Source: Polymyxa betae A26-41 (Eukaryota > Protista > Endomyxa: Phytomyxea). Taken from it: a DNA stretch of 64,000 nt. Below the pieces are notes generated by a model. That model worked only from the letters and a program-made list of their open reading frames with translations. It was not told the DNA's origin and searched no databases. This document shows positions 1 through 64,000 of this stretch, in pieces. The number at the start of each line of letters is the position of its first letter. Position 1 is the stretch's first letter. The stretch lies in NCBI GenBank assembly GCA_003693705.1, contig RBZT01000751.1, positions 62,001-126,000 on the forward strand. Direction: 5' to 3'. A program made the translations under genes and the position numbers.

Positions 1-298
1 CTCTGTGTCTAAGGCCGATATCACCGAACAGCTCGCTCGTACCTTCAAGGTGAAGGATGTTAAGACGATCTTCGTTTTCGGTTTCAAAATCGCCTTCGGT
101 GGTGGCAAATCGACCGGTTTCGCCCTGATCTACGATTCCCTGGACGATGCTCGTCTGACCGAGCCCAAATACCGCCTGGTCCGCAATGGCATGGCCCAGT
201 CTGTGGAGAAGTCTCGTAAACAGATTAAGGAATTGAAGAACCGACGAAAGAAGGTTCGCGGCACTGAGAAGGCCAAGATCGGAGGTGGTGCCAAATAA
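1..298 (+). CDS. RPS24: 40S ribosomal protein S24 (eS24), 3' part; start lies before the window
   Basis: FVFGFKIAFGGGKSTGFALIYD and EPKYRLVRNG motifs, basic tail ELKNRRKKVRGT; stop at 296-298. Confidence 0.96.
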   Translation, partial: SVSKADITEQLARTFKVKDVKTIFVFGFKIAFGGGKSTGFALIYDSLDDARLTEPKYRLVRNGMAQSVEKSRKQIKELKNRRKKVRGTEKAKIGGGAK

Positions 299-665
299 AC
301 AATACAATACACATTTCTATGTTCATTTCTTAACCGATGGGTCACCTTTCAGTTGATTCGTTTGAATATGTTTGGAAAATCTCTTGGTTTTTCAAATCAT
401 CTCAGACCAGGTTTATATTATCTCTTTTTATGAAGGTTCTATGCCCTGGGAGTTCTTCGGCATTCAGGGTTATCCGGATCTAAAAGTTTCTGGAAGCGCC
501 GAGTGCCTGATTGCTGCTTAGAACATGCCATAGAAAGAAACTTTGTCAGATCAGAAGGTCGCGAGATTCGAGGCCTGTCTTTGTCGATCTCTTTTTCTTA
601 ACTGGAGTCGTGTATCGCTAATCGCACTTAACAGATGGTCGGCTCGTCTGTGGTGATCAGTTCCC

Positions 666-2122
666 ATGAGTAAGGATTACTATGCCATCTTGGGCATCAG
701 CCGCGATGCCACCGACGAACAGATTCGCCATGCCTACCGAAAGATGGCTCTCCGATACCATCCAGGTTGCTGTCGACTGGTCGTTTTTCGGACCGCTCTC
801 TTTTGAGTTCTGATAGACAAGAACCCTGGCGATAAAGAAGCTGCTGGTGCTAAATTTCTCGAAATTGCTGAGGCTTTCGATGTTCTTGGAGATTGTCAGT
901 ACTTCGATTGTTTGCAAGTTTCGCCTGATTAGTCGCCCCAAGTGTCTATTCAAGCTATCAAATTATGCTGTTCAAATTTTCGCTGCTTAGCGTGGCTTTG
1001 TTTGCAAATTTTAGCAACGAGGGCCCTGCTATCAAATAGTCTTACTTTGAATTCTTTTAGTGGAAAAAAAGGAAGTTTACGATCGATTTGGAGCCGAAGG
1101 TCTCGAAGCTGGATTCGACGATGGTCAAGAGCATCAACAGGGCTATCATGGCTTCAGCGGCGACGCTGAGGAATTCTTCGCCCAAGTATCAAATTCTCCT
1201 GTCTATTCGTTTATTGGATTAACAACGTCCTCTAGTTCTTCAACGAAAACGGAGTATTCAACAGACCGCCAAATTTCGATTCAGCTGGAATTCCAATGGC
1301 CAATTCGGGCTATCCTTTCGGTTCTCAGACCAATCCAGGCCTTCCTAAATCCCCTCCCATTCTGGTAATGCTGCGCCTTGTTTTCGAAAATGCTGGAATT
1401 CAACTCGTAATTTTTAGCATGATATCCCGTTGTCGTTGGAGGAATTATTCACGGGGATCGTGAAGAAGATGAAGGTGACCCGGATACGGAAGGGCGTGGA
1501 TGAACCGACAATTCTCGCGATAGACGTCAAGTTAAACTGGCTTTTGCATAATTAGTACAAATTCTTATATACAATTAGGAGAGGATGGAAAGCTGGAACT
1601 CGAATAACGTTTTTCGGTGCGAAAGCCGCCTCTGTTCTGATTGCTTTTCGCATTCTTATTGGATGCATAGAGGAAGGTGACGAGCTACCGAACTTCACTC
1701 CAGCAGATATCATATTCGTGATCCAAGAGAAACCACATCCATTGTTTAAGCGTCTCGATAGCCACCTCTTACACGAAGTGAAAGTTTCCCTTAAACACGT
1801 CCGTTTTGTGTGTGAATGGCTATCTCCTGATAATCTCTCTCAATTAGGCATTGACTGGATTCGCTGTTGAAGTAATAGGCATTGATGCACAGAAACTTCG
1901 TATTCGTGTGAAGCCCCTAATGGTTCGACCAGTCTGCTTGCTGTGAATTCAAACTGAAATTTGTTTTAGTCTTCATCGTATCGGAAAGTGGTGAGCGGCC
2001 ATGGTATGCCGTTTAGTAAGAGGCCCGATGCCAGAGGTGATCTCATCATCACATTTATTGTCGAATTCCCCGCCTCTCTGACAGATTCTCAACGATCGCA
2101 GCTGATTAGCGCTCTTCCTTGA
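666..2122 (+). CDS. DnaJ/Hsp40 class B chaperone, multi-exon
   Basis: [33 protein letters not shown]|DKNP J-domain with HPD split by an intron; G/F-rich region; C-terminal [35 protein letters not shown]. Confidence 0.92.
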
Positions 2123-2226
2123 TCATTGTCTAAAACTAATATAAAAACACCAGATTGGAGCATCTCAGGCTGATCTCGGCAATTAGTTTCTGTGACGAGA
2201 AGATTACGTTTTGGTTCGCGCTGAAG

Positions 2227-3240
2227 ATGGAACCATTTGGGCAATTCCACCATCCTGTCAACTGTTTGTCTCTTGATGCGTCGACCGGGGCATTAACCGT
2301 TGCTCTACAAAGCGGCGAGATTGCAGTTTGCGAAGGGAATCCGCATGGGGTTTAAAACTTCTGGTTTGCTCGTTGCAATTGGACCGATATCGCTTACAGG
2401 AGACCCAACACGACATCCTCATCGATACGGAAGGTTGCCCTACTGGAATCGCATTCGATGCAACCGGGCGATTATTTATCGCTGATATGGGCCACAAAGC
2501 AATCTGTTCGGGTCGTCTTGTTTCAATTGGAATGTTCTGATGGCACAAATAGTGACCTTTGCTGATGGAGAGCACATCACCAATATTGTGGACAATTACG
2601 AAGGCATCCCGTTCTTGGGCCCAAATTCGCTTTGTCACCGTTCCGATGGTGCCATCTTCTTCACTGACTCTGGGCCTCTTGGTAACTCTCGTCCAAATCA
2701 GTTCATGACCACAGCTGAATTCTTTTGAAGGTGTCACAACTTTAGCGAAACCGAATGGATCTCTTTTCGCCATCACTGGTCTGGCACTATTCCCGAATCG
2801 GTGTTTCTCTCAAATGATGTCTAGGATGCGATCGCATTCTCGTCCCTATCCTAAAGGACTGCCTGGCGCATCCTGCAGGCGTCTGCATATCGCCTGATGA
2901 AAAATACGTTTATGTGGCAGAGACATTACGAAATCAGATTCTCCGGCTAGCCAGAAGCCAACATTCATCGAACGTGTTTCATGCGTCTGTTTTCCATCGA
3001 TTCTCGGGAGGATTGGGCCCCGTTAGCCTGTCTGTGGATCCGAATGGGAATCTGTTCGTTGCACATGCCGATCTGCCCGATGGAGGACATTTATCGGTGA
3101 TTTCCCCAGACGGGCACTTGCTCGGGTCGGTCGGTGCCGATCAGATATCAGCTGTTGCTTGCCCAATGGGCAAGGAATGCTTCGTCTATATAGCGGCCGC
3201 AAACAGCACCTATAAAGCCCCGTTGGATCATTTTATGTAA
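2227..3240 (+). CDS. SMP-30/gluconolactonase/strictosidine-synthase-like beta-propeller protein, multi-exon
   Basis: PTGIAFDATGRLFIAD, GPNSLCHRSDGAIFFTDSG, HPAGVCISPDEKYVYVAET and VDPNGNLFVA blade motifs. Confidence 0.8.
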
Positions 3241-3247
3241 TAAATCG

Positions 3248-3874
3248 ATGATCCTCATCATCAGAACAATGACAGCTTTCCCAATGTGTAACAACTGGGC
3301 ACACGCCAAAATGTCTCAAGATGTCATGCCGATTCTGCAGCCCTGCAAAGTACTGCCTCGATTAACCGAACGTCAAATTGCGGATCTGAGGAGAGCCTTT
3401 TCGCAATTCGATCGAAATTCGGTCAGTTCCTGTTCATTGGCAGTCTATGACTATTTAGACGAATTAGAATGGGTATATCACCATTCACGAATTGCAATCC
3501 GCCTTGACTCGTTTGGGCATGGACGACAGTCTAGCTCAATCACGGCGAATGGCCAACTTCGCTCTGTACTGGACTAAAACTGAGCACGGGCCTAACTACC
3601 ATCGTTATGTAAGATTCGAAGAATGGGTCGAAGCGACACACGTGCGATTCGAAAATATGAAGAAAGCCCTGAAAACTGTCGATATACAGCCACCAAGGTG
3701 AAGAAATTTGGAGAAAGTTTCTCAAGTTTACTTGAGTTATCATTTATCTCATTCTAAAACAGGTCACCGATAGAGAGATATCAGGAATCTGGTAGTAAAG
3801 TCGATCCCGGTGGTTTGATTGGAGGCGTGTTTAAAGTCAAAAAAAAACAGTCGGCCTGGAAACTGGCCAAATAA
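3248..3874 (+). CDS. EF-hand (calmodulin-like) protein, 3 exons; start uncertain
   Basis: LRRAFSQFDRNS|NGYITIHELQSALTRLG is a canonical EF-hand split by an intron; second degenerate EF (YVRFEEW). Confidence 0.75.
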
Positions 3875-3880
3875 AACCAT

Positions 3881-4535
3881 TCAGTACTTCTCCCTGATAG
3901 CATTGAACGCTGAGATTAATATAAAGGGCGTCAGAATCGGTTTGGGAAAAGGAGACCCTATAACTGGGTATCGAATACGTTCAGCAGCTAAGTAGGTGAG
4001 ACCACTGGCGATGCCGGCCACTGCACTCGACTGAATGCAGAACCCGAGCTCGTCGTCAGCCAGTGCCTCTGATCGCTGCTGTTGCATCGTCTCGTACAAA
4101 CCGACTTGTACGGCGCTTGCTAGTGCTATAGATGGCGTCCATTGTGCCAATCGGCAGGCCAAACCTGACAAAAAGTTTTAGAAAAAATATTTTACAAAAG
4201 TGACAAAAGGTGGCGCGGCCTGCCAATTGCCTTCAATTATGTTACGGCTCAGCTAAACGTCTGAAAATGGCTCATTGCTCATAATTCATACCTGTTGCTA
4301 ATGCAAGCTCCAAAGGATCGGTTAGGGCGAATCCGCGTTTGAACGCCATCGCAGAGCCGATGTAGACGCCGATTGGTAGCATCGTGGATATTAATCCAGT
4401 CGAGTTGACGACGCGCGATCGAGGGAACAGAGAACGGAATCCGCCGTTCACGATCCCGTATTTCGTCAAGCCGGCGGTCGCGAGACCGAGTCCACCACCC
4501 AGCAACGATTGAAGCAAGGCGGCGCTAGGCGCCAT
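3881..4535 (-). CDS. hypothetical multi-pass membrane protein
   Basis: hydrophobic Gly/Ala-rich ORF segments (MAPSAALLQSLLGGGLGLATAG...) joinable through GT-AG introns. Confidence 0.55.
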
Positions 4536-4745
4536 TACTACCGGACGAACATCGTTTGAAACAGGACGGCGCCGTGTGCGATTCCGGAAAAATACGATTT
4601 GAAGTTTTTTCGGACCGGCCTGCCGTCGCTGGACGTCCAGAGCTGATAACACCTGGCTCGTTAGGCAAAGGTCCATAATAACTGAATGCCTTAGCTATCC
4701 GATCGGAACAAGACGAAATCTGACGATTAATTGCCGCAGATCGAT

Positions 4746-6028
4746 TTATTTAACTGGGCATCCTGGACAATTGTGCAACGATTCGTGAATAAACTGATCG
4801 CAATCCCAGCAGAACAGCCAACGACATCGCTCGCATTCCAGTACGATTGAATCGTTTGGGTTAATCTGTGCCAAACACGCTTGGCATCGAACCGATTCGT
4901 TGGCGAATCGCTCGGTGACGTCCACGAAGGGCGCTAACGGGAACAGATGATGATACGATCGCGCTAGATGTGGTGACGAAACCAGCGTTAGATTGCAAAC
5001 TGAGCATTGTGTTGGCAGCTCGCAGCATCTCGATTTACATCTCGGGCAAAGATACCCTTCGTAAGAAAACCGATTATGGCATTGGCACAAAGTCGGGTAA
5101 TTATACGAGCATTGCATAGGGAAGCCCATATAAACCCAGCGCCTGCGCTTAACAGTCGATCCAGGCACAATCGGGGGCGCTACATGAGCTGAGAATAAAG
5201 CTGATATAGCACCAGGTCCAGCGCTAACACTGTACGACCCGAGCGTCATCTGAGCGAGACGACGACAGACGAACATCTCGGCCGACAGCGTCACGACGCT
5301 GCAGCGAATGTTATCGGCGCGCATGGCGGCGATCGTGGCGTAGACATCGCCTGGATCGCACGATGATAGCGCCGACATGACGACCAGAACTTCACGGTGG
5401 CCATATTCAGGGACGCCATGAAGGCTAGCTCGAGCCATCTCCAGGGAGTTCTGCAGCGAGAATTCGCCCTCTGTATGAATATCAACCTGTGCTTCGAGAA
5501 TTCGAATCTGGCTTAGAGGATTGCCAGAGAGATCCGTTAACAGATGCGCTTTCTTGCCATGCGATGTGATAATGCCCAGATGTGAGATGGGATTCTGGTC
5601 GAAGTAATCGCGAATGAACTTTGTAAGATGCTCGATGATAACGATCTTCCTGGAAGGGCGATAATCGTTGACAGCCATAGCTGACGATAAATCCAGAATG
5701 ATGAATAGAAAACGAATCATGCCCTTCTCGACGAGACGAGCTCGACTAGCAGCCGTCTGTCTCTCATGCAGTTGTCGTCGAAGTTGACGTTGGGTGGCAT
5801 GTCTCGCCAGCTGTAGATGGCCTTCCTCGTCCTCTTGGATATCATCCCAAGATCTCTATCAAGAAATCACCAAGCCGTCTCGCAGACGATGACGCATTCA
5901 AGTACCAAGATAGGCGCCTCCCATGAATGCTGCACCAGATCGGCATCGTCGGCGCCAGCGATACCCTGGCCTTCGGCTTCTTCTATGGCTTTCAGCCAAT
6001 CATCGTTTGCCTCATCTCTGATCGCCAT
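4746..6028 (-). CDS. SSL1: TFIIH p44 subunit (Ssl1/GTF2H2), 2 exons
   Basis: GMIRFLFIILDLSSAM vWA start, YFDQNPISHLGII, SLQNSL, LVSSPHLARSYHHLFPL, C-terminal CWDCDQFIHESLHNCPGC; 5' exon WEAPIL|RSWDDIQED. Confidence 0.96.
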
Positions 6029-6253
6029 TCTATCCGGCTATGGCTAAGTCCGTTGCGGATCTGGACATCTTCCGAAATCGCTTCCAATGATCAACTCAAG
6101 CGAACGATAAGGTGATCAGATGTGGTTGCAATGATTCGGAGAGGCTAGAAGAAAAACTAGATGTGTCGTAAGAAAATAAATGTTTTTCAAGAAAATACAT
6201 ATTGTGCGCAACCTCCGGTCACCATCAATGATCATTTCGTTGTCGTTGTGATC

Positions 6254-7112
6254 ATGGGCGTACAGATTCTGGTGACATGCCTTGATGGTCGATCTCGGTG
6301 TCTTTATTGGGCTGATGCCAACGCCGGCGTTCCCGTATCCCATGTTAAACTGGCGCTGTCAGATTGTATCCCCGTCGAGCTACAGCGACTTCAGTATCGC
6401 TCGGGTCGATATGATCTTGCTGACAGCGATTTGCTATCAGATGGAGCCGAGCTTGTACATGTTTTCGGTCTGCTTGGTGGAAAAGGCGGTTTTGGTAGTC
6501 TGCTGAGAGGTGCCTCGACGAAAGTCGGACAGAAAGCGACTTCCAATTACACGTCATGCCGAGATTTATCTGGGAGGCGTATTCGTCACGTTAATGATGA
6601 CAGAGTATCTACTTACTTAAATATCGATCGAATTAGTTTTAAAATAGTTTTAGGCGCTTGCTAAATGGAAAGAGGACCAAGAGAAGAATGATGCCAGTTC
6701 CAAGACCAATCCTGTTGAGATTCAGAAGCAATACAAGCAGATTAAAAGCGACCAGAAGCGGCGCGATCCTTGCAAATATGGATCGGATTGCAAGTATCAG
6801 TTCAAAGGCTGTCAATACTCTCATCCCAAAGATAACCGGCAAAGGAAGGAACTTACACAAGAGTTCGCAAAGCCTGAGGTAGTCACTAGGAGCTTAAGTT
6901 AGTATGGTTGAACGTTGATTCGTGAATGTCCTCTGAATGGTGTGTTAGAATTCGACTTGCGAGCTTCTATTGAACAAGGATTGCGAAAGAGGAAAGCGTC
7001 AAGTACTTCGTTGTCATCGTCCAAAAAGGCAGCCGTTGACGATACCGATTCTGATTCAGAACCAGAGAGCGCTGTATCACGTCCAAGGCCAGTGGCTGTT
7101 TCCAAAGCATAG
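6254..7112 (+). CDS. SDE2: SDE2 homolog (ubiquitin-like fold + SDE2 domain) with a CCCH zinc finger, 3 exons
   Basis: LLGGKGGFGSLLR cleavage motif and SCRDLSGRRIRHV; exon 2 carries CKYGSDCKYQFKGCQYSH. Confidence 0.88.
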
Positions 7113-7592
7113 AATTCACTCTCAAAACTTATACTACTATCAACTAATGTAATTATACACTTTATTCGAAAACATGCAGATCACAAAGTTCCAGTTGTCT
7201 TCAGAATTAACACATTTCACTTGAAATGTTTTACAAAAGTCTACTATAGGGAAGAATAACTCTATAGAAAAGGTTACCAATGAGCAGTTTAATCTCCGAT
7301 TTCGTGTTGACCAAATTCCATTTTGCAACACAGTGATACATACAGGAAATCCCTCTGGAGAATCGTTTCTTCTTCGCACAAGCACATCAGCGTCCCATTT
7401 CGTAGGTCAGAACAGATACGAGCTCGAGCTTTTTGGAGAAAATGGCTGAAGAAATTATTCGGCATTGACTCCCTCGGGTTAGTTCTGCACCAATCATTAC
7501 CGGTCGATCGGCAGCCTGCCCCCTTTGCTTATGTCATATTCATGCAGTTCGAGATTTGTCTATTTGGACGTAGTTCAATATAGAAGCACACG

Positions 7593-8310
7593 ATGGTGAT
7601 TTTAGAGAAGGAAGTCGAGCGTATGGCTCGTGAGCATTGGGACGACCCGAAATATTCCGGACCTCCTGGCCAGGATGCTTATGAGAGAGCATTGAACGGC
7701 GAACAAGCCAAACATGAATTTTTGCTATCGAATGAAGATCTAATGCACATACAGCACCTGCCGATGCCTATGAAGCATCGAACTGGAGGTTGGTACTTAG
7801 TCATGTTGGTTCTCAAGGTATTCGCTCACAAAATGTCAATAGAGCGATTGTATCTGCCGGAAGATCTCAAAGATTATGCCATCAAGAAGTTTGGCGAGTT
7901 CGATTTCTATATGAGGAAGTCGGAACGAAAACGGCATGAGAAGAGTCTTCAGCGAGAGTTGTTGAAAGAGAGGGTAGCCAGTGCCACGCCCGATATCACA
8001 GGTCGTCGAACCGAACGAAAGATCATGAGACATAAACTGTCGCATGAGAAACACAAAACAATTCATTATGTGGAAGAGAACTATATGCCCGGTATCTAAA
8101 TATTCTCTTGGGATCGTATCTTAGGTTTCTAATAAAACTGAACGAGATTTTTATTTGCCTTGATTTGAAGTACCTTGCTTCTCCGGCCCAAGAACAGGGA
8201 CAGTTCACGTGATGCCCTACTTTGGTATTCGATGATGTATACCATGCTTATCACCGTTTTGCAATAAAATCCTGGGTTATTCATTATTCTGCATAGATCC
8301 TATCAAATGA
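7593..8310 (+). CDS. protein with an XPA C-terminal-like domain; boundaries approximate
   Basis: AKHEFLLSNEDL ... LYLPEDLKDYAIKKFG followed by a basic helix resembles the XPA/ZnT9 pattern. Confidence 0.5.
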
Positions 8311-8469
8311 GTGAATATCATGATGAAACCCAGCAGGCGTTAAAAGCCAAAGTGTTCTGGCGTGGCCTTCTCAATTCGTTTTCATCCCGGCTCTTGCTCT
8401 TGTCTGGCCGGGGCTGGAACTCGAATAGACATCAGAATTTGGTAAATATTCCTGTCAGACTGTGGCATC

Positions 8470-8841
8470 ATGATTCTCGATCGCACAGCAATGGAGTTCA
8501 TGGGCTTCGTTTCCCTTGTTGGCCTATTCAGCCTTATCGGGCTAATGGCTTATAGAGCGATTCAGAGGCGGAATGCTCTAATTGCAATTGAGAAAGGTTG
8601 ACGCACGATTTCAAAGCCTTTTCGCTCAATCTGATGATTTGGAACAACAGAGTATGAGAAGGCTCGAGGGCAACGGGATGAGATCCAATTCCATATTGAT
8701 TGGGCCCTCAGTAATCATGACCAAGAAGGGGCTGCTAAACTGTTGTCGGAGAGAAGCCGGCTTGATCGAAGGCTGGAATCAATTCAACAAAAATATGTCG
8801 CAATGAAGGATGGAGATGTAAAAGCCTCAAAGCAGCATTAA
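8470..8841 (+). CDS. small hypothetical single-pass membrane protein
   Basis: MEFMGFVSLVGLFSLIGLMAY hydrophobic segment and short exon-like pieces; splice structure uncertain. Confidence 0.35.
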
Positions 8842-8948
8842 AATATCGGTCTTTGTTTTCATATTCACTGTATACAAAGGAAGCCATAAGATTTCCAGTC
8901 CTATGCAATCGATCTGGCTGTCTCTGTATTTATAATATATACTAAATC

Positions 8949-11826
8949 TTAAATCAGATGGTTCGTCGACATTCTCGTTTGCTCGGCACGACTTATTTTT
9001 GCCATGGCTTCCTCCTCCAGTTTTTGATGAATGGCCCTATGGCGACAGCAATTAGCTAGATTGTCATTAGAAGAAAAAACAATTGGGCTTACAGAAGTAA
9101 TAACTCTATACGAGCCATGGATCCAGCCGATGTGATCAGTGTATAATTCTGGATAAGAATCGGTGCGAAGCAGATCTTGAGTACTAAAGGAATCAGGACG
9201 GCGCATAATTCTAAGTTGCCGCCGGTGGCAATTAAGAATATCGTCAGGCCGAACATCAATGTGTCGACCAGCACAATGGAGTGCATGATCGTCAACAAAC
9301 CCTCAGCGCCTGGCGAACCCCACCACCGGAAACTGTTTTCGAGATCATCTCCGTTCGCCTGTTCTAGCTTGGAGCCTCCAAATGATGCTATTAATCGATA
9401 GGTATAGAGATGCCTTTTGTGAGCGACTTTCGATTGCTGCAGCTCGCTCTCCGAGGCCTGCCGTATGTGCTCTCTTAATGAGGTCGATCGTCTTCGGTCT
9501 AGTTCACGCTTTCTGGCAATCTCTTCAGCTGGCTTTTTTAAACTTTTCCTGACCGATTGTCTGAAACCGTGATGACCATCCTGATGTGCACTCCCTCTTC
9601 TCGAAGGACTGTCGCTTTTTGAATCCATTATCGAGTGAGGATCGTCAAAGCGATTCGCGCTTGGACTTTCCTCTCTGCGGCTTCCAGAATACGACACCGA
9701 GTTCTCATGGTCTGACGTCACACTCATCCGTCTCTGAAGCCCCTTTTCATTATGTCCAGACGAACGGCTGTGATTGGCAGGATTCGCTGCAGATAGAGAT
9801 AGGCTTAATCGACGTGGACTTGATGCTGGAAGCTGCGGTTGGCTTCCTTGTCGTCCCATTTCGTGGGTCGACGAGTGTGAAGCGATCGGTTGACTGCCAC
9901 GTCTCGGCCCAGAATCGCTGGTCAAAGCTTGCGACGGCAGGGTAACGGGGCCCTGTCCTTCCGCTGCTGATTGCACCGGAAGATGGGCAAGACCGTCATA
10001 GGAGCGTCGGGGAGTCAATCGTTGATCTGGTAGGGACCCCTGCCTTGGAGAATTAGTCGAAAGTGATGGCTGATTAAGTCGCCGGGACGTATTAGTCTCG
10101 GAAGCCAGCCTAGGTCCATTTGCATCCGTTATCAGCGCTTGCTGTATTGGGTTCAGTCTTTTAGATCCGGATCCATCTAGACCCAGATTTGCAGGGTTTT
10201 GGTTGACAAGCGTCGTGCGAGAATCATGTGAAGAATAGGGACTGTGCGGCTGCTCCTTCAATATATCTCCAACCTTTTTCTCTTCGGATTCTGGGGTAGG
10301 TTTGCCGAGATGCCACGGCGTCAGTTTAGCATGATACTGTTTACTCACATTACGGCGGATAACTGAGAGTCTGGCAGCGATGCGTAATGAAACCTTTCGA
10401 AACTGAGCCAATGGATATCCGGCACCTCCAAGTTGAGTCTGAGATTCGTGGAGAGCCAATCCATGTTCTTCAACTGAATTCAGAGAAGCTTTCCTGTTAG
10501 TCATAGGTCCGCTCTGCCTCGTATAAAAATCCTCAGATCTTATCGTAGTGCCTTCGTCTCCAATGGTGTTAGATTCTGGAGCGGTTTGATTTGATTTATA
10601 TTTATGCTTAGTCACCGCTAACTGTGTAAACTAAAGACATCGTTAAACAATCGTGTTTCAATCTTGAGTGCAGCTTACTTTAGCAGCTGCCATTTTCACA
10701 AGGTCTTCTCTTCGTCTTTCTCGTAATGCTTTATGTTGAATCCAAGCATCCACCACATTCTGCGACATCCGTTCACGCTTAGGAGAACTATTTCCTGCCT
10801 TAAACGCCATCATCGTCAGATGCTGAAATGTGTTTGCACTTATGTACTTACTTTGCCCACAAAGTCTTGGTCAGTGTCGATGACTATCTTAGGTGAATCG
10901 GTATCGTGGGCTTGCTGGATCTCGTGCAAGCCGAATCTGTTCACTCTGTCTTGAAAATCATGTAGATTCTTCCTGGTGAATTTACGGCTGTCAATCAGGA
11001 AATCATGGCACATATTCATTATTCGTGAATTGACGTGATAGACATAGAGAAACGATAAAAGTTCCCAGGCAACTGCAGAATAAAACCCGACGTTGGAATT
11101 CAGATCAAGAAAGCGGACGCGAGCCCAGCGTGCCATGACCATAGCCACAACAACAACCCCAGCAGTGAGACGAATTTCTGTTAATTGCAAACACACTTCG
11201 TAAATGGCAAGACGAAGATAGCGGACGTAGGAGAAGTCGCTGGATGATTCCTCAGTATCACTAACGAATTGCATGAAGAATACTTCACGATACATCAGCC
11301 ATGCCAGTTTACGCCTGGCGTACTTAATCTGCAGAGAACGGAACATTACTCTAATTACAGGAAACGCCACGTCCACTGGGATGGATTCCAACATATTGAG
11401 CATATCTGTGACACCTGAATGAATCGTCTGATCATCCCATCTTTTCAACGTGCTGACTACAATTTTTAATGTGCCCATAATCGTAGTACACATGCCCATA
11501 TAGAGCATAATCCCCATTAGAAAAAGGATATGCAAACTGTGAAGCGAATCGTTCAGCTGGTTACCATTCTCAAATCCAATGCCGCTTGAGATATTTGTAA
11601 TAACCGAGCTGGATTCAATCAGAGAAAGAAACATGGAGATCATGGCAGCCACAGAAAGCTCTCGATAGACGTTTTGTAGAAGCTCCATATGTTCAGGACG
11701 CCCTTTCAGTAAGTCTTCTACTTTGGAGCGAAATAACCCAAATATAACTGAAATAACCAACATGATGATGCGAACAACGGCGGCAAGGTCCGGTTCCTGA
11801 ACATCGTCATCGATAGAGAGGGACAT
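8949..11826 (-). CDS. MLO-like multi-pass membrane protein A, at least 4 exons
   Basis: ordered MLO-like motifs ELLQNVYRELSVAAMISMFL, SLHSLHILF, LKRWD, WLMYREVFF, FSYVRYLRLAI, RWWGSPG..LLTIMH, NYTLITSAGSM. Confidence 0.72.
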
Positions 11827-12403
11827 GTCTACCTAGAGCGAATGACGTACACGTTTGCCTGCATAGTAAATGACATAGTGTGCCGGTTTAAATGGGTCAT
11901 TTCCTGCACTATTTCAGGTAGATGCTCAGCACTGCAAAATTTGGCATAAAAGCAATAACGCGACGACGGAAACCAGACAAGGAATCTGCAGTAGATATAT
12001 CCCATGAACACAGTAGTCTGAGTAGTCAGTAGTGTCAGCAATTATAAAATGAAACCAAACGTCTGTAACGAAACTGACACTTGTACACAAGTGCGCAATG
12101 TTTGCAGTTAATAATAAGTGGCGCTGTTTGCTAAAATCAAGGCGCTGTTGCCTGTTTGCTAAATCAGGCTTGATCTCCTGAAAAATTCAAAAAATTCTGT
12201 CATGGCTTCACAACTGCACCTTAGCGACTTGTCCGCGATTCAGAACTTTGCCGAATTTCGATAGCGCTAATCAAGATTCAAGAAGGCAAAACGACGAAGT
12301 TCGAAATCAAATTTGGTGTTGACGACTCCGTTTAAATTTGTGCATCATTTGGGTACGATTGGTACGCCGCCCTTAGAGGTTTTCATTCTGACAGTACACG
12401 ATC

Positions 12404-14670
12404 ATGGACGATCTTGAGGTGAAATTGATGCCGGGTTTTCCGATAGGCTAGGCAATAGATGCAAATGGACTCCCTTGGCACTGAGGTTGATGAACCAGAT
12501 TTAACAGCCGTTATCCGAATTGGATTACTGACAGTGGCCATCATCTTAGCCTTCATTCAAAAAAGAATTGAAAGTGTGTTAAAAAAACGCCCCGAGCATA
12601 TGGAGCTTTTAGAAAATTTATATCGAGAGCTGTCAACTGGTGCTTTAATATCAATGACATTGTATCTGATAGAGAGCAGCAACATTGTCTCCAGATACAG
12701 CACTGATGTGGAGGAATCGCTAGAGAATCTTCATAAGGTATTCTCGATAGGAATTATTATCTACATGATGATGTGTGCCACAATTATGATGCTCCTTAAA
12801 ATTGTCATTACCTTCTGGAAGGGCTGGGATTTGAAAACCATTCAATCTGAAGTAAATGAACTGACGACACTGCTGAACCTGCATCCTAACAACAGATTTC
12901 GAATTTGGATAACTCGGATAAGACTCGCCTGGCTGATGTACCGCGAAATTTTTCTGATGCATTTCGTTGTCAATGGAGAAAACGACAATCCTAGCGGCAG
13001 TTTTGCATACGTTAGGTATCTGAGGATGGCAATATACGAAGTCAGTCTGCAGTTAACCGATATTCGAGCTACTGCAGCTATTGTGATCCTGTTCATCATC
13101 GCTTTCAGATGGGCCCGAGTTCGATTGCTGTATTTGATAGCCGACGCTGGAACATTTGGGGCGATCATATGGGAGTTTGGCAGCCTTTTGTATATGATTC
13201 ATGTCAATCATCGATTGAGTTTTATCAATTGCAATTTTATGATCGACACCAATCGATTCACAAAAGAAAACCTCTCTGCGTTCCAAGTAAAGGTCCAACA
13301 ATTCGAGCTGAAAGAAGTTGTCCAAGCTCACGATACTGAACGACACCGGATTGTTATCGATCCGCCAGGTGCTTACCAGACCCGTCAGCAGATAATAACT
13401 ACTATACATGAAGTAATTCAGTCACCAGCAACAAGATACCTTTTTGACCGGTGGCTTAGTACAAAACAAAGTCGACCTTGGCGAAAAACAAGCGCGTGAT
13501 GCCGGTCACCGATCTATCAGCCAAAACTGACATGATAGTTCGCAAGGCAGCCTTAAAGGTTTAATTTTTATACCGAGCAGTTTCGTATGCTGAAGCGCTG
13601 GGACAGTTCAGAAAACGACGCCGCTCTCTGGTGAAAAAATGGAATCTGGTGAAAGTCGGGAGGGTTGCCCTAATTCACTTAGTAAAGCATTACCCATTCC
13701 TCAGACTTCGAGAGTGAGTGCCCATTAGAGAATTCATTGCGCTTATTGATCGTCGTCTGTTAGTTGCTGAGTTCTTACCAGAGCTCATCCAAGAGCTCAT
13801 CGTCTAGGAGCGGCGAGGAGCCTTACGATGAGCACAAACCGCTGAAGAATTTCGAACAGCCGAAGCTGCCACTTTGTGTCGTCGCTCGGCTGGCTGTGCT
13901 CCGAAGCCAAGCAAAGAAACGAAGGGGCAGGCAAAAACCTTCGCCAAGGGATCATTCCTCAGCCGCAGAATCGAATATCAGGCAACAATCTTTGCCACCA
14001 CATCGTTCTTCGGCAGGAGAATCAAAGGGATCAAGTCGCGATAGTAGTCAACAAGGATATCGGAACAGCCCCAGACGCAGCTTGAAGAAATCAGAGGAGC
14101 GCACTATGATTCACGAGCTGGAGCAGAAAAGGATGATGTCACTGAAAGAAAGAATGGATAGCGATAGTATGTCGCTGAAATCAGTAAGAAGGAGTTCTGC
14201 TGCAACTACCAGATCTTCCCACTACACAATGGAGCTAATATCTTCATTTGGTGGTGCAAAACTTGAACATGGGCGATCAACAGACTTGGTCAACGCTCTG
14301 AAATGGTGGGCCTGTCCCGGTCCAAATGGGCTTTTGGCTATTTTGCATGAGATTATCATTGTCGACTCTATTGCAGCTGGCGTGGTGCTTTATCTTTTTA
14401 TAACAGCTCCTACTGCAAGTTTGCTGATTATTGCTGTTCCAATTGCCGCAAAATTTCTACTCGCTCCGTTACTGTTGCAGTATTTCACAATGGCAACGTC
14501 TTCAGGACCACTAGCACGTGTCGAGCTTATTGTCTTGTACGTTCTCACAATGGTTAAAAAAAATCATTGATATCCAGTTTAGGGCAATCCATCAAAAACT
14601 GGAGGAAGACGCCATCGTTAACTTCGCTGAAGATGCAACAAGGAATGAAGCTGCAACTGTACGTTCCTAA
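12404..14670 (+). CDS. MLO-like multi-pass membrane protein B, multi-exon, paralog of A
   Basis: ELLENLYRELSTGALISMTL, SLENLHKVF, WKGWD, WLMYREIFL, FAYVRYLRMAI, KWWACPG..LLAILH, YFTMATSSGPL; shares final intron and AIHQKLEE tail with A. Confidence 0.72.
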
Positions 14671-14964
14671 TTATATACCTTAGAGCTTGGCACAAGTAGT
14701 GTCGGAGTACCAAACAAGAATGTATATAAAGCCTTAAATTGCATATTCCGATGATATCGTCAACTTGGCAGTAGGCACTGATCGAAATTCCGATTTATTC
14801 ACGATGCAGCTCGCCAGTGGCAAAACCCGATTACGGAATTTTCGAGTTTCAGGTCCGGGTCGTCGGTAAATTAATGACAGAAATTGCGAGCCTGACTTGT
14901 CTATCAGCGACCCTGATCGCTGGAGATTTCTGACCTTTAGTGGCCAGATCTATTTTCTGTCACT

Positions 14965-15435
14965 ATGGGTCGCTGCAAGTTAAAAATCGAACAGATCAAG
15001 GATTCCAAGAAGCGGGCAACCTGCTTCCGTAAGCGGGCCCAAGGTCTTTTAAAGAAAGTAGAAGAGCTTTCGATTCTTTGCAATTGCCAGCTGGCACTTG
15101 TCATTGTAAGTGAGAACAAAACCGTCGTGTCGTTCTCCACCGGTGAAGTTGACTCCATTCTCAATGAAGCAAGACGGATTCATTCCATGAACGAAATGTA
15201 TAATAACCCGTCGCCTGTCGTCGCCTCAGAATGCCGACCAGAGCATATCGCTCCGCCGTATATGCCCCAGTACTACGACGGCTTAGGCATGATGGGATCA
15301 GAGGAAGTCAGGAACGAAGCGCCCTCTGGCGCTATCCCAGCCATTCCTATCAACGACATTGACTTTACACCAAGGCAACCAGATTCATTACCGCCTGCCC
15401 AGCTGCAAATGCCCTATCCATTCTCGTCTTTGTGA
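14965..15435 (+). CDS. MADS-box transcription factor, MEF2/type II-like, intronless
   Basis: MGRCKLKIEQIKDSKKRATCFRKRAQGLLKKVEELSILCNCQLALVIVS at the extreme N-terminus. Confidence 0.92.
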   Translation: MGRCKLKIEQIKDSKKRATCFRKRAQGLLKKVEELSILCNCQLALVIVSENKTVVSFSTGEVDSILNEARRIHSMNEMYNNPSPVVASECRPEHIAPPYMPQYYDGLGMMGSEEVRNEAPSGAIPAIPINDIDFTPRQPDSLPPAQLQMPYPFSSL

Positions 15436-16858
15436 CGCCAAGATTCCTGTGGATCATGTAATTTAAGTATAAATTATTTTAATGTTTGCATCTCCACTTC
15501 GCCACTTCCAATAAAATCTAAAAATACACCCTCCGTGAGTGTGTAGAAGTTCATGACTTACAGCAGATTTCCAAAATCATGCTCTCATCTTTCAAATGTT
15601 TGGAAATTGATGGTTCATAAAAGCTGGGAGAGTTAACAGTGCTCGCAGGGTCACGATGTTGCTGGCCGCTCAGAAGTACAAACCGCCCAAACGGTCAGCT
15701 TTGAAGAGCCGGAACAGAAGGTATCTTACGAAAATGTGATGATTTGCTGCTGTAGATGATTTCTGTGTAGCCGCTCTCCTCCGGGATCGTAAACCTCGAA
15801 TTCCAGTCTTGAATGCTGGATTGAAGTTTGGGGTTTATGAGATTCTAAGGGCGTCCTACGTCCCTTTTCAGAGCTGGCAGTATTTCACCCATACATAGAA
15901 CTTGATATTTGCAATGGTACAGAGCCACAATCGGCTTTATGGCGAAACACAAATACCTCTGATCGTTATTGACGAGAGGGTGTTGTCAGGCACGTTTCTG
16001 TTCGCCCTTGCAATCCATATTTCACCCAACCGCTCCGGAACTGCTGGATAGGTTACATGGCCATTTTGTTACAAATACTTGATACATATCAGCAGATTGT
16101 TGGTTTAAAACGTTGTTAGGGCTGAATCATCTCCATGATTGGGTCCGAAACTTAACAGAGCTCTATGTGAGTAGTGCTGCTGTTGTCAGCGAAGGGGCCT
16201 TTTTAAGTTATTTCTATTATCAGTTCAGTCTAAATTGGATGCCACTTTGAGCCTTCAAATGCCTTTCTTTCAGGAAAAAACCAACAAGATTTCTTAAGAC
16301 TCAGCGGTTTGCTAGTTGGAATTAGGTGTTTCTAACATACTTGAAATGAAATTGATAAAATATGTATCAGACAATTTAGCTCTCGACTGACTTCTCGGGC
16401 CATCTAGTTCATGTAAGGGTTGAAAGAAACGAATTAATCCATTAACAATGGACCCGGGCTGCTGCCGTTGGAAACTCAAACGTTGGTTGACATATCCAGC
16501 TCCAATCTCAGACGGATATCTTCCGCTTAATGACACTGGTCGCATCCATCGAAGATGTTTTTAGCCAGCAGATACAGGAGATTGAGCATGACAGTAAGTT
16601 TACACGGAACTTGGCGCTTTCAAATATTCGAGAAGAATCATGTTATTTTAATGTCGGAAAATGGACAGTTCTAGAAAACAAGCCATAATCGTAATTGTAC
16701 AATAGCCCTCAAGATGATGCTCAAGATTCTTATAATGACAGTATTGATTGCACATTCAGTCCAACAAGGTAGGATTGGATGATAACCACTACTCATGAAA
16801 CTTAAGATTCATAGGAAGGGCTCAACTTCAAATCAATATCGGAGAATTAATAGGTACT

Positions 16859-17545
16859 TTGAAAGCATCTGCAGTGTTAAATGCTTCCATTTCCAACCCT
16901 GTACTTTTTCAACCACATGTTTCAGCCATTTCGAACAAATCGTATTCGTCAACAGCAAAGATTTTGTTAAATATGTCGACAGACCCCGGCCCTAGACCGA
17001 CTAAACTTGGTGACATCGCAAAGGTCACACCATCGATCTCAAGCGTTGTAAGCTCCAGCGTCACATCATCAGACCCTACTTCAATCCCTACAAATCAACC
17101 GAACACAAGTGAAACTCCATCGCCAAGTTCTGTTATACCGACGACCAGTTCTATATCGTTAATTCCGACTAGATCTCTAAAACCTTCAACTAATCGTACA
17201 ACGGCCGCAACGAGCCCTGCTAGGACAACTAGCCTTGCAACATCGCAGCCGTCAACAACTGAAGCAATCGGGGCGATTGGTTCTTCTAGCGCGCCGAGTC
17301 CGAATGCAACCGATGCCAATCAGAACGTAACTTCACCCCCAGAAACAATAGTTCGTAACAGCACAGCACCAACAAAAAGGACTGAGCCGACATCGTTCAG
17401 TACTACAGCGCCCAACGACAATCGGCAAATCCTCCAACCAGCAACATTATCTCCAGTGAAAATAGCCAATATAGATAGTAAGAACACCGCTACAACGGCG
17501 TCATTGTCACTGCTGCTTCTCTTCGCTTTACTGCTTCACCTATGA
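16859..17545 (+). CDS. Ser/Thr/Pro-rich mucin-like surface protein with a GPI-type C-terminus (terminal exon; 5' end not resolved)
   Basis: S/T/P-rich tract with N-x-S/T sequons ending in SKNTATTASLSLLLLFALLLHL*; no ATG plus signal peptide found in frame. Confidence 0.65.
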   Translation: MKASAVLNASISNPVLFQPHVSAISNKSYSSTAKILLNMSTDPGPRPTKLGDIAKVTPSISSVVSSSVTSSDPTSIPTNQPNTSETPSPSSVIPTTSSISLIPTRSLKPSTNRTTAATSPARTTSLATSQPSTTEAIGAIGSSSAPSPNATDANQNVTSPPETIVRNSTAPTKRTEPTSFSTTAPNDNRQILQPATLSPVKIANIDSKNTATTASLSLLLLFALLLHL

Positions 17546-17611
17546 ATATGTCTTTAAAATTCATTGTTACATTTGCATAAATTTTAAAGTCCATGGAAAA
17601 CATGGGAAAAC

Positions 17612-17984
17612 TTATAATCCTTGTTTTTCGAGGGATGGGCGAAATAGGACAGTTTGTTTCCAGTTCTCGGCTCGAGCGATTTCATCCCGAATTGCTTGAA
17701 AGACCTCGTTAGCGTTATGCTTTACTGCGTCAAGCTCCATCGTTTGCCCTTCGGCAAAATTAACCTATCTAATATTTTATAAAGCATACCAAGAAGAAGC
17801 ATCGATCTACTTTAATGGTAGGATGCAATCCCATTCCAATCTCGCTTTTAACGATCAGTTCCTGGGTTTTAAGCTTCTTGCTCGACAAACGACGCAGCAC
17901 TTCCCGGGCGCATTGTGACCTGCTATGAAGCATATCGAACGAGATGACAATCTCCTTCACTCCTCGAAGCAGCGATGATGACAT
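17612..17984 (-). CDS. mitochondrial ribosomal protein mL53-like, 2 exons
   Basis: VKEIVISFDMLHSRSQCAREVL ... PTIKVD|FAEGQTMELDA matches the size and pattern of mL53/Mrpl44. Confidence 0.65.
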
Positions 17985-18376
17985 GATCTCGCAATATAAT
18001 GCTCGGGGTTATCTAAGCGGTTACCTGCAAACGCAATTTGACAAAGCTCATTGGCTTCTCTTCCAGTTGAAATACGATTTCAAAAACTGATAGCAAAGTT
18101 TTCGCTTATCAGTATTATTCGAAAAGGGTTTCGCGATCTTATGTTTGACAGGAACTTCTGTATAATAGGCTGTATAATATCGATTCGATGACTCCCAGTA
18201 CATAACTTAGCTATCGATTCCCCCAGTTGTAGTGAATTTGAGAGTACGATCTGAGAATTCGTCATTTATAAAAGTTCAATTTGGTAAGACTCTAGAGAAG
18301 TTCCTTCACTCTCGGAGGCGGAGCGGTGCTCCCGGCACATAGTGTTCTACCAGTATCACTTGTCAGTATCATACCG

Positions 18377-21368
18377 ATGGCTGCCAATATGACAATCAAC
18401 GCCTTCCGGAAGCACTGCCTCAGGTCGCTAAACGGGTCCATTTCTGCCGCCTCTGCCCTATGCAAGCGAGTTGGAGTTCAGGAAGACATCTCCACGAAGC
18501 TACAAAGCGGTTCGCTTGGTGAAATCTATCGCCGACAAGACGTCTGACGAGTGCAATAGTGCAAGGCGATGATTATGTTCAGGCACTTTTAACGTCGTTG
18601 AGTTCGGTGTCTCTCGAAGATTTCGACAATGCTGTTCGCGATTCGGCTCCCCTGTCGTCTTATAGTAGACTTCGATTCGATCTGACTGCTACTGCTCTTG
18701 AAGCCCTTGCTGATGAAGTTATCACCCGCTCGAAACAAATTGAAGATTCAGTGGCCAATGTTCCAGCTGGTATTTGCGCGTTCAACGATCTAATTCGTAT
18801 TCAATGTTGCAAATGTACAGGTAAACATACATTTGAGAATACGGTTCTGGCGTTGGCAAATCAAGAAATGCTTTTGGCTCCAATTATATCTAGTGCCGAT
18901 TTTATGCAACATGTTCATGCTAATAAGGAGATTCGAGACGCTTCTTCGTCTGCTGATAAGAAAATTACTTCGTACTCAGGTACGTCCAATCATAGATATG
19001 CTTTCTGCAAGGGGCCTGATTACGATCAATTTCTTAGTTGAGAGTGGAATGCGAAAAGATGTTTTTGATTCACTGCTGTCGTACCACGACTCGGTCAAAG
19101 CAAATGGAATCTCTTTGGACCCGGAAAGTAAACGTTTGTTAGAACGATACATTCGTGATTTCCGCCGCAATGGACTCGAGCTTGATGAAGGAACTAGAGA
19201 AAAGTCGGTGAAGTCCATTTCCAGCTCTGATTTTTCACAATTGTTTGCAGAGTGCAAAAGATTCAGAAGGAGATCGCCGACTTGCAAATTCAGTTCCAGC
19301 GCAATCTCGGGGAAGAAGACACTAAATTTGTAATTTCGCCATTCCTGTCGATTGTTACATTTTTACTCTGTGAAACAGACGTTTACAACTGAGGAGCTGG
19401 AGGGGATGTCACAAGACTTCATTTCCAAGTTAACTCCAGTGCCTGATAAACCCGGCACATTCTACGTCTCCTTGAAATATCCTGAATATGTTCCCGTCAT
19501 GAAGATCTGCAAAGTCGAAGAAACCCGCCGTAAACTTGAATTTGCTTTCAACAGTCGATGTATCAAAGAAAATTCCCCAATATTGGATCGTCTTTGCACG
19601 TTGCGTCACGAGAAAGCTAATCTTTTAGGTTATCCTGACCATGCTTCATATATTCTTGATATTCGCATGGCGAAATCACCTGCTGCGGTTAAAGAGGCAA
19701 GATATCCAGTTTATTGCTCCGCTATAGCTGATAATATTTCAGTTTCTGGAGAAGCTAAACGAACGGCTGGAGCCGTTGGCTGCTAAAGAATTGGCTGAGC
19801 TGCTTGAACTCAAGAAGAAAGAAAAGGCGGAAAGGAACGAGCCGTTTGATGGGCGAATCAACATGTGGGATTTCTCGTACTACCTGAGCCAAAGAGTAAT
19901 AGAATTTTACAACAACTTCGGTTGAGCTTACATTGCTTGACGAATTAGGAAAAACTCAAATATGACATTGACCATGAAGCGTTGAAGTCATACTTCCCCC
20001 TCCCTGTCGTTCTCAAGGGCATGTTCGACATCTATCAGCAACTTCTTTCTCTCAAGTTCAGCGAGGTATATCTCTACAGATTCGCACGGTTCATTCTGAT
20101 TTCATTCATTCAGGTTCCCAATGCTCCCGCTTGGCACGAAGATGTTCAGATGTATGCTGTCCATGACTCAAAGAGCAGCTCTCTTGTTGGGTACTTTTAC
20201 CTAGATTTGCATCCTCGAGACGGTATGCTGTGTAACAATATTTGGTTATTTCTGAGCGGGTAGTCAGGCAAATACGGTCATGCGGCTGTATTTGGCCTAC
20301 AACCTCAGTGTGGCAAGAGTAGCGAATCACCTCAGATTCCTGTGGCAGCAATGGTTGCGAACTTCTCAAAATCGTCGGCCAGCTCTCCTTCCTTATTAAG
20401 GCACCAGGAAGTTGTCACGCTTTTCCATGAATTCGGTACCTTCTTTTATTTCATGATTCCTTCACTCCCAGCTTATCTCAATTGTCAGGCCACGTTATGC
20501 ACCAGCTCTGCTCAAATGTAGAGTACGCCAAATTCTCGGGAACTCGAGTCGAGCGCGATTTTGTTGGTATATAATTGTTTATTGCAAAAACACGACTTGT
20601 TTGTTTAACTCAGATTCATAGAATGTCCTTCGCAAATGCTAGAAAACTGGTGTTGGGAGGCAGTTCCTTTAGCTTTTCTTTCCAGTCACATTGATGATGG
20701 TTCCAAAATCCCTGATGATTTGCTGAAAAAGTTAGCAGCAAGTAAAACCGCCAACGCCGGATTGACGGAAAAACGACAGGTAATCTGTAGATTCTTTTCG
20801 TGCCCTTCCTTTATCGCTGAACGCATCTCAGATTCTCTTTGGCCTTTTCGATCAGTTCATTCACTCTCGCCCTGCTTCTGACACTCAAGCTGTCTACGCT
20901 GAATTCCAGGTTGGACCGAACCAAATCTAGGTCGTTGCAGCCGTTGAATGGTTTTGTAGGAGAAAATATTCGGCATTCCAGTCACTCCAGGCACCAACTT
21001 TGCAGCTTCGTTCGGTCATTTAGCTGGTGGCTACGACAGTCAATATTATGTAAGTTCAGCCACCACGACTTTGATCTGAACGATTAATTGCACCGTTTTA
21101 GGGATACATGTAAGTTTCCATGTTCAGCATAGATCGACTCACCTGAAAGCTACTGAACGACAGGTGGAGCTCGGTGTATTCTTGTGACATGTTCGCATCG
21201 AAGTTCCAAGAGGGTCGCTTACTTGATCCGAAAGCAGGGGACGATTATCGCAAGATGATCTTGGCTGCTGGTGGGTCCAGGGACGCCATCGATAGCGTCA
21301 AAGAATTCCTTGGTCGTGAGCCTAACCAAACCGCTTTTTTGAAGGCGAAAGGTTTGCTGGTCGATTGA
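18377..21368 (+). CDS. M3A metallo-oligopeptidase (thimet oligopeptidase/neurolysin-like), many exons
   Basis: [21 protein letters not shown]|GHVMH zinc motif, [38 protein letters not shown]. Confidence 0.95.
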
Positions 21369-21405
21369 TTGTAATTAGCCGGTGCTTCCTGTAATTCAAT
21401 ACACC

Positions 21406-21449
21406 CTATAAGTTGGATTGAATCCTTCTATAACTTGGATTGAATCCTT
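21406..21449. repeat. 22-bp tandem duplication just downstream of the M3 peptidase stop
   Basis: CTATAA(G/C)TTGGATTGAATCCTT x2. Confidence 0.85.
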
Positions 21450-21585
21450 CTGATTTTGAACGATAGCTTCAGTTGAAGTTCTGAAAGATTGCAAGCTAAA
21501 ATGGCCTCAGAAAGTTGCGTTTTGAATTCGTTATTACCTTGCGGAGACCGCTGATTCTTGATTACATTTTCGTCCAGTCGTCGAG

Positions 21586-22293
21586 ATGGCTACTGCCGAG
21601 GATGACATCATCACTTCCCTGCTTCCGCTTGGATTCACAGAGTAATGTCATTCCAGGTGAACTGTTGTCATTCTAAGTCGAATGTTGTTAGGAGTCAGAT
21701 TCGTGCTGCTTGGCGCTTAAGTGGCGAAAGTGGCGCCGATGCCACTGCTGAGTATTTGTTGAATAATCCGGACGATGTCATCGCGTTGGCAGAAAGCAAT
21801 CTGAACCTGGCGGAAAGCAGTGTTAATCGTAATCTCATTAATGTTGAATGCAAATTGGTTCTGGTTGTCCAATCGGATCTGAATATGACTCCTGGGAAAG
21901 TTGCCTCACAATGTGCTCATGCCGCTCTTGCTGCTTATCGCCAAGCCCACTCAGTGAGCTACCATATCGTTGGCTATTTCGTCTTGCTCATGTTTTTATA
22001 CAGGATGTTTATTTAAATATGTGGCTTGATCAGGGCGAACCGATTATCGTCTGCAAAACCTCCAAAGGCACATCATTGCACTCTTTAGAAAGCGATTGCA
22101 TAGATGCTGGCATTCGTTGCAAAATAATCAATGTTTGTGTCATGTAATTTGGCATCGAAGATTTTCTCATAAATATCTCTAGGATGCTGGAAGGACGCAG
22201 GTACAATCTGGTTCTGCTACAGTAATTGCTATCGGCCCTGCTCCTAGCCAGGAAATCGATCGTATCACTGCTCGGTTACGGCTGTTGGCGTAG
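21586..22293 (+). CDS. PTH2: peptidyl-tRNA hydrolase 2 with an N-terminal UBA-like segment
   Basis: [54 protein letters not shown]. Confidence 0.92.
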
Positions 22294-22362
22294 TTCCGAT
22301 TTATAACCAAATCTATCTACAATTTCATCGCCACTAAATCGATCATAATATGTAGAGCTTCT

Positions 22363-22588
22363 TCTCTTGCCTAAAATGGTGGTTTCAAAGCAGTGGAACG
22401 ATTTTCTTCTCTTGACATCTTTATTGTTATTTGTTCACCAACCGCATTTGCGATAATTGCGTGCAATCCAGCACATCTCTTGCCTAAAATGGTGGTCTCA
22501 AAGCAGTGGAACGATTTTCTTCTCTTGACATCTTTATTGTTATTTGTTCACCAACCGCATTTGCGATAATTGCGTGCAATCCAGCACA
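22363..22588. repeat. 113-bp direct tandem duplication
   Basis: 22363-22475 and 22476-22588 are identical except one substitution (GGTTTC vs GGTCTC). Confidence 0.92.
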
Positions 22589-22595
22589 AGCTTGA

Positions 22596-23196
22596 GAGGC
22601 TGTTTCAAGTAAATAGACTCCGTGTCGCAATAGAGACTTCCACCAATCAGATTGCGTCTTGCTCTGTTTCTAGCTCTATTGCGGAAATTGATCTCCGTGA
22701 GGTCAATTTCCGAAATAGAGCTCTATTTCAGTTCCAATCTCGCAATAAAACAATCATTTTCTCATGGATCCAACGACTGCTGCCATCGTTTCAGGGACTC
22801 TCGTCGCTTCTCTGACATGCTTGGCAGGTGCGGCTGTGGTATGGGCTTCTCAGCCACACCGCGATGGCAGCTCATGGCGTCGGCCACGTTCGACGAGATC
22901 TGCAATTAGAAGAAACCAGTTTGTTATTGCTGACGCTAACCATCACCTGTATGATGGATGGTTCCGTGATACGTTTCGCTGTTCATGGGGCTCGTTTATC
23001 CCAATCGTCCGGCTTATCGAAGACGAGTGGGAGGCTACTTCTCAATTTTTTTATTTCTGCACAATTGCGAAGCCCTACAGTTACGCAATAAAATCTGCGC
23101 CAGTGTCGCACTTATCTGCTCTATTTCTCTGCCAGGATCTACTTGGGACATCAATTTCACGCAATTGCGCTAGCTCTATATACTTGGAACAGCCTC
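22596..23196 (+). mobile_element. non-autonomous PIF/Harbinger element, 601 bp, internally deleted
   Basis: 22-bp TIRs GAGGCTGTT(T/C)CAAGTA(A/T)ATAGA (20/22 match); 3-bp TSD TGA on both sides; internal ORF with WFRDTFRCSWGSFIPIVRLIE, typical of the Harbinger transposase N-terminus. Confidence 0.85.
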
Positions 23197-23474
23197 TGAA
23201 TGTGGTTCATTTTTCCCCAAATTCTTGAACAGTCGGCCTCATTGCTGCATTACCTTTTTTATAGAGGGTTGTTACTGTTTTGCTTTTTTCAGGTCGTTTC
23301 AGATATGGAACGTATTAAATGAGAAATCATGCTACGTAGCCCAGACAAAATTTTTATTGAAAAATTGCCGAAAAGATCCTGAATTTTCTGAAAAAGTTGC
23401 GCTGCAGCCTCCGATGATCGGTCATTTAGATTTCATCGTTCAGATCTCCCTCTGCGCGTCATTGATTCTCGATC

Positions 23475-24775
23475 ATGAACGCTCCCGCCTCGACCGCTGT
23501 TGCCGCACCCATCCACGACCCATTCAAGGTTTCTCTTGTGCCAGAATGTCCTGAATGCGGCCCCTGTGGAATGGGCGGCGATCGGGTTGTTCTGGACTCG
23601 TCGGGCGGCAAATGGGTCTGCATCGACTGTGGCTTGGTAGCTGGCGAGCGTCTTATTACAGATGAGAGTGAATGGAGAACATTTAGCAATGACCACGGAG
23701 CCGGAAATGACGATCGAAATCGAATTGGTATACGAGTATTGCGTTTATGAGAAAAATACCTTTCCAATTATTTGCTCACAAATTGGAATTGTGATAAGCG
23801 GCTGTTTATTTGGCATTGCTCAATATGAACTATTTAGGTGGGCCTGACAATCCATTATTCGAGGATCGTGAATTAACCTCTGGAATTGCACTTGACTCCT
23901 CTAATATGTACGTTCTTTTCTATGGAATTTCCGCTTATAAACGTCATAATTGTGGTTTGAGTTTCATCCGCCAAATTCATGATACCTATTGTGTTTCGCT
24001 CTAGGAGCTCTGCTCTTGGAAAATGGCAAAGTATGGCTTCTGGGAGACATAGCGAGCGATCCTTGATCGAAGGTTTCGAAGAGATCAGCGAATTTGCTCA
24101 TAGAATGGATCTAAGCGACTCTGTCCAATTACGCGCTAAAGAAATTTTTAAACAGATGCACGAATCCAAAGTCCTACGTGGGCGGAATCGTTTGCTGATC
24201 GTCACGGCTTGCCTATTTGTGGCGTGTCGTGATGAAAACGTGGATCGATCCCGAAAGGAGATGTGCCGCGTATAAGCTTTTTTCAATCGGTCGGGTTTGC
24301 TATGTTCACAGCTTTCTCTCTCTAGGTCACAGATATCGATCTACGAGATCTTGGACGTGTCGTTCAGAAGATTCTCAAACATCAGCGGTCAGCTCCACAA
24401 ACGCCACGATTGCTGTCCGCCCCCAAGCCGAAGAATCAACCTACCTCAGCCGTTGCTGTTTTCCTAAACCGGTTCTGTTCGCTGCTGAATTTGAAACAAA
24501 GCGTCATTAACGCTGTCGCTACCATCTCGAATCGTGTCGATCAGATGGGCCTTCTTACTGGTCGGAATCCTGCTACATGTGCCTGTGCATGTATCTATCT
24601 CGTGTCATTGCTGAAAGAGGAGACCAAGAGGTCTGTCAATGATATCGCTGATGTTGCAGCTATCGCAGCCAGTACAGTTCGTGCCGGTTATAAAACCCTG
24701 TATCCATATCGTTTCGAAATTGTCCCGAAATCATATGTGGACCGAGCTGCTATCGAGGCGCTCCCAAATGCTTAA
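23475..24775 (+). CDS. SUA7: transcription initiation factor TFIIB, multi-exon
   Basis: zinc ribbon CPEC...CIDCGLV, B-reader ESEWRTFSND, two cyclin folds (ACLFVACR, GRNPATCACACIYL). Confidence 0.95.
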
Positions 24776-24984
24776 TCACATTTATTATTATTCATATAAA
24801 AAGGGTTGATCTATATTAATATACTACATTATTTTTGCATTCGTTTGGGACTCTTAATTTATATCCGATGTTGTTACGAATCCAAAGCTAACTTGTAATC
24901 GTTTTGCATTTTCCAGAAGAATTTGGTGCAAGAAATCTTCAATTGCGAAGCCCGCACGTCTGGCTATTACAGACACCACCAGCA

Positions 24985-26552
24985 ATGGGTATCAAAGGTA
25001 ACCGAACCAGATAGCGACATCGAGCTTCCCAGATAACCGCTATAACAGGCTTGACAAAGCTGATCTCTGACTATGCCCCGGCTGCTGTCAAAGAGAAAGA
25101 CATTTCACATTACTTTGGACGAAAGGTCGCTATCGATGCCTCGATGGCAATCTATCAAGTCTGTTTTCTATTATTATTAGCATCCTGTATTCATCTTAAG
25201 CAAATCTAGTTTATGATTGCTATTCGAACAACCGGAGAAGGTGCTGCTCAACTGACGAATGACAATGGCGAAGTGACGAGCCACCTGCAAGGGTTATTCT
25301 ATCGAACCATTCGTATGATGTCGAATGGCATCAAACCTGTTTATGTGTTCGATGGAAAACCGCCAACCATGAAGAGCGGCGAGGTAATGCCCCGAAACGC
25401 CAGCCTCTTAGAACATCTGACTCGCATTTGCAGCTTCTTAAGCGCAGCGACCGAAGAGCTGAGGCAGAAGCATCGCTGAAGGCAGCTACAGACGAGGCCA
25501 ATCACCAAGATATCGACAAATTCAGGTTCGAAAATGCATTACTTTCCTCTGCTTTGTTTAATGAGTCTTCAGTCGTCGGCTCGTCAAAGTATCGAAATCA
25601 GACAATGCCGAATGTATGCAGCTTTTGCAGCTGATGGGCGTTCCTGTTGTTCAAGCGCCATGTGAGGTATGGTAGCAGTTCATTTAACAGTTGTATGCGG
25701 TTTTTCGTGTTTCTTAATCGAACGATTCTTTTTCCGTGAACTAACGCTATCCGAAGGCGGAGGCTCAATGTGCTGCCATGGCTCGTGATAAACTCGTGTT
25801 TGCTACCGCAACTGAAGATTTGGACGCTCTGACCTTTGGAACTCCAATCTTGTTACGTCATCTTACGTAACCAGAATCTTCAGCGAGTTTATCTGATTAC
25901 TTATATTTTGAAGATTTTCACAAGCCCGTAAAATGCCTGTTGCTGAAATCCATCTCAATGAAGTTTTGAAAGGTCTCGATTTATCGATGGTGCAGGTTAC
26001 TATGACTTGATCAAATCCTTTTCAATTTTGTTGATTTTGGTTGTAGTTCCGAGAGCTCTGCATTCTTTGCGGATGTGATTATACCGGCTCGATTCGTGGC
26101 ATTGGACCTCAGAAAGCTCTATCTCTGATCAAGCAACATGGCAGCATTGATGACGCCTTGAAACACATCGATACAACCAAATACCCGTGAGTTGGTTTTC
26201 ATGTTGCAATCTCCGAACTTACGAGGGTTGCAGTGTTCCAGCAGAATTTTTGTACGAAGATGCGAGAGCGCTGTTCGAGAATCCAGAAGTGCTTTCGAAA
26301 GAAGATGTTAAACTCGAGTGGAAGGATCCCGATGAGCAAGGCATTATCAAGTTTCTAGTCGACGAAAAACAGTTTGACATCAACCGTGTCAAATCCGGTC
26401 TCGAGAAGCTGAAAGACGCCAAGAAGAAAAGCTCTCAGCAACGCTTGGAGTCTTATTTCGGTGCTCCGGTCGTCACCAAGCGAAAAGCGACTTCCTCCGC
26501 ACCAGAGAAGAAACCCGCAAAGAAACGCACCACCAAATCGGGTAAGAAATAA
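24985..26552 (+). CDS. FEN1: flap endonuclease 1, multi-exon
   Basis: MGIK|[51 protein letters not shown] box QQRLESYF. Confidence 0.97.
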
Positions 26553-26584
26553 AACACGAATTAGTTCAGCTGTGCACACAAGGT

Positions 26585-28459
26585 TTATGAAGCCGTTGTT
26601 GTATTGGTTCCAGCGAGTGCACGAAGCTGGTTGATATGAACCCGGATCGCCTCGATATGCTCCTTGCCTGTGACAAACATCATCTTTTCGTCCGATTTCC
26701 ATAAGACGAACTCCTGCGCCACTGCATACGATAGCAGAGCTTCGTATTCTTCACGATCCTATCGTACTCATCACTCAGACCATCGAGAAAGGGAAAAACA
26801 AAGGTACCTTGAATTGCCTGAATAGAGCAGCAGGTGACGGTTTTAAGCGATTTCGTTCTGTCTAGATGACACGTAAGCTACGATTCCAGGCGTCTGATCA
26901 AAGTAGAAATACCTCCCATAAACGGATTTGATCAGCGACGTTATCAGGTGGAGCCATGTCTTGCCTAATGACGTTCTCGGCGTTCTCGTACCCAGCAACA
27001 GAAGCAGGATGGGCATAATCGCGCAAGAAGGCGATGATCTCTTCAGCGCTGATACCAATCTGCAATGCTTTCGAGACAGTTTTCTTCGTGATCCGCCCTA
27101 TACAAAATCATTCAGGTTTCTCAACCGAAACAAGGACGATGGCGATTACCGACTACGACGTTTGGTAGCTTGGCTTCTAGCCCAACGAACATGTTGAGCA
27201 GTGCTATTTGCAAAGGAGAGGTTGTATAGGCATAGACCTATCAATGCGATGAATGTTGAGAGACCAGGTTTTTAAGACATCATGCCTTGAACGTCGTTTC
27301 GATTATAATGTAGCGATTCTGAGACGATGTCTGTTCTTTGTAATGTTCACCGGATGAAAGGCTGATCGCTAACCGGGTCGGATAATACAGTTTACTACCC
27401 GCTAAGGCGCCCGAACGTCAATACGATTACGACAGCATATAGTAGACCGACCTTCATGCCAGATAAGGCCGAACTGAACCAGATCTTCAATAACGACGCG
27501 CTGACTCTTGGTCAACGCCCGGATCGGATAGCCCTGAATGAGCTGTATTTAGACCTCACGAAGCAACCTGCTTTCGAATACCTTTCCAAGTTCCAGAAAT
27601 CCTAACCGAAACAGTATTGATAGGACTTCATTGCGGTTCATTTTACGGCGCTAAAGCAACACTAAGCAAGGCTGTCATAGACATTGTGGTAAGCTTATAC
27701 TTCGACATTCTGAATGTATCCGATCAGAACGGTCCATAGCTGCGAGAACAGCTCTTTGAATAGGAATTTAAACCCGGAGCTCGTCGGTCCCGTATCGCTC
27801 CTGGAATCAAATCAGCCGGGAGTTTTGATCTTCAGAAGAGAACTCTTACACGAGTCCCATATCTTTGATCAAGTTCTGGACGGGCTTCGAGGGAAGCGGA
27901 TATCGACCAGATTTCACCATGAAATGCAGCAGCTGATGATGCGATAAGCGATAAGAAACACACCGATGCCTAATCGTACGATTTCCCATCGTTTCTCGGC
28001 GGTCTCAACCAGATCCTGCAAAGCGGGCGCCTTCGAATCCAGGCCGGACTCGGCGCTGGTATCGATGGTGGCTGCAGGCTGTAGCGATTCGTATAACGAT
28101 CGATGGAAGGTCTCGTTCAGAACGAGCTCGTCGTCGCTGTGCCGAACTCGCATCAGCAGATGCAGGCGGCGACATTCCGCGAGCATCGCCCCATACAGCG
28201 GCATCGATTTATGTCGAATCCACGATCGCAGCACCGATTCGTGAATGACCTGGCCTGGGCATAGAGCTAGCAGGCGGCAGATGCATTGTTTGCTAATCCT
28301 TGCAGCGAATGACGAAATCGGTGGCGGCGGCTGTCCGCAGATTTACCTGGAGAGCGAGCGGAAGACAGCCAGACACGTGTAATGATCGGTGTAGAGATCG
28401 TTCAGCGCATCGCTGCTGGTCTGGCAGATGTAATCAATGATGCCGCCCGACTCCTTCAT
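26585..28459 (-). CDS. TFB2: TFIIH p52 subunit (Tfb2/GTF2H4), multi-exon
   Basis: LYTDHYTCLAVFRSL at the N-terminus; GFKFLFKELFSQLW, LQIGISAEEIIAFL, PDNVADQIRLWE. Confidence 0.9.
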
Positions 28460-28899
28460 CGAGCCAGGCAATCTCGCGTTCTTTTACTTTTTGAGATGCA
28501 GAGATTGCAGCGCACAGGATTCGAAGGAAATCTCGGGCGCAGTTTTCTGCATACTGTATTTAACATACAGGAAACTCTGTAAATCAAAAATGCGCGATGA
28601 AGACTGTAACGGTAATGAATATTGCGAGGACACATTTTTAGAAGTTTGTGTACGGGGTTTTGATTCAATCTGATAGAAGAGCTAACCAGCTCTTATAAAA
28701 AAGTCACGATCGAAGACGACTTTCAGGTCCGCTTTCTGGATGTGGTTGGTGATGGTAGGAAGGATATCAAATCATACACAAGGCTAGCGCGCGGAACTTT
28801 GTGGAGCAAGCGGCAGACATGTGTTGTTAATGACGCCTACCGGTATAGAAGCTGCGTACCTGGGAGAGCCCAAGTGGAAGACCTCCAAAAATCGCGTAT

Positions 28900-29838
28900 T
28901 TGGAAAAATGCGCGATGCGCAAAAGTGCTGCATAACGGTCTCGCGCAGCCTCTCGCAAACATTACGTAGTGTGGAACTTCGAGGGGAACAAAGTCCCGGA
29001 CAATGTCCGCGCGCATTTAATTTCTACCTATGTACGTACAGCCTATCCAGCTCATTCCAATCAAGGGTAGACGTATACCGCTGCTCAAAAGCTCGATATA
29101 TTGAAAGCAATAGACGAACGCGAACCTGGCATGTCTGCCAAGGCTGTTTGCGCCAGTCTCATCGTCCAACAAGGCCAAGTGTCTCGCAGGAGAAAAAATA
29201 TCGAGCAAATATAATCTGTTCGTCGTTCGACTAAAAGTCATTGCATTAGTGCCCCGTCCATTTTGGACGATTACCGAGAAGACATTTTAAGCTACATTTT
29301 TAAAAGACGGGAAGATTTGGTAACGTTGCCTCTATCATTTTAATTCTTTAAAAAAATTTAAATAATTCTGTAAAACAGCGGCTTCGACGCGGATGGTCGA
29401 TTCCTACGCGAAGTTCCTTGACAGGGACTCTAATGAGAAATCAGAACCGGCTAGAATTGCAATCGTCCGCCGGTTTTAAAAAAACATCGTTATGGAATCA
29501 GAGTTGGGACACATGTGGCGCAGCAAAATCCTGCCGAAACTCGTGAATTGGCTGTGGACTTTATTCAGTCCGTCCGAAAGCAACTGCCTTGGTTCCCAGA
29601 GCAGAGTTTAATTCTTAACATGGATCAGACTCCTGTATTCTTTTCAACGGAATCCCGCACTACATTGAATAGTGTTGGAGCGCGAACGGTTAACATTTGC
29701 TCAAGTACAGACTCGACTTTACGCGTTACGTATACGGTTGGCGTTACTGTGACAGCGAATGGCATCCTTCTTCCTCCAATGATCATTTTCAAGGGCAAAT
29801 CTTCAGGTTCAATTGCTCGATCCTTCTCATCTTTGTGA
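28900..29838 (+). mobile_element. degenerate pogo/Tigger-type (DDE_1) transposase remnant; limits approximate
   Basis: ILNMDQTPVFF ... TVGVTVTANGILLPPMIIFKGK is the DDE_1 N-terminal motif; upstream frame broken, ORF truncated. Confidence 0.8.
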
Positions 29839-30349
29839 GCGAAGTGCGGTGATCTGGCTAGCCCAATCACCAACGCTAATATCTTCCTTGCGCAATTGAA
29901 GCAGATTCATTCCTAAACTATCGTTTCCATCCGAGGAGTCAGAACAGCCCTGAACGAACTGACCTGTCATGGTGCAATTATAAAGTTCTTCGGTTGCACT
30001 CCCGAAAAAGCTAGCGAAGAGGTTCATCAAGCCAGTAAGCTGACAGCCGAACTCGAGAAGACGGATGAAGATCCCATACTGGCGGTACGATTGAATTCCG
30101 ATTGGATCGTTGAACATGGCCAGGGCGTAGCCGATGCCGTCTTGGATGTCATCGCCGTCTTCGGCATGCCGGACGGTCAGCGCCGTGATTTAATGCCTGG
30201 GCACCGGTTTCTGTTTCATTTTAACAAATCCTCATATTTTTCGATTGCCAAGATGACATCTTTCAAAGATTTCTTGCACATGGCCCTAGGGCGATCGCGG
30301 TTAATTGTCATGATTGCGTGCAGGCGCAGCTACCCCACCTTGATATTGT

Positions 30350-31200
30350 CCAATTGAAATTTCTGCAAAGTCTGCAAATCTACGTTATGGGTCGATCGTC
30401 TGAAGAAAACCCTGCGAAACGATCGAAACAGATCAGCCAAAGGAGAGGAAAAAGCCATCATCAAAGGGGGGAAAGGAAGTTCTTGACAAAGATGATTCGC
30501 GAGATGGAAAATCTAGCAAAGACAGTATCGTGATCAACCACACGAAGAATGACGATGATATAGTGACATCCTTACAGCAACAATATCAAAATGTTACCGC
30601 TTCAACTAAAAAAATCCAACCTCCAAGACTCTATCAAACACCTTTTCGCTATCGATAAGATTATCCAACATTATAGAATCGGATTCAAGTCCAGTTATGC
30701 TAGATCTAAAGGGAATCGACGAACGGAAAAACGGAACGATGTGTAAGATTTTCTTTACAAACGCAATAGCGAAAAAAGAGATACTAGACGAGATTGAAGA
30801 GTTTAGAAATTTCGAGAAATCGGTGGGTCGCTGTTCTTTGTACTCTAAAACGAGTTACCGTACGAACGTTGCCTTCAATAACATAACTGGTATCATCATC
30901 AACATCTAAACGAGACTGGGAATTAGTTCTTAAACGTTGAGATGCAGGACTGGATCAAAATGAGGTAGCTGCGCCTGCACGCAATCATGACATTAATGCC
31001 ATCGAGGTACCGGCTATTCCGATAACATCTGTGCGATCATTCACAAGATAGCTGTCCGAGAAAATGAAATGAGATGTGCAAACATCAATCGCAGTAATTA
31101 AAGTTCAATTTTCCCAACCAACAATCTTCGAACAGAAATGTCGTATTGGAAAGACGCAGACCTGATCGAAGGACCAACAGCAAATCTCGACATAGGAAAA
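30350..31200 (+). pseudogene. purine-rich broken coding remnant, possibly retroelement-derived
   Basis: A-rich strand bias and short basic ORF fragments with stops; no diagnostic motif recognised. Confidence 0.25.
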
Positions 31201-31441
31201 GTGTAGTTATTACATATTAGCGATTATATTATTGAAACGATTTCGATTGGTCTGCTTTAAAAATTTGTAGAAGACGCTTTAGTTCGTCAATACTTGGTGA
31301 TCTAATTGCATTCGACTTAAAGCTCCTTGATGAGAGTTTCATAGCTGTATGGAGAACTGTTTTCATGTCCTAACAATTAACGACGAATTTTGGCAGGCGT
31401 ACCGTTTGATATCGTTATGCCTTTAATGGAAAAGTGATACG

Positions 31442-33538
31442 ATGTCGGAGCACGAAGTGAACGCCGATCTGGCGGCCGGAGGCGGCATCGCCTGCCTTCT
31501 CGCCGTAATCCTGATTGGTGGAATTCGGGACGCCTTAGAACGAGGCCTGCATCGCTATCCCGAACTAATCGAGCTGCTGCATGCGTTGTACCGCGATCTG
31601 GCCGTCGCTGTCTTCGCCGTTATGATCATCTCGCTTATTCAAGTCCTTCAACCTTCCATCACCATCTTCTTGGTCGCCGTCTTATCATACGTCGCTTTAG
31701 TGCTGATTATGGTAACCATGCTTCAAACGATCGTAGTTCGAACGTGGCATCGTTGGGATCGGGAAGCACTTCGTGCTGCCATTTCCGATTTGCAGAACTG
31801 TTTGCATAAGGAGACGATGTTCGGTTCTCGAACGCTGGCGACATCCAAGGCAAAGGTCGCCTGGCTCATGTGCCGCGAGATCTTCATCATGCAGTTCATC
31901 TCGGGGAATAGCGAGCTATCCGGCTTCTCGTATGTTCGATATCTTCGTCTGTCACTATCCGACGTCTGCCTTTCGTTCCTTCCTATGGGTCCGTCAGCCT
32001 GCATCGTCATCGCCGCCGGCATCGCAGCCGCCTGGGGCCAGACAAGCCTTGTGAATGGCTCGGAGATATATCTGTTGTTAATCTGGGAGGTCATCTCCCT
32101 TTTGTATCTGATTCATACCTTAAGGCATCTATCCTATATTCTCACCCGATTCTTGATTGACCCAAATCGTTTCACTTCTTCGCAACTGGCTGCATTTTTA
32201 AGCCTTGGACAGGGTCAAGAAGACAACGAGCCCGAGCAGGAGGCGACTCGTCGTAACTCGGCCCCGTTGCCTTTATTTCGAAAGGTTTACCATCAGAATT
32301 CGCATTTCATACGATTTATAACAAATTGGGCAGCTCAGCGATAAGCTTCGAAAACCGCCACATGCAGTCGTGTCGATTTCACAGCCGGACGAAGGCATCA
32401 TGAAAAGCGTTTCGGAGATGGATCCAGATAATCCTACCATCTCGGATTTCTCAAAGAACGCAGCTCTGCCTCGCGATAGCGCTCTGATGTCGACGACTAG
32501 GCTATCGGGCACGCCACGCCCCCATTACGCCCCATCAGAGCCCTCCCATCGAATATCTACTTTGACTGAAAACGAACAGTCGACAAGACGCCCTTATGTC
32601 TCGAACACCGATTATTCGGCCACATACAGACAGCATAATTCTCGTAATGGCAGCATTGTTCGTGGAATACTGGTCTTCCTTGTTGTCATACTGACTCCCT
32701 ATGTGCAGACACCGAGGCCGGTGACGGAATTGTCGTTAGGACGGTCGCATGGAAGAGGTTCGATGAGCGCCTACAGCGTTATGGTAAGATAGGTTCAATA
32801 GCGACTATCTAAACACACGGCTGACTGGTGACCCCAACAGACCCCACGGGCCCGCCTATCAACAACTTCCATGGTGGGTTACATTACATAAACTTGCTCT
32901 CATACTGATGATCAGCTTCAGAATAGTCAGATGCCTCGTACCATACGAATGAGGACGGAGCCAGAAGTTGATCCTAATGGAAAGTTGTCGTTTCGTGTGG
33001 CCGTAAAGCTTATGCTGCTTCGCAAGAGGGCGACGAGCTACGCCCAGGCCAGCATTCTTGACCCGCAGAGTTCTGGCAGCGGGAGGTCGCAATCCCACGA
33101 TTCGATGGAAGCTGCAACCGATCTGGTTCGGATGTTCGGCGGATCAGAAGCTGCCCAAGCTATGTCTGCAGAGCTTCCTGGTAGCCTGCGGTGGTGGGCG
33201 TCACCAGGACCGTCCGCCATATTGAAGGCAACGCACTCCAATCTGGCTCTTGATGCCATTGTACTGGCTGCCACTGCATTAACCCATCCCTTGGATGTGT
33301 ACGGGATCGTGTTTTTACTCGTAGCCATCGTGACGTTCATCAAACTGTATATCACTGCGTTGCTGTTGAGGGATTTTACCATCGTAACCTCTTCAGGATC
33401 AATGGCGCGCGTGGAATTAATGTCTCTGTAAGACCGCCCGCGCTTGTTGATCTGGCTATTTATTGATGGCGCTGTTGCAGATCGAGTAGAAAGCTTGCTG
33501 AGTATGAGCGTGGGTTGAAGTACAATTCAGTCACATAA
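31442..33538 (+). CDS. MLO-like multi-pass membrane protein C, multi-exon, more divergent paralog
   Basis: ELLHALYRDLAVAVFAVMII, WHRWD, WLMCREIFIMQF, FSYVRYLRLSL, RWWASPG..ILKATH, DFTIVTSSGSMARVEL; same phase-2 final intron as A and B. Confidence 0.7.
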
Positions 33539-33663
33539 CGGATTTTGTTCATAATATGTAGCGGTCATATAGATACTACATAATATCTACGTTAAGACAA
33601 ATTGGTAAGAATGTATGTAATAAGATTAGTTGTATTAGATTTGGGTTAGGTTTAAAACACACT

Positions 33664-36600
33664 TTAGATTGTCAAAACCGCCATGATTATTGTTACGAAG
33701 ACGGCGATGAAGACAGACGAGGACGAAGCACTGTTTGCTTTGCCTCTTAAGATGCCGACACCGGAGACGTTGTACCGAGCCAGATCGTTTCTGGAGTAGT
33801 TGCCGTTGTTGGACAAAGACGAAGCGTCGTATTTCTTATCGGTGGCAGTTGCATTCGAAACGGCCTTGCCTTTGCCTTTGGAGAGGAGTTTGCCCTCAGC
33901 ATTAAAATCGTTGCCACGGCTTCTGACGTATTCCTTGCCTTGAACGCTTACGTACTCATTGCTGTTTACGTAATCCTTGCCTTGAGCGCTTACGAACACA
34001 TTGCTGTTTACGTATTCCTTGCCTTGGATGCTTACATAACCGTTGGCGTTCTCAATTCCTTGAACGTTGACGTAGTTGTTGCTTTCAAGCTCATAAACAT
34101 CATAGTCCAGAACGTATTTGCGCTGTGCACAGGCGTAGTTGATAGCGAGACGGAAATCATCGCCAGCACATGGAGAGCCGAAGTACTCACGGTCCGCAGC
34201 AACATCACACGATGCTTTGCCCAAACATTTAGGTGCGATCTTGCTCAGGACGTCCATGTGGCACTGGGCGTTCGATCGCCACAGTTGAGTGTCGTAACAT
34301 GAACCATGTGGTCGGCCGAACGACGTCGACAAGACCGAGACGATAACTGCTCCATCGTCACAGCCAAGAGTCTGGTTGCGTTCACGAGATTGACATTCAA
34401 AGCACATCTTGCTAGGTTTAGCTTCCTTGATAAGGGGCAGCTCGTGACGAACTTTCTTGACAGCTGTAGAGCCAGCATTGACAACCTTCACAACTTTGTC
34501 GCTAGATGAGCCTGTGACCTTCAAAGAGGTTTTCTTGGAAGGAGACGATATCATCACATCCTGCTCGTTAACTTCAACAGAGGTCACCTTAGGAGCCTGC
34601 TCGTTAACTTCAACAGAGGCCATCTTAGGAGCCTGCTCGTTAACATCAACAGTGGTCATCTTAGGAGCCTGCTCGTTAACATCAACAGTGGTCATCTTAG
34701 AAGACGAGATCGCCCTGTCCTTGTTAAAGGACGATGGCGTCAGAAGCTGAACCTTGAAAGACACCGGAGAGCGGACAACAGAGTTCAACTGCGACGAGGA
34801 CGTCGCCAAAGAGGGCCAGACTGGCTGGCCAATAACAGGTTCGGTAACGTTACAGTCCTCAGGCTTGATCAGGGGAGTGGTCAAAAATGGGCTGTTTAAG
34901 GTCCCTGATTTGGGAGCAACCGAGCTGGAAGTAGGCGCCGGCGTAGCGATAGGGCTGATTGGAGCCACACTTGATGACGTCGGTGCTGGAGTGATGCTGA
35001 TTGGCTGAACAGTCTTGTTGGTTGGAACCGGAGTGACAGTGACTGGTTTAACAGTGCTGTTGGCGCTCGGGTAGGTAGTCGTCTTGTTCGATACATTGAG
35101 TTTCAACGTGATGTTGACAATGGTCGAGTTGAGTATCTTGCTGAGGTTGCTGAGTGGCGACAATGTCGAGTTCAGCGGTGCTGTTGTCGAGATATTGGCA
35201 GGCATTGTCGTACTGACATTGACAATTGGATCAGTGACGTTAACAGGACGAGAAACGTTCATTGGAGCCGGCGAGATTGGAGCTACCGATTGGAAGGTAG
35301 GATACGGGCTGGGAGCCGATGTGACGTTAGTGCTGTTCATGGGGCTTCCAACAGGAGCAGTAGTCGGTGCTGCTGACGGGTAGGTACTTGGCGCCGAAGT
35401 TGCGTTCGTTGCGTTCGGAGCTCCGGTGGGATGAAGACTATCCCATCGAGGGGTCGAAGCAAAAGAGGTCGGCGCAGCTGTGTTACGTGGAGCCGAAGTA
35501 GCATTCACAGGAGGCAAGCTCGGTTCTGAGGTGACGTTGGCAACCGGGGCAGAAGATGGCGCTGTAGTTGCGGAAACCGGGGCAGCTGACGAGCCGTTGT
35601 TCAGCGGCTGCGTCGTGAATGACGTTTTAGGGCTGCTAGTAGGCGCTGTGGTTGATTCAAAAGGAATCGAACCGTTGCTGAGCGGCATGGTCGTGTAATG
35701 AGGGCTCTGCACCGGCATCGTGGTTACAAAAGCAGGAGCAGCCGTCGAGCCATTGTTGTTCGGCTGCGAGGTCATAGGCGGCGCTGTGGTCGGCATGTGG
35801 CAGCGGTATTGTACAGTCTGGACGTTGACGTTGCTTAGGTCACAAACCTGCTTGTTGTGGCAAAGGTTGCGGACATAGGGCAGATTGCTGCTGGCATTGA
35901 CAATGTCAACGTAGCCGTACTGGCAGATGAGTTTCTCCGGCGGCGTCGAGTTGGCGATCGGAGCGGCAGTAAAGACCGGCGAGGTAGAAGCCGGAGCCGT
36001 TGTCATGATCGGGGTCGAAGTAGCTGGGGCCACAGTTGAGCCATTGCTGGCAGGGACGGTAGTCGCTGGAGCCACTGTTGAGGCATTGCTGATCGGGACG
36101 GTAGTCGCTGGAGCCACCGTTGAAGCATTGCTGACCGGGACGGTAGTAGCTGGAGCCACCGTTGAGCCATTGCTGATCGGGGCTGTAGTCGCTGGAGCCA
36201 CCGTTGAAGCATTGCTGACCGGGACGGTAGTAGCTGGAGCAACCGTTGAGCCATTGCTGATCTGGGCTGTAGTCGCTGGAGCAACCGTTGAGCCATTGCT
36301 GATCGGAACGGTAGTAGCGGGAGCCACCGTTGAGCCGTTGTTGACCGGGGCGGTAGTCGCAGGAGCCAACGTTGAACCTGGTAACGTCGGGAACGAAACA
36401 TTTCCAGCCGGGGCTGTGGTCGGCATTTCACAGCGGTATTGGACCATATCGACAGACACTGTGGTCAGATCACAGGCCCGCTTGTAGAGACAGGCCTCAC
36501 GAACAAACGCGAGATTGCTGCTGGCGTTGACGATGTTGATGTATCCATACTGGCAGACGATCTTCTCAGGGAACGACACGTTGGCTGACGGGGCGACAGT

Positions 36601-39571
36601 CGGCGTGGTGCAGCAATATTCGACCATGTCGACAGGCATCGCAGACAGATCACAGGCCTGCTTGTAGTGGCAGGCCTCACGAACAAACGCCACATTGCTG
36701 CTGGCGTTGATGATGTCAATGTAGCCGTGTTGGCAGACGATCTTCTCAGGGAATGACACGCTCGATGATGGGGCTATGCTCGGCATGGTGCAGCGGTACT
36801 GGACGAGATCGACAGGCATCGTAGCCAGATCACAGGCCTGTTTGTAGTGGCAGGTCTCACGAACAAACGCCAGATGGCTGCTGGCGTTGACAATGTCAAT
36901 GTAGCCGTACTGGCAGGTGATCTTCTCCGGGAACGACAGGTTGGCGCGCGGAGCGATCGTCAGGACCGGACCGGGCAGCGAACCAGGCCAGGTCAACGGC
37001 GCGGACATGTTGGAGACGTTGTGGGAATACAGCGATCGAACACGGGGAGCCGTCGTAGCCGAAACCGGGGCCACCGTTGATGTGTTAACAACAGGAGCAA
37101 AGGTTGGCGCCTCGGTCACGTTCTCAGGAGCCGAAGTTACGTTTACTGCAGCCAATGTGGTTTCGTTCACCGGCAACGAATGAGCTGGTGCTACAGACGA
37201 TGCATTGGTTGAAGGAGTCGGCACGCTGGTCAGCATCGTCGATGTGGCATTTGGAGCGACCGTGGTCGGGAACTCCAACGGGAACGAGCTTGCAGCATGA
37301 TGAGCGTACAATTTTGGTACTGTTGCTGAAAGTAAATAAGCCACGCGGGAAAGAAATCGAATACGGGAGTCACATACTAGGAGCTGCAGTGGCCGGGAAC
37401 TCCAGAGATGCTGAGTTGTTACCAGCGGAGTGGTGAGCGTACAAATTCGGCATCATGGCTGTGATCAAACCAAGTCAATCAGAAGGCCCAGAAAAAGGCA
37501 TCCCCATACTCGCAGGCGCAACTGTTGGGAATTCCAACGAAACGGAATTGCCGACAGCTGAGTGATGACCATAGATGTTCGGCACTACTGTCGGCACATG
37601 CGCTGAGAATCAAGAAGTTAATTGAAACAGTAAAAAAAAAATCAAAATACTGGCAGGTGCAACAGCGTACAAGTTTGGTGCTGTAGAAGAAACGAAAGTA
37701 AAACGCAAAACCCAGATTGTGACAAAAACGTAACTTACTCAATGACACATTCGCGACGGTCACGTTCGGTTTCGGTTGCTCAGTGACGTTGTGTTTGACA
37801 GCGAACTTCTTCTTTTTTGGGAAAGAAATTTCGCCGCGGTGGTGATGTCGGTTCTTGATCTCGATCGGGCGACGACTCGTCTTCACAGCAGGAGCTGTTG
37901 TCAAGTTGACGGGCGAAGCAGTAACATTGGCAACTATTAATGACAGAGTCAGAAGATGCCTCGAAAAAGATACTGTGAAAAACCGCCAGTAACTCAAAAT
38001 AGCAAAAACGCTCTAGCAGCGGTTAAAGCATGGAAAGGCTTTCTGAATCCGAAAACAGCGAGCAAATATTCAATAAAAGTTGTGGAAATTAAAAAGAAGA
38101 TCTTACCGCTGACTGAAGCGTTACTGACGGTCGGGAATTGAATCGGCGATGGGGCTCGAGTCGGGTACTCGAAAACAACCTCCTGAACGACCGGAATCGG
38201 GGCCGGTGCAGTGGTCGGTGCAGTTGTCAAAGGTTCGATGATCTCAGGCACCTCAATCATGTCCGTGTGGTCGGGCATGATGTACTGCGGCATCATGAGC
38301 GGAGCTTGAGGCATGAGAGGAGCCTGAGGCATGAGGAACTCAGGCACCATGACTTGAGGAGCAGGAGCCGAAGTTGCAGGAGCGGACGTCAGCTGGTTGG
38401 AATAAACATCCGGGAATGCTGGCCATTGGATGTTGTCCAACATATCGGACGAGGGCGCTGGGGTCTGACTGGATGGCGCCGGGGTGGCTGACGAGCTTGA
38501 AGGCGAGCTCGTAGCATTCGGCGATGACGTCGGCGCAGTCGATGGCGAACCTTGCGACGAAGGAGCGTTGGGCGGAGCGGCCGTCAGCTGAGTCGACGGT
38601 GATGGGCTGGAAGTGAAAGGCGCCGACGGTTCAGTGCTGGTGGCAGGGCTTCCAGAAGAAGGTGTTGACGATTCGGTGCTGCCGGCAGGACCAGTAGTCA
38701 TCATCGGCGCCATTGTAGCAGGCGAGTATGACGACGTCGTCGAAGGCATGGTAATGTATGGCATGCTTTGCGGCGACATTGTCGAAGGCGTGCTTGGAGC
38801 CTGGGTCATTGGCGACGGCGTAGCGGCACCATTTGCTGGTACATAGGCCGTCTGTCCGTTAGGCAAGATGCTGGGGACTAGAGGCTGGCCATTCGGTCCA
38901 ACAGGCATCATCGGCTGCCCATTCACCGACGGGAACATTCCCAGGAATCCGTTCGGTCCATAGACGGGGAGAAGCGGAGTCGTGGTCGGCGCTTCCGACG
39001 TCGGCGCCGTCGTGGTCGGAGACGGCGTCGCTGGACTCGTAGTCGACGCCTCGGAGGCGCTCGCTCCTGGCACAGGAGTGGTAATGACAACTTGCGCAAC
39101 AGAAGTGAGCTTGGATTCGGGCGATGGAGTTACATCTTCCTCCTCTTCTTCTGGGGCCGTGGGGTGGTGCTTAGGCTTCTTGGCCTTCTTGTGTTTAGAG
39201 TGGTGTTTCTTCTTGGGTTTTCGCTCGTGATCGTACAGGCCCGCGGACGGTTCGACCTCGGTTCCATACAATCCCTGGTCGCCGTTTCGCAGGCTGTACG
39301 GCTGCGGGTCGGCGAAATGGAATTCAGGGGGATTCTGGAATTCGGGCGCCAGCGTCGCCAACGGTGGCAATATTGCAGGGGTTGGCGCTGGGGTTGGCGC
39401 CGGGGTCGGGGCCGGGGTGGGTGCTGGGGTAGGCGCTGGGGTTGGCTTCTCACCATAGACCGGGAGAATCATGGGAACCTCGTTCTTCGCCTGAGCACCT
39501 TCTGGGCGTTGAGCTTCGCCACCAAGCGCGAGCACGCAGATGGCGACAAAGTGGATTAAATAGAAACGCAT
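33664..39571 (-). CDS. ~1831-aa secreted, predicted GPI-anchored mucin-like protein with a SUEL (Gal/rhamnose lectin) domain; 5 exons 39571-38107, 37933-37739, 37602-37510, 37458-37378, 37325-33664
   Basis: signal peptide MRFYLIHFVAICVLALGGEA; GT-AG joins keep the frame (all phase 1); SUEL motif LGCDDG..SFGRPHGSC..C..KCLGKASC..FGSPC..INYAC; hydrophobic C-terminus after NSASSSS. Confidence 0.85.
34560..34700 (-). repeat. coding 36-bp tandem repeat (about KMTTVDVNEQAP x4)
   Basis: repeated CCTGCTCGTTAAxxTCAACAG core on the + strand. Confidence 0.85.
35790..36935 (-). repeat. coding repeats: three 180-bp Cys-rich units plus a fourth separated copy, flanking ~8 copies of a 42-bp (14-aa) N(G/A)STVAPATTxPxS unit
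   Basis: direct periodicity visible in both DNA and translation. Confidence 0.9.
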
Positions 39572-40380
39572 GACGGTTTGGCGGTGTGTTGTTTAAATTA
39601 CAGAACGATTAAGTTATGCCCTCGTGCTGGGTCGCGATTGATCAGTTGGCTCATCTAGCGTGACTCAAACAGAAGGGTCAAGGGTCAAGAGGAGGCAGGC
39701 CGATGCAAACCAAGTGAGTCATGCGAACCGATTATTATCACCGAAAGAACAACAAAATGTCATTCAAATGAACACCATTACAATTTCGATAATAACCGAA
39801 AAGCATAAAACGATATACAAGCTGAGCAATGATAGACTTGTACTGAGGCACCGAAACCAATGCTCCAACATTTGACGTCTGGGTTGACATGACAGCTGCC
39901 TTTTGACAACGTTTAACGAAAAACGTCAATCTCCAACTGCCTTCAAACGCCGATTGTTGATATCGATTATGTTCAGCGGAATGATGGAAGATTGTGGGGA
40001 AGGCAGCTAGATGACAAGGACAGCAGAAAAGTTTCCCAGTAACACTTGATGCGAGTGGAAGACGTTTCTAGATGTCATTAAATACTGCAAATAAGCATGT
40101 TCCACGAAAAAAATACCCTGATTGTACACAGGGCCAGAACGAAGATCGGGGCCGATGTTTCATCAACACATAGGGTTGGAATATTCGAACCCAACTAATC
40201 CAGATCCAAGCTCAATCCGTGACCTGTTTTGCCTCTACTGACATGTCGCTCAGCAGGACCATTTAAGTCGAAACGGTATCCAAAGAGAAGAGTCGAATGA
40301 AAGATCGCAACTTTTTAGGTAACATATTCTCATACTGGATCAGTCACAATAAGGGCGTTAAGGGTTCAGAGAAGAAGCCC

Positions 40381-41877
40381 ATGACAGAACACTGCCGATT
40401 CTGGGTCGTCGCTGTCCCGACTGTCGGCGGCTCCGTCGCCAGAACTCTGGCGACTTTGGCATCGGCGACTGCAACTTTAGGTTTAAGCGTGAATAATGAG
40501 CTTCGGGTGCCCAGACTGCAAGTTGGCACGCTTGACACGCTCATGGGCTTAAGCGATGCTATTGCCAAGGTCGATGAACAAGCCGAGGGCATCGTCAAAA
40601 AAGTCGCGAGACAGTATCTGGATACGATTGAGGAGCGAAGCGAAAAAAAATTATCGCAACGTTCCGAGACCGCTTTGTTTGTTGACAATGGTGTGCATTT
40701 TTGCACAAGTGATCAACCTTTCTAAGCTCGGTGCAGATAGCCCAGCTTCTTATGTCCGAAAATTCACCTGGGATAGAGCTAGATATTCGTTATCGGCGCC
40801 GCTCGACTCATTAACGGAGACGATCGGCAGCATCTGCGTCAAATATGGCGAAGATTTACGAATGCTGAGCCATAAATATACCGAAACCAAGTCGAACCTG
40901 GCTGCGTTGAATAGAAAAGAAAGGTATGCGCTCTAATGGTAATGTACTCGTTATGCCGATTGGTATCTTCAGCGGAAGCTTGTTGGTCCGGCCGCTGTCT
41001 TTAGTAGTCGGCCCAAAGGACATGGTGGAAGGTGACTATCTCGAAAGCATCATTGTTGTTGTTCCGATCGCTAGAGAGAAGGAATGGCTTTCAACATACG
41101 AGAAACTCGAGAATGAATACGTCCCGCCAGAGGATGTAGTTGAAGCGAATCCTTTCACAACGCATTTCGTAAAATGTAGAGCAGTATGATCTTTTTGGCA
41201 CCTTTGTTATTTGATTTTTAGTTCATTTTAGGTGGTTCCGGGCTCTTCATTAGAGTTGCATCGTGATCAAGAATATATAGCGTATAGAGTGGTTCTTATC
41301 AAGAAGTACAGTCATATGTTCAAAGAGCCTGCCAAACTTAAACGGTTCACTTGCCGCGAATATCATTATGACAAAGCTGAAGTACACCATTTAATTTGAT
41401 GGTTAACGAACGCTTACATACCCTATTAGGTTGCAAATACAGCAGCTGCGAAATTGCAATTGCAGAAAGAGGTTGACTATCTTTGGAGGAATTTGGTCAA
41501 GTGGTGTGCCACAGCCTATTCTGAAGTATTTAAGGCTTGGATCCATATCAAGGTGAAATATGTTGCCAGAGTAAACGCTCTCGGCTGATGTCGATTTGTA
41601 GGTCATTCGGGTTTTCATTGAATCAGTTTTGCGATTCGGTCTTCCGATCGATTTTGCAGCGGCTACTCTGGAAGTGAAGCCCGACAAAGAAGAGGCGTGA
41701 GTTCGTCTGATTCTGTCTTCTCTGGGTTTCTTATATTCCGTTAGGCTGAGATCTGCCTTGTTGAAGCTGTATTCCAATCTCGCCGGAGCCAGCATGACCC
41801 AAGCAACCGACGAGATTGATTACAGTGGAGTCGGGGCTGACTTCTATCCTTATGTGTTTTTAAAAATTGATGTCTAG
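40381..41877 (+). CDS. VMA5: V-type H+-ATPase subunit C, multi-exon
   Basis: LQVGTLDTLMGLSD, FTWDRARY, GSLLVRPL, VVPGSS, AWIHIK|VIRVFIESVLRFGLP, YPYV. Confidence 0.95.
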
Positions 41878-41939
41878 ATATCTCCCTTAACTAGAAAAAT
41901 GTTCTAATATATGCAAATCGATACATTTGTAAATAACAT

Positions 41940-43623
41940 CACTTCATCTTTGCCTCAGTAAATATGACATGCTTGCGAACAACTGGGTCATATTTTCGAA
42001 CCATCAGTTTGGTTGGAGAGTTTCGAGGATTTCTTCGCATCGTATAAAAGAATCTGTCAACACAACACATATGATCAACTGGAATTGTAACCCCGACTGG
42101 ACGAACCCTGTTTTCGCGGTAGAGATGAGACGAATCAGAACGGACCGGGTTGTTGACTGTATAAGCATTAGTTCATCGACGCCAGTTGACAGACGAATCC
42201 ATTACCTTCACCATGATCGTCAAAGGGTTCAATTCGTCCCAATCACTACAGCCAGCAACTCACTCAGCGCAATGCGAAACACCCTGCCCAAAAACTTATC
42301 CTGAGAACCCTCAGCTGTGGTCCTCATAGAGATTCAAAGCATTTCAGGATATCAAGTGAATATATTCCAGACATTGGCATGAAAAGGATTTTTATTAACT
42401 GTAGCTAGATCGGTACAGTTCGATTTCAACCAAATAGCCTCCTGAACAGCGTGGTTGGATGTTCCAGGTAGAATCCAATCACCAATGATATGATGCGTGT
42501 TGTAATTTTATCTAGAAAGTAAGGGCTCTCCAATCAAAACGCTCTGAGGCCGCAGAAGAACTGAAAGGGCAGCCTGACGAAAAAAAGGTTAAAAGGCGGC
42601 ATCGAAATATTTCCCCTCATTGTTTTTTCAGAAAGGACTAATTCGAGCAATTAAAACTCTGCGTTCGTTTAGAACAGAATCAAGCTATGAACAAAAGTCG
42701 GAAGATGTAGAAGGTGTATCGCAACAGGTTTCATCTGGTGAATCCAAAGTTTTTTTCAAAGATTTACCCATTTGCGGTAATGATGATATTCTCGTAAAGA
42801 ACTTCACTAATAGACAATAGCGCCACAGTTTTGCACAGAGAAGTATATGGCAGAAGTTCATGGTGTAAATGTTCCACCTCGTAGGCGTTCTTCGGTCACC
42901 ATAGTAGAGAGCGATGTTGAAAGTGACACTGAAGATCTGGACTAAATTCTGGAATACTGAATTCTTCTAAGACGACACGTATTGAGGCTTCTTGATCTAA
43001 ACAGGAGTATGCAGTTTATAAACGAGCAAACAATAAATATACGAGACATTAGATGGTGAGGCTTTGGTAAGCTTGTTGGGAGCTCGGTACAATGATCTTC
43101 CTTCGACCGATTATGCCCAGTGATATGAGTTCAAGGATGCTGATTGTGATACCAGATGCAGATACGACCGAATCCAGAGAGTTGGTCGACAAAATTCCAA
43201 TGGAAAGTGCACATATCGCAATAGCAATCCATGTAGTTACCTTTCGAGCTGGTCGCAGTTCGTATAGAAACAGACCGGCAACGAAAACCGAGATTGCCCG
43301 AGCGAAGCCGAGAAGCTAAACCACATTTACAAACATGGAAAATATGCAGAGATCCAGCATACCAATTTGTGAAATGAATTCGTTTTGACGAACGAAAGCA
43401 AGATTATCGACATAGTAATGTCAGCTATGGCGAGAATTTGAGGGAGTACCGAGACCACGTAGGCGGCGACTATGACCATGATAAACTGCAGATGGACCCA
43501 TACTCGAACAGCGGTCGCCTTGAATCCATCGAACGGCCTCTTCGATTGAGATGGCAATATTAAAGTGAAGCCCTCGCTGGGAGCCGATTTCGGTCCCGAC
43601 GGAAACAGAGCCGTCTCCTCCAT
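41940..43623 (-). CDS. hypothetical multi-pass membrane protein, multi-exon; 3' end uncertain
   Basis: successive hydrophobic exons ([18 protein letters not shown]; [14 protein letters not shown]) separated by GT-AG introns. Confidence 0.45.
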
Positions 43624-44093
43624 CGCAAAGAGAGGACACGCAGTTAACTACTAAATTGCGGCTCAGCCGACCCTTCGCTTATGCGATTATTATGACCTGG
43701 CAGACCTCTTACAGCAGGCGAATACGGGCTGGCAGTCAATAATAATCGACCCAAAAGAATAATGTCTAATCGTGAAACGATTCAGCATTGCGGCCCGGAA
43801 GATCGATGACTCATTAGCGATAGAATCCAGAACCTAAAATGATGTTCCCATCGCTTGTTCCTTTCCGGCATTCGTATTCTGGAATATTTTCAATGCTTTA
43901 CATTAAAAGAATCTTGATGCTTGTATACCGTAATGGAATCGCTAACAGGAATCCCACCATATCGTGGGTAGACGTGACCAAATACAGCATGATGAAACGT
44001 ATCGTGGGCTGCAGCGCTCTGGACCCGCGGCCGCTGTCTGATGCTTTCTCTTTGATGCATTTCTGTCTGTCAGTATTCACATTTCGTTAGGCG

Positions 44094-45959
44094 ATGGAAG
44101 CGCCGCTGCCGCTTCCCAACGCCCAGTTACTACCGGCCGAATCAGAGTCGATTCGAAAAGCTCTCGGAGAAACAGCATCTGTTCGTTGCTATTTTGAGGA
44201 TGGCTGAGAGACGCTGAATGCTTTTACAGCCATTGTGCTTTGGGATTTGCCGAATTCTGCTGTCGACCAGTATCGTTCAAGGATGGCAGGAGACGAATCA
44301 GTGGGGTGCTTCTTGTTTAGTCATGGATCGAGCTAGGTTAGAACACAAAGTCTCATATAGAACTGTAATAAGATCCCTTAGGAATACAAAAATACTTCGA
44401 GTTTACGACCTTCAGGTGCAGTAGGATTTGGAATCAGTTTACAAGCAGGAATATTTATTGTATCTATCTGCGTTTACAGACTAAAGATATAATTTTTGAC
44501 GAAGAGTTATATATTGGAATGCAATATGTCGCTATGCGAAAGCACTTCCACGCGTTCGAAGCTCAGGGTGCTATTGTGGGCTTTGATTTCACCAATGAGG
44601 AAGATGCCTGCAATTTTCATAGTCGAGGTCTGAATCGGTCTGCTGCCCGCTGATTAGCTGACTTCATTATTCTTTAGTAACCTCGATGATACCCACAGCG
44701 ACACAACTACCGTCGCCTTCAGCTGCGTCTTCGTCGTCTGGAGGTTTACTAGATAAGGTTAAGGGCATGTTTTCGAAAAAGGAAAAGGAAATGCAGATTG
44801 GCACTCCGTCGAACGTAGTCCACAAGCATCATATTGGTATCGACCCGGAAAAAGGTGGGCGTTGATTTTCTCTCCTTAGCGTCACCCATTTTGAATTTTT
44901 CAGGGTTTGAAATAAAGAATATTCCGGATGAATGGAAGGCTCTTTTCAAGGCCAGCGGTGTAAGGCCTTCCGATTTGAAAGATATGCAAACCGCCAGTCT
45001 TCTTTTCAATACAATCAGGTGCATTCACATCGTGCCTGCAACTACTGTTTTTTTATAATATCTTTCAGCTCACATTACCGCTCAGCGACTGACAGCTCAC
45101 AAAGACCGGCTATCAATCCTCAAACCACTTTCGTCGATCCTAACGTCAGGCCTCCGCCGCCATCTGTTTTAGGAGCGCCACCACCTCCACCGCATCAGCA
45201 ACCCGGATTTAATCCAGCGCCGCCTTTACCTCAAGCTCCATCGCCTTCAGATCCAAATCAGCCAGTTCGGAGAACAAGACGCGCTCCAGTACGTGGTCCA
45301 CCTCCTCAACCTCCAGGTTGGCATCACACTTACGTTGAAAGTTTTTGAAAAGATCACTAAATATCATACCCTCAGGTCCACCTCCGGATCGTTCCGTTAG
45401 GCCTCCACCACCACCGCCCCCATCACGCCGACCTCCTCCGCCACGAGTTCAGACCGACTTTGAAGAACCAGAGCCTGCCTACATTGAAAGCTACGACAAC
45501 CAGTACAATGGGGACATCTATGGACAGCAACCATTTTATGAAGATACGGCTAGGTAGCTGACAGTAGCAACTGCAGATCTGATTGGGATTTTTAACACCA
45601 TTATTAGCGACTTGGGAGCACCTCCTCCTCCTCCCCCTCCTCCTCCGGCATTGAAAATCCCAAGCCCGCTTTCTATCGAAGTCCCTTCAACACCGTCATT
45701 TAAGCGGTCAACAACACCAACTCCAAATTCGCGGGCGGATCTGCTAAGTCAGATCCAAGCTGGAAAGGCGTTGCGACCGGTGTCTTCACCAACAAACAAC
45801 AATAACAACAAAACAGTGAACCAAGCACTACCAGATTTATCAAGTATGCGAGATAGTGACAAACTAGACATGATTAGTCACATCAAGACGTTGCTCGATG
45901 CCAGAAGGGATCACATTGAACATAAAGATGATTCAGACGATGATGATGATTGGGATTAA
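44094..45959 (+). CDS. WASP: WASP-family actin nucleation-promoting factor
   Basis: WH1 (FDEELYIGMQY..HFHAFE..GFDF), CRIB (IGTPSNVVHKHHIG), poly-Pro, WH2 (RADLLSQIQAGKALRPV), acidic DDDDDWD end. Confidence 0.93.
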
Positions 45960-46856
45960 TGAGCTCTAAATTGCTTGCTCCCAGCAGAAAGTTTTCGCTG
46001 CATATTAAATCGAAAAGGAACGATAATTTCGAGCCCTAAACGCTTGCGATCCCCGAAATTGGTTGCTGATTAGTAGTCATGCTAATGTTCTTACTGTAGT
46101 TCATAAACCGGTGACTGGTTTTAGCAGTCATCTTTGCATGCTTTCGCAAAAAATTTGACCACCTTGCGCAAGCCGCAATCAGCAATTGGTATTACCAAAT
46201 CGACAACTCTATGTCGTGTCATAAAAATGTGTTGTGAAGGCCTTTTGACTTCTGCATAAATGTCGAGCGCATAGGAACGCTACATCTGAGGGTATGCTTT
46301 GCCAATAGCGATTGTAAGAGTAGCATAGAAGGTAGCGACGAGAAAAATATCCCTGCCAAAATCTGACAATCTAAAATGAGAGCGGATAAGCCGAGATGAC
46401 ATTTGAGACTCCTTAAGGGGCTATGGAGAATTTTCAAAACGTCACACTGTTGATGACGAAGCGTCAGGTTCCACATAAAAGTCGGGCTATGAGTTGGTAA
46501 AGTAAGAGCAGTTGCGTTCCGTTGTCCAGCAAGACTCAAACGAAAAGATACTTCCGTTTTGTTCGCTGTCATGTGTCATTACTGTTGTCAACATTGCGAG
46601 AGGAACATAATAATACGATAGGGTCAGCAGTCCGATCACGGACGCAGAGATGCTTATCAAGTTATCCGCTTCCACAGTGGACTGTGGACGAATCTAAAAA
46701 TACACTTTGATTGGGTTCGGTTCGGCATTTGGGCTGAGAAGGCAATCGATTCGTTGTTATTCCCATAAGATCGTGTGGCTTCGCTAAGCTGCAGTTCCGG
46801 TATTGTTTGGTCCTACAGAATAACTCTTGGAATACTGATTGCCTGTATGATCAGTA

Positions 46857-47780
46857 TGGGTCCAATGAACGACCCTGTTTCAGCTCCCAGTAATAACGGC
46901 CGAGCTCCTATGATCATCGGTATTGCAGGAGGGACTGGCTCTGGCAAGACAACGCTGGCAAAGTACTTGGCATTGCGAGCGCCTTCGGATGCCATTCAAT
47001 TTGTTCTAGAGCAATTGTGAGCGCCATCAATTCCCCCGGAAAGGTCCAAATCTTATCAACTGATCATTTCTATAAGCCTCTCACAAAGGAGCAGGTATTT
47101 TGCCAGTTGCCTTCTGTTTTCTTTTTTGATCATATCTTTAGCATGAACGAGTGGAGGAATACAGTTTCGATCATCCATCTTCGATAGACTGGGATTGGGT
47201 GGCTAAAAGTTTGCAAGATTTGGTATCTGGTAATGATACAGTGATTCCAGAATGTATGTTGAGCATTTTGATTGTACTCCATGCTCTAAATCATAATCTC
47301 AGACGACTTTGTCACTCATACGAGGCCGAGATCGGATGTCATCTTCACAAGAAGCGATGTCATCATAGTGGAAGGAATCCTGCTTTTTTATGAGCAAAGA
47401 ATCCGCGATCTTTGCAACGTCAAAGTTTTCATGCGAGTCGATGAGGATATTAGGTTGGCACGTAGATGTATGACACCTTGAAGTGCACAACTTTTGGCTG
47501 AAGTGAATTAGTGAAACGAGACGTTGCTGAACGTGGACGAACTGTCGAATCGGTCTTAGCTCAGTATATGCGATCTGTCAAGCCAGCGTTCACCCATTTC
47601 ATTGCACCTACAGAAGAATACGCTGATATCATGTAATGGCAAAACCGATTGGGCTCTCATTTCATTAAACAATTTCGTAGAATTCCTGATAGGATTTCAC
47701 ATTCCGTGCCAGTTAGCTTGCTAGTTCACTCGATTCGTGCTCATTTACAAGCTATCGATCGGCATAACCATTCAGAGTGA
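46857..47780 (+). CDS. uridine/cytidine kinase, multi-exon
   Basis: IIGIAGGTGSGKTTLA P-loop, DHFYK, FDHPSSIDW, VIIVEGIL, RDVAERGR, IAPTEEYADI. Confidence 0.93.
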
Positions 47781-47855
47781 ATTCATTATATAATCGTGTT
47801 GCATACTAAATGTCGAAATTATCACCATTGAGTTTTTTAATTAGACAATGTACAT

Positions 47856-48979
47856 TCAATGTTGTGGCTTGAGAGGATGTGCTGGCCCTTCTGGTGTCAC
47901 ATATGCAGCCGTTAGCCCACCATCCACTAAAAATTCAGTCCCGGTAACAAAGCTAGCTTCATCGCTAGCTAGGAACAAGGCTCCAGCAGCCATTTCATAC
48001 GATTCTCCGAATCGACCCATTGGAACTAACAGGAACTTCAGAAATCTTGACCGATACAAAAAAAAGACATGAACCAACCATGGACCAGGCGACGCTGCTT
48101 TTTCTCTTCAGTGTCGAGGAATTTCATAAGAAGATCAGTTCGGACAGGTCCAGGGCACAAAGCGTTTACACGAATTCCCTATCATGCAAGGTCAATGTCT
48201 TTAACATCGTTTTACCAACCCGTACTTCTCGTGCATGAATGACAGCTAATTCACGAGTCATCGCCAGAACGGCACCTTTCGAGCTTGTATAAGCCAGTTG
48301 AGGAGTAGCAGCGCCAAGCAGGGAGACGAAGCTTGCTGTGTTAATGATAGAGCCTCCTCCAGCACGGCGCATCGCTGGGATTCCTTCAAGCAAAATTTGA
48401 GAATCGCTCGTTCTGAACAAACCTGTGTTCTCTACCGTATTTGCAACCATAGAAGACACCTATCAGGCAATGGTAAGCCACATTAAAACAAAGAGATTGA
48501 TCTGCTTGCCTTTCACATTGATTGCGAAAGTTTTATCCCAAGTTTCATCACTGGTCGTTTCGGCATTATCATCGTCTGGGAGCATGACGCCTGCGTTATT
48601 GAAAAGAATGTCTAAAGTACCGAATTCAACCTCGGCGGTTTCAACCATCTGTTCGTTCTGTCAATAGAACTCAACAACTGCATCGAACAATGTTTACTTT
48701 CTGACAATCCTCTTGCTTGGAAACATCCGCAACGAATGTAACAGAGGCAGAACTGGGGTACGACTCGGAAACCATTCGTTTGGTTTCTTCAGCGGCGCTC
48801 TGATTGAAGTCGGCAATGACCAAGCTGGCGCCTTCCCGAGCGAACAGCAAACAAGTCTGGCGACCGATTCCACCACCAGCTCCGGTGACAACAGCGACTT
48901 TTCCTTCCAGCCTAGGTCGAATGCCAGCCTTGGTAGACAACACCCTTACGTAGGCATTTTTGACGAATCGATTCAACAT
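47856..48979 (-). CDS. short-chain dehydrogenase/reductase with a possible mitochondrial presequence, multi-exon
   Basis: VVTGAGGGIG, LFNNAG, NTAS, YTSSK catalytic motif, VDGG. Confidence 0.93.
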
Positions 48980-49164
48980 GATGCTTTCAAACGACAACGA
49001 GTGAAGAATCAGGGCGCGGCCTGCCTCAAATCGATTGCAGTTCACAAAACCCTACGTAACGTAACCATCTCAGGTCTCCTACATTGTGTATGAGCAAGTT
49101 CCGGTTCAAAGGTGTATTGCTTTATACCTCGAGACACTATTTATGTGTCATCCGTTGAGTCAAC

Positions 49165-49727
49165 ATGGGTGACGGCGACGATGAAGCGGCAGGCAAGATT
49201 CATTTATTTGACAGGAACCTGTTTCGAATTTTTATTACCAAGCTATGATGCCAGTGGTCTATATCGGGATGGCATCGGATCTGATCCATGAGGGTCATAT
49301 CAATATTATCAAAGTCGGACGCAGCCTTGGTTCTGTCTGCGTTGGCCTTCTAACCGATGAAGCCATTCGAACATATAAACGCCAGCCGATTCTGACATTC
49401 GAATCGAGAAAGGCCGTCATCGAGAATATCGTGGGAGTCGACCGTGTCATTCCTCAGTTCGAACACGATTATCGGCCGAACCTGGAACTGATTCGACCGG
49501 ATTATGTTGTGCATGGTGACGATTGGAAGACAGGGCCGCAGTCGCAGGTTCGGCAGCAGGTTATTGAGAAGCTGAATGAATGGGGAGGGCAGCTGATCGA
49601 ACCGACATATACAACTGGAATTTCCACAACTGAAATTATCGAACGCTGCAGCGATAGATACAACAAGGAGCGCTGCAGCATGCTCGATTCACCATCTCAT
49701 TTCATAGTAAAGCCAATCACCGATTAA
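49165..49727 (+). CDS. HIGH-class cytidylyltransferase similar to the N-terminal domain of bacterial cytidylyltransferase-PEP mutase fusions; probable short 5' exon joined by a GC-AG intron (49193-49242)
   Basis: VYIGMASDLIHEGHINII, VGLLTDEAIRTYKR, PDYVVHGDDWKTGPQ, WGGQLIEPTYTTGISTT. Confidence 0.85.
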
Positions 49728-50068
49728 CCTTACTAAACATATAAGCCCTTAAAAGCATGGAAAACGAAGTTTTTATAACCGAATTCAAGCCCAAAGCACT
49801 TCAGATTCATTTTAAGAAGTTTTCCCTCCCAATTAGTACGAAACTCGGCTTGTCAAATCCCAAGCAAAATATCTAGGTATTTCAATGAAGACCGTGACGG
49901 CAATGCGACCAAGTCGAAGTTAAGCGATGGAAAGCTATCTGACAATCGATTTGGGTCTCTCCTGTGCCATTTGGCACTTCATGCTCATGGAGAAAAGTCT
50001 GAAAAGCAAAGTCCGTGGCGGACCACCGATTTGGGCCTTTCTATTAATTTCTGGTCGTCGCTTGGAAA

Positions 50069-50968
50069 ATGTCGCTCGAACGACAGACCTTGCAGCTGGC
50101 CAGCAACGACCCACACAGCCAGTATGAAGTCGAGTCCATCGTCATCATGTCCATACTGGACCACTACAAGCGTCGGCCGCTGAAACAGGAGCACGTCATT
50201 GGGGCTCTGCTCGGCGCCCGAATCAGCGAGACGGCCGTCTCCATCAACAACTGCTTTCCGGTGCCGCACAACGAGCGCGACGATCATGTCGTCGCTGTTG
50301 ATACCGAATATTTCAACCAGATGCTGGAGCTGTATTCGCGAGTATCGCCCAACTTATCTGTCGTCGGTTGGTACACAACAAGCGGCAGTTCAGCATTATC
50401 GCCCACCACCGTCGCTATTGCAAACACGTTCCAGACGCTGACGGCCGGGTCGCCGTTCGAGCCCGTCATCCTATCTGTGGATACAACGCTGGAGTCGTCC
50501 AAGCTGTCGATTAAAGCCTTCAGAATGGAGACGATCCTGTCACCGAGCGACTCGACATCTCCTGTCGTCGCTGTGTTTAACGAAGTCGGCCTGTCGTTGC
50601 TCACGACGGACGAAGACAAGATCGGCATAGACGCTCTGATTCAATCGCAACCGGACGACGACACGTTCGATTCCCCGGCTACGCTTTTGTCGCCGCGAAG
50701 AGGATTGATTATGTCGCTGGAGAACCTACATGGCATGCTGGTTGATGTTTGTGAATATGTAGATCGTGTCGTTGCTGGCGAAGAGAGCTCCGATAACGAG
50801 ATTGGGCACATCTTGGCGCAGACTTTCGGTCAGATGCCCGTTTTCGAAGGATCGTTCTTCGATCGCGCTTTCAACGATATGGTCAGCGATCTGTTGTCTA
50901 TTAATTACCTTACAAGCTTGACCCGGGCGCAACTCGCTATTGCCGATAAAGTTAATCTCGTTGCCTGA
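50069..50968 (+). CDS. EIF3F: eIF3 subunit f (non-catalytic MPN domain), intronless
   Basis: SILDHYKRR..VIGALLG, NCFPVPHNE, VVGWYTT, DLLSINYLTSLTRAQLAIA. Confidence 0.88.
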   Translation: MSLERQTLQLASNDPHSQYEVESIVIMSILDHYKRRPLKQEHVIGALLGARISETAVSINNCFPVPHNERDDHVVAVDTEYFNQMLELYSRVSPNLSVVGWYTTSGSSALSPTTVAIANTFQTLTAGSPFEPVILSVDTTLESSKLSIKAFRMETILSPSDSTSPVVAVFNEVGLSLLTTDEDKIGIDALIQSQPDDDTFDSPATLLSPRRGLIMSLENLHGMLVDVCEYVDRVVAGEESSDNEIGHILAQTFGQMPVFEGSFFDRAFNDMVSDLLSINYLTSLTRAQLAIADKVNLVA

Positions 50969-51021
50969 TTTATATAAAACAGTGTCTCAAGTATCACTAT
51001 TTTCTGATGGCGGTTTGTCAC

Positions 51022-52021
51022 CTATTGATTCCACAAAATTTCACTTGTCGTTTCATTCCGATTTAAGCCCGGGACTTTCCGATTCAGGAGCTTCAATTGA
51101 ATACCGAACTTGATCTCGCATTTGCCGAGCGGCTCCAAACGTATGGTGGCCAGAGACGACGCGATTTCAGCCAAGCTGCCTGCCGCCTTCAATCGAATAC
51201 CGTCACCTGGAATCGACTCTGCTGGCTGCTGACATGGCTCGTGATGGACGAACGAGATCGGCACGCTGGATTCCAGTGCAATTCGGATCTCGGTCTCGTC
51301 AACATGTTGTCGAAGGGCTTCGTAATATCTGCAATTCCAAATAAGCGCTTTGAAATGTAGGCACCAAATCATTGTTGCCTTTCTTTCAGGTCGAGATACA
51401 TTTTACGCCAAACCCTGTCTGCACATCAGCTAATCGAGAAAAAACCTGACATTCGGTGCCTACGGGAAGGTTTCCAGTTCGCCTTCTCGACGAGCGATTC
51501 TCGCTTGGTAAGTTTCACGTTCTGTCTGTACTGCTGTTGTGACGTATTGCAATTGCTCGATCATACGTTCAAGACGCTGAAGGCAAAGTTCCTGTTGCTC
51601 CTCCTCGTCTTTCATCTTGTCGAGTAAGTCCCCCATTTCTTGGAATGCAACGTCTGCTGTTATTTCAATGCTCATGTTGAAATGCTCAAGCTACAGGTCA
51701 AACCTAGATCGGGAATTGGTTTCAGTTGTAGGTTTCGATCGTCACCATCATTGTTGTGGAAAGGAACATCGTCGTTAGTGACCGTTTCATGCTTGTTCAA
51801 CAAGGTGTTGGTCTCTGCTATTAGACCGGCAGCTGAATCATGCTCCCAGTCGAAAATGTTCGCTCTCATAGACGATAATGTTTTCTCTACATTCACTTGG
51901 AAATCCTCTGCAGCTTCTTTCCTGTCAATTCAATTTTGAGAATCGCTCTAGAATCAGTTAAGTGCTCCTACCAAGACAAAGCCGTCATATTCTCCAATGT
52001 TGCAGTTCGTGATGCATCCAT
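51022..52021 (-). CDS. hypothetical coiled-coil protein, multi-exon; 3' structure uncertain
   Basis: exon chain MDASRTATLENM...KEAAEDFQVNV...EMGDLLDKMKDEEEQQELCLQRLERM; linkage to the 51022-51330 segment not established. Confidence 0.4.
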
Positions 52022-52156
52022 GTAAAGGTACTGGAAAAAGATCACTACGTACTTCATATTGTCTCTTGAACAGGATAAAATCAGGCGAACTTCCGTTGCA
52101 AATCTTTCTCCTATTTCGCGTGCTTCGGATGAGATTTTTCTTGCTCGTCAACAATC

Positions 52157-53545
52157 ATGGGCACCGAAGGACGCCCATCTCTATTCGTGGCTCAGGTCCT
52201 CTTTGATTATGATGCTCAAGCATCGGAAGAAATCACATTGAAGGAAGGCCAGTTCTGTCACGTCCTTGAAACCAACGATGCCGGCTGGTGGCTGGTTCGC
52301 GAAGCCAACTCTGGCACCGAATTCCGATCCGGATGGGCTCCATCGAATTTCCTTCGACGACTAGAAGCCGACGAGATCGGATTGGCTGTTGGTCTGCAAG
52401 CCATCAGTCCAGTTCATAAGACGACTGATAGAAAGCCATCAGTGAAGAGGAACTGTAACAAATGCAAAGAGTCAATTACGGGAAGTTTTGCCCTAGCTGA
52501 AGGACAAAGCTATCATCTACCTTGCTTCACATGTTCAGTATGCAGCACGGGTCTGGCTGGCAACCAATATTTCATGAAGGATGGCAAACCATACTGCGAT
52601 AAGGATTATTTCCAGCGGTTCGGGCATATATGTGCAGCTTGCTCGAAGACGATTTATGGTTCTGTCGTAAGCGCTCTTGATAAGCATTGGCATCCGGAGC
52701 ATTTCGCTTGTGCAGCTTGTAAGAACTCGATCGCTGGAACCGAGTTCTTTGTTGGTTCTGATGGGAAGCTATACTGTGCAAACGACTATCGTTCCATGTT
52801 TGGAATTCGATGCGCTAGCTGTCAATATTTCATCGACGGTTCCGCTTTCGAAGTGCAAGGAGTGTCTTATCATGTCGCATGTTTCAAGTGCTGTATAGAC
52901 CAGGCCCCAATTTCGGAAAGCGACGCTTTCCATATTCAAAATGGGGAAATCTATTGTCGCACACATTTTCAGGAAAAGTTTCTGAGTCGTTGCGAAGCCT
53001 GCAGGCAGCATGTCACTGATCAATACGTTCAAATACTGGGAAACTCCTATCATATCAACTGCTTCAGATGCAAGAAATGCGACATTATTCTATCCAGTGA
53101 TCGATTTCAGGTTTTAGACGACAAATTCCTGTGTGGAACATGCGCCCAGGTCAATCGATCGAAAAAAGCCAGGGAAAACGAGATTAAGGAGCGTTTGGCT
53201 CCAGTAAATATTGAGACGACATTTAAGCCGCAAAACGAGCTGCTACAGAAAGGAGCTAATCAAACGCTGAGGAAACTTGAGGACAATACAATGACAAAAA
53301 CTGAAGAGAATCATCAGCAGCCTAACTTCGAACTTCAGAAAGACAAAGATGGGCAAATTAGAATGAAGGCTGCAGATCTAGTCGGTAAAGATCGAGCTCT
53401 TCCGGACGAGATTGATCGTCACCATAAGGAAAATTATCTGTATGACGAAGAATTTCACGAGCTTTTTGGTATGGGTCGGGAGCACTTCGCAGCGCTGCGT
53501 CCATGGAAGCAGCAGCAAATTAAACAGCAGCTGGGCTTATTTTAA
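52157..53545 (+). CDS. SH3 + four LIM domains + villin headpiece protein (abLIM-like), intronless
   Basis: SH3 (VLFDYDA..EITL..GWW..GWAPSNF), four LIM zinc-binding units, headpiece ENYLYDEEFHELFGM..FAALRPWKQQQIKQQLGLF. Confidence 0.92.
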   Translation: MGTEGRPSLFVAQVLFDYDAQASEEITLKEGQFCHVLETNDAGWWLVREANSGTEFRSGWAPSNFLRRLEADEIGLAVGLQAISPVHKTTDRKPSVKRNCNKCKESITGSFALAEGQSYHLPCFTCSVCSTGLAGNQYFMKDGKPYCDKDYFQRFGHICAACSKTIYGSVVSALDKHWHPEHFACAACKNSIAGTEFFVGSDGKLYCANDYRSMFGIRCASCQYFIDGSAFEVQGVSYHVACFKCCIDQAPISESDAFHIQNGEIYCRTHFQEKFLSRCEACRQHVTDQYVQILGNSYHINCFRCKKCDIILSSDRFQVLDDKFLCGTCAQVNRSKKARENEIKERLAPVNIETTFKPQNELLQKGANQTLRKLEDNTMTKTEENHQQPNFELQKDKDGQIRMKAADLVGKDRALPDEIDRHHKENYLYDEEFHELFGMGREHFAALRPWKQQQIKQQLGLF

Positions 53546-53741
53546 TACAATTGAAAGCCTCCCATTGAATTCTAGAGTGGTCTCTTGGCTGTAACCTGTT
53601 TGTACTTCGTTGGCTGTCTTGCCACAAGCCACAACAGCCCAATTTGAGGGAGTAGCGCAGCCCTCCGTCTGTCATAGATTGACCGCTTTATGACGTAACA
53701 TTATATCGGAGGATTGAAGCAGTTGTCATTTCGATAGCAGA

Positions 53742-55181
53742 ATGATCGCTGGCGCTAATAGTCCTTCGAACTCGAATTCGGAGGACTTTAGTGCCAAGGC
53801 CAAAGAGAGCTTCAACAAATGGTTTCATGAGACTCCGGCTATCACCAGGTCAATTATGTTTGTGGCCTTAGCTGGTATGCAATGCACCTGTTTGTTGGAC
53901 TCTTGCGAACCGAAGTTGTGTCAGGAGTGATTCTGGGTCTTTTCGGCCTGGAGGAATTTCTGGGAGATAATTCAGCGTTGAACACTGTGTTTCGGGTTCA
54001 AAGTAAACCATGCTGTTGCTGTCAAAATTCTCAGTCATCTCAGTACTGCATAGTTTGGCGCCCATTCACGGCTGGATTTATTGGTAGCAGTATAATCAGT
54101 GATGTATTTTCCATCTTCGCTATTTATCAGGTCAGAGATGTTCAGGTTTATGCGAGGCCAATGATATATTTCTGTAGGTCTGCAATATCTTAGAACTCAA
54201 GAAAGGGTCGACCTTTCTTCTGTTGACAGCCGTTGGAAGCACTGTATTTATTCAGTTTGTAACGGTCGTCTTGCTAACCTTGGTCGGGATCGCCCTGTTC
54301 CCAACATTACTATTCATTAGCGGGGGCGGGTTTTGGCCGTTGGCCTTCGTGCTTATATCGTTGGAAAGCAAAACCAGCACAAGTCAATCTAGACAGTAAC
54401 TAATTCTTCACTTCGCATTTCGTATTTTTAGTAATTGTTCACTTCACAGATTAATGTGTCTTCCTATTGAGGTTCCCACAAAATATTACCCTGCGATATT
54501 AGCCGTTAGAACATTCTTTTGGGCATGGCATATTTGCTTACTACTCGAGTCAGGCTTTATTCTTCTTACTATCTGGTCTCAGAGCTGTAGATATATTAGT
54601 CGGGCTTGGTTTAGGATACCTTTGTAAGATCCAGTAATGACATGCTTGCTGAATTAAATTAGCTGAAATCCAGCTTAGTAGGAGCGTTTACACAACTGCA
54701 GTTCAGTACAGGGCTTTGCCAACTTGTGGAATCCAAATCCTCAATGAAATCTATTACTGACCTTTCTGGATACATCGCCGTCGATCGCATCGGATTCTTG
54801 GTACAACCTGGTGAAAAGATGCAAGAAATGTTCGTTTTGTCGGCTTATTCTTTTCTCGTTGAATAATATTTCCAATTAGGAGACATATTGGTTCAGTGCT
54901 TAATGCTCCTTCACAGTCCAAACCAGCTCGTTTCAAGCCATTCTCCGGTGTTGGCCATAAGCTCGGCTCGGCATCAGATCCTGGTCAGAGAGAAGGAGAA
55001 GACATTCGAACACTTCGCGGCCACCCGCTGGTAGACAGGTACGCGATGCCAAGGTACCATTGTTTCTGAGTGAATTCCAAGAAGTTTACTATGTTCTTCT
55101 AGTGCAATTGAGGTGCCGATGAACGTCAGCAACGATCGCAATACCTCTGATGATAAACAGCTTGACCATTACCTTGTGTAG
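53742..55181 (+). CDS. Derlin/rhomboid-like membrane protein with an SHP box, multi-exon
   Basis: WFHETPAITR start, WRPFTA, IEVPTKYYP, several TM segments, FSGVGHKLG p97-binding SHP-type motif. Confidence 0.7.
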
Positions 55182-55396
55182 TGTAAACCTTCATTGTTAT
55201 TCTATCGGGAATTATTAAACTGCTTCAATTATACAACAGATAGAATATTCTTGTATTCGTGGCAGCCATGTTTCGTGATTTGTTGCATAATGAGATGCCG
55301 ATCCTATGCGCTGCGGAGTTTCATCATAAGAGTGACCAGAAGCTCGGTCGCTTGATCACGTCTGCGTCCTCGTCCTAGACGTTCGGTTCTTCAGCC

Positions 55397-57808
55397 ATGG
55401 TAGCACTGTGGCTCTGGCCGATGCCCTTACTGACTCGTATCAGATTCATCCGGATCGCTTAAAGATGATGGGTCGCCCTGACCAACCCGCGGTTCCATCA
55501 CAACTGTCGCGAGAAGGCGGCGAGCCTGCTCCTTTGCAACAGCTGCAATCCTTTCCAGATCCTAAATCTCAAGTAGTCTTTTGTAAACCCTTTAAGGTTT
55601 TATTTTACTAACGCTGCGATAGGCCGGTTTTGGATTCCCAGGGGCAATTCAGCAATTTCCTGCAGGAGGCGTCCCGTATGGTTATGGCATGCCTGCACCA
55701 TACGGTAGCATGCAGCCGGTGCCGTATGTCGACCAAAATGTTATGGCCCAACCCCAGTACCCACCACCTGTCCTCCAGCAACCGCATCAGAATTTCAATG
55801 CACCATGGGCCGGGTCGCAGGGCAATCAGCCTGCTCCAGCTGCAGACCAGCAATCGCAGCCATCGGATCCCAAAGCACCCAAGGTAGTTCCTCATACTGT
55901 GCTCTAGCTCAAATTGGACAAATTGTGATAGATAATCGGTGATTGGCAGCAGTTCGAAACTCCCGAAGGCAAGCCCTATTATTATAACGCGAAGACCCAG
56001 GTAATCTTTTAAGATAAGATGAAGATTTATGCTTTAAGTAATTTTTGCAGGAGACTACTTGGAACGTCCCTCCAGAATTCGCCAATGCGGCAAAAGAGTC
56101 CCAGCGAGACTCTGAATGGCAAACTTTCCACACTCCGGAAGGCAAGCCGTATTATTATAACGCACGTCTGAATCAAACAGTTTGGGAAAAACCGGTCCAA
56201 GAGAAAGAACCTGAATTGAAAGAGGAGGAGGAAAAGGTCCCGGAGATCGAACCAAAGAAGGAGGAAAATGTGGTTATCGATCCTCTTCTCTTAAAGCCTT
56301 ATCAGCCATGGGCTACGAAAGAATATGCCACTCGTGAGGATGCCGTTGCTGCTTTTCAATCGTTATTGTCTTCTTCGGGGGTACCCTCCACTGCTACTTG
56401 GGAACAGGCATTACCGAAAATCGTTCACGACAAACGCTATCGTGCGCTGACTAAGCTGAACGAACGTAAGGAGGCGTTCAAGGAATGGTGCCTTAAACAT
56501 GCCGAGTTTGAACGCGCTGAGGCAAAACGTCTTGCGTCTGAAAAGCGAACGAATTTCGAAACGATGCTTTCTGAATTTAAAGATCGCTTCCATTCTCGCG
56601 TCCGATATGTCGAGGTAGAACCTCTGATACGCTTAGATCCACGGTGAGTTTTTCATTGTTCTCGAGATACGACTTTTGAGTCCATCGACAGATATTTAGC
56701 TATGGAGGCTCGTGACCGTGAAGATGTGTTCTATTCGTACGTTGATCAATTGGTTGAACAAGAGCGAAAGGCGAAAATCGCCCAGCGAAAAGAACGTGAA
56801 GAAGCATTTCGCAATTACTTGAGCTCTTGTGGAAGGCTCACGGCCAAGACTCAATGGAGGACCCTTTTAGACTCGATTCGTGATGAGGAATCGTACAAAG
56901 CGTTGGATCCTGCTGATGCTTTAAAAGTGTTTGAACAAATTATGGTGGAAATCAAACGCGACGAAGACAAACGTCTGCTTGCTGAACGTGAAGCTGCTCG
57001 CGAAGCAGAGCGGCAAAGAAGAGCCGATTTCCGCAGTCTTCTTCTGGAACAGATGAACGCTGGAAAATTACATCTGAGGACACGTTGGCGAACGTTCTGT
57101 GAAATCATTCGTGACGATCCTCGGTTTATTGCACTTTCTGAAGATTCCAAGCACAATGGACAGACTCTGTTTGACGATTTCTGCGACGAGCTGGAAGACC
57201 GTGTTCTGACCAGTCGGAAGAAGTTGAAAGAGTCCATGGTCGCTTGTGGTATCGAATTGATTCGCGATACCGACACTGTACAAGGCCTATCGAAGCAGCT
57301 GGAAGGAGCTGAAGCATTGCAAGGGGTCCCTGATATTCATGTTCAGGTGTTGCTCAATGAGTATATCGACCATGCTCAGAGCAAAGCTGCACACGCTGCT
57401 CGACGGCTCGAGAAATATTCGGGTCTTTTCTCGAAGCTACTATTGAAGAAGGTCCGCAAACCAATGACCTGGGAAGCGGCTGTGCCTTTGCTGGAATCGC
57501 ACTCGGCTTATAAGAAGCTGGAAGAGAGTGTTCGTGACGAAATGTTCAAGAAGCATGTGAGCTCGCTGAAAGAAAACGGCGCCATCGAAGAGGATAATAT
57601 TGACGATACTGATGGCGAGATCGAAGAAGAGCCACCCAAGAAGAAACGAAGTCCATCATTTGATTTTCGTCGTAAAAGATCGCGGTCGCCTCGGCGCCGT
57701 CGGTCGCATTCGCCTCGGGCGAGTCCTGGACGACGAAAACGCTCGCGGTCTGTTTCGACTGGGCGAAGGCGGCCACGGGATCGCTCCCCGCGCCGCCGTC
57801 GGCGTTAA
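55397..57808 (+). CDS. PRP40: pre-mRNA splicing factor PRP40; start uncertain
   Basis: two WW domains (TPEGKPYYYN..TTW/TVWEKP), multiple FF domains, RS-rich C-terminus. Confidence 0.93.
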
Positions 57809-58550
57809 TCTTCTATCGACGTCCTGTAGTATCTTTATGGACATAATAAACACAGTATAATAATTCCATTCTATTCACTTTAGTATTCGTAATCGGAATA
57901 CCAATAACAATCCCTTCTTTGTTCACCACGACCATAAACTTTACCTTTGCCTTATTAGATTAGAATTTGTTCTCAGCATAAGATTGTGTCGTCATAAACG
58001 GCTGATACTAACCAGCGTCGTCGTGAATGCTGTCAACGATTGAACAAATACTGTGCCAGGGAATCAATCTGTCTACCATTATGTGAAACGGTGAGGAGAA
58101 TCCTCAACACAGAGACCAAAAGTGCAAGACTGAGAAAGAGCATCACCGAGTTATGATTGTCTGAGCATTTGATCAGAACTCAAGTCACCCTGTGTTTAGT
58201 GGCGTCGTCTGAATGACGTCCGTAACGCTGGCTTTTAAGTTTATCAGCCACCGCTTCACCGAGTCACTTCTGATAGGATACAAACGACAAACACTCGAAA
58301 TTATTGTTAGGCAAGTCGATTCCTAGATCATCATTATAGGAGTTCTCCATTTGTATTCTGAGTTCCAAGCATACATTCGGAATTGTGGCAATAAACGCCA
58401 TTGCTCAACGTGCTCGCTTATACGAGCTATCGATTATTCTCTCGAAACCAACATGCAGCAAACGTTCGGGGTCGAATACGAAATGTTTTTGCAGAAGCAA
58501 GATCGTCGATGTGCTGCCTGCCCTGATCGGCAATCCGGCCGCTACGTTCT

Positions 58551-58575
58551 GGATTGGATTGGATTGGATTGGATT
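58551..58575. repeat. (GGATT)5 microsatellite
   Basis: five perfect copies. Confidence 0.9.
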
Positions 58576-59462
58576 ATTCTAGTTCGTTGATTTTGGTCAA
58601 CAGGCGGCGCTGTATCCAAAACGCAAGGCTGATAGTACTCAGGCGTCTGGCCGCTACGTTCTGCCTTTGCTATCTAATTCCAAGAGCCGAATTGTCAGCA
58701 AAGTGATAAAGCCTGATTTAGCACAACAAAAGAGAAGCACTTTGCTGGTTTTATTGCGTTAAGTTTGCCTGTTCGAACCCTGGAGTTTGACGAACACTTT
58801 CGTAGATAACAACCACAGCTCGATGAAAACCATTTGCATTCGCGAATTATCTGCTCGAGATTACAGCATCTAGAAAACGCATTCTCCCTGAAATCCTTGA
58901 TAATGAAGCGACAGTGCCAGCCATGGTGGTTCTTGAAAAACTTTTGAAAAGATCTCGCTCTGAGATAGCTTTGATTCCACTGAAGTTTGTATTGTTGAAT
59001 TTGTTGGCGTTATCTGTTTCCATCAGAAAATTCAGCTATCAATTTTCTTGTCATCAATGTCGAAACTGAAAACATCGAACGAGATTGTCTGGAACTAATG
59101 ATGGTTAACAGCAGCAATCGGCCTATACCTGCTGAGCTGTCTGAGGAAGCTGTTAAACACATGGATCCACACTTTATAAAAATGTTTTCAGTGACCAGAC
59201 CTCGATGCATCACCATGATAGGGTTTGTTTCCTGCCAAATTCCGCTGTTAGCTGGTGTATTGGTCCAATCTCTAGTTACATGAATGATGAGTCGACTGAC
59301 AAGTGGAATGTTCTCGACAAGAAGGCAGATAGATGCTATCGTTTGCAGAACGATATCGAGATGGATGGCCCAGGAAGGCATAAAGCTCTACATGCTATCA
59401 CATTTCTACGTCGCAAATGGAACTCTGATTTGTTTTAGGTAGAACAAGACATTGCGATCAGT

Positions 59463-59846
59463 TTAATCAGAACAATGTATTAAGTAATGCAAGTAAAAAA
59501 AATTGCAGTTTTTACATGCTACCCACGTTTGACCAAGCTCGTTGGTATACCAGTGAACAAGTTCAAGTTTTTCACAGTAGCCATGGAGTCGGATGAATTC
59601 CGCTTTATTCATTGTCGTTTTAGTTCCATCAGTTTCAATGTAAGTGAAGTAGTTATCATCATCGGGTGGCTGTTGTCCACTTGATCCGCCGCTAGAAGGA
59701 TTCACCATTGCTGGGTCTTGATGAGCGCCAGGGTCACATCCTTGAACATTGGATGGCAGCGATGAATGCATCTGACTGTACGATGGCAGAACGAGTACAG
59801 CAGACAGAAGCATGAGATTGAGATGGATCATAGTCGAGAATTCCAT
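59463..59846 (-). CDS. small secreted Cys/His protein, SNVQG family member 1 (127 aa, intronless)
   Basis: signal-like LNLMLLSAVLVLPSYS, then SSLPSNVQG; C-terminal C..H..CKNC. Confidence 0.75.
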   Translation of the reverse strand: MEFSTMIHLNLMLLSAVLVLPSYSQMHSSLPSNVQGCDPGAHQDPAMVNPSSGGSSGQQPPDDDNYFTYIETDGTKTTMNKAEFIRLHGYCEKLELVHWYTNELGQTWVACKNCNFFYLHYLIHCSD

Positions 59847-60288
59847 GTAACAATCAATGTTGAGATTGTCGTGAGAATATCAGAATGAATTCTGTCCCAT
59901 GCAGATTGGTACATCAGATTACATCCAGAATATTCTCACATCTGTCGGACTATAAATGCCATTCAGTGGGTAATCACATCAATCCACTTGTTAATGGAGA
60001 TCTGCTCAGTGACCAGACCTCTATTTATAGCGATATTGTACGTCGGGCGTGTCTCACGCAATTCTGAGCTCGGCATTCGGCACTCCACCAGTGGAAGGTC
60101 GCTCACAGGAAGAACGTTCTCAGTGACCGAGCTGCTATTTATAACGATGTTGTGAGTCGGGCTATATGAGACATGCTCTAATACAATGGGGTGGAAGATG
60201 CGCCGCGGCATTGTCATGGAACTGAGCACAACGTGTCATTCTGAAATCGTATCAACATTGTTAACATTGTTGTATCAAGTCTCAAAGC
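59847..60288. promoter_or_regulatory. bidirectional promoter of the two SNVQG genes with a duplicated TCAGTGACC + CTATTTATA(G/A) module
   Basis: modules at ~60006-60045 and ~60120-60162; TCATTCTGA...TCAACATTG upstream of both ATGs. Confidence 0.55.
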
Positions 60289-60537
60289 ATGGCCCGTCTT
60301 ACTCTCTTTCTACTTCTCGCTGCCGTAATCGCTCTATCATCATGCTGTCGGGCGACCTCATCGCTTCAATCCAATGTTCAAGGCTATCAGGAAGGCGCAG
60401 CAACGATGCAATCTGAAGATGGAGAGGGTGACTGCCCGAATGGTGGTAGCCACACCTGGCATTACGATTCCGACGATCATATCAACTACCGTACTTGCAT
60501 AAGCTGCGGAAAAGCTGACGATGTGTTTTACGTTTAA
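60289..60537 (+). CDS. small secreted Cys/His protein, SNVQG family member 2 (82 aa, intronless)
   Basis: signal peptide MARLTLFLLLAAVIALSSCCRA, then SSLQSNVQG; C..H..CISC; AATAAA shortly after the stop. Confidence 0.8.
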   Translation: MARLTLFLLLAAVIALSSCCRATSSLQSNVQGYQEGAATMQSEDGEGDCPNGGSHTWHYDSDDHINYRTCISCGKADDVFYV

Positions 60538-61821
60538 CTGAGTTCAGAATAAACGTCACGTTTTTGTTCCAAAAGAAAGTATCACTTCCTATCAAATGTA
60601 GTAATAACTCTTAAATCTTGTACAGTACCTTGATAGTGAGACGAGTCAGTGCTGATCCTGTCGAGAGTCCATCTATCCACCTTATCTCTCGGATCACTTC
60701 TTTCCGTTTGTAATAATATGACAGTCGGTTGCACGAATTGAGCAATGGCTATATTTCGTATCATCAGATTTCGTTGATGTAATTACAGATTGAAAAGGCT
60801 GGGAATTACGCTTCTGTTGGGAAACATCATCAGTGTGAATAGTGGCACAAAATCTTCAGAAGGTGAATGGGATGGATATCGACTATCAACAGTTGAGGTC
60901 GTCATCGAGTGAGTTTCGCTGGATGACGAATTCCATCACCAGGTAAACTAGTGACAACCGAACTTTCATCTATCATATCAACCGCAACAATGTAATTCTC
61001 TCCAGCTGGTAATAAAGTGTGATTTTTAGTTTGGACGCATTTACCAGAAAACAAACGGGCACCTTCATTAGACCGAACAATTGAAATTTTGCTATTTCTT
61101 GGGAGTATTCTTTCTAATATTACAAACACTGGAGAGATGTAAGCAATTATAGATTAGTAATTACAATTGGAGGATTCCCTCCATGCTGCAATAACGGGCT
61201 GCTGGTTTTTCTGTGATGCCTGTTGCAGCAACGTCTTCTCGTACTCTGGATTCCATGAAACTATTGATTGCGTATGAATATCTGTGTTGCAATACTGCTG
61301 AACTATGAATACCTGGTTGTGGTATAATCAACGTCTAAGAGCAATTATCTCCATATAATGTTTTGTGCTTGGAGAAACAATCTCAATCTTCTCAAGCAAA
61401 CATTTTACAAGTTGATTGTTCATTTGGTGTTTTTCTTTCGTTTTCAGTGTTCTATGCCCCATTCAATATAGGAGTTCAAATTAATCGTTGTAAATCATGC
61501 TTTTCCTCCCAAGAATCTCGGCAAATCTGATCGCACAAACATGAAACATCACATTCACATATTTTAGAATGTACGGACAATTAGGATTCGGAAACCGATG
61601 AATAGTTGAAATATGAAAGCAGAAAGAGAATATGCGGACATCATCTAGTTGGCAGGATACCAGCTTGTGGCGCTGATCACCTGAGTTCGACTCTCAGTGT
61701 CCGCAATGTTCTTTTGTCGATCTGATTATCCAGCAAATCCTGCTATCTGGCATTAGTATGACACACCCGCTGTTGAATTACGTCAGGCATCAGCTTTGAC
61801 TTCCCGTGACCGCCAAAAAGT

Positions 61822-62080
61822 CATCGGGCCAGTCTCTTACTGACGATTGTGATCCGTCTCACCCTATTTTCCATCATTCTGTCTGGTGATTCAATCTCTG
61901 CAATCCAATGTTCAAGGAGTTGAGCAAGGCGCTCTTCAAGACAAAGCGACGTCAAATCCTGATGATGATGCCATCTGCCGCTTGTACACATTCGTACTCA
62001 ACGAAGATAGGGTCCATCGTATTGTACACTGTCCTGATGACGGTCACGAAGGTATTTGTCGACCAATATCCAGCCCATGA
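61822..62080 (+). pseudogene. SNVQG family member 3 with a disrupted signal-peptide region
   Basis: QSLQSNVQGVEQGALQD is intact; hydrophobic leader LLLTIVIRLTLF lies in another frame (shift near the T run at 61867-61870); no in-frame ATG. Confidence 0.6.
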
Positions 62081-62297
62081 TCAGAAATACGTTTCCAATA
62101 ATCCACATTCTTCTCCGCTAAACGAAATCTGCACCTCGTTGTTACGTCGCGACGAGATACAAACAATCTCTTATGAGAAACGGGTTCTGAAATAGTTCAG
62201 TGACTTTGCATCAATCGTAATCAACGATTTGAAGGTTGTATTCAGAGAGAAAGTTCCGCAGGTGCGCAGCCCACATCTTATTGTAATCTGTTCAATC

Positions 62298-64000
62298 ATG
62301 AGGGTGAAGCTACTCGATGGTGACGTTTTCGATCTCGATCTTGAGGTCACCGACACAACCATGGTCGACGAACTCAAGCGGATGATCGCCGAGCACGGCA
62401 GTGGCGCGCCCATCGATCGCCAGCGTGTGATTTTTCGCGGCAAGGTTCTCAAGGAGGGTCATACTCTGCGAGAATATGGTAGAGGGCGATTTGTAATCAG
62501 CCGAACTGTTTGTTTTAATCGTTTTTTTAGGTGTTGCTGCAGACTCAACAGTTCATTTAGTGACTCGTCCAGATACTGCCACCAATCCGCCTCAAACCGA
62601 ACCTGCAGCCATCCCGGAACCTGTCCCTCCAGCTGCTTTAGGCGCCGGAGGCGTGTTCATGTCCACTGTGAACATCGGCGAAGGCGATGCATTGCCGGAT
62701 TTCAACGATATCGTCAACCGCATGCTGACGTCGATTCCCGGCGCGCTCGGCGCCGCCGCTGCCACGACGATGCCCTCGACAGCGCCGCCTCAGGCGATCG
62801 CCGCGCTGTCAGCCGTGGACGGTATCAGGCAGCAGCTGAACCATGTCGCCCGGGCGCTCTCTGCCAACGAAGCTGTCAATGATCTGTCCCTAGCTAACGA
62901 CGTCCCTTCGGTCGCGCAAACGACCGCCCAACTACGAGAGCTCTGCTCCGCTTTGATCGTCCTGCTCAATCAGGTCCAAGGCGTCCTGCAGCGTCCTTCG
63001 TTAGCAACGGACCCGGAATCGCGAGCATCCACCGAACGTATCTGCAGCCAGCTGGCACAGGCGCTGGGCATGCTGGGCCCGGCCGTGCAGCAGCTGGGCG
63101 GCATACTGGCCCAGACCCAACTCGGGTCGGCCCCCGGACAGGAACACATCCAACTGCCTACAGCTGGCGTCACGGTCGCCATTCACGTCCCCGACAATGA
63201 CGGCGCCGCACCAGCGGAGCCGTCGGCTTCGCTGCCGGCCAACGGCCAGCCCGAGATGGCACCGCAGGCGTTCGCCCTGAATGGCCCGATCGGCGTTCGA
63301 GCGCGACGCGCAACGGCGCGCTCGTCGTCCAGCGATCGGTCGTTGAGCAATAACCGACCGTCGGCTGCCAGGCCCATGCTGCTGAATAACAGTATCGACC
63401 CGAATCAGAATCGGCCGGATCTATCTGCGATGCTGAATTCAGTTGCGACGATGCTGGGTGGCCATATGCGCCCTGGTCAAGTCCAAGGAGCATTGCCGCA
63501 GGCAGCTTTATTCCGGCCTTCAGCTACACAGGCGCCGGCCTCGCAACTACCGGGGCAGCAGTCGTCGTCTGCAACTCAAAGGACGGGGTCGCCGCAGCCC
63601 AATGGACCTCCACGCCCAGCGGGCCTTCCTGGAGCGGATCTGTTCCAGATGGTGGCACCGATGGTGTCTTCGATGCTGGGTGGCGTTGGCCACGCTACCG
63701 GCAGCATTGCGGATTTGGCGTCCTTCTTGCCTCATGGTGATACTTCCGACGAAGCTCCGAATCAGTTCGATGCGTTCTTGCATCACATCATGTCGAGACT
63801 GCAATTGTCCGATCTGATGGCTCTGTTTGGTGGCGATTGGTCCTGTCTGGAACCGATGCATCGCGACATTCGCTCCTCGCTTATTGAGAACTTCATGCAC
63901 GGCACTGATACGCCCGAGACTCGTCGACAAGTTGTTGATTCGATCACTGAATATCTGATCTCTCATATCAATGACGACGATGCTATCAATCCCGTGCGGT
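62298..64000 (+). CDS. N-terminal ubiquitin-like domain protein, BAG6/Scythe-like; runs off the window
   Basis: VKLLDG...RQRVIFRGKVLKEGHTLREY|GVAADSTVHLVTR followed by a long Pro/Ala/Gln-rich region. Confidence 0.75.

What the first reader, a model, noticed from the sequence alone, without database searches (positions are those of the whole stretch)
8949..14670. Divergent MLO-like channel family in a non-plant protist, with a giant loop before the last two helices
Seen: two head-to-head paralogs here and a third at 31442-33538 share an ordered motif series. Established: plant MLO proteins (powdery-mildew susceptibility factors, Ca2+-permeable channels) carry ALEKIKxELMLLGFISLLL, LHQLHIFIF, WxxWE, YxxLRxGFI, FDFHKYIxRS, FWFxRPxxxLxLIHF and LYALVTQMGS. 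These align in order with ELLQNVYRELSVAAMISMFL, LHSLHILF, LKRWD, WLMYREVFF, FSYVRYLRLA, RWWGSPG..LLTIMH and NYTLITSAGS. Unusual: a few hundred residues of Ser/Arg-rich low-complexity sequence lie between the fifth helix and the WW motif, the plant Cys-rich first extracellular loop is missing, and the C-tail is very short. Inference: a lineage-specific expanded MLO subfamily with different regulation. MLO-like genes are known sporadically outside plants, so any novelty lies in this architecture and expansion.
Basis: partly seen in the sequence, partly recalled or inferred. Interest (0 to 1): 0.85.

Follow-up and report, generated by a model that had tools for sequence, protein, structure and literature searches.

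The report
Divergent MLO-like membrane protein gene trio
Three neighbouring genes of the beet-root parasite Polymyxa betae encode very divergent relatives of the plant MLO seven-helix (calcium-channel) proteins, each with a 300-535-residue disordered cytoplasmic loop; this is real, but it adds only modestly to a family already known in protists.

Summary

**The genes.** Three paralogs are the only copies in this 27-Mb genome, which matches the Polymyxa betae draft. A lies at 11826-8949 (-), B at 12459-14670 (+) and C at 31442-33538 (+). Each has a 5-helix N-domain, a Ser/Arg-rich loop and a 2-helix C-domain. All three give open GT-AG gene models of 906, 671 and 620 codons.

**Evidence for MLO homology.**
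- Pfam Mlo does not hit the window's exons directly.
- A profile of the N-domains searched against 1.84 billion proteins finds only 20 proteins. These are subfamily members and MLO-like proteins, seven of which pass Pfam Mlo's own cut-off.
- hhalign against those MLO-like proteins gives 99.8% for the N-domain. The C-domain, which played no part in selecting them, gives 95.6% at the collinear place.
- A language-model search puts both A and B nearest to Mlo clusters.
- No other membrane family matches.

**Relatives.** The closest relative is an uncharacterised 822-aa Plasmodiophora brassicae protein with the same architecture. Its AlphaFold model has a confident 7-helix core and a disordered loop.

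**What is and is not unusual.** MLO-like proteins in Rhizaria, without the plant cysteines or calmodulin site, were already described (Kusch 2016). Only the giant loop and the Pfam-invisible phytomyxid subfamily are new.

**Limits.** Channel function is inferred, and expression is untested.

The parts
10852..11826 (-). Gene A exon 1: N-terminal MLO-like domain (helices 1-5), 325 codons
   Evidence: Open frame. Aligns with B, C and MLO-like proteins. Atlas feature search gives an Mlo cluster first, 0.95.
10679..10798 (-). Gene A exon 2, 40 codons, basic. Flanked by a 53-nt and a 48-nt GT-AG intron.
   Evidence: It ends with the same V-K/R-x-A-A-x-K motif and phase-0 donor as B exon 2. P. brassicae has an intron at the corresponding point (P0001 versus P0021).
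9093..10630 (-). Gene A exon 3: about 440 codons of Ser/Arg-rich loop, then the WW-x-x-PG motif and helices 6-7
   Evidence: C-domain profile hits P. brassicae P0021 at E 8e-19. hhalign to MLO-like helices 6-7 gives 95.6%. 8 RRxS/T sites against 1.2 expected.
8949..9036 (-). Gene A last exon (28 codons plus stop), reached by a 56-nt phase-2 intron
   Evidence: Its first residues (A-I-H-Q-K-L-E-E) are conserved with the last exon of B (E 1.5e-4).
11827..12458 (.). 632-nt intergenic region shared by the divergently oriented genes A and B
   Evidence: No long ORF. Promoter function not tested.
12459..13412 (+). Gene B exon 1: N-terminal MLO-like domain (helices 1-5), 318 codons
   Evidence: Hit directly by the Spongospora MLO-like protein P0009 at E 6.5e-8. 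Atlas gives an Mlo cluster first, 0.95.
13460..13558 (+). Gene B exon 2 (33 codons)
   Evidence: 47-nt GTAATT...TTAG intron before it. Ends like A exon 2.
13612..13713 (+). Gene B exon 3 (34 codons, loop)
   Evidence: Among the candidate acceptors checked by hand on the sequence, only the one giving an exon start at 13612 keeps the frame between the 13559 and 13714 donors. Model only; no RNA support.
13764..14536 (+). Gene B exon 4: loop (about 185 codons) plus WW motif and helices 6-7
   Evidence: (aligns with A exon 3, E 5e-44).
14583..14670 (+). Gene B last exon (88 nt, the same length and phase as in A)
31442..32284 (+). Gene C exon 1: N-terminal MLO-like domain, 281 codons
32334..32783 (+). 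Gene C exon 2: loop, 150 codons. Contains a 17-residue hydrophobic stretch of unknown meaning.
   Evidence: Model only.
32916..33427 (+). Gene C exon 3: end of loop, WW motif, helices 6-7. The acceptor could also be at 32922 or 32931; all three are in frame.
   Evidence: (E 5e-19 to A exon 3).
33481..33538 (+). Gene C last exon (58 nt), after a 53-nt phase-2 intron at the same position as in A and B

Best explanation
A, B and C are intact paralogous genes of Polymyxa betae. They encode a strongly diverged, phytomyxid-restricted subfamily of the eukaryotic MLO seven-transmembrane family.

Shown:
- Homology to MLO over both the helix 1-5 block and the helix 6-7 block.
- A 7-helix core in the orthologue's model.
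- A 310-535-residue disordered Ser/Arg-rich insertion in the third cytoplasmic loop.
- A lineage-specific triplication.

Inferred:
- Like plant MLOs, they assemble into Ca2+-permeable cation channels, with helix 2 lining the pore.
- The giant cytoplasmic loop is the regulatory module, through phosphorylation and/or partner binding. It would stand in for the calmodulin-binding C-tail of plant MLOs, which is absent here.

My confidence in the homology is about 0.93. My confidence in channel function is about 0.45. The figure below is for the whole statement read as 'MLO-family members, probably functional genes'.
For: - The N-domain profile against 1.84e9 representatives gives only 20 hits. They are 6 subfamily members or fragments plus 14 more distant hits. 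13 of those 14 hit Pfam Mlo as best or only family, and 7 pass its gathering score: P0006, P0007, P0009, P0012, P0014, P0018, P0019.
- The matched regions overlap and are collinear.
- hhalign of subfamily against MLO-like proteins: N-domain 99.8%, E 1.5e-27. The C-domain gives 95.6%, E 1.3e-8, at template columns 357-447, after the N-domain's 12-279. The C-domain played no part in picking the MLO-like set.
- P0009 (UniRef 'MLO-like protein', Spongospora) hits gene B at E 6.5e-8 and gene A at 2e-4 in the own-genome search.
- The P. brassicae orthologue P0021 (822 aa, one annotated protein spanning both domains) has a sub-threshold Pfam Mlo hit exactly on the FWF-x-x-P / helix-6 motif, E 0.0023.
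- Atlas feature search: best cluster Mlo, 0.95, 217-220 of 256 features, 26 of 30 hits in the Mlo set, for both B and A.
- AlphaFold2 of P0021 with a 34-row alignment: helices 1-5 and 6-7 at pLDDT 85-94, loop 416-690 below 50, pTM 0.59.
- Tree: the subfamily is monophyletic (100/99). A, B and C form a clade (100/97) sister to P. brassicae.
- All three genes have open GT-AG models with 46-56-nt introns (one of 132 nt) and a shared phase-2 last intron.
- Plant MLOs as Ca2+-permeable channels with a helix-2-lined trimeric pore: abstracts of PMC13418360 and PMC12630461 seen, and bioRxiv 10.64898/2026.04.10.716904.
Against: - No exon of the window hits Pfam Mlo even at E<=10. The whole genome gives no PF03094 hit in six-frame search.
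- No solved MLO structure exists to compare with, and the fold searches were uninformative.
- No expression evidence: four RNA runs laid zero reads on the locus, which is no test.
- The middle exons of B and C are models without RNA support.
- C's loop contains a hydrophobic 17-mer that would upset the topology if it spans the membrane.
- The plant-defining cysteines and calmodulin site are absent.
- The MLO-like comparison set was itself selected by similarity to the N-domain, so the 99.8% for that domain is partly circular. The Pfam scores of that set and the C-domain test are not circular.
- Channel activity has been shown only for land-plant MLOs.
Confidence: 0.78

Rival explanations
1. 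They are true MLO homologues but do not conduct ions. They would act as scaffolds or receptors in polarised secretion or membrane trafficking, with the long disordered loop recruiting partners.
For: [quoted passage not shown] A long disordered Ser/Arg loop is typical of hub or scaffold regions. The conserved plant features that couple gating (disulfides, calmodulin-binding site) are missing.
Against: The most conserved positions of the subfamily are in the helices and juxtamembrane motifs shared with MLO, including the acidic residues before and in helix 2. In the same genome another MLO-like gene is fused to a voltage-sensor domain, which argues for an electrical or ion-flux role of the family in this lineage.
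Confidence: 0.3
2. One or more of the three copies (most likely B or C) is a decaying or silent duplicate rather than a working gene.
For: No RNA support. C is the most diverged copy, with branch length 1.61. It has lost several otherwise invariant residues, has a 132-nt intron unlike the others, and has an odd hydrophobic stretch in its loop. B needs two weak donors (GTAATT, GTTTAA). A B-like copy in another organism (L014) carries in-frame stops and frameshifts.
Against: All exon models are open over 620-906 codons, with the conserved motifs kept in both domains. A GTTTA-type donor recurs in both B and C, so it may be normal here. L014 is a single short Logan contig of unknown quality.
Confidence: 0.15
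3. The N-terminal 5-helix part and the C-terminal 2-helix part are separate genes, so there is no giant loop.
For: Stops separate the ORFs in the raw sequence. Prokaryote-style gene callers split the P. brassicae and environmental relatives into two proteins (P0001/P0022; P0004 followed by a 751-aa ORF).
Against: The same order, strand and spacing occur in all three paralogs. Short GT-AG introns restore one frame. The P. brassicae record P0021 carries three NCBI accessions (CEP03287.1, SPQ95523.1, XXQ32570.1), each giving one 822-aa protein. MLO-like transcripts from Spongospora and Rhodelphis carry both parts in one ORF. In the AF2 model helices 6-7 are as confidently modelled (pLDDT 85-93) as helices 1-5, and pTM is 0.59.
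Confidence: 0.04
4. It is an orphan membrane family whose resemblance to MLO is chance or hydrophobic-composition bias.
For: No direct Pfam hit. Transmembrane proteins can give spurious profile matches.
Against: E-values of 2e-10 and 8e-9 in a 1.84e9-protein library to proteins that pass Pfam Mlo. Collinear matches of two separate domains. The conserved positions are polar or aromatic motif residues, not just hydrophobic runs. No distant hit has a family other than Mlo above its Pfam cut-off.
Confidence: 0.02

Closest known systems
Land-plant MLO proteins (Pfam PF03094; barley Mlo, Arabidopsis MLO2/NORTIA)
   Same: Seven helices in a 5+2 arrangement around the third cytoplasmic loop. The motif series is collinear: the E-L-x-x-x-G/A-x-x-S helix 2; the H-x-x-x-F helix 3 followed by W; the R-x-x-F and F-x-F/Y-x-x-Y-L/I-R segment before helix 4; the F/W-W-x-x-x-P motif entering helix 6; and the T-x-x-G motif after helix 7.
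   Different: Below Pfam's threshold. No Cys-rich first extracellular loop and none of the four conserved cysteines. Third cytoplasmic loop of 310-535 residues, against several tens in plants (plant figure from my own knowledge). C-tail of about 30-40 residues, acidic, with no recognisable calmodulin-binding helix. The FWF motif has changed to R/K-W-W.
Protist MLO-like proteins (Kusch et al. 2016, PMC4824068), such as Spongospora subterranea A0A0H5R9K4 (P0009), Rhodelphis P0006, Cavostelium P0007, Chrysophaeum P0014
   Same: The same core. They also lack the plant cysteines and calmodulin site, and have variable loops and added domains. Kusch already lists Plasmodiophora brassicae (Rhizaria) as having an MLO-like protein.
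   Different: Those proteins pass Pfam Mlo and have loops of about 60-125 residues between helices 5 and 6. The window's subfamily forms a separate, well-supported clade. It is found only in Polymyxa, Plasmodiophora and a few environmental contigs.
Plasmodiophora brassicae PBRA_003047 / CEP03287.1 (P0021), annotated 'uncharacterized protein'
   Same: Orthologue-level relative. It is 25-32% identical to the window's N-domain exons and 27-34% to their C-domain exons in the joint alignment. The N-domain profile hits its cluster at E 3.7e-48 and the C-domain profile hits it at E 8e-19. Same architecture, with a loop of about 345 residues. Same intron position after the short basic segment.
   Different: Single copy in the searches made here, against three in P. 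betae. Keeps the canonical F-W-F-G-N-P motif and a slightly longer tail.

Membership tests
Mlo (Pfam PF03094) | Sequence scores above the Pfam gathering threshold (24 bits) | tested here: not met
   No hit at E<=10 for any large exon of A or B. No hit in six-frame search of the genome (its control genomes gave no hits either). The P. brassicae orthologue reaches only 16.8 bits. The exons were scanned separately; a joined protein was not scanned.
Mlo (Pfam PF03094) | Significant profile-level homology to proteins that do pass the Pfam threshold, over the same regions | tested here: met
   (E 2e-10 to P0006, 8e-9 to P0007; both pass Mlo at 38.7 and 46.1 bits). (99.8%). (95.6%, independent C-domain). 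(pairwise E 6.5e-8).
Mlo (Pfam PF03094) | Seven transmembrane helices in the order 1-5, cytoplasmic loop 3, 6-7 | tested here: met
   Hydropathy of the exons and of P0021. Alignment. AF2 model of the orthologue with a confident helical core. N-out / C-in orientation was not tested.
Land-plant MLO | Four invariant extracellular cysteines (three in loop 1, one in loop 3) | tested here: not met
   The loop between helices 2 and 3 is 9-30 residues with no Cys in A, B or C. Kusch 2016 reports the same for most non-plant MLO-like proteins.
Land-plant MLO | Calmodulin-binding amphipathic helix in the proximal C-tail | tested here: inconclusive
   The tail is about 30-40 residues and net acidic in A and B. 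No predictor or binding test was run. Kusch 2016 finds the site absent or highly diversified outside land plants.
MLO ion channel (functional class) | Ca2+-permeable conductance; trimeric helix-2-lined pore | not testable with these tools
   Needs electrophysiology or Ca2+ imaging, and multimer modelling. Only single-chain AF2 was available.

The most novel reading that the evidence does not exclude
The giant Ser/Arg-rich third cytoplasmic loop is a phosphorylation-controlled gating or plug module. In paralog A it carries eight RRxS/T sites. It would replace calmodulin-tail regulation and so define a new regulatory mode of MLO channels. That mode would have evolved in obligate intracellular plant parasites, and the three paralogs would be tuned to different life stages (zoospore, plasmodium, resting spore).
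Probability: 0.15. Interest if true: 0.55.

Novelty: new variant of a known kind. Interest (0 to 1): 0.35.

Why it matters
MLO proteins are best known as plant susceptibility factors and, more recently, as Ca2+-permeable channels. Their minimal functional core and their regulation are still debated, and no experimental structure turned up in the PDB searches made here.

This subfamily keeps the helical core but drops the plant cysteines and the calmodulin tail, and it inserts 300-500 disordered residues into loop 3. That makes it a natural test of which parts of MLO are needed for conductance.

It also shows that current Pfam annotation misses part of the family. The P. brassicae orthologue is still labelled 'uncharacterized'.

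P. betae is the vector of beet rhizomania virus, and P. brassicae causes clubroot. Parasite-side Ca2+ channels are therefore of some applied interest. None of this resolves a long-standing question, so the interest is moderate.

Tried and rejected
1. RNA evidence. The look-up of sequencing runs listed 19 RNA runs only by species label. The four I laid (X10, X13, X15, X19) put zero reads on 8900-14700.
2. The search for homologous proteins, three searches. These found nothing, self only, and eight protist MLO-like proteins. No plant MLO was retrieved, so no tool-derived plant sequence could be aligned. Residue correspondences to barley Mlo are therefore not claimed as tested.
3. AF2 of gene B exon 1 with a 3-row alignment: pLDDT 46, unusable.
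4. Atlas shape search with the 822-residue model: TM 0.11-0.18, noise caused by the disordered loop.
5. Foldseek against PDB: nothing below E 1.
6. VIA wide search: best Z 7.2 to generic helical bundles, within noise for helical models.
7. Profile against PDB sequences: nothing.
8. A conserved amphipathic helix after helix 5 (D-A-W-I-Q in A, D-R-W-L-S in B, T-N-W-A-A in C). I rejected this. In the frame-consistent models the B and C segments are intronic.
9. Basophilic-kinase site enrichment as a family trait. I rejected this. RRxS/T is enriched only in A's loop (8 against 1.2 expected), not in B, C or P. brassicae.
Exons were searched by reference one at a time, and the full-length fold used the natural P. 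brassicae protein.


Full report
**Organism and setting.** The window is C592:62001-126000 of a genome of 27,085,814 bases in 1001 contigs. The window's GC content is mostly 42-49% in 2-kb bins. The only published assembly that fits is the Polymyxa betae draft: 1,001 contigs, 27,085,946 bp, GC 45.1% (PMC6328671). The closest protein relative comes from Plasmodiophora brassicae, which agrees with a plasmodiophorid (Phytomyxea, Rhizaria). The announcement passages read mention no gene annotation. That would explain why no protein database returned the window's own proteins.

**Observation.**
- ORF listing shows the same layout three times: a 300-346-codon ORF with hydrophobic helices, a gap with stops, and one or two ORFs ending in two more helices.
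- A six-frame search of the whole genome with B's first ORF finds exactly these three places and no others.
- N-domains are 49% (A/B) and 32% (C/B) identical, with 67 invariant columns. C-domains are 38% and 32% identical.
- A and B are divergently oriented, 632 nt apart.
- The stretch between helix 5 and the WW motif is Ser 15-23% and Arg 9-12%, with net positive charge.

**Gene models.** No RNA data could be obtained, so I derived the models from frame consistency, GT-AG ends and paralog comparison.

| Gene | Exons | Codons |
|---|---|---|
| A | 11826-10852, 10798-10679, 10630-9093, 9036-8949 | 906 |
| B | 12459-13412, 13460-13558, 13612-13713, 13764-14536, 14583-14670 | 671 |
| C | 31442-32284, 32334-32783, 32916-33427, 33481-33538 | 620 |

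- Introns are 46-56 nt, except one of 132 nt in C.
- All three genes share a phase-2 intron right after the A-R-V/I-E-L segment. A and B then have an 88-nt last exon beginning A-I-H-Q-K-L-E-E.
- A exon 2 and B exon 2 end with the same short motif and phase. P. brassicae has an intron at the equivalent point: P0001 reads through it and P0021 splices it.
- The middle exons of B and C rest on weak donors (GTAATT, GTTTAA, GTTTAC) and remain models.

**Is it MLO?**

Direct test:
- Pfam hmmscan of the four large exons of A and B gives no Mlo hit even at E<=10.
- The genome-wide PF03094 search is empty. Its control genomes were empty too, so that search says little.

Indirect tests:
- An HMM of the three N-domains, run by HMMER against 1.84 billion representative proteins, finds only 20 proteins. 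Six are subfamily members or fragments (P0001-P0005, P0008). The other 14 are more distant.
- 13 of those 14 hit Pfam Mlo as best or only family. P0011 is the exception, with only a weak Ion_trans hit. Seven exceed the 24-bit gathering score: P0006 at 38.7, P0007 at 46.1, P0009 at 27.4, P0012 at 25.0, P0014 at 37.3, P0018 at 24.7 and P0019 at 37.0 bits.
- Their sources span Rhodelphis, the amoebozoan Cavostelium, the stramenopile Chrysophaeum and the plasmodiophorid Spongospora, the last named 'MLO-like protein' by UniRef.
- In the joint alignment, the window's motifs sit in the same columns as the Pfam-matched segments of those proteins. For example, P0006 195-255 corresponds to Mlo 235-296, P0007 16-73 to Mlo 12-69, and P0021 694-726 to Mlo 346-378.
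- hhalign of the subfamily N-domain against the MLO-like set gives 99.8%, E 1.5e-27 over 250 columns.
- That set was chosen by N-domain similarity, so the cleaner test is the C-domain, which played no part in the choice. It gives 95.6%, E 1.3e-8, at template columns 357-447, downstream of the N-domain match.
- P0009 used as a plain protein query against the genome hits gene B at E 6.5e-8 and gene A at 2e-4.
- An orthogonal method (protein-language-model features in the ESM Atlas) gives an Mlo-bearing cluster as best hit at 0.95, with 217 and 220 of 256 shared features, and 26 of 30 neighbours in the Mlo set, for B and A respectively. The tool's 'recognition' values (1651 and 1744) are below its 2300 mark, so I count this as supporting evidence only.
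- No other family appears anywhere.

**Structure.**
- A 3-row alignment gave an unusable model.
- The natural full-length orthologue P0021 was then folded with a 34-row alignment that included the window's exons as separate rows. It gives pLDDT 85-94 for residues about 80-400 and 700-780, below 50 for 416-690, and pTM 0.59.
- The model has seven long membrane helices plus cytoplasmic helices, with helices 6-7 as confidently modelled as the first five.
- Searches of this model against the ESM Atlas, against PDB by Foldseek and against PDB by VIA-align returned only noise.
- The PDB sequence searches made here (phmmer with the MLO-like protein P0007, and the subfamily N-domain profile) returned no MLO chain.
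- So structure neither adds to nor subtracts from the family assignment. It does show that the two halves belong together and that the loop is disordered.

**Evolution.**
- A maximum-likelihood tree of N-domains splits the subfamily (A, B, C, P. brassicae P0021, environmental P0002 and P0004) from other MLO-like proteins with 100/99 support.
- It joins A, B and C (100/97) as sister to P0021 (93/94). This means a triplication on the Polymyxa side.
- The environmental relative P0004 is followed on its contig by a 751-codon ORF on the same strand after 135 nt. The long loop is therefore probably subfamily-wide.
- P. betae also has more canonical MLO-like genes on contigs C806 and C539.

**What is unusual and what is not.** Kusch et al. 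2016 (PMC4824068) already report the following:
- MLO-like proteins in green and red algae, alveolates, stramenopiles including oomycetes, Amoebozoa, Apusozoa and 'the Rhizaria species Plasmodiophora brassicae'.
- 'Highly diverse membrane topologies'.
- Few or none of the plant cysteines.
- A calmodulin-binding site that is absent or highly diversified.

The missing Cys loop and the short tail are thus expected. Three things remain specific:
- A clade so diverged that Pfam misses it. Its P. brassicae member is still 'uncharacterized'.
- A third cytoplasmic loop of 310-535 residues, against about 60-125 in the MLO-like proteins compared here.
- The local triplication.

**Mechanism.**
- Shown: homology, the 7-helix core, the disordered basic Ser-rich loop on the cytoplasmic side of helices 5/6 by analogy with MLO topology, and conserved acidic residues before and in helix 2.
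[quoted passage not shown] AF3/MD modelling proposes a trimer with a helix-2-lined pore and a cytosolic acidic ring (bioRxiv 10.64898/2026.04.10.716904).
- Inferred: the Polymyxa proteins form similar cation-conducting oligomers, and the loop is the regulatory element.
- Paralog A's loop has eight RRxS/T sites against 1.2 expected (P<0.0005 by shuffling). B, C and P. brassicae show no such excess. Phospho-regulation is therefore a hypothesis for A, not a family property.
- My mapping of the window's invariant Glu residues onto barley E35/E55 rests on a sequence recalled from memory. It is a lead only.

**Verdict.** This is a new, divergent variant of a known family, in a lineage where the family was already recorded. 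Interest is moderate.

Noticed in passing
G000:C806:27538-30316 (loci L004-L013); protein P0009 residues 480-660: The more canonical MLO-like gene of plasmodiophorids carries a C-terminal four-helix extension. This is Spongospora P0009, with a 54-72% identical orthologue in this genome. The extension matches voltage-sensor domains of Cav, Nav, NavMs and Ci-VSP in PDB (phmmer E 1.7e-5 to 1e-3), and P0011 gives Pfam Ion_trans at E 0.01. It is an MLO/voltage-sensor fusion. The scan's earlier notes flag the same thing. No paper holding both 'MLO-like' and 'voltage sensor' was found.
   Followed up: partly
window 33664-37344 (-): A 1226-codon ORF next to gene C. It has a Ser/Thr/Pro/Ala-rich body with about five repeats of a Cys-containing module, one clear SUEL-type galactose/rhamnose-binding lectin domain (Pfam E 1e-15, residues 993-1072) and a hydrophobic C-terminus. 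It accounts for the GC-rich, GC-skewed block at 34-40 kb.
   Followed up: partly
window 14965-15435 (+): MADS-box (SRF-TF) transcription factor gene immediately downstream of gene B (Pfam E 4e-17).
   Followed up: partly
window about 32600-32660 (+), gene C exon 2: A 17-residue hydrophobic stretch (G-I-L-V-F-L-V-V-I-L-T core) lies inside the otherwise polar loop of paralog C. If it spans the membrane it would invert helices 6-7. It may instead mark a mis-modelled exon.
   Followed up: no
window 9340-10500 (-), gene A exon 3: Eight RRxS/T motifs in A's loop against 1.2 expected by shuffling. There is no excess in B, C or the P. brassicae orthologue.
   Followed up: yes
window 13559 and 32285: Two modelled introns use GTTTA donors (GTTTAA, GTTTAC), and others use GTAATT or GTACGT. 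Modelled introns are 46-56 nt. Donor usage in this organism may be looser than GTAAGT.
   Followed up: no
L014:90-1091 (Logan contig of run DRR591303): A B-like N-domain from another organism. It is 46% identical in protein overall and 66% identical in DNA over 470 nt. It is interrupted by in-frame stops and frameshifts. It is either a pseudogene or a poor contig.
   Followed up: partly
ENA contigs of samples ERZ23498364 and ERZ27279858 (no DNA served): The same two environmental samples hold at least two subfamily members (P0004, P0008). P0004 is followed by a 751-codon ORF on the same strand after 135 nt, which suggests an even longer loop.
   Followed up: partly
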